Origin: Dicyema japonicum
Lineage: Eukaryota > Animalia > Dicyemida
Length of the DNA: 64,000 bases
Reading direction: 5' to 3'
NCBI GenBank assembly: GCA_011109175.1
Contig: RDEW01000027.1
Span: 858,511 to 922,510, forward strand
Below, one piece after another: positions 1 through 64,000 of this stretch. Below the pieces are notes generated by a model. The model saw nothing but the letters and a program-made list of their open reading frames with translations, ran no database searches and was not told the DNA's origin. A program made the position numbers and the translations under genes. How positions within the stretch are numbered: position 1 is the stretch's first letter; each line of letters opens with the position of its first letter.

Positions 1-158
1 GAAGGTATAGTCCAGAGCATCTATAGCAAAATGATTCTAAGACGGAATAGCCAAGCAGTCAGGGCGGCCGTTATAAAACTATTTCTTAATTCTATTTTAT
101 AAATTCGTTAACTTAAAATGGCCTAAATAAAGTAGTTATATTTAAGAAATATTAAAAA

Positions 159-239
159 CGCATTGGCAGGATTCGAACCTGCGCGGGCGAACCCCAGCAG
201 CTTTCTAGGCTGCCGCCTTAACCGCTCGGCCACCAATGC
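159..239 (-). tRNA. tRNA-Ser (anticodon AGA)
   Basis: Reverse complement folds as a cloverleaf: acceptor GCATTGG/CCAATGC, anticodon arm GCAGC-CTAGAAA-GCTGC, long variable arm, T-loop GGTTCGAATCC, discriminator G, followed by a TTTTT terminator. Confidence 0.85.
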
Positions 240-699
240 ATTATCCATTCAATTATCATTTTAAAACCATTACTTATATTATTTTTAGACAATATTTAAA
301 TCGTTTTATAATTTATAAACTATTCTACTTAGAATTTAATCCTTAATTAATATATTAAACAAAATTGAGTTGTTTGTACATTCTTTAATCTCATATTCTA
401 TTTAATTCAATTGATGTGCTCTCATATAATTTCAACAAATTTCTTCTCCTCGAAATTAAATTTTAAGGGTGCATTTCAGGCTTTGGGCTGTTTCTCAATA
501 GTGAGAGCTCATCTTGATAAAAAAAGACATGCTATGAAAAGAAACAACTTCTGACACAATCTCACCAATCTCCTATCTTTTCGAGCAATCGTCGACTAAT
601 TTGAAGTTAGAGACAAAGTTGGACGTCTGAAGTGGACCAAGCTACTCGAGCATAATTCATAAAATATCTCGTGGTGAATTCCCTTAGATCCTCTACTAA

Positions 700-1710
700 G
701 AACGATTTGTGATTCTTTCAAATGACCCTCCTGCGAATTTTTATTATATTTCTGACATTATTTAAGCTGGACAATGAACATACGAAACTCTCATATTTCT
801 CTCGGAAGAATAGCGATTGAACAGAATACATGTAAGTCAAACTGGCTAAGTTTAAGAAGCAGCTCAAAGAAACAATAGTACCTGCCAAACAGAAATGAAA
901 ATAACAGGTTTGACGATGATACGATGGATACATTTCGCCAATGTGGATATCGAAAGGCAAAGAAGGGTGAATTTGGGCGAATCCTGCTTGTATTCAGAAT
1001 GAGAAAAAAATTTGAACCCACAGATCTAGAAAAACCCCAGAAAAAAATTGATGAATATAAAGTTGCAGCCAATGACTCTATTGGCAGCTTCCTGGATTGC
1101 GGACAGTTTTAGGAGAGAAGATCTGGAAATAGTCATTGACCACGACTCATTTACGTATGTCAATGCCGGTTGTGCAAATTGCGATCATCGCAAGATAATA
1201 CGTGGAAATTAAACTCCAAATGTTCCACATTGGGATCGCATATCTGGATGTGTGCCATACCCCATAGACCTTGAGGAAAATTGCATGCTCAATTAATACA
1301 AGTCGGTTACAAATTGTATGAACAGAAAATTGACAGACTATATTGAGGCATACAGTCTGATCAGCGACAGTCAATTAAGAACTCGAGAATGCGTCAAGGG
1401 GCTAAGGTACAGGCAACAATTGACCAGTGAATTAACCAGCAGAATTGAAATAATTTAAAAATTGTGTGGATGGATGTAAAGAAAGCTTTTAACTTGGTTG
1501 ATCGTGATTTTCTGTATAGGTTTCTCGACAATTTGAATTTCCTTACTGGATCGTGAATTTCGTGAAAAACTTTGTCACAAAGTGGAAAATTAAGTTGAAT
1601 TTACGTTCAAAGAAATTTGGAAAATTAAAATGATGGGAAGATACTCCAAGGTGACTTTTGTCACCGTAGATATTCGTGATAGACCCATTGAACAGGATAT
1701 TAAATGCAAC
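700..1710 (+). mobile_element. Degenerate non-LTR retrotransposon (APE-RT linker and RT remnant)
   Basis: Interrupted frames contain DVKKAFNLVD (D-x-KAFD-x-V motif, ~1475) and ILQGD (~1645). Confidence 0.55.
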
Positions 1711-1723
1711 ATACCCCAAAGTG

Positions 1724-2030
1724 TGGCTTAGTGGTTAGGTGTCGGGCTTAAGTGGCTTAGGCTACGGGTTCGAATCTCGCTGCTGTTCACCTGCTGGAAG
1801 GTTCCACGCATCTACGATGCAGTAATGGTTTGACGAGTGACGCCGTCATCAGTGAATACTCACTGCGGAACTGGATTTGTCTAGAAAGGACACTCACACA
1901 AGAAAAAGAAAAAAGAAGTGAAGATCATTCCTTGGTTCTACGATTAGTTAAATTAACTGTTCTTTACTTAAATAAAGTGTGTGTCCTGCCTATGCGGAGC
2001 TATAAAATACTATGGCTCTCGTGAAATGGC

Positions 2031-2060
<30 letters not shown>
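1724..2060 (+). mobile_element. tRNA-derived SINE, slightly 5'-truncated, (TTA)n tail
   Basis: A box TGGCTTAGTGG, B box GGTTCGAATC and ATT-repeat tail; 13-bp TSD ATACCCCAAAGTG at 1711-1723 and 2061-2073; near-identical inverted copy at 8809-9141. Confidence 0.9.
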
Positions 2061-2063
<3 letters not shown>

Positions 2064-3559
2064 CCCCAAAGTGGCTATAGATAACCACGACTATAGATCT
2101 ATTCCGCAACAAACCACCAACCTTTTATGGACAACCTAAAAATATTTTCCCAAAGGTAAGCCATAGGAATGAGGATTATAAATTGGGGTTAATACTTCCT
2201 TTATGGCGCTGGAGTTGGATGAAATGCCGAAAAGTCTTCTACTAATGTCCAAGAGTTGGGGTCTGAAGCTAGTTTGCTTGATGGAATGAGTTGATATAGA
2301 TTTCATGGAAAATTAGAGGACAAAAAACAACGTCTTAAAAACGTTCAAATTAATCTTCGATGTGGTAAAAATGAGGATAGGCAACATGGTAGACGACTTT
2401 TTTTTCGACTGTTTGATGAGATCACTTCAACATTGTCGAATTATCCCTATTATTATCGAACATGGATAACTCTCTAAAATCTGAAGGAATCCTATGTTTT
2501 ACATACGACCATAATTTATTCTTCAACAATTTGGGGAAAAGTGCAGCTTCTGTAATTCTGCAAAGAAAAGTGTTTTCCACTTTGGAAGCAAGGTGTGGTA
2601 AAATGATGAACATTGATTTTCGATGACATAATAAAGTAGTGAGATGCATACATCTGCATCTATGTGGCAATATGGAATAAAACAGTCAAAGAGTTTGAAA
2701 AATCACCACGTGCAATCCACAGTCGCTATGAGGCTGTATTGATTCTAGTAGATACGACAGTAAGTACCGATATCGATGGTTCTGATCGAAATTGAGGCGC
2801 CTTGCAATATTTATTGAAAAAGTAGAAGTGTTTTTTTTTTAATTTTTTTCTTAGAAAAATTGAATAATTTTTGAATGAGAAAGAGTTTTAGGCGATTGAA
2901 ATTGAGGTTTTATTGCCTAAAATATTTCTGATATTATCTGATGAAAATGGAAATCAGTTATTTTCCCAATGAAGCATACTTGAAGTTTTTAATGCAAAAA
3001 ATAGGCGAATTGTTTATCGTTGCAATGGTAATTGCGTTTGATAGACAGAATCTGGTACCATTGGTCAACTTACAAAGCATCCCCCTCTACGAAATTTTTT
3101 AAAATACTTAGAAATCACCAGATATATGAGAAGATTCCGAGCCCGTTATAGATGGTGGTTCATGATGCTCGTCCTTGTCGATTCAGCCCCCCTTGTTGGC
3201 CTGGAATCATTTAGATGGGACATTCTTAACCAAGTAGTCCTGCAGCAATAATTCCTGGTGGAACTAAATACGATATCGCCTTTTGGAATTAGAAATTACA
3301 GGAGGCAACTTCAACATATAAAGGGTTACTCAAAGATGGGATGAGACTACCAGGGGCGAGATTAACGACTTCTCGGACACGTTTGGGATTCTCAATTGGA
3401 CTTGCAGATATAACGTCCGAATGGGCTGGCAGGCTGCCACCGGACACTTTGCAAGACATTGTAATGGAGCAAGAAGGTCCCTTCGCCGTGAAGGAAGTAA
3501 AGTCCTGCGGAATGCCAGGAACAAACCAACGGAAGATTATTTATCAACCCGATGGTCAA

Positions 3560-3960
3560 CCAGCAACGGAGTGAGCTATAGTGGCTGCCCGGTGACTAGG
3601 AAAGCTGGGCCTCTGTGAGAAGATCAGATGATTATTGAGCGAAACACGAAAGGCAGAATTCCTCCTACCCACGAAACACAAGTCATTATTATTAACCTCA
3701 GGCTTACATTCTTTTGTAAGTCCAGCACAGTCATAACTAATTAATCCAAGGAAAAAACCCAAGGAGAACATCTGCTTTGCCGACCAAATCCATCTTCCAA
3801 TAGTACATTACAGGCTTCCGCTTCAGAAGAAGGTAGAGAAGTAGATCCGCCTTTTTCCATTTTCATCGCACCTCCTAACGTCGCGGACATCACTTCATTC
3901 TTCGGCGGAATGGTTTCCATAATGTAATCTTCACCAGAGGATTTAGTCTTCTCCCTGACT
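3560..3960 (-). mobile_element. LINE 3' end (C-terminus and 3' UTR), family shared with 18100-18365 and 28791-29060
   Basis: Shares GAAGCGGAAGCCTG...GATTTGGT...TTAATTAG...AAGCCTG(A/G)(G/A)GTT with the other two copies; ends in (ATA)n. Confidence 0.6.
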
Positions 3961-4239
3961 AAACCAGAGGTCGACTAAAAATATACTGATATTTACTTGA
4001 TTTAATTAAATAATTTTTTTAATACAAAAGAAAAACGTAAAAACTAGCAGTAAGCAACTTCTGGCAGCTCTCATTAAAAAATTCACATTTTATAAGCGCA
4101 ATTAGATATTTAAAATATTTTCTTATTCAAAAAACAGTGTCTAACGCATTGACTATGATTTTTTATACTTGGTCTAAAAAAATCCACTTATTCTTCCCAA
4201 TCTAAAAAGATTGCCTTTCCTGGAAGGTCGCCTTTCTGA

Positions 4240-4760
4240 TCTACCTCACCCGAGTTGATGGAAGTTCGACTGATGCTCTCCTGTAACATAAAACCAAACT
4301 TTGGACCATCGAAGCCCTTGTCAAATTAACATAAACGAAAAAAGTAAAGGTCCTTGAACTCAGGAACCTTTTGAAAAAACCAGGAGGCTGACAAATGCAT
4401 ACTTCAAGATACAAGACTGTCTACCTCCACTCACACCCCGTCTTCTATGGTTATAACATTACCCGACGTGAGCGCCCATCTTGTCACGATGGCGGAGTCA
4501 TCACACTAATCAGAAAAAAATTGCCAACGCAGATATAGAATATGTTCACTTTCCCCCTTCTGTGGAGTACATCATCATTTCAATTTCAACAAACGTTGGC
4601 AACATCACCATATTAAACATGTACTGAGCGCTGAGATATTCCCTTCTCTCCATTCTAAAATATCGAAGACGCTGGATTTACTTGCCTTCTTGAATCCGTT
4701 GGTAATGGTGAACGACCGTGGTGGTGAACCAAGAGAGGTGTTTTGGTTGCGATTCAACGT
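4240..4760 (+). mobile_element. LINE 5' region: decayed 2A-like peptide followed by an APE endonuclease fragment
   Basis: LMLSCNIKPNFGP at 4270-4308, then CILQDTRLSTSTHTPSFYGYNITRRERPSCHDGGVITLIRK (APE QET...RxDR...GGV pattern). Confidence 0.65.
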
Positions 4761-5135
4761 GCACAGATACTATCGCAAACACATCAAGTCATCGTTGTGC
4801 TCGGGTTCAGTATCTAGTACTGCTAAAGATTTGAAAAAGAGGAAGTACCGTGGCAATGGTGATTGACTAGCCATCCAGCATAGTACCAACAATGACACGA
4901 TGCCTCTTAAGATTCATTTGAGTTAATAAGGGGATCAACAGAAGAAATTGGGGTCTCAAGTCGTTGCTCTTGACTGTGAGCAGACGTCCCAACATTTAGT
5001 TTATTTTTTTAAAAAAATTTATTCAGTCAGGGCCGGCCGTTATAAAACTATTTCTTAATTTTATTTTTATAAATTCGTTAACTTAACTTAAAAATGGGTT
5101 AAATAAAAGTAGTTATATTTAAGAAATATTAAAAA

Positions 5136-5218
5136 CGCATTGGACAGGATTCCTACCTGCGCGGGGCGAACCCCAGCAGCTTTCTAGGCTGCCGACTTAA
5201 CCACTCAGCCACCAATCC
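5136..5218 (-). pseudogene. tRNA-Ser(AGA) pseudogene, duplicate of 159-239 with its 3' flank (5024-5216 matches 56-237)
   Basis: Same anticodon arm and ~100-bp flank; T-loop/B box mutated (GTTCGAATC to GTAGGAATC), indels in the T and variable arms, and the acceptor 5' strand is lost. Confidence 0.75.
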
Positions 5219-5539
5219 TTTTATATTGCTAATATTCTTCTTATAATCATTTCTATCATTTTAATTGTTTTTGTTGAATTTTTTGTTAATGATCTTTGTT
5301 TCAGGCTCTTTTTGCTAATTGTTCCTTTTTGTTACAATCATTTATGGACAAGCAATTAAAAGGGAATAAGAATGACATAGCTGATTGTGTAGAGTTGCAA
5401 AATGGTGTAAAATTGGAACTTTAAGAAATTGTCTAGAAAAAATTAAGTTCCAAAATAAGGAAATTTAGTCTTTCTTTTACTTCTTTTTGAGAATCTTCAC
5501 CAGCAATCAACCTGACTTCTCTCTCTGACTGTGGGTTCG

Positions 5540-6690
5540 CCGGGTAGAAAATCCCTTTCCATTTTTTCGGATAAGGTCTTCAAGTTATGAGGGAATTAGT
5601 TTTTCTAGTTTTCCTAGATTATAATAGTAGTGGCTGTTAAGGCCTGAATGTCCCGATTCTTTGTTAGTTCGTCCAGGACAGGTTGATTCAGGCATAGCTG
5701 ACAGATGGCTCAATGAATTGTTTGTACAACAATTTCAAAGCTGAGAAAGGGGTTTTAATGCACCGAAGATAGTTTTGATTATCCTTAGCTTTTTGAGCAG
5801 CTTCCAGAGACAGCGTCGACGTGAGATGAAAAGGAATGTGTGTGTCGAAGGTGATCCCCAAGATTTTCAGTTTTTCGTGAAAGGTATTTTTGTCTGATTG
5901 ATAAATATATCCACTGTCATTTGTCCAAGTCGTTTGTCTGAGGTAAATAAAGGCGAAGAAGATTTTTCAGTAGATATATCAAGTCTGTTATAATTTAGCC
6001 AAATTTGAATCTTGTGAAGGAATTCTTGTAGTCTTTCTGATGCCTTTGGGATATCTTGATCGCGGGATCCGATTAATAGTCATCAGCATATGATAGAAAT
6101 CGTCTTTATTATCGTGTTGTGGTAAATCGGACATGTATAAGTTAAATAAGGCGGGTGATAAAGGGGAACCTTGTGGGACACCATTGGGTAGCAATCTTGA
6201 AACTGATTTGGTCCCATCCATGTATACCCGGGACCTTCTTCCATTGATGAAGTTGGCTAGCCAGAGTTTTATATTGGAGTTGACGGAGATGCAAACAATT
6301 TCTGGGTTAGGATTTTCCTGAGACAGACTCGAAGGCCTTTTGTAAATCGATCGAGCAAACGACAGTTTTGAGGTGGCAAGGATTTATATTAAAGTCTTCA
6401 AGGTTAAATTGGTTGAGGGAAGTTAGGTGGGTAGAAGTTGAATAACCCCTTCTGAATCCATGTTGTAGGATGAAAAAAGGAAAGGAAGGGGTTATAAGAT
6501 TAAGAATCAGTTTTTCCAATAATTTTGATAAGGTGCATAGTAAAGAGATTGATCGAAATGATGCAGGACTGTCCTTAGGCTTCCCAGGCTTAAGGATTGG
6601 GCGTATATGGACAGTTTCCAGATAGTTGGAATTGTATTCATGTTTATTGAATAATTGAAAATCACTGTGATTGCATCAATTGAATCTGCT
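5540..6690 (-). mobile_element. I/Ingi/Jockey-group LINE reverse transcriptase fragment
   Basis: QHGFRRGYSTSTHL, IDLQKAFESV, NGVPQGSPLSPALFNLYMSDLP and KILGITFD motifs across frameshifted segments. Confidence 0.85.
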
Positions 6691-8299
6691 GATAGTTGAT
6701 TGACTCATTGGATTTCCAGTTTCCCACACACTAATCGGCTGATAGTTGATTGACTCATTGGATTTCCAGTTTCTTAGTCTCGTTCCGAGTTAATTTTGAC
6801 TGAATCATTTTTTTCAATAAAAATTATTTTTGGAATTTTAAATATTTCACCAAATTAAAAAAATAATAGGAAGCTAGAAGATACTTGTTCGCGCTCCGTG
6901 TGCACATGGTCTATCTCAGCGCTTCCGATTCGTTTTGAGTTCCTACCCTCAAAAATTTTAAAAACCAATCTCCCGATTTTAAATCTAATAGAATTTGAAT
7001 TTTATTCAAAAATTAATTAGCTAGCTCTTTGAGACTTTTTCTGCCTTTTAGTTTTAATTAATTTTTTCGAAACGTGGTTTTTTGTTCGTTAGTGCAATTC
7101 TGAAATCGTTTTCACGGTTAGGACCGATTCGGTACTTAGTTTTTATATATAGTAGAGGTGAAAATCCAGATTCACGTTGTTTCAAATTTCACCAGAACTT
7201 GCAGTGCTCTTTTCGCATGGGTCTGAAGCCTAACTTGCGAACCGCAGTAAAAAACCTCCAAAGAATTAGTCGTGCAACATTTTCAGTGATGTACATGCTT
7301 GACTAAAATCAAATTGTCTTTATCCTCATCTTTATCAATATGATTTATCCGGCACTCGACACTGCGTTAGAATGACAAAAAACTCCACATCTTGCTTATT
7401 TGAGTTTTGAAATAATCTAAAATCTTAAGAAAATCTCTTCAAAGTCTTTATCATTCTGCCCTCACTTGTTTATGGATGTGAAGGATAGTTCTTTATTCCG
7501 AGGACAAAGGGGTCATTCTGCTATAGAAAATTCAAGGAGAATGGCTATCAAATTTGTTCTCCAATTAATGCCTAATATAAAACTGAGTACGGATCATGGA
7601 ATATTGAAAACTGTTAGAGTGTGGAGAAGAGGATTATATCTTTCCGTAAGAATTCATGTGGTTTGCCTTCAAATATCCAGATCATTGTAGATAAAACCAG
7701 TTGGGGAGGAACTACGGTGAAGACTCTAGACCCCTCAAGACAGAACCCATGTTATCAGAAAAGTCACTCAACTATGACCTAACTATCCGTAAAAATAATT
7801 AACTAAGAGACCAGTGTGTTCACATGGCGGCTCTTCGCTTACAAGATTTATTAGCAAAATTGGACTGGAAGAGATTTAAACTCTGATCTTATGTCCACCT
7901 GACGATTTCTTGTTCAAAACTTCGGGTTTCCAATATTTCATGTGTCCTTCACCTCATCCATGCTCACGAGAACAAAAAAATAAGAGTTTTCATTCATCAC
8001 AAAGCTAAGTAGACATTCCATGCGACACAGGTACATCACCTCAACCTTCCAACCAATTGACCACTTATTGGTCCTAAAAGATAAAAATTTTGCTATCTTA
8101 ACATTACCGAACTAAACATTTAAGAACTCTGGATATAGCGGGAAGAAGTTAAGAGTTAACTCTAATAAAGGTGTATCCAAATTCCACGGTCGGTGTGAGA
8201 TGTATCCTTTCAAGCATCACGTCTATTCATGTCCACCCATGACAGAGCCTTTCCACTAGAGTAAGGTAGAAACACTGCATCAATCAAATCTTTTTTCCG

Positions 8300-8760
8300 A
8301 GACCACCGTTAAAACGAAAAAAACAAACTAAGTGATCTGACAAATTTAATTCAGACTCTCAGCTTTGCTCGATGCTCTTGCCTCGATTCTACACAAGCTG
8401 GTCGGAGTCGGGTTTTCTTCTGATCACGTTTAATCAGGTCTCCCTCACGACTCTTTCGGATTAGGATCTCCAAGGGTGTGACATCATGTTCTTTTTGTTC
8501 ATAGACCACTTCTCAGTCTTTTTGTGTAACCACGCCCTTTTATGTGTAACCGCTATTTTCTGTGCATTAATCCAAGAGATGTAAGGTCCTCACGAAGCAC
8601 ATGCATAGGGAAGGCACGGCTCAATGTACTGAGAGTAATTTGCTTTTAGTATGGTTGGTCTCTGTTATGTTTTTTAGTAGTTTTATTTTTCTCACATTGT
8701 TTAACACATTTGCAACGCGTCACGAGAAGCACATATGCATATCACAGACCACTCCCAGGC
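8300..8760 (-). mobile_element. LINE 3' end remnant
   Basis: 8310-8420 resembles 62045-62150 (the 3' end of the LINE at 62045-62790), including GATCACTTAGTT. Confidence 0.5.
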
Positions 8761-8808
8761 TTCTTTGCCATTTCTTAACTGTCGGTGGAGATCAATAGCT
8801 AAATTATA

Positions 8809-9141
8809 ATAATAATAATAATAAAGCCTTTTCACGAGAGCCATAGTATTTTATAGCTCCGCATAGGCAGGACACACACTTTATTTAAGTAAAGAACAGT
8901 TAATTTTAACTAATCGTAGAACCAAGGAATGATCTTCACTTCTTTTTTCTTTTTCTTGTGTGAGTGTCCTTTCTAGACAAATCCAGTTCCGCAGTGAGTA
9001 TTCACTGATGACGGCGTCACTCGTCAAACCATTTCCTGCATCGTAGATGCGTGGAACCTTCCACCAGGTGAACAGCAGCGAGATTCGAACCCGTAGCCTA
9101 AGCCACTTAAGCCCGACACCTAACCACTAAGCCACCCGGCC
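8809..9141 (-). mobile_element. Full-length tRNA-derived SINE (~330 bp)
   Basis: Starts GGCCGGGTGGCTTAGTGG; B box GGTTCGAATC; (TTA)n tail; 11-bp TSD GCTAAATTATA at 8798-8808 and 9142-9152. Confidence 0.9.
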
Positions 9142-9206
9142 GCTAAATTATATTATCTAAAAAGTGAAATGAAGAAAAAATTTAATTAAAAAGAATCAAT
9201 TTACAG

Positions 9207-10432
9207 TCAATAAATATGGTAAACGTTACGGTAGTATAAATTGTTACGTTTTACCCGGCAAACAGCGTAAATACAGTCAAAATGCACCACAAACGAAACT
9301 GATAAACATTGGAGACTCAGATTGAAAAGAACATATTCCACAGTAATTTTTGAAAGGTCAAATTCATTGGAAATAGATGGGTCGATGGACATCACCTGCA
9401 TGAGCACACCATTAGTAAACACGGGGCTCTTCAAACTATTGATATCTCTAAATTCTCCCCATAGTTTGCATCAATGATATGTTCCGATCTTGGGATGCCG
9501 ACGACTAGCCCCAAAATGTGCTCTGATATCTGTTGGTTCTGTATTGGATAGAATATCAGATTGGAAAAAACTGGTAGTGGAATTCGTTGGGTCACAACGA
9601 CTCCTTCCTTCCAATCAAAGGTCATCACTCCGATGAAAGGGTATTCAAAGGACCGCATGTTTTCGTAGAAGATTGGAAAGACCACAACTTTGCTCTCGTT
9701 GACCACATAGTGTGCCGTAGAATAGCAAGGACTATCGGTTGTCCGCAATTCCGCGAAATGGGATAATTTCACATCAAAAGTGTAAAGATAAGTTTTCACG
9801 GATCCGTCAAGCTCGGTGAGAATTCCATGAAACACAATTTTATGGCCGACAAAAAACGTGGTGTAAGAATTGAGGTTCCTTAGTTCAGGGAACTCAAATC
9901 TTGTCCATATCCTTTCTTTTATTCGGTAAAAAAAGACTAGGCCATTGAGGGAGTACATAATCTCAAGAAGGTACTGAGAAATGGGTCGAATAACATCGCT
10001 AGTGAGAACAAGGATGGGGTCCAATCCATCCATACAAAATGGCACCAGATGAGCCTTCGACGTTGGAGGTGGTCGAATGTGTCCCTGAACATCCACACAG
10101 GACCATGCTCGGTCTCCAAATAAAGAAAATTGTTCAAAGCGGTTTGAGTACCGATGATGATGGCATCCTCCAAAACGGTAAAGAGTGTCCCCCATAATAC
10201 AGAGTTTTTGCTCGTCGACTATTTCAGAATTAATATATTCTTCAGAAATACAGTCAGCCTTTAACGTCGAAAGGTTTTTGATCTTCTTCAAGAACTCCAT
10301 CCTTCGTTTAGTTAGCATGTTCTGTATTAGGAAATTCCAGCTGCGACATACGAGCCTGAGGGAAATCAGCTGTGGAGAGGGAATGTATTGAAGGATTAGA
10401 TTCTGATGGTTCAAATTTATGTCGTCACACAT
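9207..10432 (-). CDS. FBXO42: F-box/kelch-like protein (FBXO42-like), intronless, one apparent frameshift near 9433
   Basis: N-terminal F-box (LILQYIPSPQLISLRLVCRSWNFLI) and kelch-type segments (LYRFGG, PPPTSKAHLV). The 333-aa ORF continues into the 75-aa ORF if one T is added in a T-run. Confidence 0.6.
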
Positions 10433-10529
10433 AGAACAACATAAAACAAAATTTAAATTAAATAAATAATATTTAATTATTAAGAATAAAATGAATGTTT
10501 AATTTCCTGTTACTTTTTGAATATAATAA

Positions 10530-11100
10530 ATTTCACACAGGCCCTTATCCAGAACACTCCAGTGAATATAAATGAAGCAATCGGAACCACATACCGCCAG
10601 ACAATCGCGTTGGCCGTGGAATATGCCTCTGCTACGTAGAGATTCGCGGTATCAGAGGCCACTATCCAAAGACTAAACTTACTGCAAAGGAAAACAATAC
10701 GTATGCTGGGACCACAATGTGGAACAAAAATACCTCCCCGGTTGACGGAAACTACAACTCGTAGATGTGGTTCCGGATCTCTTCGCATTTGCAAGGAAGA
10801 TGGACACCCACTACGCCTCTCACTGTTCCACGCAAAAGAAAATCAGTTGGCTAAGAATTTTCCGTCCGCAAATTCCTAAGATCAAATATGGTCCGCATAT
10901 CCAATTTCTCTGGGAAAAAGCCCACGCCTCTCCAAATTCTCATGAAAGAGGAACATCGTGGATTCAGAAAAACTGTGTGTACTATGGAAGATCACAGCAA
11001 AAGCTCTCGATCCTGTTGAGGTCAACCGGGATCACTTAATTAGTTGGTTTAACTCCTATCTTGGTATTCCCTTTTTCAGGGTTAGATAATAATAATAAAA
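10530..11100 (+). mobile_element. LINE 3' fragment (post-RT region and 3' UTR)
   Basis: TYRQTIALAVEYASAT*RFAVSEATIQRLNLLQRK matches the YASxxW thumb motif; same family as 41640-42090; ends GGGATCACTTA...GGGTTAGATAATAATAAT. Confidence 0.7.
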
Positions 11101-11429
11101 AAGGCAGAAAGGGGAAAGCGACTAAGCCGATAATCATCTTGTTCGCTTTCACTTATAAAAACTAAATTTGAATGACTAACTCCAAATGACTTTTAAACAC
11201 TCAGTAGATCGCCACCGCGAAAGAGAATTGTTTTTAAAAAACACAATATTAGTGATTTAATCAAATTGTCAATGAGAAATCGATTTAAGTCAATTCTCAA
11301 TTACGCATTTAGAATTGCGAATAATTATGCAACTATCGTTCACGACAATGACCTCTTTTTCTTGGCAGATGAAGCATGATTTGTTATTAATGTCTTTGAT
11401 TCTGTTTATGACTAAAACCACAAATTGGC

Positions 11430-11700
11430 ACAATAAAGGCTTAAAAAATAAGGGGAAATAAATAGTAATTTAGGCAGCATAAATGGCTGTTTCCTCTGAC
11501 AATAGATATCGAAATACGCGTCCGAAGCCATCTAGGCTCGAATTGATCATTGGTGACTTTTTGGATCATTGAGTCGATCCGACGGACTAAATCGCCCGGT
11601 TGTGAGCTAAGGATTCCTGACGTTTCAATACCAAAGGGGACAAACAAATGGTCCTTCAAAATACTTTAGTACTTCTTTCTTATGTGATCCTCTACTTGCT
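11430..11700 (-). mobile_element. CRE-clade non-LTR retrotransposon 3' end (RLE domain)
   Basis: FVPFGIETSG...WLRTRISISIVRGN, the typical CRE C-terminal motif. Confidence 0.7.
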
Positions 11701-12260
11701 TAGAAGAATAGCCAAGGTCTGATGGGGAGGCTTAAATGAACCTCATTTTTTTGAAATAAAGTACCTTCAATAATAGAATGATATTCCATTTATAGAGACT
11801 CTACAGCCCCGATCGTCCGTCTCTGAATTCCTTAGTTTTATTTCTTTTCTTCGACTTCTCCTAGTCTTCAGACTCTGTTAACCTTCGACAGATCACTGAT
11901 AAGTACTGACAGAATGTTAATGACCAGAGGAATATCACTTATCCCTAATTGCTAAAGTCGCCTAGTATATATCATTGAAAACGCTTTCGTATGCGTTTTT
12001 AGATATTCCGGCATAATATTAACAATTACTACAACCACAGGTGCAGTTTCTGAGATATATCAAAAACCAACAACAAGCATCAACAAATTAAAAATATATG
12101 AAATTTTAAAATTAATAAATTTTATATAAAACTTATTTAATCTTAGAATCAAAAATTTAGTAGAAATATTAATTAAAATATATAATCGATTAATTTTCGA
12201 GTTACTATGGAAATATATTGTTATTTTTGATTTTATAATTATACATTACATGAACTGCGA

Positions 12261-13868
12261 ATGAAAAGTACCAATTGCGGATTAAAATTTAAGGAGATTT
12301 TAGCAAGGACAAAAAGCCCAACTTCTCTCATGCTAAATCTGAAAAAACACGTTCAAATCTCATGAAAGAAAAGATTTCTGATCATAAAGAAACCACTAAA
12401 GAAGAAGAAAACCGCAACAATCTTGGAAAGGAAAAAACCGCAGAGAAAGAACTGGAAAATAATGAAGATGAAGATAAAGAATTCACCTCAAACAGTTATG
12501 AGCCATATGGAAGGATCCATCAGCGAATCAAAAGTAGTAGTTTGCGAAATAAGCATTCATCAGTGTTGTTCCCAATCAAAACCAACTGGGCCCGTCTAAA
12601 GTTTTCGTATAACTGATCGTAGAAGGGAAAAAACCGATTGGAACAGTCTACTCAGGTTTTTTCCTGACAAAAAGCTCAATTTTTACTTTGGTACGTGGAA
12701 CATGAATGACCAAAAAGTATACATTACATAAATTCTAAGACTCTTCCAGAGAGGCTGATGGAGTTTATTCTACCGCTAGAAATTGAATGGCTGGGGGACA
12801 TTTATATAATAACAACCCAGGAAAGCACATCCATGATGTATTTTGCGATTGTGTGAGAATAGTCATAAATGGGTGGTGGCAATTCAACGGATCCTCGGAA
12901 TTTACTACTATATGCTCACTCACTCCCAGTTCGGCAGTCTGAGTACTCTCATATTTGTTCGAAGGGACATTCTGTGGTACTGTGCCGGTTTTCGTTTTAT
13001 CTTATCGCTTGACAGTTCAGTCCGTTCATCAGATCTCTACACGTGCTGGTTCCAAGATAAAGACCAAAGGGGGATTGGCTGTCAAACTAATTGTTTTTGG
13101 GACTCCGTTTATCATAGTCAACTCCCATCTGACATGTAGCTTTTTTATTCTAACAAAAGCTGGGGATGAAGAGGTTGAGGCTCGCATAAACGACTACAAC
13201 AAGATCTTTGCCTTCGTCAAAGAAAATTTTCAAATAAACCCGGAAATAGACAACATCTTCTGGTTGGGAGACTTGAACTTTCGTTTAAACGGAGATCTGA
13301 AGGATATTAGACCAATATTGTCGTCTTCAGCCATGGAAGAAAAAGATAAAATAACTGAAATGATCAAATTTGATTCCCTCAAAACTTTGATTGAGTCAAG
13401 TTTTATGGAAATTTTCAAATTTTAGAAAAAATCTTTGAAAACTTCATCGAGCCTTCCATAAAATTTCTGCCCACTTATAAGGTAGACCTGAGCACGAATC
13501 AATACGTCTATAATCGAAGGATACCAGCGTATACTGTGAGGGATTTCAATGATATCTAGGACAGAATTTTGTACTGTCTGAGTCAGAATATGAAAATATC
13601 CTGTCTTCATTACAACAGTGCTGTGCTGTACACGTCAGATCACAGGCCAGTCTATGCATTTTTCGAGATTTTTATGGAAGAAAATAACTCTGACAAACTG
13701 TACGCTAACTGTTGAACTTTAGCTGCGGCTCAGCCCCAGGAGGATACGCTAGAAAAGTTTATAAAAAGGGTAAGATATTAAAAATTATGTTTAGTTGTTC
13801 CTCAAGAACGAAAGTCAAGTCGTTTTACGCAAAAAGTGAAGACCACTTCTTATTGCTCAATTCTGTGA
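12261..13868 (+). CDS. INPP5E: Inositol polyphosphate 5-phosphatase E, about 10 introns of 22-28 nt
   Basis: Spliced product has FGTWNMN, STRAGSKIKTKGG, SHLTSGD, IFWLGDLNFRL, PTYK, RIPAYTDRILY, SDHRPVY and a C-terminal CaaX (CSIL*). Example introns: 12268-12293, 12601-12622, 12717-12739, 12838-12862, 12988-13015. Confidence 0.9.
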
Positions 13869-14263
13869 GTCCAATAGATTTCTAATTTTTATAATAAAGA
13901 TGATTTTATTGAAATGGTTGTGTTTTTTAGATACTAACTATTTATTATTAGTGGTTGAGGTATTCTATTTGGGCCACGTGCTGCTATGCGGCTACCTTCA
14001 CTCTGGTGGCGTCATCGGATCCACCTCACTCAGAAGTCGTTCAATGTCTGGCCGGCATTCAAAAGGATCCATCTATTTATTTCACCGGGAGACAATTTCA
14101 CTCCCTGTAGACGAGTTATGGAATCAACCTTATTTCCTCGGACAACGCTCTCTGGATCACTGTGCTTTGGTGAAGGTTCTGCTGGAACGCGTTAGGGTCA
14201 GGGAATTTGTCACTTAGTTTTACCCTTGGTCTTTGGAATAATTTAATTAGTTATTAGTGTTTA

Positions 14264-14364
14264 AGGTGGTGACGTGGCTCTCTTGTACAAGTGTCTTTCT
14301 ATCTACCAGCCTGTTCTCTCTTGGCACCCTGCATGCCAGAGGACTCAATCCTATGTATAAAAAA
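14264..14364 (+). mobile_element. 5' remnant of an RTE element related to 37306-40333
   Basis: AGGTGGTGACGT 5' UTR motif plus SLGTLHARGLNPMYKK, versus TLGSLNCRGLNQCYKK in the intact copy. Confidence 0.55.
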
Positions 14365-14379
14365 ACTCGAATTCTGTTT

Positions 14380-16350
14380 CAATCCTATGCTCAATGCCAA
14401 AACTATTGGAAAAACTAGTCCTTTTAAAAATTAAGGACGTTCTGCCGGAGATGTCATTTTGCACGGATTCAACAATCCATGAAGGACATCCTATTGTAGG
14501 AGTGCTGTTTGCTAGAGGAAAACTCAACCCATGACGGTCCAAACTTTTTACTATGAAGAGCCTGAAAATGTGGGTGGACCTGGTTCAAAGAGGAGACTAA
14601 TTAATTGAGACAGATCTTATTTATTTAAAACTCCCAAGACCACAAAGAAAGGTTAAACCCATTAATTAGGTGATCTCAGCCTCCAATAGCTTGAGAACTC
14701 TTCTTGAGCGTTCCAGCGACCCAACGTCGCTTCTACTGAAAGGAGACTGGCGATGAATGTGCTGTCGAATTCCATAGGCCATATGGCTTTCCGCCTGAAA
14801 GAGTTTATATGCTCGATCCTTTAAGAGGAAAGGGCAAATTTCCAAGCGGAACAAGCATATTTAGCTGTCGAAGCAATAACCCGAAGATATAAATTATTTA
14901 TATAACCTTCAGGTGGGAGGAGGTTCTTCTTTATGATAGTATCCGAAATAATTAGGTTATCCCGGTGCCCCTTTTCACCCTCGCCAATTTCATTCTATGC
15001 TCATCGAGGGACTCAACCGTTTCCAGAAAATGTATGCGCTTGCGGCTAAATAGGAAGTTTATGGGGGACGGATGTCTGAGGAAGGATCGCCCATTTTCAG
15101 ATCGTGTCACGGATGAACATAGTGAAATCCATTGTTATTGGCAGAACCAGAGGAATCAACGGTCATTCCTTCGTATTGAAAATTCCGACAGTGGAGTGAC
15201 GAGGGTAGGATTCGTTCGACTATCGAACGCTAATTACTTTATTGTCTAAATTTAAATAAATATCATTAAAAGATTTATATTATATTTTTTTCGAAATTAT
15301 TTTTGACTTTTAAAATCATAATTATTAACTTTTTTAACAAAAATATGTTTTTTGAGTTTTCTGTAAATTAGAAATTTTTTTACAAAAATTCACTACCAAT
15401 TTGAGAATTGAGTTTCTTTACATTGGAATCTGGAAGTCTGAAAGCCGTCCTCTTCGTCCTTTAAGTAAATTACCAATCCATAACTTTATTTTAGGGTTAG
15501 TCCATGTCTCTATTAACTTCTTAGTCAATATGCTTCTCAACACTGAGTCGAAGGCTTTTTGGATGTCCAACTTAAGTACAAAATCCGAAGATGACTACTG
15601 GGCGTGTTAAATCCCTCGGTAATAGAATGACTTAAAAAAGACAAATGGGTAGTGGCGGACCGATACGTTTTAAAACCATGATGGAAGCTGGGTCAGGAAG
15701 GATCTTCAACAAAAAGTTTCTCTATGAGGCATGAGAGACTACGCGTCACATATATTGGAAGATATGAAGCTGAGGAATGATCTTGTATACCAGGCTCTGG
15801 AACAAGTATAATGATCGAGTTTCATCCATTTATTCGGAATCCAGTCACACGCACGATAAGGCTTCACGATTCCAATAGCGTTCTTGACAATTCCTGGCAA
15901 TAATACACCAGAATGTGGGATTAGGTCTGGGCCGACACAGACCTAACGTATATGGCCTTGAGAAGTCGTTGTGACTGACCTTGGCCTAGTGGGATATTAG
16001 ATTATTTAGTTTTATGGTTTAAGTCTATTCTGGATTGTTACTAAGATTTTTTCAATCGGCGGAAACTTTTTCCCAATTAAGCAAACAAAATAACTTTTCC
16101 TGTTGAGTCGACAAATGTTCAGCAAAGTATAAATCTTGAGTGAGTTTCTTTTCTTTATGAAACGACAGGTATCTGAATCAATGGCCGGGTTTATAGACTA
16201 GTAGGTTGCTTGATACACGAACTGCCTCTCAGCCAATAGAAATCTTAATAATTTTACATCCGCGTGGATAGAAGTGAATAAAAAATTAAAATCCATAAGG
16301 TTCCAGTAGTTTAACAACTTGAAATCATATCAATCAGCCTTTTTGAATTC
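14380..16350. mobile_element. Cluster of degenerate LINE fragments (RT, APE, thumb) in both orientations
   Basis: Minus strand HHGFKTYRSATTHL...LDIQKAFDSV (15500-15680) and YACSAWKF (~14860); plus strand KLLEKLV (~14400). Confidence 0.65.
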
Positions 16351-16379
16351 TGAAGGTTAGGTTTTTTTATGAGGGGTGT

Positions 16380-16860
16380 CTAAAGTTCTTGAGTTTAAGA
16401 GAATAGAAACACCTCATGAAATTGTAGACAAAATTCTGGGTGAGCATATTGATAGATCTGTGGTTGGGTGGCTGGTAAGGTAATTCAAAGTCACCAGTTA
16501 TTGAAAGGAGCTAAAAAATGTAACACAAAAAACGTGTACAAGAAAGTGGGTTGCTCCACAATTATGCTTGAAATCACAAGAGCACAACGGTGGATCTTTG
16601 GACATGTATTGAGAATGGACTTAAATCAAAAATAATGTGCCAATTCTCCCCCTACGCTGGCCGATCCTTGGACGACCAAAGACTACCCTAACGACGGTTC
16701 TGGATGGGACCTCCAAAAGATTGGGAAGTTTCTCATAAACGGAGAATACTTAGAAGGACTATTTTAGCCTTCTCGCGACAGGAAAAGTGGAGAAAGTGGA
16801 CATGATTGCCATCCTAGTGAAAAACGAGACCAGATAATTAGAAAAATGGATTCAGACGCG
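16380..16860 (+). mobile_element. RTE LINE C-terminal remnant
   Basis: RWIFGHVLRMD and GRPKTTLTTVLDGDL parallel the C-terminus of the intact RTE. Confidence 0.6.
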
Positions 16861-16921
16861 TAAGCTGGTTAATTTAATAAAAATTATTTAAAAAGTAAAT
16901 ATAAACAATCTGGTGATGAGT

Positions 16922-17916
16922 CTATCCAACTGTCCACTCAGAACGCAACAACAAAGCAGTCAACCTCGATTTAGCATAGAACTGCATTTATCAAATAGCT
17001 TACCTCCTTCATTGGAGCAGATCGTCCAGAAGCGCTCCACACGCGCACAAATCTGTCCAACGACGCCGTAACAATATGTTCACCAATATGACCAATCGCT
17101 CGAATGGATCCTCGACCTCCTCGGTACTTTAACAAATTCTCTGAAAATTATAAAAACCAGACAAACTAGGCTTCCGAATATCGACGACCACCAAATCACC
17201 AGTAATATCACCAAAAGCCACAGTATTTTGATTAGTGAGAATATTGAGTGATGAGAGTCCCTTGGAAAGTTGGAAATTGATATGAGGAGACTGTCCACTG
17301 TGTCGAATATCAAAACCGGACACCTCACCGGACTGAGTAGCAACAAGAACCAAGGAAGAATCCTCGAATATGTCCAGACCAGTAATGTTTACTAACACCG
17401 GAAGGTTCAGCCAATCATTTGAAGGTCTCTTTGCAGAAAACACCTGCTTTTGATTCTCAATGTCGATAACTCGTAGCTGTGACTCCATACCTCCATAGGC
17501 AACAGCAGAATCCCCCACCTTCTTCAAAACATCACATCTCCCCTTTAATGAAAAGTCATCTTTCTGCATAATAATAAAATGGATCATACCCGTGAGCCAG
17601 TGAGGGTATAAATGTGGAGTCTGTGAGATTCACTCACGATTATGGAGTTTTCCGTACAATTCTGCATTCCTGTGAGAAACTGAGAAGTATCCACCTGAAA
17701 TTCTTTCTCAATTGAGGACGTTAATGGATTCATACTGCTGATTGTACCAGATTTATTAGCATATATTATATTATCATTGTTCCATATCATGGAACATATT
17801 TCACGTTCTCTGTTTAACTTAGAAATGTCCGTATATGTTGTTCCAAGTGATTCATGAAGGTTATGTCCTTTTAAAAGTCCAGTATCACCTCCAACAAAAA
17901 TATCGTTGATGACCAT
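16922..17916 (-). CDS. WDR74: WD repeat protein 74 / Nsa1 (60S biogenesis), 3 micro-introns
   Basis: IFVGGDTGLLKG, AYGGMESQLRVID, FSAKRPSNDWLNLPV, GSIR, TASLDRFVRV and YAKSRLTALL motifs. Introns of 26, 26 and 22 nt restore the frame. Confidence 0.88.
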
Positions 17917-18099
17917 TGCACCACAAGAAAAATTAAATATCACGTTTATTTTTAAAAAAAAAATCAAATAAATAAATTTCATAATTATTTTAATTAATAG
18001 AATAAAAGTTTTTAACTTGCATCTTGTCTATAGTACTTGAAAAACTCGTCCTCTTGGTGATTACGCCTTTTCTTTTGCAGTTTTAATGCAACTCTACCT

Positions 18100-18365
18100 C
18101 ATATGTGAACACTGTTGTCTCTATGAAAACTATTCTGCCGAAGAATGAAATGATATCCGGTACAATAGAACGTGCGACAAAAATGGAATAGGGTGGACTC
18201 ACTTCCCCATCTCTTTTCGGAAGCGGAAGCCTGTAATGGAGTATTGAAAGATGGATTTGGTCGGCACAAGCAGGTGCTCTCATTGGGTTCCTTCCTTGGA
18301 TTAATTAGTTGTGACTGTTTGTGTTGGGCTACCAAAGATGGTAAGCCTGGGGTTAGTAATAATAA
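18100..18365 (+). mobile_element. LINE 3' end (family of 3560-3960)
   Basis: SLPHLF...SFLGLI C-terminal remnant, then AAGCCTGGGGTTAGTAATAATAA. Confidence 0.6.
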
Positions 18366-18619
18366 CTGTTGTCTCTACTTATATTAACAAAGCCTTCGAC
18401 ACAGTACCTAAGAAACATCTCATTGGAAAAATCTACTCATCATACATTCGTTCATCCAAACTTAAACTTGTGGTTCGCCAACATTCTTACAGGACGATAT
18501 GGGAAACCTCAGGTCATACATAGCTTTACTAAAAACAGATTTCCCTAGGTTTCTGATAGCAAAATTACAGATTGTTGTTCGAAAAATTTAAGACCCTATT
18601 TAGATTAACTATACAAAAT

Positions 18620-18890
18620 TAAAAAAATGCCATATTAGCTATAACTTCACCCAGGCAGGACAAACTTAATTTAAGTAAAGAACAGTTATTATAAGTAATC
18701 GTAGAGGGAGAACCAAGGAGTGCTCTTCATTTCTTTTTGTTGGATGTATTGAAATGTTTACGATGACGGCGTCACATGTCAAGCCGAAGCATCGAGATGC
18801 GGGGAACCTTCAACCGAAATGTACAGCATCAAGATTCGAACTAAAGACCTTCAGGTATCTTGCTCGGCACCGGCATATCATCAGACTTAA
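18620..18890 (-). mobile_element. Diverged copy or subfamily of the tRNA-derived SINE
   Basis: Shares TTAAGTAAAGAACAGTTA, AGAACCAAGGA, GATGACGGCGTCAC, GATGCG..GAACCTTC and a B box with 8809-9141. Confidence 0.65.
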
Positions 18891-19043
18891 CGACCTATTC
18901 AAGCTGAGACTGTCTGCCATTTGGAGGCGTCCATTGACAGTGATGTTTGTACATAAAAGGGAAAGACAGGGCGTCATTATGCATGAAGACAAAAAATAAA
19001 ATCAAGTATTTTTCCAATAAAAATATTTACATAAATCATAAAC

Positions 19044-19874
19044 TCAATAGAGAAGCGCTTGAATCTGCTCATCAGTGATTATTGTGTAACACATAAATCC
19101 CTTATCCACCTGATATCCATTTACTTCACATGAATTCAAATCTCCAAAAACAGATTGAGTACACCTATCCATCACTTCCACTTGCGGCTTTACTTCAAAA
19201 GAAATAAAATCCCCAAAATCCGATTGGGTAGATCTATCCATCACTGATTTCAGTTCAAGGGAATTCAAATCCGATTGTATATCCACATCAACCATTTTCA
19301 CCGGTTCTTTTACTTCATAACTGGGGGAATCTTCAAACTGAGTGCTTTTATTGACCCTCTCCAGTTTCACAGTCTGAATTTTGACGTCATTTGTCTTTTT
19401 AGGTGGAGCCTCGCTCATGGAAGGTGTCCTAGAAGACGCCTTAGACTTCTTGCTACTCGGAATAATTTGTTCTACAGGAGTAACAGCTTCAACTAGAACT
19501 TTAAAAGGTTAAATAAACCCACTAAGTTGTCGAGTGCATCAGTTTGACATTCTACGTTGCGTGTCTTGAGGTAGGAAGAATCTAAAGAGTGAACAATGTG
19601 AGTACTTTTGAAGTAGTCCTCGAAGGATTCCTGGCCTTCAGAGGTGAATAAAGAAAAGATCCTCTTCATATAGTTTCCCTGTTGGTCAAGGATGAATTTT
19701 GGGATGTCTCCTTCGTTGGAGTCTTCAAGTGAAGTTCGAAAAAATACCGAAGGCAATGTAACCATCGCACTTAAATTCAGCCAACTTGGAGTCGACCCAG
19801 GAAATAAAATTGGGGAACAGTTCGGGAGGGACTGACTTAACAAGGTTCATAAACGGGACTGTGTACTTTTTCAT
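19044..19874 (-). CDS. Orphan protein (~250 aa) with several LC8/DYNLL-binding-like (T/C/I)-Q-(T/S/F) motifs, 3 micro-introns
   Basis: Introns of 25, 24 and 26 nt join three ORFs into one frame: MKKYTVPF...RNVECQTD...VKIQTV...NKSTQFE...VDIQSD...DRSTQSD...DRCTQSV. No family recognised. Confidence 0.62.
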
Positions 19875-19999
19875 GCACAACGAAACAGATTAAGGTGTGA
19901 AGCCTTTTAATAATAATAATAATTTATTTCGTTTTCAAAATTGTGAATTTAAATTTCAGTTTCATTAAAATTATCCCATTTTTAATCTCCCTTGGAAAC

Positions 20000-21010
20000 A
20001 CAGTTTTTGTTTTGGTTGAGCTGGTGACGGTGACTCTTGAAAACTATGTCTGGAAAACAAGGAAATTCAAGAACTAGGCTATCCCTCTTTAAGTTCATTG
20101 ACCGAGAGCTTAACGACAGTATTTGGTATGAACTTTGAGGAGATTGAAGACTTTTATACTGATCTCTCAGTTTTCTACTCTGAACATGCAGAATCAACAT
20201 TAATAATGAATGTGGGGGACCTAACGAAAAAGTGAAAATAACCCACAAGAAGTGAATATATCAAGCTCTAAATGTAAAATAACAAAATTACAGGCCCAAC
20301 GGTCATAATGCGAATTCTTTAAATAAGTAACTCAGAAGCTGTATGAAAGCATTGTCGGATTTTAAATGAAATATATAGAAGCCGCAGCTACCTGTTGCTA
20401 GGAGAGGGGACCCTGATACCCGTTCGGAAGGTTTATAAACCAAGGGCTCACAAGTGGAGGTACGCAAAGGTCCAAAGATTCAAAGTGATAATAACTATCC
20501 GGATTGACAGTCAGATTGACTAGGACTTGTCATTTATCTTGAAGGAGCTCCCCGGGATCCGAAGACGCTCCTCGAAGGATAAACGAGCATATTAGAGAAC
20601 GTAGATGGTGTTGATTTAATTTCAAATGGTAAAGAACCACTTTATTTGAGAAAGTACCAGGGAAGCTGGCTGAATGGTTTCTAACGGTAATCCTGACAAA
20701 ACCGAAATTACTGAACTCAAAGGAGAGGAAGCGAAGACAAAGAAGTACCTGCGCAAAGCCAAATAGTCGCATTCCCTCCTCGGAGACAACGAGGACATAC
20801 AAGAGGAAAAACAGTAGTAAATGTCACAAGAAAACCTGTTTCATCCGTATAGGGTTTAGCCTGGATATAAGAGTCAGTCTCTATGATACACTTGCAAAAC
20901 CCATGCTCATATACAAAACAGGTTCTTGGACCTGCACAAAAAAGGAACTTGGAAGTTTAACTCTTTTCAAAGAGATCACTTTCGACGTATCCTGTCCTCC
21001 TGAAACCACT
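20000..21010 (+). mobile_element. Highly degenerate RTE LINE remnant
   Basis: FYTDL...GDL (APE) near 20150-20225; YDTLAKPMLIYKTGSW (thumb) near 20880-20930. Confidence 0.5.
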
Positions 21011-21699
21011 CCAGATTTCCGTCCAACATTCTTTAAAAGAGAACAATGAGCATCTTCTCTTCCACCTTTCTTTCTCTTTTCTCCATCACTCTATTGGAGT
21101 AGTTCCCACGACTGCAAAGGCTGAATGGGTTTTCTCTTTTCCATTGGTTCTGAATGAATTTGTATGTCATATCGAAAAGATTCTGCTTCTGGGAACCGGT
21201 TGCATATATTAACCTCTTTCTCGGTGTATCCAGGTTTAATAAAAATGCGTTGCTTCACTTTCCTCCCCCGTCGGGCCCTTTGTTTATGCTGTCAAGTGCA
21301 AGTGGTTCCAGTTTTACTGGATATCAGCGACTTTAACTTTCCAAGTTGATGTTAGACTTGAACATTATTTTTTGAAATCATATTGAAAATCAATAACAAA
21401 ATATTTAGAAACAAAGATCAAGAATATCATAAGTTCATTTAAACTTAAAAGTGATACCTCACATTACGATTTGTACTCAAAAGAAATATATAACCCGAAA
21501 TAAAATACATTAGTTTGGTTAATCACCTAATGGACCTTGAAATCCACATAATTTATACACAAAAAATTACTATGAAAGTAACTTTACAAATAAATTTTGT
21601 GGGCTCTTGCATCGTTTACTTTAAATGTGAAAGTGGCCCTTCAAGGCACAGCGTTATAAGTTTCAGGCCGTTCCAGTTAGAGGATCTCGACATTTACTA

Positions 21700-21870
21700 T
21701 GCTCACTGTCCTGACGAGTGACGCCATAATCAATGAGACTTCACTGAGTTACTGGATTCTCCACAATGACTTACATACAACCAAAAAGAAGCCAAGAATA
21801 TTATTGCCTCAATTCCTATTCTTTCCTTCTTAAAATAAGGTGTGTGCCCTCCAAAGTGGAGGCTTAAGTA
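21700..21870 (+). mobile_element. Old SINE remnant
   Basis: TGACGAGTGACGCC...CACTG...ACTGGATT and TTAAAATAAGGTGTGTG resemble the SINE body. Confidence 0.45.
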
Positions 21871-22170
21871 CTGGAAAAATTAAACTACTCCAATTTCATC
21901 GGTTTTTATCAGTCTTCTAAATAAACAGTGAACCCTTGTTGAACGGCTACATGGATTCAAATGAACACATTCATGAAATTCCCTAGGAATGCATTCAGTC
22001 ACGGTAAATTAAATAAAATTTAGCGGTTATGAGGATGAATGAATAACAACAAATCAAAATAAATAGACCAAATAAGAGGAAAAAACCTCATTTTTAGAAA
22101 AATAACCGCCTAAAGGAAGGTTATCGCTAAATCAAGGATAAATTTATTACGTCATAATTCATACTAGTCC

Positions 22171-22824
22171 TCACATGACGTAAGAGGGTTGCGAACTAGA
22201 ATCTTCTACAACAAAAACAATCCAAAAGCAATCTAGAATAAAATAAACTCAAACCTGATATGGAAAGTCCATTGTTGAGACAAATTCTCAGTCGGCTATA
22301 GAAACTTCCAACAGAGGGATGACAGTTAAACACAAAGTTTAACTCGAACGTTGTCTTTGGATCCAACGGAGGGACCGCGGTTAAAGGAAATATCTCGGTT
22401 CCTTCAACAAACTCAAATCTGCTTCCTTCTGGAACAGCTGTTTCGCCTGAGATATTAGTGTTACTTAAAACCAGAGTTTCCAAGGATTAATGACTTGCAG
22501 ATCACCAAAGGTTGGTTGCATGGCCAGGACGAAAAGTCTTGAGCTACAACTGTGGGTTGGTCAGGATGAGGATCGACAACTTCCAAGTGGGGAAGAGTAA
22601 AGCTGTCGCAGTATAAATCGTAGTAACAGCCGATGGCTTTTGGAATAGAACTGACATTAGAGGTAAGAAAACCCGTCAGACATTTCGAGAAGATAAAGGC
22701 TTTGTTCCATGGTGATCTCGTAGTTAGTAATCTCCTGTAATTTTATGGCCTTGTTTTCGGTTCTATTTACATCCAATGAACGCATCTGCTTCATTAAGAG
22801 TTCGTCAATATCTTCTTCGGACAT
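22171..22824 (-). CDS. ILRUN: ILRUN/C6orf106 orthologue (UBA-like plus NBR1-like FW domain), 3 micro-introns
   Basis: Spliced: LLEMSDGSIPKAIGCYYD, ICKSLILGNSGETAVPEGSRFEFVEG, VPPLDP, GSFYSRLRIC, DCFWIVFVV. Introns of 22, 25 and 22 nt. Confidence 0.85.
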
Positions 22825-24338
22825 TGTAACAAAAAGTAGAGTAAATTTAAAATATTTTTAAATATAATCAAATAAAAAATTAATAATTAGTAAATAAAAT
22901 TTCTAAATACGTGCGTTAATTATAATAACTAAAATCCTCATATGCGGAACCGTATTTTTCCGCATTTTTGGATAATGATGAAACCTGCTGTCTTGTGAAA
23001 AGGAAAGTAGGTTGACCCAGAAATTCTTTTTTCAAGTCGAATTTTTTTGCAAGCCAAAAAGAGGCCTTTCAATAACTACGGACCTAAGATGATGAATTCA
23101 TTTAACTGCTTGATTGCGTTTGTCTTTCTCAGTGAATCTGGGATTTTAAAAAAATAATTCACTTTTTAGGCACGTGTGTCAGTTGCTGTTATAAATGAGT
23201 TAAAAGTCGAATAAGAAACATTTTATAAAGTAAAAGTAATTATTTTACAACGCCCGTCTAACTCAATATTTTCTTCATTGTGCCAACCTCTATTGCTTGT
23301 AGAGACAACCCTAGGTTGACATTCCATACCGTCTTCCTCCATCACCAGACATCAATATTCCATGTCCCTCCTCAGCTTGCATACTCTCCAAAGTCTTCCG
23401 TAGAATAGCATTTGTATATAAGCTTTGACCGACTCCTCCACTTTGAGGGCATCTAGGTGGCCCTTAAACAATCTCGAGACAATTCCATCCCAGGTGATGA
23501 CCGGAGAGATTATTTTCACCTTTGCGCGATGGATAATCTCAAGTTCGTTTCGCCAGTAGGTCAACCTGTGGAACTTTTCTACCTTCCACCTGCTTGAGGC
23601 AGTTTTGCCAAGTGAGCCCAATTTCAACTAGAGTAATCCTATTTTTTGTCTTATCATTAACGAAAATGTCGGGTTTGTCATTCGTTACAGGCATATCCGT
23701 ACTGATTGTCGTTTCTACACGAATCTCCACAAATTTATTTTCGACAACAGATTGTACTCAATGGGTCTTTAGATTCTTAGTTTTTCTTATTTCATGTTGA
23801 CGGAAAAGATGTAGGTGTAAGCATCTGACAACTTAGTTGTGCCTAAGATACGATCTATTCAGAATTCTCCCACACCTAGTTGCAGGTGATCGACGGTCTT
23901 GTCAAGTCCTTTACATTTTTAATGTTGTACTTTCGGGAGATGAGTTCAACTACAGTGGTGTGTTTTCATTGAATTAATGACCCGTAGAATTCCCACTCTT
24001 CTTAGGCAGTAATTTGTTTCATGTTCCAAGTCACCATAAAATCTGAGGAGCATTCGTTCTGCTTTGTTACTGACAGGCTCGAAACGTCTTCCAAATTTAT
24101 TTCTTATAAAGTGAGAGTGCCACTCGTTCATCGACCTAAACAGGTTTACTTAGTTTAAACCCGTCTTCGTCAAAAGTTTGATCCGCTTAGATGTTTCTCC
24201 GTAGATTTTATCTATAATTTTTTCTTTAAGGACATTACTGTTTTTAGAACTATAAAATCGCCTTCTATTCAATTTGAAGCACCAGTTGGCACTTCTAAAC
24301 CTCTTTTCCGATTCATAAACTCGCAACTTCTTTTAACA

Positions 24339-24488
24339 CACTTTAAGTAAAGAACAGTTAATTTTAACTAATCTTAGAACCAAGGAATGATCTTAACTTT
24401 TTTTTTCTTTTTCTTGTGTGTGGGTCCTTTCTAGACAATTCAATTCCGCAGTGCGTATCCACTGATGACGGCGTCACTCGTCAAACCA
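24339..24488 (-). mobile_element. Internal 150-bp SINE fragment with no head or tail, flanked by a 16/17-bp duplication
   Basis: Matches SINE ~1827-1978; GCAACTTCTTTT(T)AACA at 24323-24338 and 24489-24505. Confidence 0.8.
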
Positions 24489-24759
24489 GCAACTTCTTTT
24501 TAACATCTTGATTTGATCGCGAACAAATGAAGAAACATTCTCGAATTCTACTCCCTTCGGTTTTATAGCCATTTAGCATAAGAAACTCGTATTTATTCGT
24601 CAAATTACTTCTTCCCGTTCATTTCACTAGCTGTTCGAATTTGTTCAAGTTGTTGCTTAAGTTTAGTGAGTTTGCTTTTCATTGACTCATCCCAACTACT
24701 TTTAGTGTTTTTCTTCTTGGTAAGAGCCTCATAAGTGCACTGCCTAGCATATATGATAT

Positions 24760-27700
24760 CAGTAGGGCGATTTTTGTCAATAAAGTCAAAAATTCATATG
24801 TTTTTTAAAATTGTTTAAAACTTATAAAAATGTAGTTTTTAATCAAAAATATTATATTAATCAAAAGTTATTAAGTCAAAAAAGTCAAAATTTTGGGTAA
24901 TGTCAAAAAAGGTCAAAATTTAATTTTTTAGGCCAATAAAGTCGAAATTTTTATTGATTTTTATTTTTTTATTTTTCGAGTTTTTTAAATAAAATACTAT
25001 CATGGTATCAATTATCATCATTCACTGTGATGCCGCGTTCAACCAAGAATGAAATTGAAAAGATTAAGTCTATTGTTAGTAAATATCCCAATGAATTTTC
25101 TATAAATTCACAAGGAAATCTTGTAATTTATGTGGGACATTTGTACCTGCAAAAAAACAATTTTTTATTGAATCACATCGATCGTCTAAGAAGCACATCA
25201 AATTAGCTGGTTTATTATTTTTATTACTATTTTACAGGTGTCAATACTACAAAACTAACTTATTTTTTCGTCCCATCTGCCGACACATGGGTCGATAAAG
25301 TCACTAAGGCTTTTGTCGAATCCGAGATTCCCTTTCATAAGCTGAACAGTAAAAGCTTACGAGACTTGTTTGAGAGTATTGGACATAATTTTTCTTCTAC
25401 TCACACTTGCCGAAAAAGTGTAGATAATTTATGGCAGAAGCAGCTTGACAGAATTAAGCTATTTTTTAGGTTTCATTTGCATTTATTATAGATCTGAAAT
25501 AAATTTTGTTTTGATTGACGAAACTGATATCCGGGGACAGAAATATGTCAATACATTGGTAGAATTTCTGATCTAAAAAAATATTTTTAATATCTTGTCG
25601 TCCATTGTCTTCTGCGGCTAACCCGTCGACTGTCTGTCAGATAATTGACGATGTGCTAAGGGATTTTGCGATAGATCGAGAGAATTTTGTATTACTGGTA
25701 TCTGATGAGCCAGATACATGGTAGCTGCCGCACAGGTATTGTGGATTTTTTATTTTAATCGATAAAGGTCGCGACTGTCAAAAACAAGACACGAAGAGAA
25801 AAATTTGCTGAAATCGGGTATCCACCTGAAGTTATTCTAACAAGATGGGGGATTAGGATGGAAGCAGGCCGCTATTATTGCAAAAATTACACATAAATAA
25901 AAAAAATAATTGAAAGTTTCGATGGAGAGGGGCTTTTAGTAGAAAGATATTTGCAAGCGGTTTGTCACAACGAACTACGTACAATTTTATCATCAATTTT
26001 ATGCCAATATGACGATATATGTGAAATGATAAAGAAGGCAGAAGAAACCTATTTCACTATAGAAGACGCTGTTGAAGACATTTAAAAATTGCATTTCGGG
26101 GACGATTTATGTGGAATCGGGAAGTATCTAGAACAGAGCTTTTCAAAAATAATTCCCGCGGCACACTAATCGTAAAAAAAATAATCCACGGCACACATTA
26201 AAAAATTAAATTTTTAAGATGTGTAAAACTAAGTACAAAAATTGAGAATTTAATGCCTAAATTTTTATTAATAATAAAAATAAAATCTTAATTATTATTG
26301 TTTTTGCATATATCATCAATATCAGGTCGAATGGTAGACAAAGCCACCCGCATTTCAGCATCAATGTTTCTCAAACTTTCACGTTTGTTATATTTCATAT
26401 TATGCAGCGTAGAAAAACATGTTTCGCATAAATAGGTCGTTGAGAACTGTAAAATTATGGTCAGTGTTGTTTTGATAAACTGGGATATATGTTTCGAATA
26501 TATATCCAGAATTCTCCAATGTCTAACTCCGTCATCATTAATTTTAAAGATCGATCATTAAACAGTGCAATAAGTTCTTCATTTTCTTTAACAGATAAGT
26601 GTTTTGATTCTGACACAAGAAAAGGATTTCGTATCTAAAAATTATTTAAAAAATAATAACCCAATCGAATTTTTCAATTTCTAAGTCTGGAAAATAAGCA
26701 TCCATTTTGTTTTCCAAAATTATTAAATGTTCATTAATCAGTCCCTGTATCGATTCACCATTATATCCTTATTATAATTAAAATATAAAATAAACCATTC
26801 GTATTAGGAAACATAGTATAATCGCAATCTAAAACCCTTTTTCTCCAAAAACTGATTTTCATTTTCAAAGAATTTAATTTGTCCGTCGAAGATAAAATAG
26901 TCTCAGAACCTCCTTGCATACTTGCAATATTCTCCGACAAAGCACAAATCCGACGAGAAACAGTGTTATCTGACAAAGGTATCTTCATTATTTTTTGTTC
27001 ATATTTATGACCAAACATTGTCCGAGCAATAATACGACAAGCAGGGATTATCAAGTTTTCGCCAATAGTGTGAGGTTTTAGTTGTTTTGCTATCAATTCT
27101 GAGATCAGGTATGAACATTTCAATGATTCCTTTGTGTTTACAAAAGTTTCACTGAACATCATTTGACTAGATCTACGATTCATAGTAAAAACTAAATAAT
27201 ACTTTTGTTGTTTTTTCAAATGGATAAAATAATCCACAGATTTTTCGGAATAGTCCGGATGCTTGGAGGTAAAATGTCTCTTTAGTTTGCTAGGAACCAT
27301 AGCATCATTTGCCAAGACTTCCATACAAATTAGACATTGAGGTAGTTTATTTTTATCTATGCATATAAATCCAAATGACAAATAAGAATCTTTATAAGAA
27401 CGACGAACTGATTTACAGATAACCACGTTGATGCGCACGTTATTAAAAAATTATTAAATAATGGTTAACCAATGTAAATGTCATTTAATATATAATAAAA
27501 AAATGATTATTTTAATTTATTTATCTTTTTAAATTAATTAGGTCAAAAAATGTATATAAATTTATTCAAATTTGTATTTGGCAGGCGGCACACTAGAAAT
27601 TGGCACACCGTTTGACAACCTCTGATCTAGAATCAAGATTATCTGTAAATCAAGTGCTTTCTATTTCAAAAATGGAAAAACAACATATTTCTCCATATGT

Positions 27701-28000
27701 ATACAACTATCTTAAAAAGTGTCTTTCCACATCATGCTGAGACAAGTTTCTTTTTATTGGGAAAATTACTATCTAAAGACCGAAATTTTAAACCCGAAAA
27801 CGTTTCAAATTACATTATTCTGTATTTTAATGTAGATTTTGATTAGTTTTTTTTATTTATAACAATAAAATCGTTCTAAAGTTTTTTATATTAAAAAAAT
27901 TTTTTGTAGATAAAATTATCATAAAGTCAAAATTTTGAAATTTTAAGGTCAATTTTTAGGTCAAATTTTCTATTTATAAAGTCAGAAAATCGCCCCAGTG
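24760..28000 (+). mobile_element. CGGBP-type hAT-related DNA transposon, defective transposase from ATG 25030
   Basis: Ends CAGTAGGGCGATTTT and AAAATCGCCCCAGTG, flanked by ATAT; subterminal AAAGTCAAAA repeats. Transposase has CNLC...H...H zinc finger, LIDETD, LVSD, PPEVILTRWG, and KDRNFKPENV after the nested element. Confidence 0.82.
26134..27624 (-). mobile_element. hAT Buster/Charlie element, internal-deletion derivative (1491 bp)
   Basis: 8-bp TSD ATCTAGAA (26126-26133, 27625-27632); TIRs CAGAGCTTTTCAAA / CAGAGGTTGTCAAA; BED-type finger CLICMEVLANDAMVPSKLKRH, KPHTIGE, PLSDNTVSRRI, WIRNPF, FSTTYLCETCFS. Confidence 0.92.
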
Positions 28001-28790
28001 ATATCGTTAATATCCAAAGTAAGCAAGGAATCAATATATTCCTTGATTGCTGCATTAATTCCATTCAAAATCTCCTTTCTAAGCATTTTTTGGTATTCTT
28101 CTTAGTAGGAATACGTAGGTTCCTTTCTGTCGTGAGTAGTTTCCTCAATTTGGCAGCGGAACTCCTCAAAGCATTTTTTAAAATTTGAAACTTCAGCCAT
28201 CTGTTTTTTTCTCACTGGAAGGCCACAAAGTGATTCACTCGACTTGGAGGAGAGCAAGTACTTAAAATTGGTAACAGATATAAATGTCCCGAATCTCAAG
28301 TTAAATCAGAGACCAACTACCACAGGGAATCCTCTTAAATATTGATTTTGTAGACCACAGCCCATTGTTTCCGTTCCACAGTGTGAAATTTGTCAACTAG
28401 ACATTGAAGTGAATGTGTCCTTATTATAGCTTCATCATGGAAACATAAGCCCTCGATTGGAAGCGCTTATAATTTTTTTTACAGTACATAGACTTTTTTG
28501 TGGACATTCGTCAACAGCGGAACATTAGCCACTAAGTGCGGCGTTTGCTAAACTATTTCTACTTGTGAAGGCATAACGAAGTGTGAGGTCTATTCATCTA
28601 CTTTTGCGAAAAAGTATGGAATATCACATTCAAATTCAAACAAAAGAGTAGAAGCTAATATCGTAGCTTTTTATCTTCTGCTTGATATGATCTTTATATA
28701 CCCCTTCTGATCCACACACTTTTTAGTCTTAATTTTATAGAACATATAAAGTTTTGACTTTATTGAAAAAGGTCGTCCTATAATCGCCAA

Positions 28791-29060
28791 TTATTATTAT
28801 CAACTCCAGGCTTACAATCTTTGGTATGCCTAGCACAAACAGTCACACCTAATTAATCAAAGGAACCAAAGGGAGAACTTTTGCTCTTGCCCACCAAATC
28901 GATTCTCCAATAGTCCATCTCAGGCTTCCGCTTCTGAAGAGAGGTGGAGAAGTAGGTCCATCCTCTTTCAGTTTCGTCGCACGTCCTACCATCGCGCACA
29001 TCACTTCATTATTTAGCGGAAGAGTTTTCACAATGGAGAATCTTCACAAGTGGATTTGAC
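28791..29060 (-). mobile_element. LINE 3' end (family of 3560-3960)
   Basis: Third copy with GAAGCGGAAGCCTG, ending AAGCCTGGAGTTGATAATAATAAT. Confidence 0.6.
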
Positions 29061-29164
29061 CAGGAAGGAAATAGGAAGACCCCTTTCATAGTTGTTGAAT
29101 CTTAAACGCACATTTAAAGTTAATAAAACAAGAAAATAATTTATTTCTTCAAAATAGATGTTAG

Positions 29165-31548
29165 TCATTTGTCCACCAATCCATGGATAGTTAGAAAATG
29201 AATTTTTAGCTGTTCAAAGTCTACATTAGTTGACTGAACGTCAGAAGCCGTAGAGATCATGAAAGGAGGAACACAATGAAGACGTTTGTAAAGCGTCTTA
29301 AAAGATTTAGTTTGAGGCATTAGCATTAACAAACTGTAGAGACATTTAAACAAGGAACCATTATGGTTTGGATCGACCAACTGTAATCTGAGATCTACAC
29401 AATAAGCAATCATAATTTACATGAGAATACAGGCAGTTCTAAAAGCTGTACGAGCTTGTCAATATCAACCAGCAAATCCACACTCAGTTCAATCAGAGGA
29501 CTAAAATATCATGAAAATGTAAACAAGTGCTCAACAAGCCACAAGGCATGAACGTAATTTTTAGTAGCAGACAGAGAGTGACCACGGAAATCGGACTGTA
29601 GGCCCAGGTCTTATATAGAGTCCGGAACAAGGCATGGGCCGACTAAGATGCTAAAAGGTAACTCACTTGGGAGTCGAATCGTGTAAGTGATGTTCTCAAG
29701 GAAAAAAAGACAGGACAAGTCATCATGACAACGTTCAGGACTTTAACAGAATTTGAAATAAATGAGCGGTCTTTGTCGAAGGAAATAATGATTGAGATGG
29801 AGCTGAACACGACTGAAGGAGAAATACGTTTAGCCAGTTCTCTAGCAGTTCACAATAAGCCATACATGACAACGGAGGATATTTGAGACTCCTCGTTTCT
29901 CTCTTTGAACCATTCCACCAGTCTGAATACGAACACGTTGAAAAACGGGGACAAATCATGACTGTTCGACAAATCATTCCACCACTCCATTGAAGAGAAT
30001 TCAGAGACTCCAGGAATCTCAGCAAAATCTGTGGACGTCACGATCTTGTAGATAAAGTCAAAGCACAGTGATGTAGATAGGGAATCCTTTAAATCATTCA
30101 GACTCTCACAATTTCAACAGCGTCAACGGAAGGGATAATGCCCTCAAAGATAACGAATATCACGGAGAAGAAGGAGTCGAACTTGTAGATAATCTATATG
30201 TTAGGGAATCTTTACTCTCCGGGGGATGTACTCAATCAGTTTGATCAATGTGTTCAACGTGGTAGACCTCACTTGAGTGTTTGAGGATCCGAGGGAAAAA
30301 ATCATCGTGGAAATCAGCTGATCTTGGGAGGATCTATGGATTAAAAGACCGCATACTCAAGAAAATAAACGCCCTCATGTTCTTCCAGCATGTCCCCCTG
30401 GGAGACAACTAAATCTATGAACAGGTCGAAACAGTAGGACGCACATTGTACCACACCTAAAATTAACTCAGCAATGTACGCTCAGTATTCGATTCAGTCA
30501 CAATGCACGAGATGAGGGCTTCAAATATGTTAGGCGACAGTCCACTCAACTGTTTCTTGTCAGAAAGTCGTAAGAAGGTCATCATCCATGAGATCGCCAC
30601 CTCCTTAATGTGCTTCCCTATAATACAGAGTTCGATTACTTTGATCGAGGACATTCCTGGCCACAGTGTGAGCACAGGCCATAAAGTCGAAGGTCTTTAC
30701 CTTTGACTCAATCGAATCCAGCAGATTACCCAATAGTTGAGTAGTTCTTTAAATTTAGCTCAACATATACTGGAGGATGATCTCCGACTCTTTGAAATCC
30801 AAAAAGGCGAAAATTCCGTCCAACAAATCGGGTAAGAAGTCCGCTAGATGCAAGTCAGGCATCCCGTTCAACACATTCAGCCACGAGATGAGGAAGAGGG
30901 ATGTGCAAGGATTAACTGTGTACATGTAAGACTTAATAGTGTCCACAAAGTTGTCCATGGCAATATATCCGCTAGCCAACACAATATCCTGTATATTCAA
31001 ATAATTGAAACCTTTACTATGCGGTCAACAACTGTGAACGCTCCAATCACTGAATTATCGGGGTCATTCGATACCTATGTTGAGAAACTACGATACTTTG
31101 TAGAGACAGTCAAAGATTTGAGTGAAGTATGGCATTATCTCATTCTGGACTACATTAGCCACGTGAGCTAAAGCCTCACAGGCATGGTACCGCACTCGAT
31201 TGTCTTCAAATTCGAAGCACTTAATTATGAAAGGAATAATTAAGGAGGCGTATTCTTTACTGCGCTGAACCATGAGTATATTAGGTACCTCATCCAAAGC
31301 GATCACAGTTGAAGAGATCCCTATAAGTCCCCCAATTCGATGAGTCGGCGATCGGGAGTCAGCGCACTCAATGAGATTCCTTATTATGTCTTTCATGACT
31401 ACATCACCCTCGTAAGAGAGTTTACGAACAGTACTGGAATGAGAGAATTCAAAAACATTTCTAATTCCTTTGCTCCTTTCATTCTATCTGTGGATTTGTC
31501 ACTTTTGAGTAATTTAATAGTGTTGTTGATAGAAAGATCCTCAAACAT
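29165..31548 (-). CDS. VAC14: VAC14, PIKfyve complex scaffold (HEAT repeats), many micro-introns
   Basis: HRIGGLIG, DNRVRYHACEAL, FLISWLNVLNGMPDLHLADFLPDLLDGIF, LFKCLYSLLMLMPQTKSFKTLYKRLHCVP. First introns of 23, 22 and 23 nt restore the frame. Confidence 0.93.
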
Positions 31549-31958
31549 TCACAAAACAAAAATAGTAAATTGTGACCAACAATTATTAGTTTTTTATATT
31601 ATTGTATATTATAAATATTAACTTAAATCAAGAATAAATATTTATAAACGAATCTACAAACCTAATCGAGACTTTCAACGGAATTTAACCCATGGGGCCA
31701 TGTGGTGCTACGTGGCTAATTGGTTGAAGTTTTCTGTTTGCTTTTTTTGTTCCTACACTTAACTGGATACACTTCGTTCTCGGTGTATCTCGGGTTAATA
31801 AATAAGTAACGGAATTAAACCACATAAACGGTAAGTCCAGGTATTACTCGATGTAAAAAGGCATTTCCCCTTAATACTAAAGTAGGAAAGAAAGGGATCC
31901 TTTTTGGATTCGACCAGGCACTGGACGTCTCTAGAGTTAGACTTGAGGTATAATAATG

Positions 31959-32677
31959 TGTCACATGGGCCAAGCGATACCTATGGGCTGTCTGTTACAT
32001 TAACCTTGAACCAAGATTAACTTCAATTAATTTTATAAATGATTTTTTTTTGCGAAAGAATTTTTATTATCAAATTAACCACAAAAAAATAATTTTAGAA
32101 AAATAATCAGTTAATTTATCCCCAGTAAATCATATTTAAAACTGCCATCCATCCAAAGTGGACCCCGCCGACATTATCGACGTTGCGTTGCCTCTCACTA
32201 TTGCAACAGAGATCAACTGGAGTAGCCACCGGGTCTCACGTGCGTCGTGGCTTTTTAGTGTAGCTAAGCGTCCAAGTTTCTACAGGAATTTACAATACCT
32301 GTCATTGATAATGGCAAAGTTCTCTATCTTCTTTATAAGCCTATATTTTCGGTGCGTCGGAAGATTTTCGGGAAATTTATCATGCAAAGCATCTTTTAAA
32401 GTTTGATATTCAACGCAATCTTTCACAAAACCCTTGTAAGAAGCCATTGCAACAAAATAATCTTCCATGCTATAAATCACGCTAGAAATCTAGGTTTACC
32501 GCTATAAAAAATAAAATCTTTATAATCATAACATTTATGAATAAAAAACTAATTTAACAGGATTAAATCACGATATAAATCGGATATACAAAATTAAATG
32601 TCGGATAATCAAAAGACCTTTTCAAGGTCGAAAAAATGTAACAGGCTGCCCATGCGTTACGCGCCGCCCATGTGACA
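31959..32677 (-). mobile_element. Ginger-like non-autonomous DNA transposon (719 bp)
   Basis: 41-bp imperfect TIRs (32/41 identical) starting TGTCACATGGGC; 5-bp TSD TAATG (31954-31958, 32678-32682). Internal ORF start (FPENLPTHRKYRLIKKIENFAIINDR) resembles the N-terminus of integrase-type transposases. Confidence 0.6.
32140..32275 (-). mobile_element. CRE 3' end nested in the Ginger-like element
   Basis: LGRLATLKSHDARETRWLLQLISVAIVRGNATSI. Confidence 0.65.
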
Positions 32678-32773
32678 TAATGCGCTTCGATTAAATATTC
32701 CATGCTTATTGTTCCAATTTCTTACAAAAAGTGGTTAGAGCATTATCATGCCTATCTTTAAAGACACTATTGG

Positions 32774-33340
32774 ATGACGAAGCCAAGAGAATTGGGGTTT
32801 CCGTCTGCCTCGGAACTGGATGTTTGCTCAATCAATCGCTGTAAATGTGTAGGAATGGTTGACTCGAATAGTCTTCACGCTCTCTCCTGCCAGAGGAGTG
32901 CTGGAAGAAGACAAAAACACAGTGAAATCAACGGAGTTATTGTGTGGGGACTAGAAGTGTCCGGATTTCCTGTCCAATTGGAGCTTCTCGAACTGGCCCC
33001 AGCTAACAAAAGACATGACAGAACAACTCTCTTCCTACTGGGAAAGTGGTATGCCACCTGTGTGGATACCCTCTCTCCATCAAACCTTTTTATGACTGCA
33101 ACTAACCCTCGCTTTACTTCGGAAAAAGCTGAGACCCTGAAGATGAAGAAATACAAATTTCTCGGTGGACAGTTCATTTTTGAACCAGTCGCCGTGGAAG
33201 CGTGAGGAATCATAAGACCCTGCTAAGCAGAATCAGATCGCTCATCGCAATAGAAAAAATGATAGGAGAGAAGAGCTCTTGCAAATCGTATGGGGGAATG
33301 CATTCTCAATTATGAGAGCAGCCAGTAGTAGTTAACTTAT
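32774..33340 (+). mobile_element. CRE-clade retrotransposon C-terminal fragment (zinc knuckle plus RLE)
   Basis: CKC...LHALSCQRSAGRRQKHSEIN, TCVDTL, AETLKMKKYKFL, FEPVAVE. Confidence 0.8.
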
Positions 33341-33382
33341 TTTTTGAATTAAATAAATGTGTCTACAAAAATTAAAATATAT

Positions 33383-33730
33383 TTATTGACTTAAATCCCT
33401 TACAACAGCCATGTAGTAATTACTATTAATGACAGTAAAAATTTCCATGCTGTTAAATTGAGTCCTAGAATAAAGCATCTCAGAGCCAGTTCCTTTAAGT
33501 CCTGCAGAGGTCTTTAGTGTATTACATGCGGTATTGTTGACAAACTGTGATATCATCTCAAGGATGTCTTTTTCGAGTGTGCTTTTCAAAATTTGACCTA
33601 TTTAAGCATGAAATTATCCATCAAACCGTCATGATTGAAAAAAACTACCCCCTTCACGTTATCATATCCACAAATAGTGTTCAATTTATCATCAATTTGT
33701 TCCTAGACAATATCAGCACTATAATACCAT
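33383..33730 (-). CDS. DYNLRB: Dynein light chain roadblock/LC7 family protein (~97 aa), 2 micro-introns
   Basis: ATG, 25-nt intron, EQIDDKLNTICGYDNVKGVVFFNHDG, 29-nt intron, QILKSTLE...EIFTVINSNYYMAVVRD*. Matches the roadblock length and pattern (V.G....N.DG....STL). Confidence 0.78.
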
Positions 33731-34199
33731 TAAAATTTAAAAAAATAAATATATTCAATTTTATTTTTAAATAAATATTTCGACATAATAATTTTTGACA
33801 AGTTAACAACACTTTCATTGTCTCACCTCATTTCTTCGATTAATTATCATAACTGTTATTTGCTTTTTAAATAAAGTATGTGTCCTGCCTAATTGGTGGA
33901 TTAATTGCTACTCTCGATGGAATGACTGACAAAACAATAAATTGTGAAACCCAGTGGCTCCTCCGGTTGCTATTGCTATCGTGAGATGCACCGCTGCATA
34001 AGATATGCAGGGATTAATGGTTGGACTTTTTCGAATGTTCTTGTGGTCTAATCATTCAATTATAAAAAGTTTTCGAAATAAGCTGGTTCTATTTTCAAAA
34101 GCTGGTCGATATTATACATCTGGCTCATTATGACCTGTGATGCATTCGATGAAACTTGAGATTTAGTTAGCCCACAATATTTAGAGCTAACTTTACTTA

Positions 34200-35250
34200 T
34201 CTGGGGTGTACAAATAATCAATAATCTGTCTTATCAACTTTGGCTTAAATTGTAAAAAATTCAAACCCACTTCTTGACCTCTTCTACATGAGTGGACATT
34301 TTAACGTAAGTGGAATTTCAGAATCCTCCTTGAATATTTCACTAGCGATCTTACCGTTTTCCGGAAGTACACCGAGAATTCGGCAAAAGAACTCTTTTCG
34401 AGGTGTCAATCTTTAAAATTGATATTTATTACTCCACATGAATGATCTTGTTTCCATCTTCCCTACCTCACCAGTTACTTAATTTAATGTATTAACCCGG
34501 GAACCACATAAAGGAGGATGAGTTATCAGCTTTTTATTTTTTCGATGCTCATTCCAAGCTTCTCCTACGGTTTGTCTGAACCTTGGCTTAATTTACATTA
34601 AAGGAAAAGGTTTCTTTCGATATCTTGGGTAGGATTCCAGATATGATTTGACTTCCCCCGAAAAATCCTCGAAATCAAGGGTTCCATAATTGACGCGACG
34701 TTTGACTTTTTCGTAGCAGCGAGGTGGGTGTCCGCTTCAGGCATCTCCATAAGATTTCGAGGCATGATTATATCATCTTCAATTTACCCTGCGCAGATGT
34801 GAGGTGATGAGTCCAGCAGACGATCAATACCGAACAGGTGCAAACAAATTATTTGTATAAAAGTTACAACGAAGTGATGGAAGATTCCGAGGAGTCCTTA
34901 ACATTCTTATCTTTTGGATCTTCGAAGCTATAAGGTCCCTTTGATGTGTAAATGATGCGAGAAAATCAAGGGTAATTCTGTAGATGGAGCGGTCTTCTTT
35001 GTTGAAATCATGCAGTAATCAAATAAACTTCTTAGATTATCCTCGAATAGGTGAACATTCTTGGTGAGGCTTATAGACGGTTTTTTGAGAACCAAAGACT
35101 CTCCAGATTAAGTGTCTCTTACATGGTTCGTGTCGCTTTCTTAGGTTTTCGATGTCTCGTTGAAACTATGATGTTGTTAGCGCGACACTAAAAATTGGTG
35201 TTTGAAGCTTCTGGAGTGTGAAGTCCACTAAGGAATAAGTTGAAAAACGT
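34200..35250 (-). mobile_element. Very degenerate LINE thumb and 3' region
   Basis: Residual 'FYTNNLFAPVRY' pattern and a 3' GGGTTAATAC motif near 34490. Confidence 0.4.
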
Positions 35251-35689
35251 CAGAGATAGCGAAGATCTTTGCTGGATTCGTTTGAGAAGTATCGCGATTT
35301 TGATTATCTAACATCACTTGTCCTCTACAGCCAGCATTACTTGAGATTATGGAGGATAGATTGCAGGAAGCATTTGCTGCTAGGATCTTTCGGGAGATCA
35401 AGTCAAAGCCTTCTCTATATCGATCGAGACCGAAACAGTTCTTTCGTATGGAATATAAGTATTTGGGTAGTCAGCAATAAATTTAACTAGTTTGGTAAAG
35501 TGAGTTGTTCTCAAGCACGTGTGATGATTAAGATCTGTCAATAGAAGGAAATTTATTTTGTTTCCGTCGACGATAAATTAAAGATTTGAGTTATCAGCAT
35601 TTCAGATGATCCCTTGTGTTTTAGTTTGTGGATGGATGTATTATCTGATCTTCAAAACGACACTTTCTTAATCTTTCTAATGGTAGAAT

Positions 35690-36116
35690 GTTATGAACTT
35701 TTGTTTCCAATGATTAATTTGAGACATCCAGGTATCGTTCTGAGCCCTTTGTACGTTGTTCCTCCATGTTTTCTTTTTGACTGAACGCAGTTTCTAATGA
35801 CAGCGGATCTATCCGAAAGATGGACTTTTCCGCTAAGGTTATTCCTATAGTAATAACGAGGGAAGGAATTGCAACAAAGTACCACAAGGGTTATCTGAAG
35901 CAGTTGGGGGTAGATAGGAAGCTCCAGCCCTATCTACAGTCCACTGTAATAAAGCGGACCCTAGAGAGTCTGACACTGGAGTATAGGAGGCAGAGCCCTG
36001 AGATGCCATATGGGCAGAGGGTTCAATTGGACAAGTCGCTCTCGGAGTTGTATCAGCAACCAGAATCGAACCTGCCTGAGGAGGTTGGCGAACAGGCAGG
36101 CGAGGACGGTTGTTGA
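35690..36116 (+). mobile_element. R4/Dong-like C-terminal RLE fragment
   Basis: PDVSN...VIPIVITREGIATKYHKGYLKQLGV...YLQSTVIKRTLES, parallel to 23350-23730. Confidence 0.62.
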
Positions 36117-36139
36117 TTATTAAATATATTATCTTTTTT

Positions 36140-36960
36140 ATTGTTGGTTTAGAACCCACTTTATTTAACAATTTGGTTTAGTCTCCCACATACTACCCCA
36201 TGTGGAAAGCATTTCCGCGTCCTGCTGGGAACATACACTATGGCCATTTTCGTGTAGGCGACGGTAAAACAATCTGCAATTAAACTCAAACAGATTATTT
36301 TCTCTCCTTTTCATACACCGACTTTCATGTGTATAGACTTTCCTTTTATACACCATTATTGCCCCCTCTAACTCCACCTTTGCCCTCCTCAACTCTTTGA
36401 GGTCCCATTTGGGAACACAGAGTTTACTAATTAGCCCCTTTACTATAGGCGGTGCTTTTCCTCTAACCCCTCTCGCCACACTACTTATGTGCCCCTCCAG
36501 TGCTTCCAGCTCAGTCTGTCTCCAAGCAATCTTGGCACAGATCTGCTCCCTCCATTTACTGGGTGTTCTGGGCTTGTCCGTCAGTTCCTCATGGGTGATC
36601 TGTGCTGCATACAGCACTAGGAAAATTTCACCCAGTGACCCTTCTGGCTTAGTCTCCACTGTATAAGCCACAGCCTTATTGATACAGGTTAACACTACTC
36701 CATTAACTTACTATGAGGGATCTTGCGAACAAATCCAGGTTCCTCATGTGGGACATCTGCCGCTGCAGCAAGATTCCGCGCAAAGACCTTATAAACATGG
36801 TTGAGCTGCAACGTATCACAGCTCTAGTGCTCGTGCTCTCCTTGACAGTTGTGGTCATCTGTTCCCCACTCCTTTAGATCAGTACCCTCTTTGCCTACAG
36901 CCATTCTCTTGAGTTCACTCACAGATATAGCAGTACTGAATCTGCCACTGCAGAGCTCCG
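36140..36960 (-). mobile_element. R4/Dong-like N-terminal (pre-RT) fragment
   Basis: LYAAQITHEEL...KWREQICAKI...ENNLFEFNCRLFYRRL...WGSMWE, the pre-RT pattern of R4-type elements. Confidence 0.58.
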
Positions 36961-37305
36961 CCAAGTATGGACAACAATTTCAGGGCATTCGGGATAGCCT
37001 GCTACGTGCATGAAGGACTACCTGCCTCACCCATTCTTTTTGGTCAGCTGCCACAACGCTCTCGGATATGGCAAGAATTATATTCATACCATCAGGTAAC
37101 ACAAGTGACCCTTCTCCTTTTTTCCTTTCAACATTTTTATTTTTACCAACTCGAGAGAGTTTTAACGTCACCGAATCGAAAGCATTTCAAAAATGAATAA
37201 AAAATAAATATTTTAAATAAAAAACATTTAATTGTGAAATATTAGTTTAATATTTTCAATAAATTGTGTATCTAAGGACAAATATTTTCAATAAATTGTG
37301 TATCT

Positions 37306-40300
37306 TTTTTTGGTTGAGGTGGTGACGTCCCTCTACTTGCACTATGTCTTCTTCGTATTGCTTACCAGTTTCTCCCCTCACTCTTGGATCCCTCAACTGC
37401 CGAGGCCTCAATCAGTGCTACAAGAAACAACAATTGGCGCGTGATCTGAGTAAATACAACATCTCTGTCTGTTGTTTGCAAGAGACGAAAATAACCGAAC
37501 AATCTGCAGAACTGTTTCAGAATTTTTACCTTTTGACCCTCACACCAGACTGCAGGCACTATGGGCTCGGATTTGCTGTTCATCGGCACTTGTTTCACTG
37601 TGTCTCAAGAGTATGGGCAGTATCTGACCGTGTCGCGGTGTTACAAATCAAATGCGGAAACAAACTCAACTCAGTGATCTCCATCATAAATGTATATGCC
37701 CCAACCGGAGCACGTGTATCAACGAATATCGAAGAACTGGATACGTTTTACTCTACTCTCACAAGTGTGTACAACTCACTTTCATCCTCTTACTTTCTTT
37801 TTATCGCCGGGGACTGGAACGCCAGGGCCGGAAAAGCAAGACCTGGTGAAACGTGTATTGGATCCCACGGTAGAAACCGCCGTAACATCCCCGGAGAGGC
37901 ATTAATACAATTTTGCACGGCATTCAACCTACTCATATGCAACACTTGTTTCAAGCACCCGGCAAGACACAGGACCACGTGGGTTGGTACCAGAAAAGGC
38001 AAATCTGGAAACACAGTCAATATATACAATCAGATCGACTATATTATCTGCAAGCAACATCAGAAGGCCCTCCTACAGGACTCGAGATCTTACGGTGGAC
38101 TTGAAACAAGTAGCGATCATAAACTTGTGGTCGCCCGGCTAGTACTTAAAAGAATCCATGGAATACACGGGAAACACAAAGGCCTTACCTCAGTACGTTT
38201 CGACACTGAGAGGTTACGCTACGAAGAATCCACCAAATGTCGTTATAGTGCAGTTCTGAGAGATAGCATCAACAGTATTAACCAAAATCAGCCGACAAAC
38301 AGCTTATGGGATGAAATAGTGGTTGCTATCCAAAACACAGCCTTTAGTGTGCTTGGTCACATCACCAAATCTCGTCACAAACAATGTAATCCGGATATCG
38401 GACAACTCTCTGTAACACAGAAAGAGCTCAGACTCCGGATGGAAAACACAAACGCTCCGGAAGATATCAAAGTACTGCGCACCCAGAGAGGGAGAGTCTT
38501 AACGAAGATCAAACAAATACAAAGATTCCTTGCCAAAAATGAAGCTGAGGAGAAAATCTCAGACATATTAAAGTACAAGAACGGACCAAGAATGTTCAAA
38601 GCAATCCGGCTTCTTAGCAGAGAAAACTGTCCAATTTCGTTAACTGTCCATGACAACCTTGGTCACGACGTTATCGGGACCATTAACAAAGCAAACGTTC
38701 TGGCATCCCATTTTGACCTTATGTTCAACAAACAGGACGCGGCTGACCAAGCAATGAAATCTCGGAAGTCTTACAAGTACACTCTAACTAGCCCTATTAC
38801 CATATCCGAAACTCAACAAGCTATTAAAAAATTAAATACCGGAAGATCTGCCGGACCAGACTTCATTACTGCAGAACTTTTACAATACGGCCCGGAGGAG
38901 CTAATTGAAATGATTACTAACATTTTCAACCGGTCTCTCGAGGGTGCAGATGAACTGGAACTGGGAAAAGGGTGGCTAATTCCACTACAAAAACCGGGAA
39001 AAAGTAAAGGCCCCCTCACAACTTCAGACCTATTATACTCCTAACCTCCATACGAAAAACATTATCCCTCATTGCTTTAAACCGAATAAAGGAGAGGGTG
39101 AACATATTTCTTTCGGACGGCCAAAGTGGATTCCGGACGGGCAGGTCCACGGCTGACGTGGTATGGGGGCACAGGTGGTATTGTGCCCTGTGCCAAAAAT
39201 ACAAAAAATCTATTGAGATACTTGGTATCGACATGTCCCGTGCGTTCGACTCGGTGGACCGTGGAAAACTTATGGAAGTGTTGGAGAGTTTTCTACTGCC
39301 TGACGATGTCAAAATAATACACTTACTCATGCGGAACACTCAACTTGCCGTCAAAATTGGTGACTCTACCTCTAACTTTTTTTCGACCTCACGTGGAGTT
39401 CCACAGGGGGACTCACTATCCCCGGTCCTCTTTATTGTCTACCTTGAGGCCGCACTAAGAGAGTTCAGACCCCTGGTTGGCAACAATTATAACGAGATAA
39501 TCTACGCGGACGACCTGGACTTTGTTTCTGAGGATATTCAAGTACTTCAACACATGCTTAACGTTCTTCCACACGTATTCTCGAAATGGTTCTTAACCGT
39601 TAACACCGATAAAACAGAGTTCACAACACTTACACGCAATGATCGAAGATCGGACGAGTCTTGGAGAAAGCAAAAGAAGGTGGGTTCGCTTCTCGGGGAC
39701 TCAGAAGATGTTTCTCGGAGGAAAATCCTCGCAATGTGTGCACTAAAGAAAGTATCGAATATGTGGGGTCATAAGAAGAGGATGGGATTAAACACCAAAC
39801 TCAGAATATATAAGGCTTTTGTCATCCCCGTCCTGACCTACAATTCAGGCACTTGGGGAATCTCTAAACAAGAGATGGACCGTCTTGACGCTTTCCACAG
39901 GACACAATTGAAATCAGTAATCAAGATCAAGTGGCCTAAGAAGATCTCAAACAATGACCTCTACTCGAAGTGCAAATCTGGTATACTATCCGAGGAGATC
40001 TTCAGATCAAGATGGAGTCTCTTTGGACATATCTTACGTCTAAATGCTCAAGTACCCGCGAATATCGCCATGGAAAACTACTTAATGCATACGGGAGCCG
40101 GTTTCCGTGGAAGACCAAGAGTCACACTCCCAACTATTTTGAATGGAGACCTGTCGGCTGTGGGACTGAAGCTCACTTCCGCAGACGACCTAGATACCTT
40201 AAGGGAACTGGCACGAAGTAGAGGGTCCTGGAAAAGGCTGATAGAGAGGATGGCTAGAAATACGGCACAAGGGAGGCTTGATTAATTTTATGACTTCTCG

Positions 40301-40333
40301 GGAGTGCTTTAAATAATAAATATAATAATAATA
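37306..40333 (+). mobile_element. Near-intact RTE-clade LINE: single APE-RT ORF 37344-40285 with one frameshift at ~39015
   Basis: APE (LNCRGL, CLQETK, INVYAPT, GDWNA, IDYI, SDH) and RT (QSGFR, IDMSRAFDSV, GVPQGDSLSP, YADD), RTE C-terminus (FGHILR, GRPR); (TAA)n tail; 14-bp TSD ATCTAAGGACAAAT at 37270-37283 and 40334-40347. Confidence 0.93.
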
Positions 40334-40345
40334 ATCTAAGGACAA

Positions 40346-41051
40346 ATGTCTGGCGATGAATTCGAAAGTTTTGAAACCAAAGTAGACGAAATCAGTAAAA
40401 AATAAAATAATTATAATCAGCAAGGTTGATTAAAGACATGAATTCACCAAACGAAGAAATTCAACTGAGAGCTCTAGAAGAAGCCGATAAATACTGCCAG
40501 CAAACTCAAGGTTAAACAAAATCAATTTTTTAGGCAAAACTACAAGATTTGACAGGAATATTTTTAACAAACCTAAAAAAGATGACGAATCACACCAAAG
40601 TAGTTCTCGGAGTAACTTTCAGACCAATTCTTGATGTCAATGGAGGAGGATGCCAAGCGGAGAAGTCTTGACCGTAAAAAACGTTACCAAAAGCCAACGT
40701 ATTGAAAGATAAAGGAGTGGAGGATTACAAGAGTGGAAACTATGAAAATTTTACTGAAGTTGTCTATTCTACAACTTTAGGCGTTGAAAATGACTAAAGA
40801 TTACGGTGAAGTTTATTTTTTTATGGAATGCGAGGACAGGTACTACTGATGATGGAAAGGTTCGAAGACGCATTGAAGGACTGCGAATCATGCTTAGAAG
40901 TTATCTTTAATATTATTTTAGTTAACCTGTGATAAAAAAGTCTGTGTAAGAAAGCTCAAGTGTCTTATAAAGTTGGGAAGAGACCGAGAAGCATATTCAT
41001 ACTTGGGAGAATGTATCAAACTATTTCCAAGCTATGAGGAACTGTTTAATA
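40346..41051 (+). pseudogene. TTC12: TTC12 (TPR protein, axonemal dynein assembly): 5' exons intact, 3' part interrupted by a LINE
   Basis: Five introns of 22-26 nt give MSGDEFESFETKVDEITRLIKDMNS...QFLMSMEEDAKRR...KANVLKDKG...GNYE...DALKDCE, matching the TTC12 N-terminus. No intact downstream frame could be rebuilt after 42090. Confidence 0.72.
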
Positions 41052-42090
41052 GTAATCACAGATGGCTTCAACATGAAGACGCACTTACGTCTATAGATAT
41101 ACAGAAAGCCTTCGACTCGGTTTCGAAGATTCTCCTAACAAAGAAGATCTTTAACTCAAATTTACATCCGAGCGTCATGCTATGGCTGGAAAATTTCTTA
41201 AATGGCCGACGTGGAAGAGTCCGGATTGGAAAAATTACTTCAAAATCAAGACTACTCCCTAATGGGGTCCCACAAAGCTACCCTCTGTCTCCTCTCTTAT
41301 TTAACTTATTTCTACACGATTTACCTAATGATCAGGACACCATGTTTTTATCTTATGCGGACGACATGATTATCGCTGCAAGGAACAAATCTGCTGCCAG
41401 AGCTGTGGCGGTGGTTCAGTCACACCTCAAACAGGTGTATGACTGGCTATCCAGAAATTTGCTGTCTGTGTCTGCATCCAAGTCTCAGTTCACGCTATTT
41501 ACTACGGACAGAAGATTTAAAGGTGGACTTGAGATATTCCTCGGAAACATTCCCATCCCTTATAAACGAATCCAGAAGATCCTTGGAGTAACTTTCGATA
41601 GAAGCCATCGTAAAGAAGAGCCCCTTCCTTCCTACTGCTTGGATCAGCAAAGTAAACCTTCAAGTTATTGCGCCGACGATTGAATATGCTTGTTCTGTCT
41701 GGAGATTCGCCATTCCTACTACGAGGGTGGAGCGTGTGAATTCTCTCAGACGGAAAATCATGAGGCAAATACAATCAGACTCCACATCCGTCCCCAGTCT
41801 GCTTTCAGAGGAGACGACAGTGAGAAATGGCCTGGGCTTCCTACGTATTTGAAATAAGCTAGGAAACCCATTCAGAGAGAGGGTGGTTCATGCAGAGGAA
41901 TTCAGATCGGCATTAAAAAAGTGCACTCAGATAGAATTCCTTTGCAGAAATAAAAGAAGACACCTCAGAAACGATGTTGGTTCACTGGCGAGCATTCGAA
42001 AAGAATTCGAGAGATGTTGGAGGCAGGGATCACTTAATTTAGCAAGTTAATTCCTTCTTTCTTGGGGTTTAAAATAAAATAAATAAATGA
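41050..42090 (+). mobile_element. 5'-truncated I/Ingi-like LINE (RT core to 3' tail)
   Basis: ITDGFN, IDIQKAFDSV, GVPQSYPLSPLLF, YADD, KILGVTFD, EYACSVW; 3' GGGATCACTTA...GGGGTTTAAAATAAAAT. Confidence 0.85.
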
Positions 42091-42765
42091 AATGTTTTCT
42101 GAAAAAAATTTTTTTTCTTAGTTTGAGTATTGACCTCGCAGCTCTGGACTGTGATATAATTTAACTCATTAATAAAAATGGCAAAGAACGGCGCCAGTTA
42201 TGACTGCTTGTGCTGTGCTTACCAAATATTGTAAGCTTGGAGTTAATAAATAAATAGTACGTTGGGGAGGATTTGAATTATTGAAAAAGCCAACGATATA
42301 CTGATTGAAATTAGAGAGATGTGTAGGTGTTGAGGACGAATAATGTATTATTTATTCATAAAAGGAAGATGCAAAAAGAACGAAAGACATCTCGTGCATC
42401 GTCCAGTTTATATCCATGTGTTTGGTGAGAAAGAAGAGCTTCGAATAAATCACATTTATTTATTTGATAAGCTCAGATATACCATAAGAAGTTTAGAGTT
42501 AGTTGACGTTTATTATATATAACTCCCACGGTGGATTCAGACTTTCCTACCACCATGTCCATCCATATCCGTCATTAGTAGAACCCTTTCACTGGAGTAG
42601 GAAAGAGATAGATCTTTGCTATCTGGTCTCCGAATAAATGAATTTTGAATTTTTGATTTTAATTTTAAATAAACTCATAATTTTTTTTATAATTTAACCT
42701 AATTTGAATTAACCAACTCATTAATCATTTTAGTATTATTTAAAACAACAAACAGTGAGGTAAGT

Positions 42766-45700
42766 TCACATGCAAGTTTTGCAATAGCAGGAAGCATATT
42801 TGGGGATTTTTACTCGCTTACTACTTTCACCACATTTCATGTCGAAAAATATAAGTGGATCGTTTTTATCAACTATACCTCCACAACACTTGCAGTCGTT
42901 CTGAAAGTGCACATTTGCGTTCCAAATTAAAATTTAAAATACTTTAAAATTCACTACTGTCCCAGAATCGCAGTTTCCCCCACAATATGAATATGTTACG
43001 TTGTTGGAGGAGCATTCGCTATTTCTAAAGACTTCAGTCGTAGTCTTGAGACCACAATTTATCTTCTAAAACTGGAAATCTTTGAATAACCTCTGGAAGC
43101 ACAGATCTCGATGTTTATATCAGTTATTTCGATTACATTATCTAAATATTGGTCCTTCTTCGTAAAGATGAAGGTTATTTGCTGAGCCAAAATTGGCTTC
43201 ATGAACAGTAGGGATGATTTCTGAGGATATCGAACAATCATAGTCTAAGCATTAGTCTCATGGATGACCTGATCGTGTTCAAGCCCGTCGGCAGATTCAA
43301 GAAGTACTTGAATGCTTGAAATAAACGTGTTTTTAGATTTTAGATCAAGGGATATGATTTCAAATTCTTGCTTGAACTTCACTGTGAAATTCGCGTTGTT
43401 TTCTCGGGCAAACCACCCTTCCTCAGAGAGAAGATCCATTGGTGATTCTTCACTGGATGTTACTTGGAAGTGATCTTTGTTTTCTTGTGTAAATATAGAA
43501 ACAGCATTGCAAGCTAAATTCTCAGATCAAAAATTACTTTCCGGGTATTTTATGGTGGTCTTCGGTATTTCTAACGATTACAACAAAATTTACCGTCGAC
43601 TTTATTTTTAAAGCATCCCCTGACCACAAACTTATTGACAGAAACAGAAGAGTCAGTGAATTTTAGGATGAGCGTGTCAGTCAAAAAAGTTGCATTTTCA
43701 GTTTCAATATGATCAAATTTGACCAAACCACTCAAAGTTAACAAATTAGTCTAATTCTGCTTAAAACTTACTACCTTGTAATATTTTTGTCCCATGTACT
43801 CATGTTCGATGTTTAACGAAACAAAGTTTTGGTTTGGGACAGTGAATTCGATTTCAGTGATAGTCGCTTCTAAATGTCTTGGGAATTCCAATTTTAAAAA
43901 TGGGTTGATGTCATGAAGACGAGGAATCCATTCCTTCAATCAATTTCATCAAAATTACAATTTCGTTGGAGAATATGTTGGAAGGATGTGAATCTACTTG
44001 GAAACTCGAAGCTGAAATTAGCACGTGTTCATAATTTTGAGAACTGGCAATTTCAGTTACTTTATTTAGACAGGCTAAACAAATAAAAAGAGCACTACCA
44101 GTAGGGGGATGTTTACAAGACACAGTGACGTTTAATGGTTTTTTGGTAGTGGTTGCTATAAATTAAAATGAACAATACAAATAGTGGAGACATTAGATAT
44201 CACGACGTCTAAAAATTAAAAAAAATAAAAACTATCGTCTGAACAGCCCACAATATCAACAGAAATAACTCTAAGGTTAGGACATGAGGAAATGTTGTAA
44301 AAATATCCACAGTTGAATTTAATGGATAAATATTGTACTACGAGAGGACCTGAAGAACCAAAATTCACGTGTAAATTATGTGAAGAAAAATCGAGTTGAT
44401 AAGTCTCAAATTAATAAAAATAATACGGAATGGTATTTTAACTCGTTGGAATAATTCCCCGTTTAAAATTTCGACGGAGATGACACCAGACAGCTGAATA
44501 TTTAAAGATAATATTTTTGGATTGAATAATTTAAATCGGAAAGTAAGAAACGGGTCCTCTGACTCAGTAGTCCAAAATCCGGAGTCAGTAAAAATGTTAG
44601 AGACAGGATGATCGAGGGTGGAAGGACTAGAATGAACCTCAATGAGTGATCTAGGAAATTCAGAAGGTGGAGAAGAACAATAATCTAGAGAAAATAAAAA
44701 TAATTACTAGGTAGAGAACGGGAGAAGTCAAAGCAGAAACTGTGGAAGATTTAAGCGTAGAAGATTTTTGAGTAGATGAAAACTTAGCTGTGGTCGGAGT
44801 AGAATATTCGAAAGTTGAAGGTTTGTTTTCAGCTTAAAAATTATTAGAATAAGAATTTACTTGTAATCGATGGCAAAGGAAACGTGGTTTTAATTCAGTA
44901 GATCGGGAAGGCAAAATCAATTCTGTAGAGTGAATTTTAGTAGTTTTAAATGTTGGTTCAGGCAACTGTTTAGATGTAGGTGATTGAGTAGAAGATTTTG
45001 TTTCAAAGGTAGTTAATTCTTATTTACCATTTAAAATGATATAGCTCACCTGTAATTGTAGGAATAATTTTTGTAGTAGCTTTCTCAGTTAAAATAGTTG
45101 GAATAAACTTTTCAGTTGTTACAGGTTCTGTTGTGAACATCTCTTCTGTAGTAAAGAATTCTGTAGTATAGAATTCCGTAGTAAAATCTGAAGTTGTCGT
45201 GATCTCTTCTAAACATAACGAACATTATATTCTTAACGAGTTATTGTAGGCATAATATTCGTTGTTTCCATTTCAGTAACATATGGCGGTATTATTTTTT
45301 GTGTTGTTTGTGATTCTGTAGTGTAAATTGGAATTTCTGTGGTAGAACCAAGAGTTTCTGTTGTAGTTATCTCTTCTAAACAATATGAACAATATATTCT
45401 TAACGCGTTATCGTAGGCATAATTTTCGTTGTTTCCTTTTCAGTAACAATTGGCGGTATTATTTTTTGTGTTGTTTGTGATTCTGTAGTGTGAGTTGGAA
45501 TTTCTGTGGTAGAACCAAGAGTTTCAGTTGTAGTTATCTCTTCTAAACAATATAAACAATATATTCTTAACTCGTTATTGTAGGCATGATTTTTGTTGTT
45601 TCCTTTTAGTAACAATTGACGGAATTATTTTTTGTGTTGTTTGTGATTCTGTAATGTAAATTGGAATTTCTGTGGTAGAACCAGAGTTTCAGTTGTAGTT

Positions 45701-48700
45701 ATCTCTTCTAAACATATGAACAATATATTCTTAACTAGTTATCGTAGGCATAATTTTCGTTGTTTCCTTTTCAGTAACAATTGGCGGAATTATTTTTTGT
45801 GTTGTTTGTGATTCTGTAGTGTGAGTTGGAATTTCTGTTGTAGAACCAAGAGTTTCAGTTGTAGTTATCTCTTCTAAACATTATGAACAATATATTCTTA
45901 ACTAGTTATCGTAGGCATAATTTTCGTTGTTTCCTTTTCAGTAACAATTGGCGGAATTATTTTTTGTGTTGTTGTGATTCTGTAATGTAAATTGGAATTT
46001 CTGTTGGTAGAACCAAGAGTTTCAGTTGTAGTTATCTCTTCTAAACAATATGAACAATATATTCTTAACTAGTTATCGTAGGCATAATTTTCGTTGTTTC
46101 CTTTTCAGTAACAATTGGCGGAATTATTTTTTGTGTTGATTGTGATTCTGTAGTGTGAGTTGGAATTTCTGTGGTAGAACCAAGAGTTTCTGTTGTAGTT
46201 ATCTCTTCTAAACAATATGAACAATATATTCTTAACTAGTTATCGTAGGCATAATTTTTGTTGTTTCCTTTTCAGTAACAATTGGCGAAATTATTTTTTG
46301 TGTTGATTGTGATTCTGTAGTGTGAGTTGGAATTTCTGTGGTAGAACCAAGAGTTTCTGTTGTAGTTATCTCTTCTAAACATATGAACAATATATTCTTA
46401 ACTAGTTATCGTAGGCATAATTTTTGTTTCCTTTTCAGTAACAATTGGCGGAATTATTTTTTGTGTTGATTGTGATTCTGTAGTGTGAGTTGGAATTTCT
46501 GTGGTAGAACCAAGAGTTTCTGTTGTAGTTATCTCTTCTAAACAATATGAACAATATATTCTTAACTCGTTATTGTAGGCATGATTTTCGTTGTTTCCTT
46601 TTCAGTAACAATTGGCGAATTATTTTTTGTGTTGTTTGTGATTCTGTAATGTAAATTGGAATTTCTGTGGTAGAACCAAGAGTTTCAGTTGTAGTTATCT
46701 CTTCTAAACATTATGAACAATATATTCTTAACTAGTTATCGTAGGCATAATTTTTGTTGTTTCCTTTTCAGTAACAATAGGCGGAATTATTTTTTGTGTT
46801 GATTGTGATTCTGTAGTGTGAGTTGGAATTTCTGTTGTAGAACCAAGAGTTTCAGTTGTAGTTATCTCTTCTAAACAATATGAACAATATATTCTTAACT
46901 CGTTATTGTAGGCATAATTTTCGTTGTTTCCTTTTCAGTAACAATTGGCGGAATTATTTTTTGTGTTGTTTGTGATTCTGTAGTGTGAGTTGGAATTTCT
47001 GTGGTAGAACCAAGAGTTTCTGTTGTAGTTATCTCTTCTAAACATTATGAACAATATATTCTTAACTAGTTATCGTTGGCATAATTTTGTTGTTTCCTTT
47101 TCAGTAACAATTGGCGGAATTATTTTTTGTGTTGATTGTGATTCTGTAGTGTGAGTTGGAATTTCTGTGGTAGAACCAAGAGTTTCTGTTGTAGTTATCT
47201 CTTCTAAACAATATGAACAATATATTCTTAACTCGTTATTGTAGGCATAATTTTCGTTGTTTCCTTTTCAGTAACAATTGGCGGAATTATTTTTTGTGTT
47301 GTTGTGATTCTGTAGTGTGAGTTGGAATTTCTGTGGTAGAACCAAGAGTTTCTGTTGTAGTTATCTCTTCTAAACATATGAACAATATATTCTTAACTAG
47401 TTATCGTAGGCATAATTTTTGTTGTTTCCTTTTCAGTAACAATTGGCGGAATTATTTTTTGTGTTGATTGTGATTCTGTAGTGTGAGTTGGAATTTCTGT
47501 GGTAGAACCAAGAGTTTCTGTTGTAGTTATCTCTTCTAAACAATATGAACAATATATTCTTAACTAGTTATCGTAGGCATAATTTTTGTTGTTTCCTTTT
47601 CAGTAACAATTGGCGGAATTATTTTTTGTGTTGTTTGTGATTCTGTAGTGTGAGTTGGAATTTCTGTGTAGAACCAAGAGTTTCTGTTGTAGTTATCTCT
47701 TCTAAACAATATGAACAATATATTCTTAACTCGTTATTGTAGGCATAATTTTCGTTGTTTCCTTTTCAGTAACAATTGGCGGAATTATTTTTTGTGTTGT
47801 TTGTGATTCTGTAGTGTGAGTTGGAATTTCTGTGGTAGAACCAAGAGTTTCTGTTGTAGTTATCTCTTCTAAACAATATGAACAATATATTCTTAACTCG
47901 TTATTGTAGGCATAATTTTCGTTGTTTCCTTTTCAGTAACAATTGGCGGAATTATTTTTTGTGTTGTTTGTGATTCTGTAGTGTGAGTTGGAATTTCTGT
48001 TGTAGAACCAAGAGTTTCAGTTGTAGTTATCTCTTCTAAACAATATGAACAATATATTCTTAACTCGTTATTGTAGGCATGATTTTCGTTGTTTCCTTTT
48101 CAGTAACAATTGGTGGAATTATTTTTTGTGTTGTTTGTGATTCTGTAGTGTGAGTTGGAATTTCTGTGTAGAACCAAGAGTTTCTGTTGTAGTTATCTCT
48201 TCTAAACATATGAACAATATATTCTTAACTCGTTATTGTAGGCATGGATTTTCGTAGTTTCCTTTTCAGTAACAATAGGTGGAATTATTTTTTGTGTTGT
48301 TTGTGATTCTGTAATGTAAATTGGAATTTCTGTTGTAGAACCAAGAGTTTCAGTTGTAGTTATCTCTTCTAAACAATATAAACAATATATTCTTAACTCG
48401 TTATTGTAGGCATGATTTTCGTTGTTTCCTTTTCAGTAACAATTGGATGAATTATTTTTTGTGTTGTTTGTGATTCTGTAGTGTGAGTTGGAATTTCTGT
48501 GGTAGAACCAAGAGTTTCAGTTGTAGTTATCTCTTCTAAACAATATAAACAATATATTCTTAACTCGTTATTGTAGGCATAATTTTTGTAGTTTCCTTTT
48601 CAGTAACAATTGGCGGAATTATTTTTCGTGTTGTTTGTGATTCTGTAATGTAAATTGGAATTTCTGTTGTAGAACCAAGAGTTTCAGTTGTAGTTATCTC

Positions 48701-51700
48701 TTCTAAACAATATGAACAATATATTCTTAACTCGTTATTGTAGGCATGATTTTTGTAGTTTCCTTTTCAGTAACAATTGACGGAATTATTTTTCGTGTTG
48801 TTTGTGATTCTGTAATGTAAATTGGAATTTCTGTGGTAGAACCAAGAGTAGTTATCTCTTCTAAACATGATCAAGATTTATTATAACTCGTGATTGTTGG
48901 CATTACTGTTTTTGTCATTTTTTCTGTCACTTCAGTCGTTATTGGAATTATCTCTTCTGTTGCATGTTCGGTTTTATTTGTGTATTTCATTGTTGCTGTT
49001 ATTTTTATTTATTAATCTTACTTTCTTTAATCGTCGATATTAATTTTCTAATCGTTGATGTCATCCGTTCTGGACTTTATATTATTTACCATCACCTGTT
49101 GTCGTCGGCCTATGTTTTTCATCTTTCAACGTGCTCGGTACTTCTTTGCTATATTAATTACTTTTACCTATTTCATTTTTTCTTGTTGTCTGTACCTCTT
49201 TTTTCTCTAAATATTAATCCATGTTTTTACTTGGACAGCCAATTATATTAATTTTTGCCAAATTATTTGTAATTATTTTATTTGTCAATGGATTTATGAA
49301 CGTCATTTTTATTTTTTGTGTTTCGCTGTTAAGTCGCACGTCGAAATTTTCTGTGAACTCTTTCCGCTAAAATTTTCACGAATAACCATTACTTTTTCTT
49401 CGTTGTCTGTCTCTACAATAAGTTTCATTAGTTGCTCCGTCCTATTTACCTCACCATAAATTCTCTCCAATATCCATTCTTCGTTATTTAACAAGTCTAT
49501 CTTAATGCTTCCATTCTTGGTTATTCCGACATTTTCGTAATCCATGTCGCCAATCGGAGTTTTTCCAATCAATCCCAACAATTTTACTGCGTTCTCACAT
49601 ATTCCTTCAATATTACTTACTTTCAACCTTTTGGTCTCTGAGTCGTCATTGGCTGCGTCACGTGGGGTATTACTATATTTATTAGTTATATTTTACAAAT
49701 TTTTCCTCCACAGCCTATAACTTTCAGTTGATTCACAAATATGTCATTTTTGGTTATATTTTCGTTTATTGCATAGAACTCAAACTTTATGTCTCTCGCA
49801 GTGAAGTTGTGTTCTAGTATGAGCTCGAAATTCATGCTAAGGGAAATTATATTCTGCAAAATAGCTACAAAGTACAACCTTGAGAATATAGTAATTTGAA
49901 TCAGTATTTTTTTTGATTTTTACGATCACCCTGGCCGCGGAACTCATGTCAAATTTTATTGAAGTGATTATTGGTAAGTCATGTTCCCCAAAATATAGGT
50001 TCAAAAAGACGTTAGAATCAAAAGCACTGGGATTCCACGCGTCCTGACTAATTTTTGCCATTTCTGCGGTTTTTCCTATTCCGTTTGAGGAAGATGAAAT
50101 GATAAAGTAAGTTTCATTTAGTCTTGTTCCTCACAGACATTTTCAATTTTCTGCCCACAGTGGAATATTTTTAAGTTGTTTAGTTTTGCTTGATTTGAGG
50201 GATTTCCGTCTAACGTGAATAGTAATTTGAAATAATGATTTTTTCTGGCTGTTTCCGCAATATCGAATCTGAAAAAGTTGTTAGAAACAGTCGATTCCTG
50301 AATATTAATACTCGGGGTGAACCATTTGATGGATCCATTCTTTTTCATTTTCATTTTTAGCCATTTTCAGTATTACATTGTCAGCAGATATCACGGCAGC
50401 CTGTATCTTCGCAATACGAATGCTTGCGTAAGGAATAGTGAAGTAAATCGCAGTTTCGTTGTCCCGACTGTCAAAATTCCATAATTTTGAATCTGACAGA
50501 GAATTTTTGATAGTTTCATTATTGCTGGTACTCTGAATGTAAAATAGGTCAGTTTTGGTCAAATCTCTGTGGTTGCAGACTAAAATAATTTGTGCCAATT
50601 ATTACTTCCATAGCAGTTACTTTCGTCGGATCCATCACCGCAGTCATCGTGGCCATCGCACGTTGCAACATATTTGACACATCCTCCGTTGTTGCACACG
50701 AATCCTGTTTGGTTTGTGCAAATATGCGATCTGCAGTCGATTTCGTCATTTCCAGTAAGGCAGTTAACAACTCCATCACATCGAAGTTTGCTGTCGATGC
50801 ATTCTCCGTATCCACAATCGAATTGGTTTGGCTTGTTACAAATTTCTTGATTTTTAAAAATAAGATTACCGCAGTTATCCTCGTCTGTTCCGTCCATGCA
50901 GTCTGTTATTCCGTCGCATTTCATGGAAATGTCAATGACTCCGAGAAATATCGCAGCAGAAACTTCCATTTTTGCAGTTTGCGACTAAATTTAGGCCACA
51001 GTCAACTTCCACAGTTTTTTTCGTCTGATCCGTCAAGACAGTTAACTTTTCCGTCGCATTTATCCTTGAGTGGAAGACATTGTAGTCCGTTTGTGCACAT
51101 GAACTCTTTTTTAGAACATTTAACGCAGTTTTCGTCAATACATTCAAATTGTCCATTTTTGCAGTTGCTGGATTAATAAATTTGAAAAGGAATCAACCAT
51201 TTATGGCATCCTGTAATGATCTCTGAGCCAGATTCATAGTATTCTCCGTGAAGATGACAAGGACAGTGTTCATGTTCGACACATTTCCCATCAACTACAT
51301 ATAAATTCTAATAGTACCATCCTCATATAGACCATCAGGACAAAAACAGCCTTCGTGGCAGACCGTTTCGTTAACTGGGAGGAGATATTTAGAGGTTGAA
51401 TAATCACATTTCTTTATCAGTGAGTTACCACAGGATTGATATTTTTTCCCTTCTGGGCACATGTAAGCTGCAATAAAGACAGTTTCTTACGGCAAAACGA
51501 AGTTGATCTCCACAAAACCTGGACTCCGTTATTACTGCATGTTTGGGCAAATGCCCCTACTGCGGTACATAAACAAGCACAGTCTCCACCATAATCACAA
51601 CTGTAAAGGAAATTGAGAATAATTACTGGCAGTCGAGCAATGTAGTAGAATGTTTCCACCACATCCTCAGAAAGGACTGATCGACAAGGCTGAAACATAC

Positions 51701-54700
51701 TCCCTGAAGTTATTATCGAACATTTTTCACTGGCCCACTTGTATTTTTCCTAAAATAGTTATTAGAAGATAACCTTTAAAGTACATAATTTACTAATCGG
51801 GGGGCGGCTTTGATTAAAATTTGTAATGCATTCTAAACTTCCCACGCGCCAAGAATCTGCGAATTCGTGAGGTGAGCTAAGAGATGCTAGCCCGGGAGTT
51901 GTGAAATCGTTTAATTGATTGTCGTCGAAATCCCCACAAAGACCATGGACCTTTCCCATCCACTTTCGGCTGAGATAAGTGTAGATTGTCGTATATTTGT
52001 CCCACAATACTTCAAGACCGATTTTCTCAGCGATCACACGTGCATAAGACTGATGTTTGTAAATGATATGAATATTTTTCGCGTGATAGTCGTCACTGAG
52101 TTCTCTTCCGTTGATTATAAATTTAGAATTCTCTGAAAGTTGGATACGAGTATTCTCGATTACAATTTCTACAGATTTCGTGCACGTGATCCCTTAGAAT
52201 TAAAAAAATCGAAAACCTGAAGCTCCGCAGGCGAAGTTTTGCATATTTATGATAAAGGATGGATTTTCCCGTGATTTGACAAGCGTATATACTTGCATTG
52301 ACCTTCAAAAGAGAAGGCTTTTCCGTCAAAAGTCATGTAGTGGGGATCTCCATAGGCTACACATGTTCCTGCAAAAATGAGTCATTTAATGTGAACCCCT
52401 GCAATCTTCACTTTCTGAGTCCTTAGTCCATATTTTGTTCTCACACGTGCTAAATAATGTTAAATAGTCTTACAAGGCAGAACATTTTGAGCCTATTTTC
52501 TCCCCTGATTTGTAGAATTTATTTCCATGGAGACAGGGACATTGGTCGACCAAAACACAGTCATCCTAAAACTTAGTTGTAAATGAACCATTTGTGAGAG
52601 AACGTATCCTTCCGGACATCCACAACCATGGTAGACCATGTTTTTGCAGTCCTCCATATTATCCTGGCTTGAATCACAGCGCTTTTGACATCCTTTGATG
52701 ATCGTCTGTATTTGATTGCTTGGACATTTAAGAGGAGTGAGAGTTCTATCGCATTTTACCACTCCTCCAACACACGTGCTTTAAATTATGAAAAAACCAT
52801 CTTACCAATTCATACCTGCAGTTGAAAATTTGTCGTTAATTTTTGTATACAACATTTTTTTCAATACACGTGCAGCTTTGTTTGGGGACGCATGTTCCGT
52901 AAGCATCGAAAACCATTCCATCGCTGCATCTACATCCAGGGACACAGATAGATTTGCATTCTTCGTCATTATCTTCACTTTCGTGGCAATGAAGACCACA
53001 TGGAGATATGCAGTCGTGATAATCGCTGTTCTGAGGACATTTGATGCCTAAGTATGCGTTATAGACTGCTCATACCGCATTTTAGCCTGGTATTTGTCCA
53101 ATTCAAGTTGATTCCTTTCTTCGCGCATTCATACACATACGCCGATATGTGAATGCAAGCAATTTTAGATGGCTCAACTCCATTGGCAGCACAAATATCC
53201 TTTGTGCACATTTGATGGTACTCCTCCGGATTTACAGTCTCAAAGCACGTGGATAGACTTCCATGAGAGTTCCTAAGTAGGTTGCATTCTAATTCTGCTG
53301 AGCTCTAATATAGATAAATCGGTAAATCACTTCAGCTTGGCTTGTACATTCAAGGAGAACAGCACTCACAGTTTGGCACTGTTCTGTCTTACTAAGTGTG
53401 TATTCTTTAGCCAAAGAATTATAGTTGAATTTAATATTCCCACTTTTGGTTTGATACTCATTTTTTGAGTTGTAGTCGAATGTTCCACACATTCCCAGCG
53501 TCTGAAAAGTCAGTTTTTATTTTACTTTTCTGAGGTGCGAGTTACCTAGAATGAGGTAAACTCGTGATTGGAGGTCCCAGAGAATGTGAAAACCAAAGCG
53601 GGAGAGCATTATGAAGTTTGGCTCGATTTTTCTAATTCTGAAATAGTTCGTTTGTTGTGGAAAATGAGTCAGAGAAATGTTATTTATATTTATAATCGGT
53701 TTTCCGTTTTTTGAATGAACTGCGATTGAGATCGTGTTATGAAGATTCACAAGAATTCGTCTACTACAGACCTTATGGTCATTAAAGAGGCCAAATCTGT
53801 CCCCCACACTACACAAGGAATTGTCTACGGACACAGAGATGCCTTCGTCGTTCAACTAGAAATCATAAATTACACTTACATGGAGAAGCTCGTATATGCA
53901 CGGATTGCTGTACAAATGCTTAAAGTTTTCGAGATCAAATGTTAGATAATTCCCAATTCCAATGAGTTGACACTCTCCTGGACATTGAATATTTGGACAA
54001 TTCCAAAACCCTGACTTGCAGACACTGATTTAACTAAATTTCGAAATTTCTAACCATTCTTTGCAATTTTGTCTCAGAACCTCTCCGTTTTGGAAAACTT
54101 TTTGTCCGAAATGACAGGGACAGTCCTTCGGTTCAACACACTTTCCGGCCTCATAGAGTGTTCCATCGCGACACTGACATCCCGGAGTGCATTCGCTGTT
54201 ACATTTTTCATACATCCGGGGTAGTGAGGAACACGTGGCACATGAGTTTATGCACTCTGTATAAACCATATCCTCAGGGCATTTGATTGCTGTTTTAAAG
54301 AAATTAAATTAAAAAATATACGGCATATTTTCGATGTTCTCCAAAAAATGGAGAGTCCAACTTGCGCACAAATTGAGGAATACTCCTCCAATGTGCACAG
54401 AGGACAGCTGTGGCTTCCTCTTGTCCTAACGTTTCCTTGGCATGGCAGTACTCGTTTTTACATCTTTCATATATTCCCTTTGGATCGACCTATTTGTTAG
54501 TTGCTATGGAAACTCGTCTTGTACAGACGTCGAATGCTTTCGAATTGATTGTCCCACATTTTATTTCTGCTTCTCTCTTGTATTCCTCTCTTGAGCATTT
54601 TGGCATAATGGCATTCCCTTTGGGACACTGCGGAGTTAATTCAACTATTTTGCTACTTTTAAATATCCCTCCATGTAAGAATTTGCAAATTCTTCAACAT

Positions 54701-56082
54701 CTTCGTTGGTTACTTTTTCGTGAGTATTAAAATCGTCTGAAAAGTAAAAATTAAGTTTGACTTTGAATATTGCCGTCAAATGTTCCACAAAGTCCTTGAA
54801 TCCCTTTGTTTTGGAAAATATTATTGAATGTGACTTGGATAACTTTTGCATTCGTCTTCTCCCATTTCACTCGGATTCCGCGTTTGTTTACGTAATGAAT
54901 GTAATATTCGGATTGAGAGATTTCAAACACTGAAATTGAAATAGTCATCCTTACTTTTTCCGAAGTAAGTCGTGTTGGTGGGGATATTTTGGTCGTTGAC
55001 AATAATATCACTTCCAAAAGTGTATATTATGGGATCATTTTCAATAATAATACGGAGTTGCTTAAATAACTCAAATATCGACTTTTTTGCATTTCAGGCA
55101 ACTGTCACAATTCGTAGGACGGATGCTGATTGCGATGGAACTGGAAGGATTCGCAGCTAGGGTATGCCAGCATCTCGTGTAAAATGTGTATTCCCTTCCG
55201 TCAAACGTCCGGAAGTGGGAATAGGAGGATTCACACGTGGAAAACGGAAGAGCATAGTTGTTTTTTAAGGTCAAATCTAAAAACTCAAACATTTTCGTTT
55301 CATACAAGAGGTTGTATTTTGAACAGAGGCTTGATCTAATGGTTATTCGAAACCGAGTTACCAGACTTCTTTGATTGACAGGACACGCATGTATACCTTC
55401 CTGGAAATCCCCAGGAACCATTTTTGTTGGTCGAACAACAGTCATCGAAAGTCTTGATAGAATCAAAACTGTCAGATTCACTCCCGTCAATGTGTTTTTC
55501 TCCAAAGCATCGCCCATATTTGTAACAGTACTTTTTATCGACGGAGATTTCTGCAGTTTTACAGAATCTAAGAAAAAACTCGACAGAGAATCCTCACAAC
55601 GAAATCCAGCGAATCCCTGATCGCACTCACAGACATTTGGACCAACGCAGACTCCATTTCGGCATTTCGGGCTACAAATTGCTGAAATTTATTCCTAATT
55701 TTACGTTTATCACACAATTTGCCCGTGTACCCTTCACAACATGCCTGGATCTCCCTTATCCCATTCCTGTGATTAATCTAACTTCATACTTGGCATATTG
55801 GCAAATTTCTGGGCTTTTCTCTTGCATAAATTTCATCAGCTCATTTTTCGAATATTTTGCTGAATCTCCAGACAGGAGCCAATTGCCATACAGCATATCT
55901 ATGAAATTTCCGCATAGATCTGTCTTAGTTTCAGTGAAATGTTCTGTTTTGTTGCAGTATCTAAATGTGTTCGGAATATTAAACTTTGAAGTTTCTGCGG
56001 CATCAATTAAAAAATTTTGTTGGTAGACTAGCAGAAGCAATAGAATCCCAAACATTTGAGTCTTAAAGTCATAATTTGGCAT
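42766..56082 (-). CDS. Giant secreted SCO-spondin/hemolectin/gel-forming-mucin-like protein: SP-EMI-like-EGF-(VWD-C8-TIL)x3-LDLa x4-discoidin-like modules-PTS array-discoidin-like modules-CTCK
   Basis: Signal peptide [11 protein letters not shown]; [18 protein letters not shown] (EGF); [35 protein letters not shown] (VWD); CDGxxxCxDGSDE (LDLa); Thr-rich repeats; YSYCGGNC...CKCC...SCYCKTCM* (cystine knot). Dozens of micro-introns; not every junction was resolved. Confidence 0.86.
45209..48887 (-). repeat. Tandem array of ~22 x ~167-bp units, each a 138-nt exon plus a ~29-nt intron
   Basis: Exon encodes [46 protein letters not shown]; intron GTTAAGAATATATTGTTCATATTGTTTAG; 23 occurrences of the ATCTCTTCTAAAC junction counted by eye. 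Confidence 0.93.
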
Positions 56083-56727
56083 ATTAAGTGAGAAATTGCA
56101 GCATATGGGATAGAAAACATGTGGATAATTCGATTTGATTGATTGACTTTATAATCTCACTAATTTTCATTATCGAGCTTATTATTTGCTAAAAGTTTGT
56201 AATTTTTTAATTAAATTTTGATTTTAATTAACCCTTGGATGGCAGATATTAAACTCAAGACACACGAACAAAGGAATTTCTCAGAATTTATTCGGATATG
56301 GCAAATGGTATATTTTACTGGTTTGTGGTTTTTTAAATAAATTAATATCAAAAAGAGAAAAAGCAGAGCAACAGCTTGTTCTAAATTGAAATAATGCCAT
56401 ACAGATTAAGATTCTCATCAGATTGATATGATGGTTATCAATAACTATCAACTGACGGTGGTCGACACCAATCAAGCGCAATTCTAGTTCATCTTATCGG
56501 GTAATGCTTGCATGTTTAATCAATCGGCTGAGTCTAATTATACACAAATCAGAAAACACATCAAAAAACAACTAAATAGGAAACCAATTCACAAGCTACC
56601 AGATTTATTGGTCACGATAACCCCTATATTTTGCACATGGAGATATTGAATGAAATCTATCACACATTTGACTGAAAGCAAAATAAACCAAAGACTTTAT
56701 TAAGTAATTAGAAGTCCAAAATAGCGA

Positions 56728-57209
56728 CTATTTCTTAACCGCTTTAAGAATATCATTAAATTTCCAGTCGGTTAATTCGTTAATTTCGATACTAGGTATG
56801 TTTAAGCGAGACTTGACTTCTGTGTACGAGGCAGCCATCATCATTTTATTTCTTGTACTAGATTTTTCGTTGTTCCTTTAAGTAAATCAGCTTATAACCA
56901 TTTTACTAGAATAAGCTTGCCCACAATGTCCAAAACAACGTAGAAAGAGTCATCTTTGGAATAAATGAAGTCCAATAGACCATTGAACATGCACTCTGAT
57001 AGTTAGTCTCAATCAATACCATCGTCAGCGTTCTGATAATCTCTACCAGTATACTCAACGTCTATCTGTCCGTGAGAGTGACCGAAGACCAGAAAACGAT
57101 GGGGAACTTTCTTATTTTTCAATTCCATGAAACTGTTCATGACTTCATCGCTGACTGCAACTCCTGAGGAAAGGACCTACAAAGTAACACATTCAAATGA
57201 TCAAACCAT
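56728..57209 (-). CDS. CFL: ADF/cofilin actin-depolymerising factor, 3 micro-introns
   Basis: ATG, 30-nt intron, VLSSGVAVSDEVMNSFMELK...YVVLD...KLILVKW...RNKMMMAAS...*. Further introns of 24 and 23 nt. Confidence 0.87.
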
Positions 57210-59399
57210 TTTCAACTAAACAATTAGAGTTTTATGTCAATTTATTAAGGTTAGCCATTATAAAAAAATAAATATTAATAATTATTGCTAACTAAATATT
57301 GCTAAAAATATTTATAATTTTGTTTGTCACCGAAATATCAATTTAATTTTATCGAAAGTTCACCAAAAACTCGTGGTATTTAAACATTTTAAAGCAATAA
57401 ATATGTTGATTTTAACGATCAAAGTATTGATCATTCAGAAAAAAATTGAAAGCATCAATATTGACTTATTGACAGTTTAATTGGAAATTGGCGTCAAAAT
57501 TTTCACGTGAAAATTCCATTGATTTAACCTAAGGCTACATTATATGATTTGCTCTTGTTAATCGCCGATCATGTGAAGAAACCGTATTAGAAATTAAGTT
57601 ATTATCTTGAATGTCGGAGTTCGTGGTCCCAGTCCAGTTAAATTTGTTGAAACGATTGGGTATCTCTCATGGAGGGGACTCTAAGACTATACAATAGTAC
57701 TCCTAGTACATTAGACTCGTGAAAAGTAACTCTCAATCGGTACCCTTAGACAAGAACCGGTATGATTTCCATTGGTTTTCTAAAAATTGTGAATTAAATC
57801 TATTGAAGACATAATTCGTTTCTAAAGTTATATTCATTTATATTTGGAAATAAGAAAGTCAGACGTTAACGCTCTTAAGGGTCTCTTAATTTAGTGGTTA
57901 ACGTGGTGCCGATGACGTAGCTTTGCTGCACTATGACATAAGTACAGTCAATCTATTTATCTATTCAAGCTCATCTCATTCCCAATCTTAATAGACTCGT
58001 GAAACAGCATTAACCAGAAGTTTAGAAATCACGAAATATCGGATGCGTCAATGTCTGAATTCGAACCCTGTCTAGGCAATGTTTGAATCGGAGGAACTTG
58101 GATGAGAACCATCGGCCTTGAGGATGGAACTATTAGCCTATTCTCGAATATTCTTAATGATGGATGTCATTGATGCATAATTACCACATTATATTAAACC
58201 ATATCCTAGACCGCAACCACACACCTGCCGATAATCATACCTGAATATTCAATTTTATGAAGCACCTGCGCACCAAGAAATTATTTTATCTAAAAATATA
58301 ATAACAGGATAATCTAGTAAGTTCTAATTTATTGAAGAGCCACTAAAAATGATAATAATTCGGGAATTACACAAACAAATATCTATATATCATCCTATTC
58401 TAACCAAGTCTCCGTTAATTTTTAATCAACCTGTTTCAAGTGGCCAAGGTGACACGAAAAAGGATCATTTACTCTCTCCCACTCAATTGGAGGGGTTCCC
58501 GCAACTGCTAGGGATGATCGTCTTTTACCTTTATGCTGGTTCTGTATTGGCTTGTGTGACGTTGGAAAGACTCTGTGTCTGTGACAGTGGAAACAGGATA
58601 CACTTAATTGTCAACTTCCTTCTCTGTATCCGGGGTTAATAATAAGTCTCGGTAAATGCTACTAAGCACTTTCGGTTTTCTTGTTATATTAATCGATATG
58701 TCCTTGCCAAATGTGGCTGTCAGTTTTAATAGGCGGTAAGACATAATTAATTTCTCTCATGTTTTAATCCCATATATCATTTCAACAAGTCTGGTATTGA
58801 ATTTCTTTGTCAAGAAAAAAAATTAATTGTACGCATTGTTAGCATTTCAATCGATAAAATATGAAGGTTAAGAATTCTTGGCTGAACGCAGTGTCTGAAA
58901 ATATCGAATCTGACTATCATGGATTCGAATCCGAAACGTGGACTTTTCAGCGAAGGTCAATTCTCCTCAACCAAGAAAATATACATAAAATCTGCCAGAT
59001 GTTTCAAGAGATATAATCAATTCATAAAGTGGGTCTTAGTCTGACCATTGTCATGGTAACGTCAAAAACTCGAGACATTAAGGAGTCGTAGTCGTTGATT
59101 TGGATTCCTTCTCGTCTGTTAGAAAGATGGAAACCCGCTTCGTCTGTCTGTTTCTAAAGGCAAAAGAAAACCGATTGATTAAAAATTTCTCCTCCCCAAT
59201 CGGATTCCTCTGCAGGAATGAGCGTTGAATGGTGCAGTTGACTACGGTAACTGGGATAACCTAACTGTTTTACGTTTTTTTCTGTCTTTCTATCTCAGTG
59301 ATCCCGGGGGTACTAAACAAATAAATAAGGCTCCATTAAATTATTGTCAGAGACAACTTGAAACTATGTATCTCCCTTTCCGAAAACGTTTATCGACTC

Positions 59400-60640
59400 C
59401 TTGTCTTATACTACACCAAGTGGGATTCGTAAAGGCACAATTCGCTGCAAAGAAGCCAAGGACTTTTCGACCGGTTCATGTTCAGTGGATTGCAGTCGAG
59501 ACAACTGGAACGGCTAGTAGACAGTATTTTTTATTTTTTAAGAATCTGGGATTTCTGACTACACTTAGAAACCATGACACTCAGTGTCGCCTCCAATTCA
59601 TCTCGATAGCTATTGTGAGTGTCAATAGTCCCTGGATAACTAATTAACGCGATTTGTTATTGGCAACAGACGTAGAATTATATTAATCATTATCTCTCCC
59701 AATTTTGGCATATTTGAAGTCTTACAGTCTGGAGTTACTGAGAAGAAAGCATTCTACTACAGCTACAAACTACCGCCACCTAACGTTGCCGGAAGATCTC
59801 CCGATATTTCCCTCACCGAAAGCGAAGTGATACGAGGAATAAAGTCGTTTGCACCCAGCAGTAGCGGAGGTTTGGACGGACTGCACCCAAGCCATGTAAA
59901 GGATTTAATTTCAGAGGCTACTGCTGAGGCGGGTCGAGGTTTAGTCACGTCTATCACCGATCTGATCGCACGAATAATTAATGGAATCATTCCTACATAT
60001 ACAAGAGATCGTTTTTTTGCGAACATAAAGATGAACTGAACTGGTCAAGTTGCAAGCTGCCTGTGAGAACAGAGGGAATTTGGCTAAGGTCCCCGATGGA
60101 AGCTTCCTTACCTGCTAACCTCTCATCGCTTGCGAACAGTAGTCGCTTGAACTAAGGAATCCTACATAACGCAACTGGACTTACATTGGGAGCAACGTTC
60201 GACAGTGTTTGTATGTTGTGGGGGGAGACAGGTATGGAATTCGATATTGCTAGCCAGAAAAGTTGGGACTCAATAACAAGTACAAGGACGCTGGAAGATG
60301 TGAAGACAGGAGCCAACCAATGCCGATATGCATGTATCATGTCAGTCGCACATCGTAGAAATGGGGCCTGACTCGAAGCCCTACCAACAATTTTTGACGA
60401 GAATTGCATTGCGACTGGACCATTCACACAGCTGCCATTTTGGAAAGTGTCGACACTAAAGGCCTACATCTGCTGTCTTGCCGACGGAGCGCGAGACGTG
60501 CCCCACCCCACTCAGCTCTCAATGACTTTGTTCTCGTTTCCGGCTCAACTGGTGGCAACACACTTACACGGAGACGTAGGAGACAAGGCGGAGCACGGGA
60601 AAATCCGGAAGTATGAATGACTCTTATGACAAAACGTGCC
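59400..60640 (+). mobile_element. Tandem degenerate CRE fragments: a 3' end, then RT-proximal and C-terminal pieces of another copy
   Basis: IAVETTG...ISIAIV (59480-59630); SFAPSSSGGLDGLHPSHVKDL...EAGRGL (59840-59945); LHLLSCRRSA...HSALN (60460-60530). Confidence 0.72.
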
Positions 60641-61399
60641 TGTGATGGAAACTTCCGGGGTCATGGAAGAAATGACGGACGCCTTTCTCTTCAATACCGG
60701 ACGAATGATCGTTTCGAAGAGAACACTGCGAAGCACTGGTTTAGACAGATGCTCGGAATAGTAGTGAGGGAACGATCACGCAATCCTGGCCTCTTAGTTA
60801 AATGACTTAATTTCATAGTTTTTTCTTATTTTATTTTTCGTAATGAAAAAAGCTTATGCCATAACCTAAATACCTACAGAGCCACCACCATTGTGTGCTT
60901 TCAAGAAAAAGTCAAGAGCCGACTAAATGAGATACAGAACATTTGCCGAATCATCCTTCTATTAGAATCGGGATACTATGGGCAGGGGTTCGTCAATAAC
61001 AAGAGCTTTTGGAATTCAATAAAAAAATACTACTATGTGAACGACCGGATGTACATGTTACAATTTAAACAAGACATTATGACCAAAATGGTAATTAATG
61101 GCTATGCTCCAAAAAGTGTATAAGTTAGACTTCTACCATATTCTGACACACATGAGTGAAAAACATCTTTTCTTGTACATCGGATCTCCTATGCGTATGC
61201 TTCCTGGAGCCAATTCTTCCCTTGTATAATTCCTTGGAGATCGAAGCTAGTCAAAAAAGGGCTTTTAAAGTTACGGAGAGATGAACTTTTTTAAAGGTTC
61301 CCTCTCCAATGCTTTTGGAATTCCTAATCCGTTAGAACTGAGGACGTACCCGTGCGACTACGAACATCCAGCCATACGTATTTTCGTGGGCTCGAGGGA

Positions 61400-62000
61400 G
61401 GAACATCGTGCCTAGTTAAAGTCTCTATTGGAGCGTATCAGGATCACGTGAGTAGTTAGTTTGGTGTTACCTTGATCTTTGGAATTATTCAGTCATTCAT
61501 TGCATTATTGCTGGAGACTGACAAGCACAGGGTAATTCCTTGAATAAGATAGACTAATAAGGACGGCCTAAGCGGTGACATTGAATTGAATCCAAGACCT
61601 CTGATAATTGTGCAACTGAATATCAAGTCATGAACAAGATCATCGAAATAAAGAACTTAACAAAAAGACATGATAATGATACCTTACTTTACGAGAGTTA
61701 AACTCTAAAGTGAAAACATAACACCAAAGTACCCTGACTACTAGTTGATAGAGAAAGAGAACGCGGAGGTGGCTTACTATCATACTTAACGGAATCCCCA
61801 CAAGGGTATCACAAATTATGTTTACAGTCGTCTCCTAGATAATGGTAGCCTCGAACTCCTCTGACTCTCTCACGCTGGTATGCATATATCCCGCCTTCAA
61901 ACTCATGTCCCTTATCACCCTCAAAAACCCAATCATATGTGGAGATTTTTACGTGAAACATCCTCTTGACTCCATGGAAGTAATTTCCAATTGTTTGATG
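61400..62000 (+). mobile_element. LINE 5' region with 2A-like peptide relic and APE start
   Basis: LSGDIELNPRP at 61568-61600, directly followed by LIIVQLNIK and later DRERERGGGL. Confidence 0.65.
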
Positions 62001-62044
62001 GATTAATTAATTAAATTTATTAAATCAATTCCAAAGACCACTGT

Positions 62045-62790
62045 TAAACCGAAAAAACTAAACTAAGTGATCCCGACGAATTGGATCAAGGCTCTCATTT
62101 TTTCTCGGTGTTGATCCTTGAGCCTACACAAGTTCGTTGTGGACGAGCACTTTCTTTTTGGCATTGGTGTCCATTCTTGTATTTTTCGATTAGTTTCTCC
62201 ATGGCGTCGGTGATTTAATGTTTTCCCCTGTGTACCATCTCTCCGTTAGCTTGAAGGCCTTTTTCTGGGTTGCGGAGATTTTCTGGATGTTCGTATAAGA
62301 GGCCAGTGGTCCCCATGAAGTACACGCATATGAAATGCATGGTTCGATGTACTGTGAGTAGAGCGCTTTAAGTATAGGGTGATGTCCAATTTTCCATAGA
62401 CCTGTTAGGCATTTCAGAAGGTTGATTTTCTTCTCACATTTGTTCAGCACGTTAGTGACATGTCTCGAAAAGTTCATGTGCGTATCGAAAGTCAGACCCA
62501 ATATTTTTTGCCATTTGCTGAACGGCAATTCTCTTCCCTCCGCAGTAACTTCTACTGTCCTGTTCGACAATCTTTTGCCCGACGTATAGAGTTGTAACCG
62601 ATTTTTCGGTATTGATTGACATCCGATTTTTATTAAACCACTCGAGTAGTCGATCTATGTGGTGTTGTATTCTTTCCGTCGCTGTTTGGGTATTCTGATC
62701 CCGTGAGGCTAAGACGATATCGTCTGCATAAACCAGAAGCAGGTCGTCTTCTCCATTCGGCGTCGGAATGTCAGCCGTAAACAGGTTGAA
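62045..62790 (-). mobile_element. I/Ingi-like LINE RT C-terminal half and 3' end
   Basis: PFNLFTADIP, YADD, KILGLTFD, LYSQYIEPCISYACTSW. Confidence 0.85.
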
Positions 62791-62799
62791 TGGAGATGT

Positions 62800-62990
62800 T
62801 ACTTAAAATACCAAATAACACGGCAGGAAATTTTAACTGCTATAATAAAAACTCAAAAATAACGACGCCACAGGCCCAGAAAACACCAATGGTGAACTTA
62901 TAAAATACGTTCCACGAGAAATATTAATAATGAGTAACATTCTAAGTAAAATGTTCTGCAATTACATCACATTACCTCTTATGAAGGAAA
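62800..62990 (+). mobile_element. RT N-terminal fragment (RTE-like)
   Basis: ITRQEILTAI...NNDATGPE...ELIKY pattern. Confidence 0.5.
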
Positions 62991-63078
62991 CATTGATTTT
63001 TTGCAGAAATTAAAAATAGTAACCACTATATTTGACTTTGATGTGCCACGAATTTGATGTGATCCAAAAAGACAAAAA

Positions 63079-63400
63079 ATGGCCTTTTCACAGTCAAAAT
63101 TTTTAGAATTAGTGTTGAAAACTGGGGAGTCATTACGAGCATTTGAGAACTCTAAAATAAGAAAATGCGGTATTCTCTTTACCAGATTACATGTGCATCC
63201 CGTCGTCGTCGAAACTAGTGAAGTCTTCGGGCCCAAGACAGTCTCTTTTCTAAGATCTCTTTGGTCAATGATATCGAAAGTAACCAATGAGCGACGGGAA
63301 ATCAAATGGTTGTTCCAAAAGATTTCTCTGCCAGCTGTCAGGGGGAACAGCAACTCTATTTTTTCGTTGTTACGTAATAAATTGTTTTTGGTTAAAAAAT
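63079..63400 (+). mobile_element. CRE 3' end
   Basis: PVVVETSEVFG...WLFQKISLPAVRGNSNSI. Confidence 0.7.
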
Positions 63401-63699
63401 GATGGAAATTATTACGATTCTATAACTATTCTGGACGACGATTCTTTTAGGATGATTCGTGTACTGTTTGCCGACACCAAGTTTCTGTGAAGAGGATGCA
63501 CGCAATTCAGATCTTCAGAACAACTATTGAAAACATCTTAAAGCGACTCAATAGCTGCCATTCATTGTCTATCTTTCCTGATGAGGTCCTTACTAGAGCG
63601 TGCTGGGATCACGTGATTAGTAGTTTCATAACCATGGTCTCTGGTGTTATTATTATTATCTTGAAGCAGCACTGAGAGATCTGAGGAAACTAGTTAAAA

Positions 63700-64000
63700 C
63701 GAATTTGATAGCTGAAGTGGTATATGCTGACTTGTATACTTCATCTCTCATGATAAGGCACTTGAAGAACTGCTCAACATAACACCTTGCACCCTTGAAA
63801 AGTTGTCCTTAAAAAATTAACGTGGAGAAAACAGACTATCTAACAATAGGTCGGACAGATAAACCATCCAAACACAAATATTTTTAAACAGAGTCTCAAA
63901 TATTTCTAATACTGCGGGTCCTTGCGGAACACTGGTCGATTTAGCTTCACAGTATCTTCTGAATGAACTGTGAAGCTCCAAACAAATGGAAATTATCACT
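63700..64000 (-). mobile_element. Degenerate LINE RT fragment
   Basis: STSVPQGPAVLE resembles the GVPQGS motif. Confidence 0.45.

Follow-up and report, generated by a model that had tools for sequence, protein, structure and literature searches.

The window analysed here, a 64,000-nt stretch of the genome of the octopus parasite Dicyema japonicum, contains a Thr-rich array that is probably coding and part of one gene for a secreted protein, with its 29-nt introns spliced out, its units amplified and homogenised whole, and its indels mostly technical. Each 46-residue repeat would have a separate 138-nt phase-1/phase-1 exon. A 29-nt GT..AG intron would come after each exon, and the protein could be read only once this intron has been spliced out. 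The 167-nt exon-plus-intron unit would have been amplified as one piece, and unequal crossing-over or gene conversion would maintain the homogeneity of the units, with selection constraining the protein frame as well as nearly all positions of the tiny intron. The host gene would encode a large secreted protein on the minus strand, in a genome where introns of about 18-31 nt are normal. Splicing and expression of the array are predicted from the genomic sequence.

A tandem array of exon-plus-intron units

Tandem Repeats Finder (TRF) reports a minus-strand array at positions 45193-48849 of the window, with a period of 167, 22.0 copies, 95% matches and a score of 6428, and this is the sole large tandem array in the window. 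Higher-order repeats (TRF periods 333 and 500) fit no better than 167. The array is 3.7 kb long and superficially satellite-like. On the minus strand, every unit consists of a GTTAAG...TTTAG segment, 29 nt long except in four units where it is 28 nt, and then an open frame of ~138 nt. A complete exon and a complete intron are therefore present in each of the 22 units, which bears out the original prediction of ~22 tandem cassettes, each made of a 138-nt phase-1/phase-1 exon (46 aa) and a ~29-nt intron. The array and its flanks contain the following features.

45209..48887, minus strand: array in its originally predicted limits, 23 micro-introns and the 22 exons between them
47731..47868, minus strand: typical exon, 138 nt, same sequence as the array consensus; encodes 46 residues, of which 16 are Thr, 2 Ser and 4 Pro
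47869..47897, minus strand: typical micro-intron, 29 nt, GTTAAG...TTCAT...TTTAG, phase 1
48861..48887, minus strand: first array intron, a diverged copy, 27 nt, GT..AG, phase 1, in-frame TGA
45209..45237, minus strand: last array intron, a diverged copy of 29 nt that departs from the consensus in 4 places
48888..48995, minus strand: exon flanking the array upstream, 108 nt, phase 1/1, similar at its end to the second half of the repeat
44884..45208, minus strand: two diverged Thr/Ser-rich downstream cassettes, exons of 159 nt and 135 nt, both phase 1/1
45019-45049, minus strand: intron between the downstream cassettes, 31 nt, GT..AG, in-frame TAA

Ser and Thr together make up 39% of the Thr-rich array and Pro 9%, a composition that fits a mucin-type domain. 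As predicted, exons of two variants are interspersed, PIY(I/T)TE in 7 units and PTHTTE in 15. More phase-1 symmetric exons lie upstream of the flanking exon, up to about position 49652. The diverged flanking cassettes keep the GT..AG borders, the phase 1, the small size and the in-frame stop of the array introns, while their intron sequence has drifted.

Intron removal and the reading frame

All 23 array introns have GT..AG borders and are 27-29 nt long, and the 30 other short introns modelled in the same gene range from 18 to 31 nt. These other introns start mostly with GTA or GTT and most commonly end with TTAG, and the array intron is alike in both respects. It also contains a YTNAY-like TTCAT ~10 nt before the AG, and a TAG-AAG tandem acceptor is found at the end of every array intron. 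Folding of the array intron revealed no structure beyond that of shuffled sequences (z -0.2).

Unspliced, the array is closed in all six frames: none has more than 76 open codons, and each contains 52-97 stops. Coding on the plus strand was rejected, as open codons there number at most 54. Bases 3-5 of the intron are a TAA in the frame of the exon, and the phase 1 insertion gives a read-through of AGT TAA, in agreement with the in-frame stop noted originally. When the 29 nt are removed, 14 exons join directly in frame as ...MPTIT-K-EITTTE.... Intron removal is thus both needed and sufficient for the reading frame, given the in-frame TAA, an intron length of 3n+2 and the in-frame joining of intact exons.

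The host gene

Exon chaining and Pfam matches gave a rough model of a gene of ~13.3 kb, encoding ~3,700 residues on an intact reading of the array; several of the longer 'introns' in this model are uncertain, and the link from the last clear upstream exon (about 49231) to the array is weakly supported.

42766..56055, minus strand: whole gene, rough model, ATG at 56055 and stop TGA at 42768-42766
50583..55688, minus strand: N-terminal domain region, VWD, C8, TIL and LDLa matches on open pieces
42769..43065, minus strand: cystine-knot-like C-terminal end, judged by eye from the cysteine spacing CxGxC, CxCC and CxCxxC

The predicted protein begins with a signal-like N-terminus and an EGF/EMI-like piece, followed by three VWD-C8-TIL sets, LDLa repeats and uncharacterised modules. 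The Thr-rich array comes next, then more Thr/Ser-rich exons, further uncharacterised modules and the cystine-knot-like end. In Pfam searches, open pieces of the minus strand between 55688 and 51420 match VWD, C8 and TIL in order, three assemblies in all, and Ldl_recept_a matches follow the VWD region (E 8e-23 over 3 stretches, and E 9e-12). The C-terminal end gives a weak DAN match that is below the cut-off (E 0.039). No TSP_1 match was found in the ~35 open pieces of the gene that were scanned, no CysD or VWC was detected in the open pieces tested, and Pfam gave no match for the modules next to the array. One of these modules, 127 residues long and upstream of the array, has a predicted structure with a pLDDT of 41, too low to be of use. 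An Rfam search of positions 42000-57000 returned nothing.

The domain regions on both sides of the array are on the same strand and frame-compatible with it. With VWD, C8, TIL and LDLa domains upstream and a cystine-knot-like end downstream, the placement of the array in a mucin-like gene is supported, and the array is predicted to be the central Thr-rich, mucin-type domain of the protein and to be O-glycosylated.

The 45-residue exon has no match among 5.8 billion word-indexed proteins or 1.84 billion representatives, the spliced junction was not found in a metagenome scan, and an exact look-up of the LDLa open frame returned nothing. The unique VWD exon has one weak foreign match in the protein search. 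The organism itself seems to be absent from these libraries, because a LINE in the window has no near-identical match in the libraries searched. The blanks therefore say little and are no argument against expression. The relatives of this LINE are Octopus-like. A literature search found no description of dicyemid mucins.

Between-unit variation

The intron was originally predicted to be as conserved as the exon, and it is at least so: substitutions against the consensus amount to 1.0% in the intron, where only 2 of 29 sites vary, and 3.1% in the exon. In the predicted frame, variation is 5.9% at codon position 3, 1.8% at position 1 and 1.6% at position 2. Third positions are 3.5 times more variable, but counted by variable sites instead of instances, just 12 of the 24 sites are third positions (binomial p 0.07). 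Among 12 intact exons, pN/pS is 0.24 (pS 0.104, pN 0.025). The units differ in the way expected of sequence coding in the predicted frame. The pairwise difference of the introns is ~0.02, compared with the pS of 0.104 and the pN of 0.025, with a p of 0.065 for intron versus third position when counted by variable sites. The array intron is as conserved as amino-acid-changing sites.

All four gametes are present at 71 of 136 site pairs, and unit identity falls from ~97% between neighbours to 92% at 20 units apart. Central units match the consensus, and the edge units are the most divergent (94-95% identical to the consensus). Unequal crossing-over would account for the mosaic variants and for the divergence of the edge units, and these features, together with the drop of identity with distance, uphold the proposal that exon and intron were amplified and homogenised together.

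Interrupted exons and alternative readings

As assembled, the 22 exons have lengths of 138 nt (13 exons), 137 nt (5 exons), and 139, 136, 135 and 129 nt (one exon each). The expectation that every exon is symmetric does not hold for this assembly, as lengths are multiples of 3 in 15 of 22 exons only and the remaining seven are frame-broken and run into stops. The 15 are all phase 1/1, and one of them carries an internal +1/-1 pair.

48230..48368, minus strand: frame-broken exon, 139 nt, extra C next to a C
48065..48201, minus strand: frame-broken exon, 137 nt, one C missing from CC
47565..47701, minus strand: frame-broken exon, 137 nt, same C missing as in 48065..48201
47233..47369, minus strand: frame-broken exon, 137 nt, one A missing from AAA
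47067..47203, minus strand: frame-broken exon, 137 nt, base missing before an A run
46567..46703, minus strand: frame-broken exon, 137 nt, one C missing from CC
45572..45707, minus strand: frame-broken exon, 136 nt, two single-base gaps
45903..46040, minus strand: garbled exon, 138 nt, internal +1 and -1, ~10 residues garbled, no stop

Translation of the assembled sequence would stop at the fourth exon of the array. Indels were counted from the unit alignment, as exon chaining with frameshift states dodged the frameshifts through odd acceptors. The array contains 15 such indels (13 deletions and 2 insertions, 12 of the 15 in runs of at least 2 bases) versus 10 singleton substitutions. A similar frameshift is found at a GGGAAAA run in the conserved, unique VWD3. 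The assembly was merged from Illumina and PacBio RS II/Falcon assemblies, and its description names no polishing step (PMC6736024). The frame-breaking single-base indels are most likely consensus or assembly errors of long reads.

The frameshifts might instead be real. In that case the gene, or at least its repeat domain, would be in decay, and the coding signature would be left over from a function lost recently. This is unlikely in our view, even though seven exons are broken and one is garbled, VWD3 carries an additional apparent frameshift, and no transcript-derived protein was found in the protein libraries searched. The unique exons are otherwise long and open and keep their cysteine patterns. 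Deletions in short runs, and indels outnumbering singleton substitutions, are what errors in a long-read consensus typically leave, whereas natural mutation seldom gives such a spectrum. Some indels recur across units, as expected if they had spread by unequal exchange, but context-specific sequencing error also predicts recurrent positions. It is very unlikely that the array is a non-coding satellite outside the mature mRNA, whether as part of a single very long intron or as a spacer that separates a VWD/LDLa gene from another gene downstream. Its satellite-like look, the weakly supported link from the upstream exon at about 49231, and the 49% of the D. japonicum genome reported as repeats (PMC6736024) would be in line with such a satellite. 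However, the pN/pS of 0.24 and the third-position excess occur in exactly the frame created by GT..AG removal, strand and phase agree with both flanks, and diverged Thr-rich cassettes are found on both sides. An intron of 3.8 kb would also be extreme relative to the 38-bp mean intron of this genome (PMC6736024). The GC content of the window (37.2%) is close to that published for D. japonicum (36.7%, PMC6736024) and further from the 29% of the myxozoan Henneguya. On this and on the Octopus-like relatives of the LINE, a myxozoan origin is less likely, and the intron size also points to D. japonicum.

An array spliced as proposed might in addition serve as the length-tuning device originally suggested, with in-frame exon skipping, repetition or back-splicing giving rise to many isoforms. 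The intact exons are all phase 1/1, so any subset would keep the frame, and the tandem TAG-AAG acceptors could yield 3-nt variants. There is also a precedent in the SmPoMuc mucins of Schistosoma, whose transcripts carry 1-100 repeats from at most 20 genomic copies (PMC2576457). We nevertheless regard this as quite unlikely: each donor has its closest acceptor at a distance of 29 nt and the following one at 196 nt, far beyond the usual intron sizes of the gene, and exon skipping should therefore be rare. Pairing of sites across 29-nt introns would also make the avoidance of mis-pairing between identical sites less puzzling than was originally supposed. Simple splicing of every micro-intron remains our preferred reading.

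Relation to known genes and implications

In vertebrate mucins, the repeat domain is one large exon. The D. japonicum gene resembles MUC2, MUC5AC and MUC5B in its three N-terminal VWD-C8-TIL sets, in the composition of its central Ser/Thr/Pro-rich domain and, by the cysteine spacing, in a putative cystine-knot-like C-terminus, but it differs from these gel-forming mucins in its predicted one exon per repeat. The LDLa repeats after the VWD region are reminiscent of SCO-spondin, which unlike the present gene has many thrombospondin type-1 repeats (no TSP_1 in ~35 open pieces). The spider flagelliform silk gene Flag reportedly has kilobase-scale exons and introns in about a dozen units; it encodes a silk, whereas the Dicyema array is mucin-like with 167-nt units.

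The arrangement was originally put forward as a candidate for an undescribed one, but SmPoMuc and Flag already have it (PMC2576457). The architecture is not new in kind, and the novelty is its miniature scale. In Schistosoma mansoni, a 27-bp SmPoMuc exon lies in a ~1-kb genomic repeat with up to 20 copies, the introns are >94% identical, the r1 and r2 exon variants are interspersed, and concerted evolution has been invoked (Roger et al. 2008, PMC2576457). Both systems would be parasite mucins with ~20 tandem units, each one short exon (symmetric in 15 of 22 units of the Dicyema array as assembled) plus an intron, with homogeneous introns and two interspersed exon variants. The SmPoMuc unit of ~1 kb includes a microsatellite spacer and its introns are hundreds of bases long, whereas the Dicyema unit of 167 nt has a 138-nt exon and a 29-nt intron. 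SmPoMuc proteins are small and encoded by a multigene family, unlike the ~3,700-residue VWD/LDLa/cystine-knot protein predicted here, and SmPoMuc transcript variation has been demonstrated, while the Dicyema array is known from genomic sequence. According to PMC2576457, which cites Hayashi & Lewis 2000 (Science 287:1477), Flag consists of iterated exon-intron pairs with introns more homogenised than exons. It shares with the Dicyema array a repetitive protein built from exon-intron pairs and an explanation by concerted evolution and selection on exons. The same paper also cites Coccidioides SOWgp alongside Flag. Ultra-short spliceosomal introns are reported for D. japonicum and myxobolid myxozoans (Hadjez et al. 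2026, PMC13644364). These introns are like those of the array in being GT..AG and <30 nt with reduced splice-site motifs, 'GTa' marking the start and 'AG' the end. The paper is a genome-wide survey of intron length and motifs, and its available part does not describe tandem amplification of introns with exons.

Satellite-looking tandem repeats in this genome may be coding, and gene finders and repeat maskers would miss them. With indels of assembly type, an automatic model would truncate the ~3,700-residue protein. The predicted product, which would be large, secreted and mucin-like and have a repeat domain that could be resized, is a candidate surface or interface molecule of a dicyemid. It is possible, but doubtful, that exon-plus-micro-intron cassettes acting as satellite-like units are the general way in which this animal builds and resizes its secreted Ser/Thr-rich coat proteins. 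Part of the 49% of 'repeats' would then be hidden coding sequence, nearly every intron base would be selected like amino-acid-changing sites, and length-variable mucins at the host interface would arise through copy number and possibly through skipping or repetition. The 22 paralogous 29-nt introns vary five times less than the neighbouring synonymous sites, and these copies may provide a natural read-out of constraint within an ultra-short intron.

Structure of the tandem array

The 64-kb window contains a single large tandem array, at 45193-48849, with a period of 167 nt, 22.0 copies, 95% matches, and a score of 6428 (Tandem Repeats Finder). The array is a real, well-defined feature. Its plus strand is G/T-rich, which makes the minus strand the sense strand. 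On this strand, every unit contains a GTTAAG...TTTAG segment (29 nt in 18 units and 28 nt in 4), followed by an open frame of ~138 nt. The last exon base and the start of the segment read AGT TAA, so a retained segment would stop translation immediately, and retention of 29 nt (3n+2) would also shift the frame. Once the segment is removed, the exons join as ...MPTIT-K-EITTTE..., which places a phase 1 intron at either side of each exon. Two exon types are intermixed, PTHTTE in 15 units and PIY(I/T)TE in 7, and the predicted 46-residue repeat (16 Thr, 2 Ser, and 4 Pro) has a mucin-type composition. The original prediction had described this cassette anatomy, an exon plus a GT..AG segment with an in-frame TAA, phase 1 junctions, and two intermixed exon types, and it is borne out, frame-broken exons excepted.

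In the unspliced array all six frames are closed, the longest open stretches being 76 codons (minus strand) and 54 codons (plus strand). Among array units, substitutions relative to the consensus amount to 1.8%, 1.6%, and 5.9% at positions 1, 2, and 3 of the predicted codons (Fisher p 3e-9, on instances that are not independent); when variable sites are counted instead, third positions hold 12 of the 24 (p 0.07). The 12 intact 138-nt exons give a pS of 0.104, a pN of 0.025, and a pN/pS of 0.24. Given the non-independent instances and the site-count p value, the coding signal in the predicted frame is clear in size, with modest independent support. We consider it quite probable that the feature is a coding exon-plus-micro-intron array.

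All four allele combinations are present in 71 of the 136 informative site pairs among the units. Mean unit identity falls from ~96-97% between near neighbors to 92% at 19-20 units apart; the central units match the consensus, to which the edge units show 94-95% identity. This mosaicism, distance decay, and edge divergence are classic hallmarks of unequal crossing-over or gene conversion among tandem repeats, in a process that involves the exon along with its intron.

The 29-nt segment as a probable intron

GT and AG are kept in all 23 copies of the segment, and TTCAT, ~10 nt upstream of the AG, fits the branch-point pattern YTNAY. Folding of the array intron revealed no notable structure. Our exon-chaining script placed 30 other short introns in the same gene, 18-31 nt in length, of which 17 start with GTA and 6 with GTT, the commonest end being TTAG. 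Among 51 surveyed animal genomes, introns of 18-31 nt were reported only in D. japonicum and myxobolid myxozoans (PMC13644364).

The array intron varies by 1.0% from its consensus (2/29 sites variable). Synonymous sites vary ~5 times more, and non-synonymous sites to a similar degree; against third codon positions, site counts give p 0.065. Real introns conserve position and phase while their sequence drifts. The cassettes at the array edges have diverged, the first intron being 27 nt long and the last carrying 4 changes, and the next intron on the 3′ side (45019-45049, 31 nt) can hardly be aligned to the array intron. All of these retain GT..AG, phase 1, and an in-frame stop, so they behave as real introns do. 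Every array intron (45209-48731, minus strand) has two acceptors in tandem at its end, TAG followed by AAG; use of either, giving an intron of 29 nt or 32 nt, would preserve the frame, and the 32-nt version would lose one Glu.

Frame-broken exons

Every exon had been expected to be symmetric, which does not hold for the assembled sequence. Thirteen exons are 138 nt long, five are 137 nt, and one each is 129, 135, 136, and 139 nt; the 7 of 22 with lengths of 136, 137, or 139 nt are out of frame and reach stops. An eighth exon carries an internal +1/-1 pair that garbles ~10 residues. Unit alignment gives 15 indel events among 21 units (13 deletions and 2 insertions, 12 of them within runs of at least 2 identical bases), against only 10 singleton substitutions. 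Long-read consensus error typically leaves such a spectrum, which is not the usual outcome of natural mutation. The third VWD domain of the same gene, which is unique and conserved, contains a comparable frameshift, apparently of 1 nt, at a GGGAAAA run (~52262-52275, minus strand). Pfam VWD positions 1-28 and 54-153 fall on two open pieces in different frames there, and the stretch linking them is readable only in another frame and too short for an intron. The published D. japonicum assembly merged a Platanus (Illumina) with a Falcon (PacBio RS II) assembly, with no polishing step named (PMC6736024), which would account for a concentration of indels in a repeat beyond the resolution of short reads.

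The four 28-nt introns (45708-45735, 46375-46402, 47370-47397, and 48202-48229, minus strand) all lack the same nucleotide (TT to T) and occur at spacings of 4-6 units. They may represent a genuine variant that exchange has spread among the units, or one consensus error made repeatedly.

Comparison with known repeat genes

In Schistosoma mansoni, the SmPoMuc mucins share this architecture on a larger scale: a 27-bp exon lies within a ~1-kb genomic repeat of up to ~20 units, intron parts are >94% identical, r1/r2 exon variants are interspersed, and evolution is concerted (PMC2576457). That paper also cites the spider Flag silk gene, in which homogenization of introns exceeds that of exons, and Coccidioides SOWgp. 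The claim of an undescribed arrangement was therefore overstated, and the array is a miniature form of an already known architecture. The length-tuning system that the original prediction also proposed is a hypothetical use of the array. One difference from the known cases is scale: each cassette, its 29-nt intron included, spans 167 nt, which makes the array resemble a satellite. The parent protein, a VWD/LDLa/cystine-knot-like giant, also differs. In vertebrate mucins of this build, the repeat domain lies in one exon. Our literature search found no paper on dicyemid mucins.

The mucin-like gene and other features in the window

The array sits within a long gene on the minus strand, which runs from an ATG at 56055, with a signal-like start, to a TGA at 42768; several of its longer modeled introns are uncertain. 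Pfam matches on open pieces are, in order, an EGF-like piece, three VWD + C8 + TIL sets, and at least 4 LDLa repeats, followed before the array by modules without a Pfam match, each ending in a ...GC motif. On the 3′ side are two diverged Thr/Ser-rich phase-1 cassettes, more unmatched modules, and a cystine-knot-spaced C-terminal end with a weak DAN match (E 0.039). The Pfam scan of about 35 open pieces of this gene found no TSP_1 repeat. The array is flanked by phase-1 symmetric exons, six before it and two after it. The link from ~49231 to 48995 is weakly supported; modeled as several small exons or as a single intron of 235 nt, it is frame-compatible either way.

About five modules in all, of ~100-150 residues each, are distributed over the two sides of the Thr-rich region (49231-50598 and 43100-44650, minus strand), and a Pfam search matched none of them. 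They end in a hydrophobic strand plus GC (e.g., ...IIGCP, ...VIGCGG, ...IVGCSDD), and by eye this recalls how discoidin (F5/8 type C) domains end. A single-sequence AlphaFold model of one module was unusable (pLDDT 41).

Other features are as follows.

56731-57176, minus strand: small ADF/cofilin-like gene (weak Pfam Cofilin_ADF match, E 0.019)
37344-40285, also 40973-41683, plus strand: RTE-type LINE, endonuclease and reverse-transcriptase open frames
9431-10432, minus strand: F-box/Kelch-like open frame, intron-free, 333 residues
26761-27438, minus strand: BED/zinc-finger-like open frame in an AT-rich stretch, 28% GC (weak hits)

The ADF/cofilin-like gene, directly upstream on the same strand, marks the 5′ limit of the mucin-like gene. 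The GC content of the window is 37.2%, compared with published figures of 36.7% in D. japonicum (PMC6736024) and 29.1% in Henneguya. The protein domains, together with the LINE, indicate an animal source. No near-identical copy of the LINE was found in the library searched. Among named proteins, its reverse transcriptase has its best relatives in Octopus sinensis (50-56% identity), with Elysia and Sycon next. Dicyemid hosts are octopuses, and the Octopus-like LINE may be a host-parasite echo or reflect the usual patchy distribution of RTE elements.
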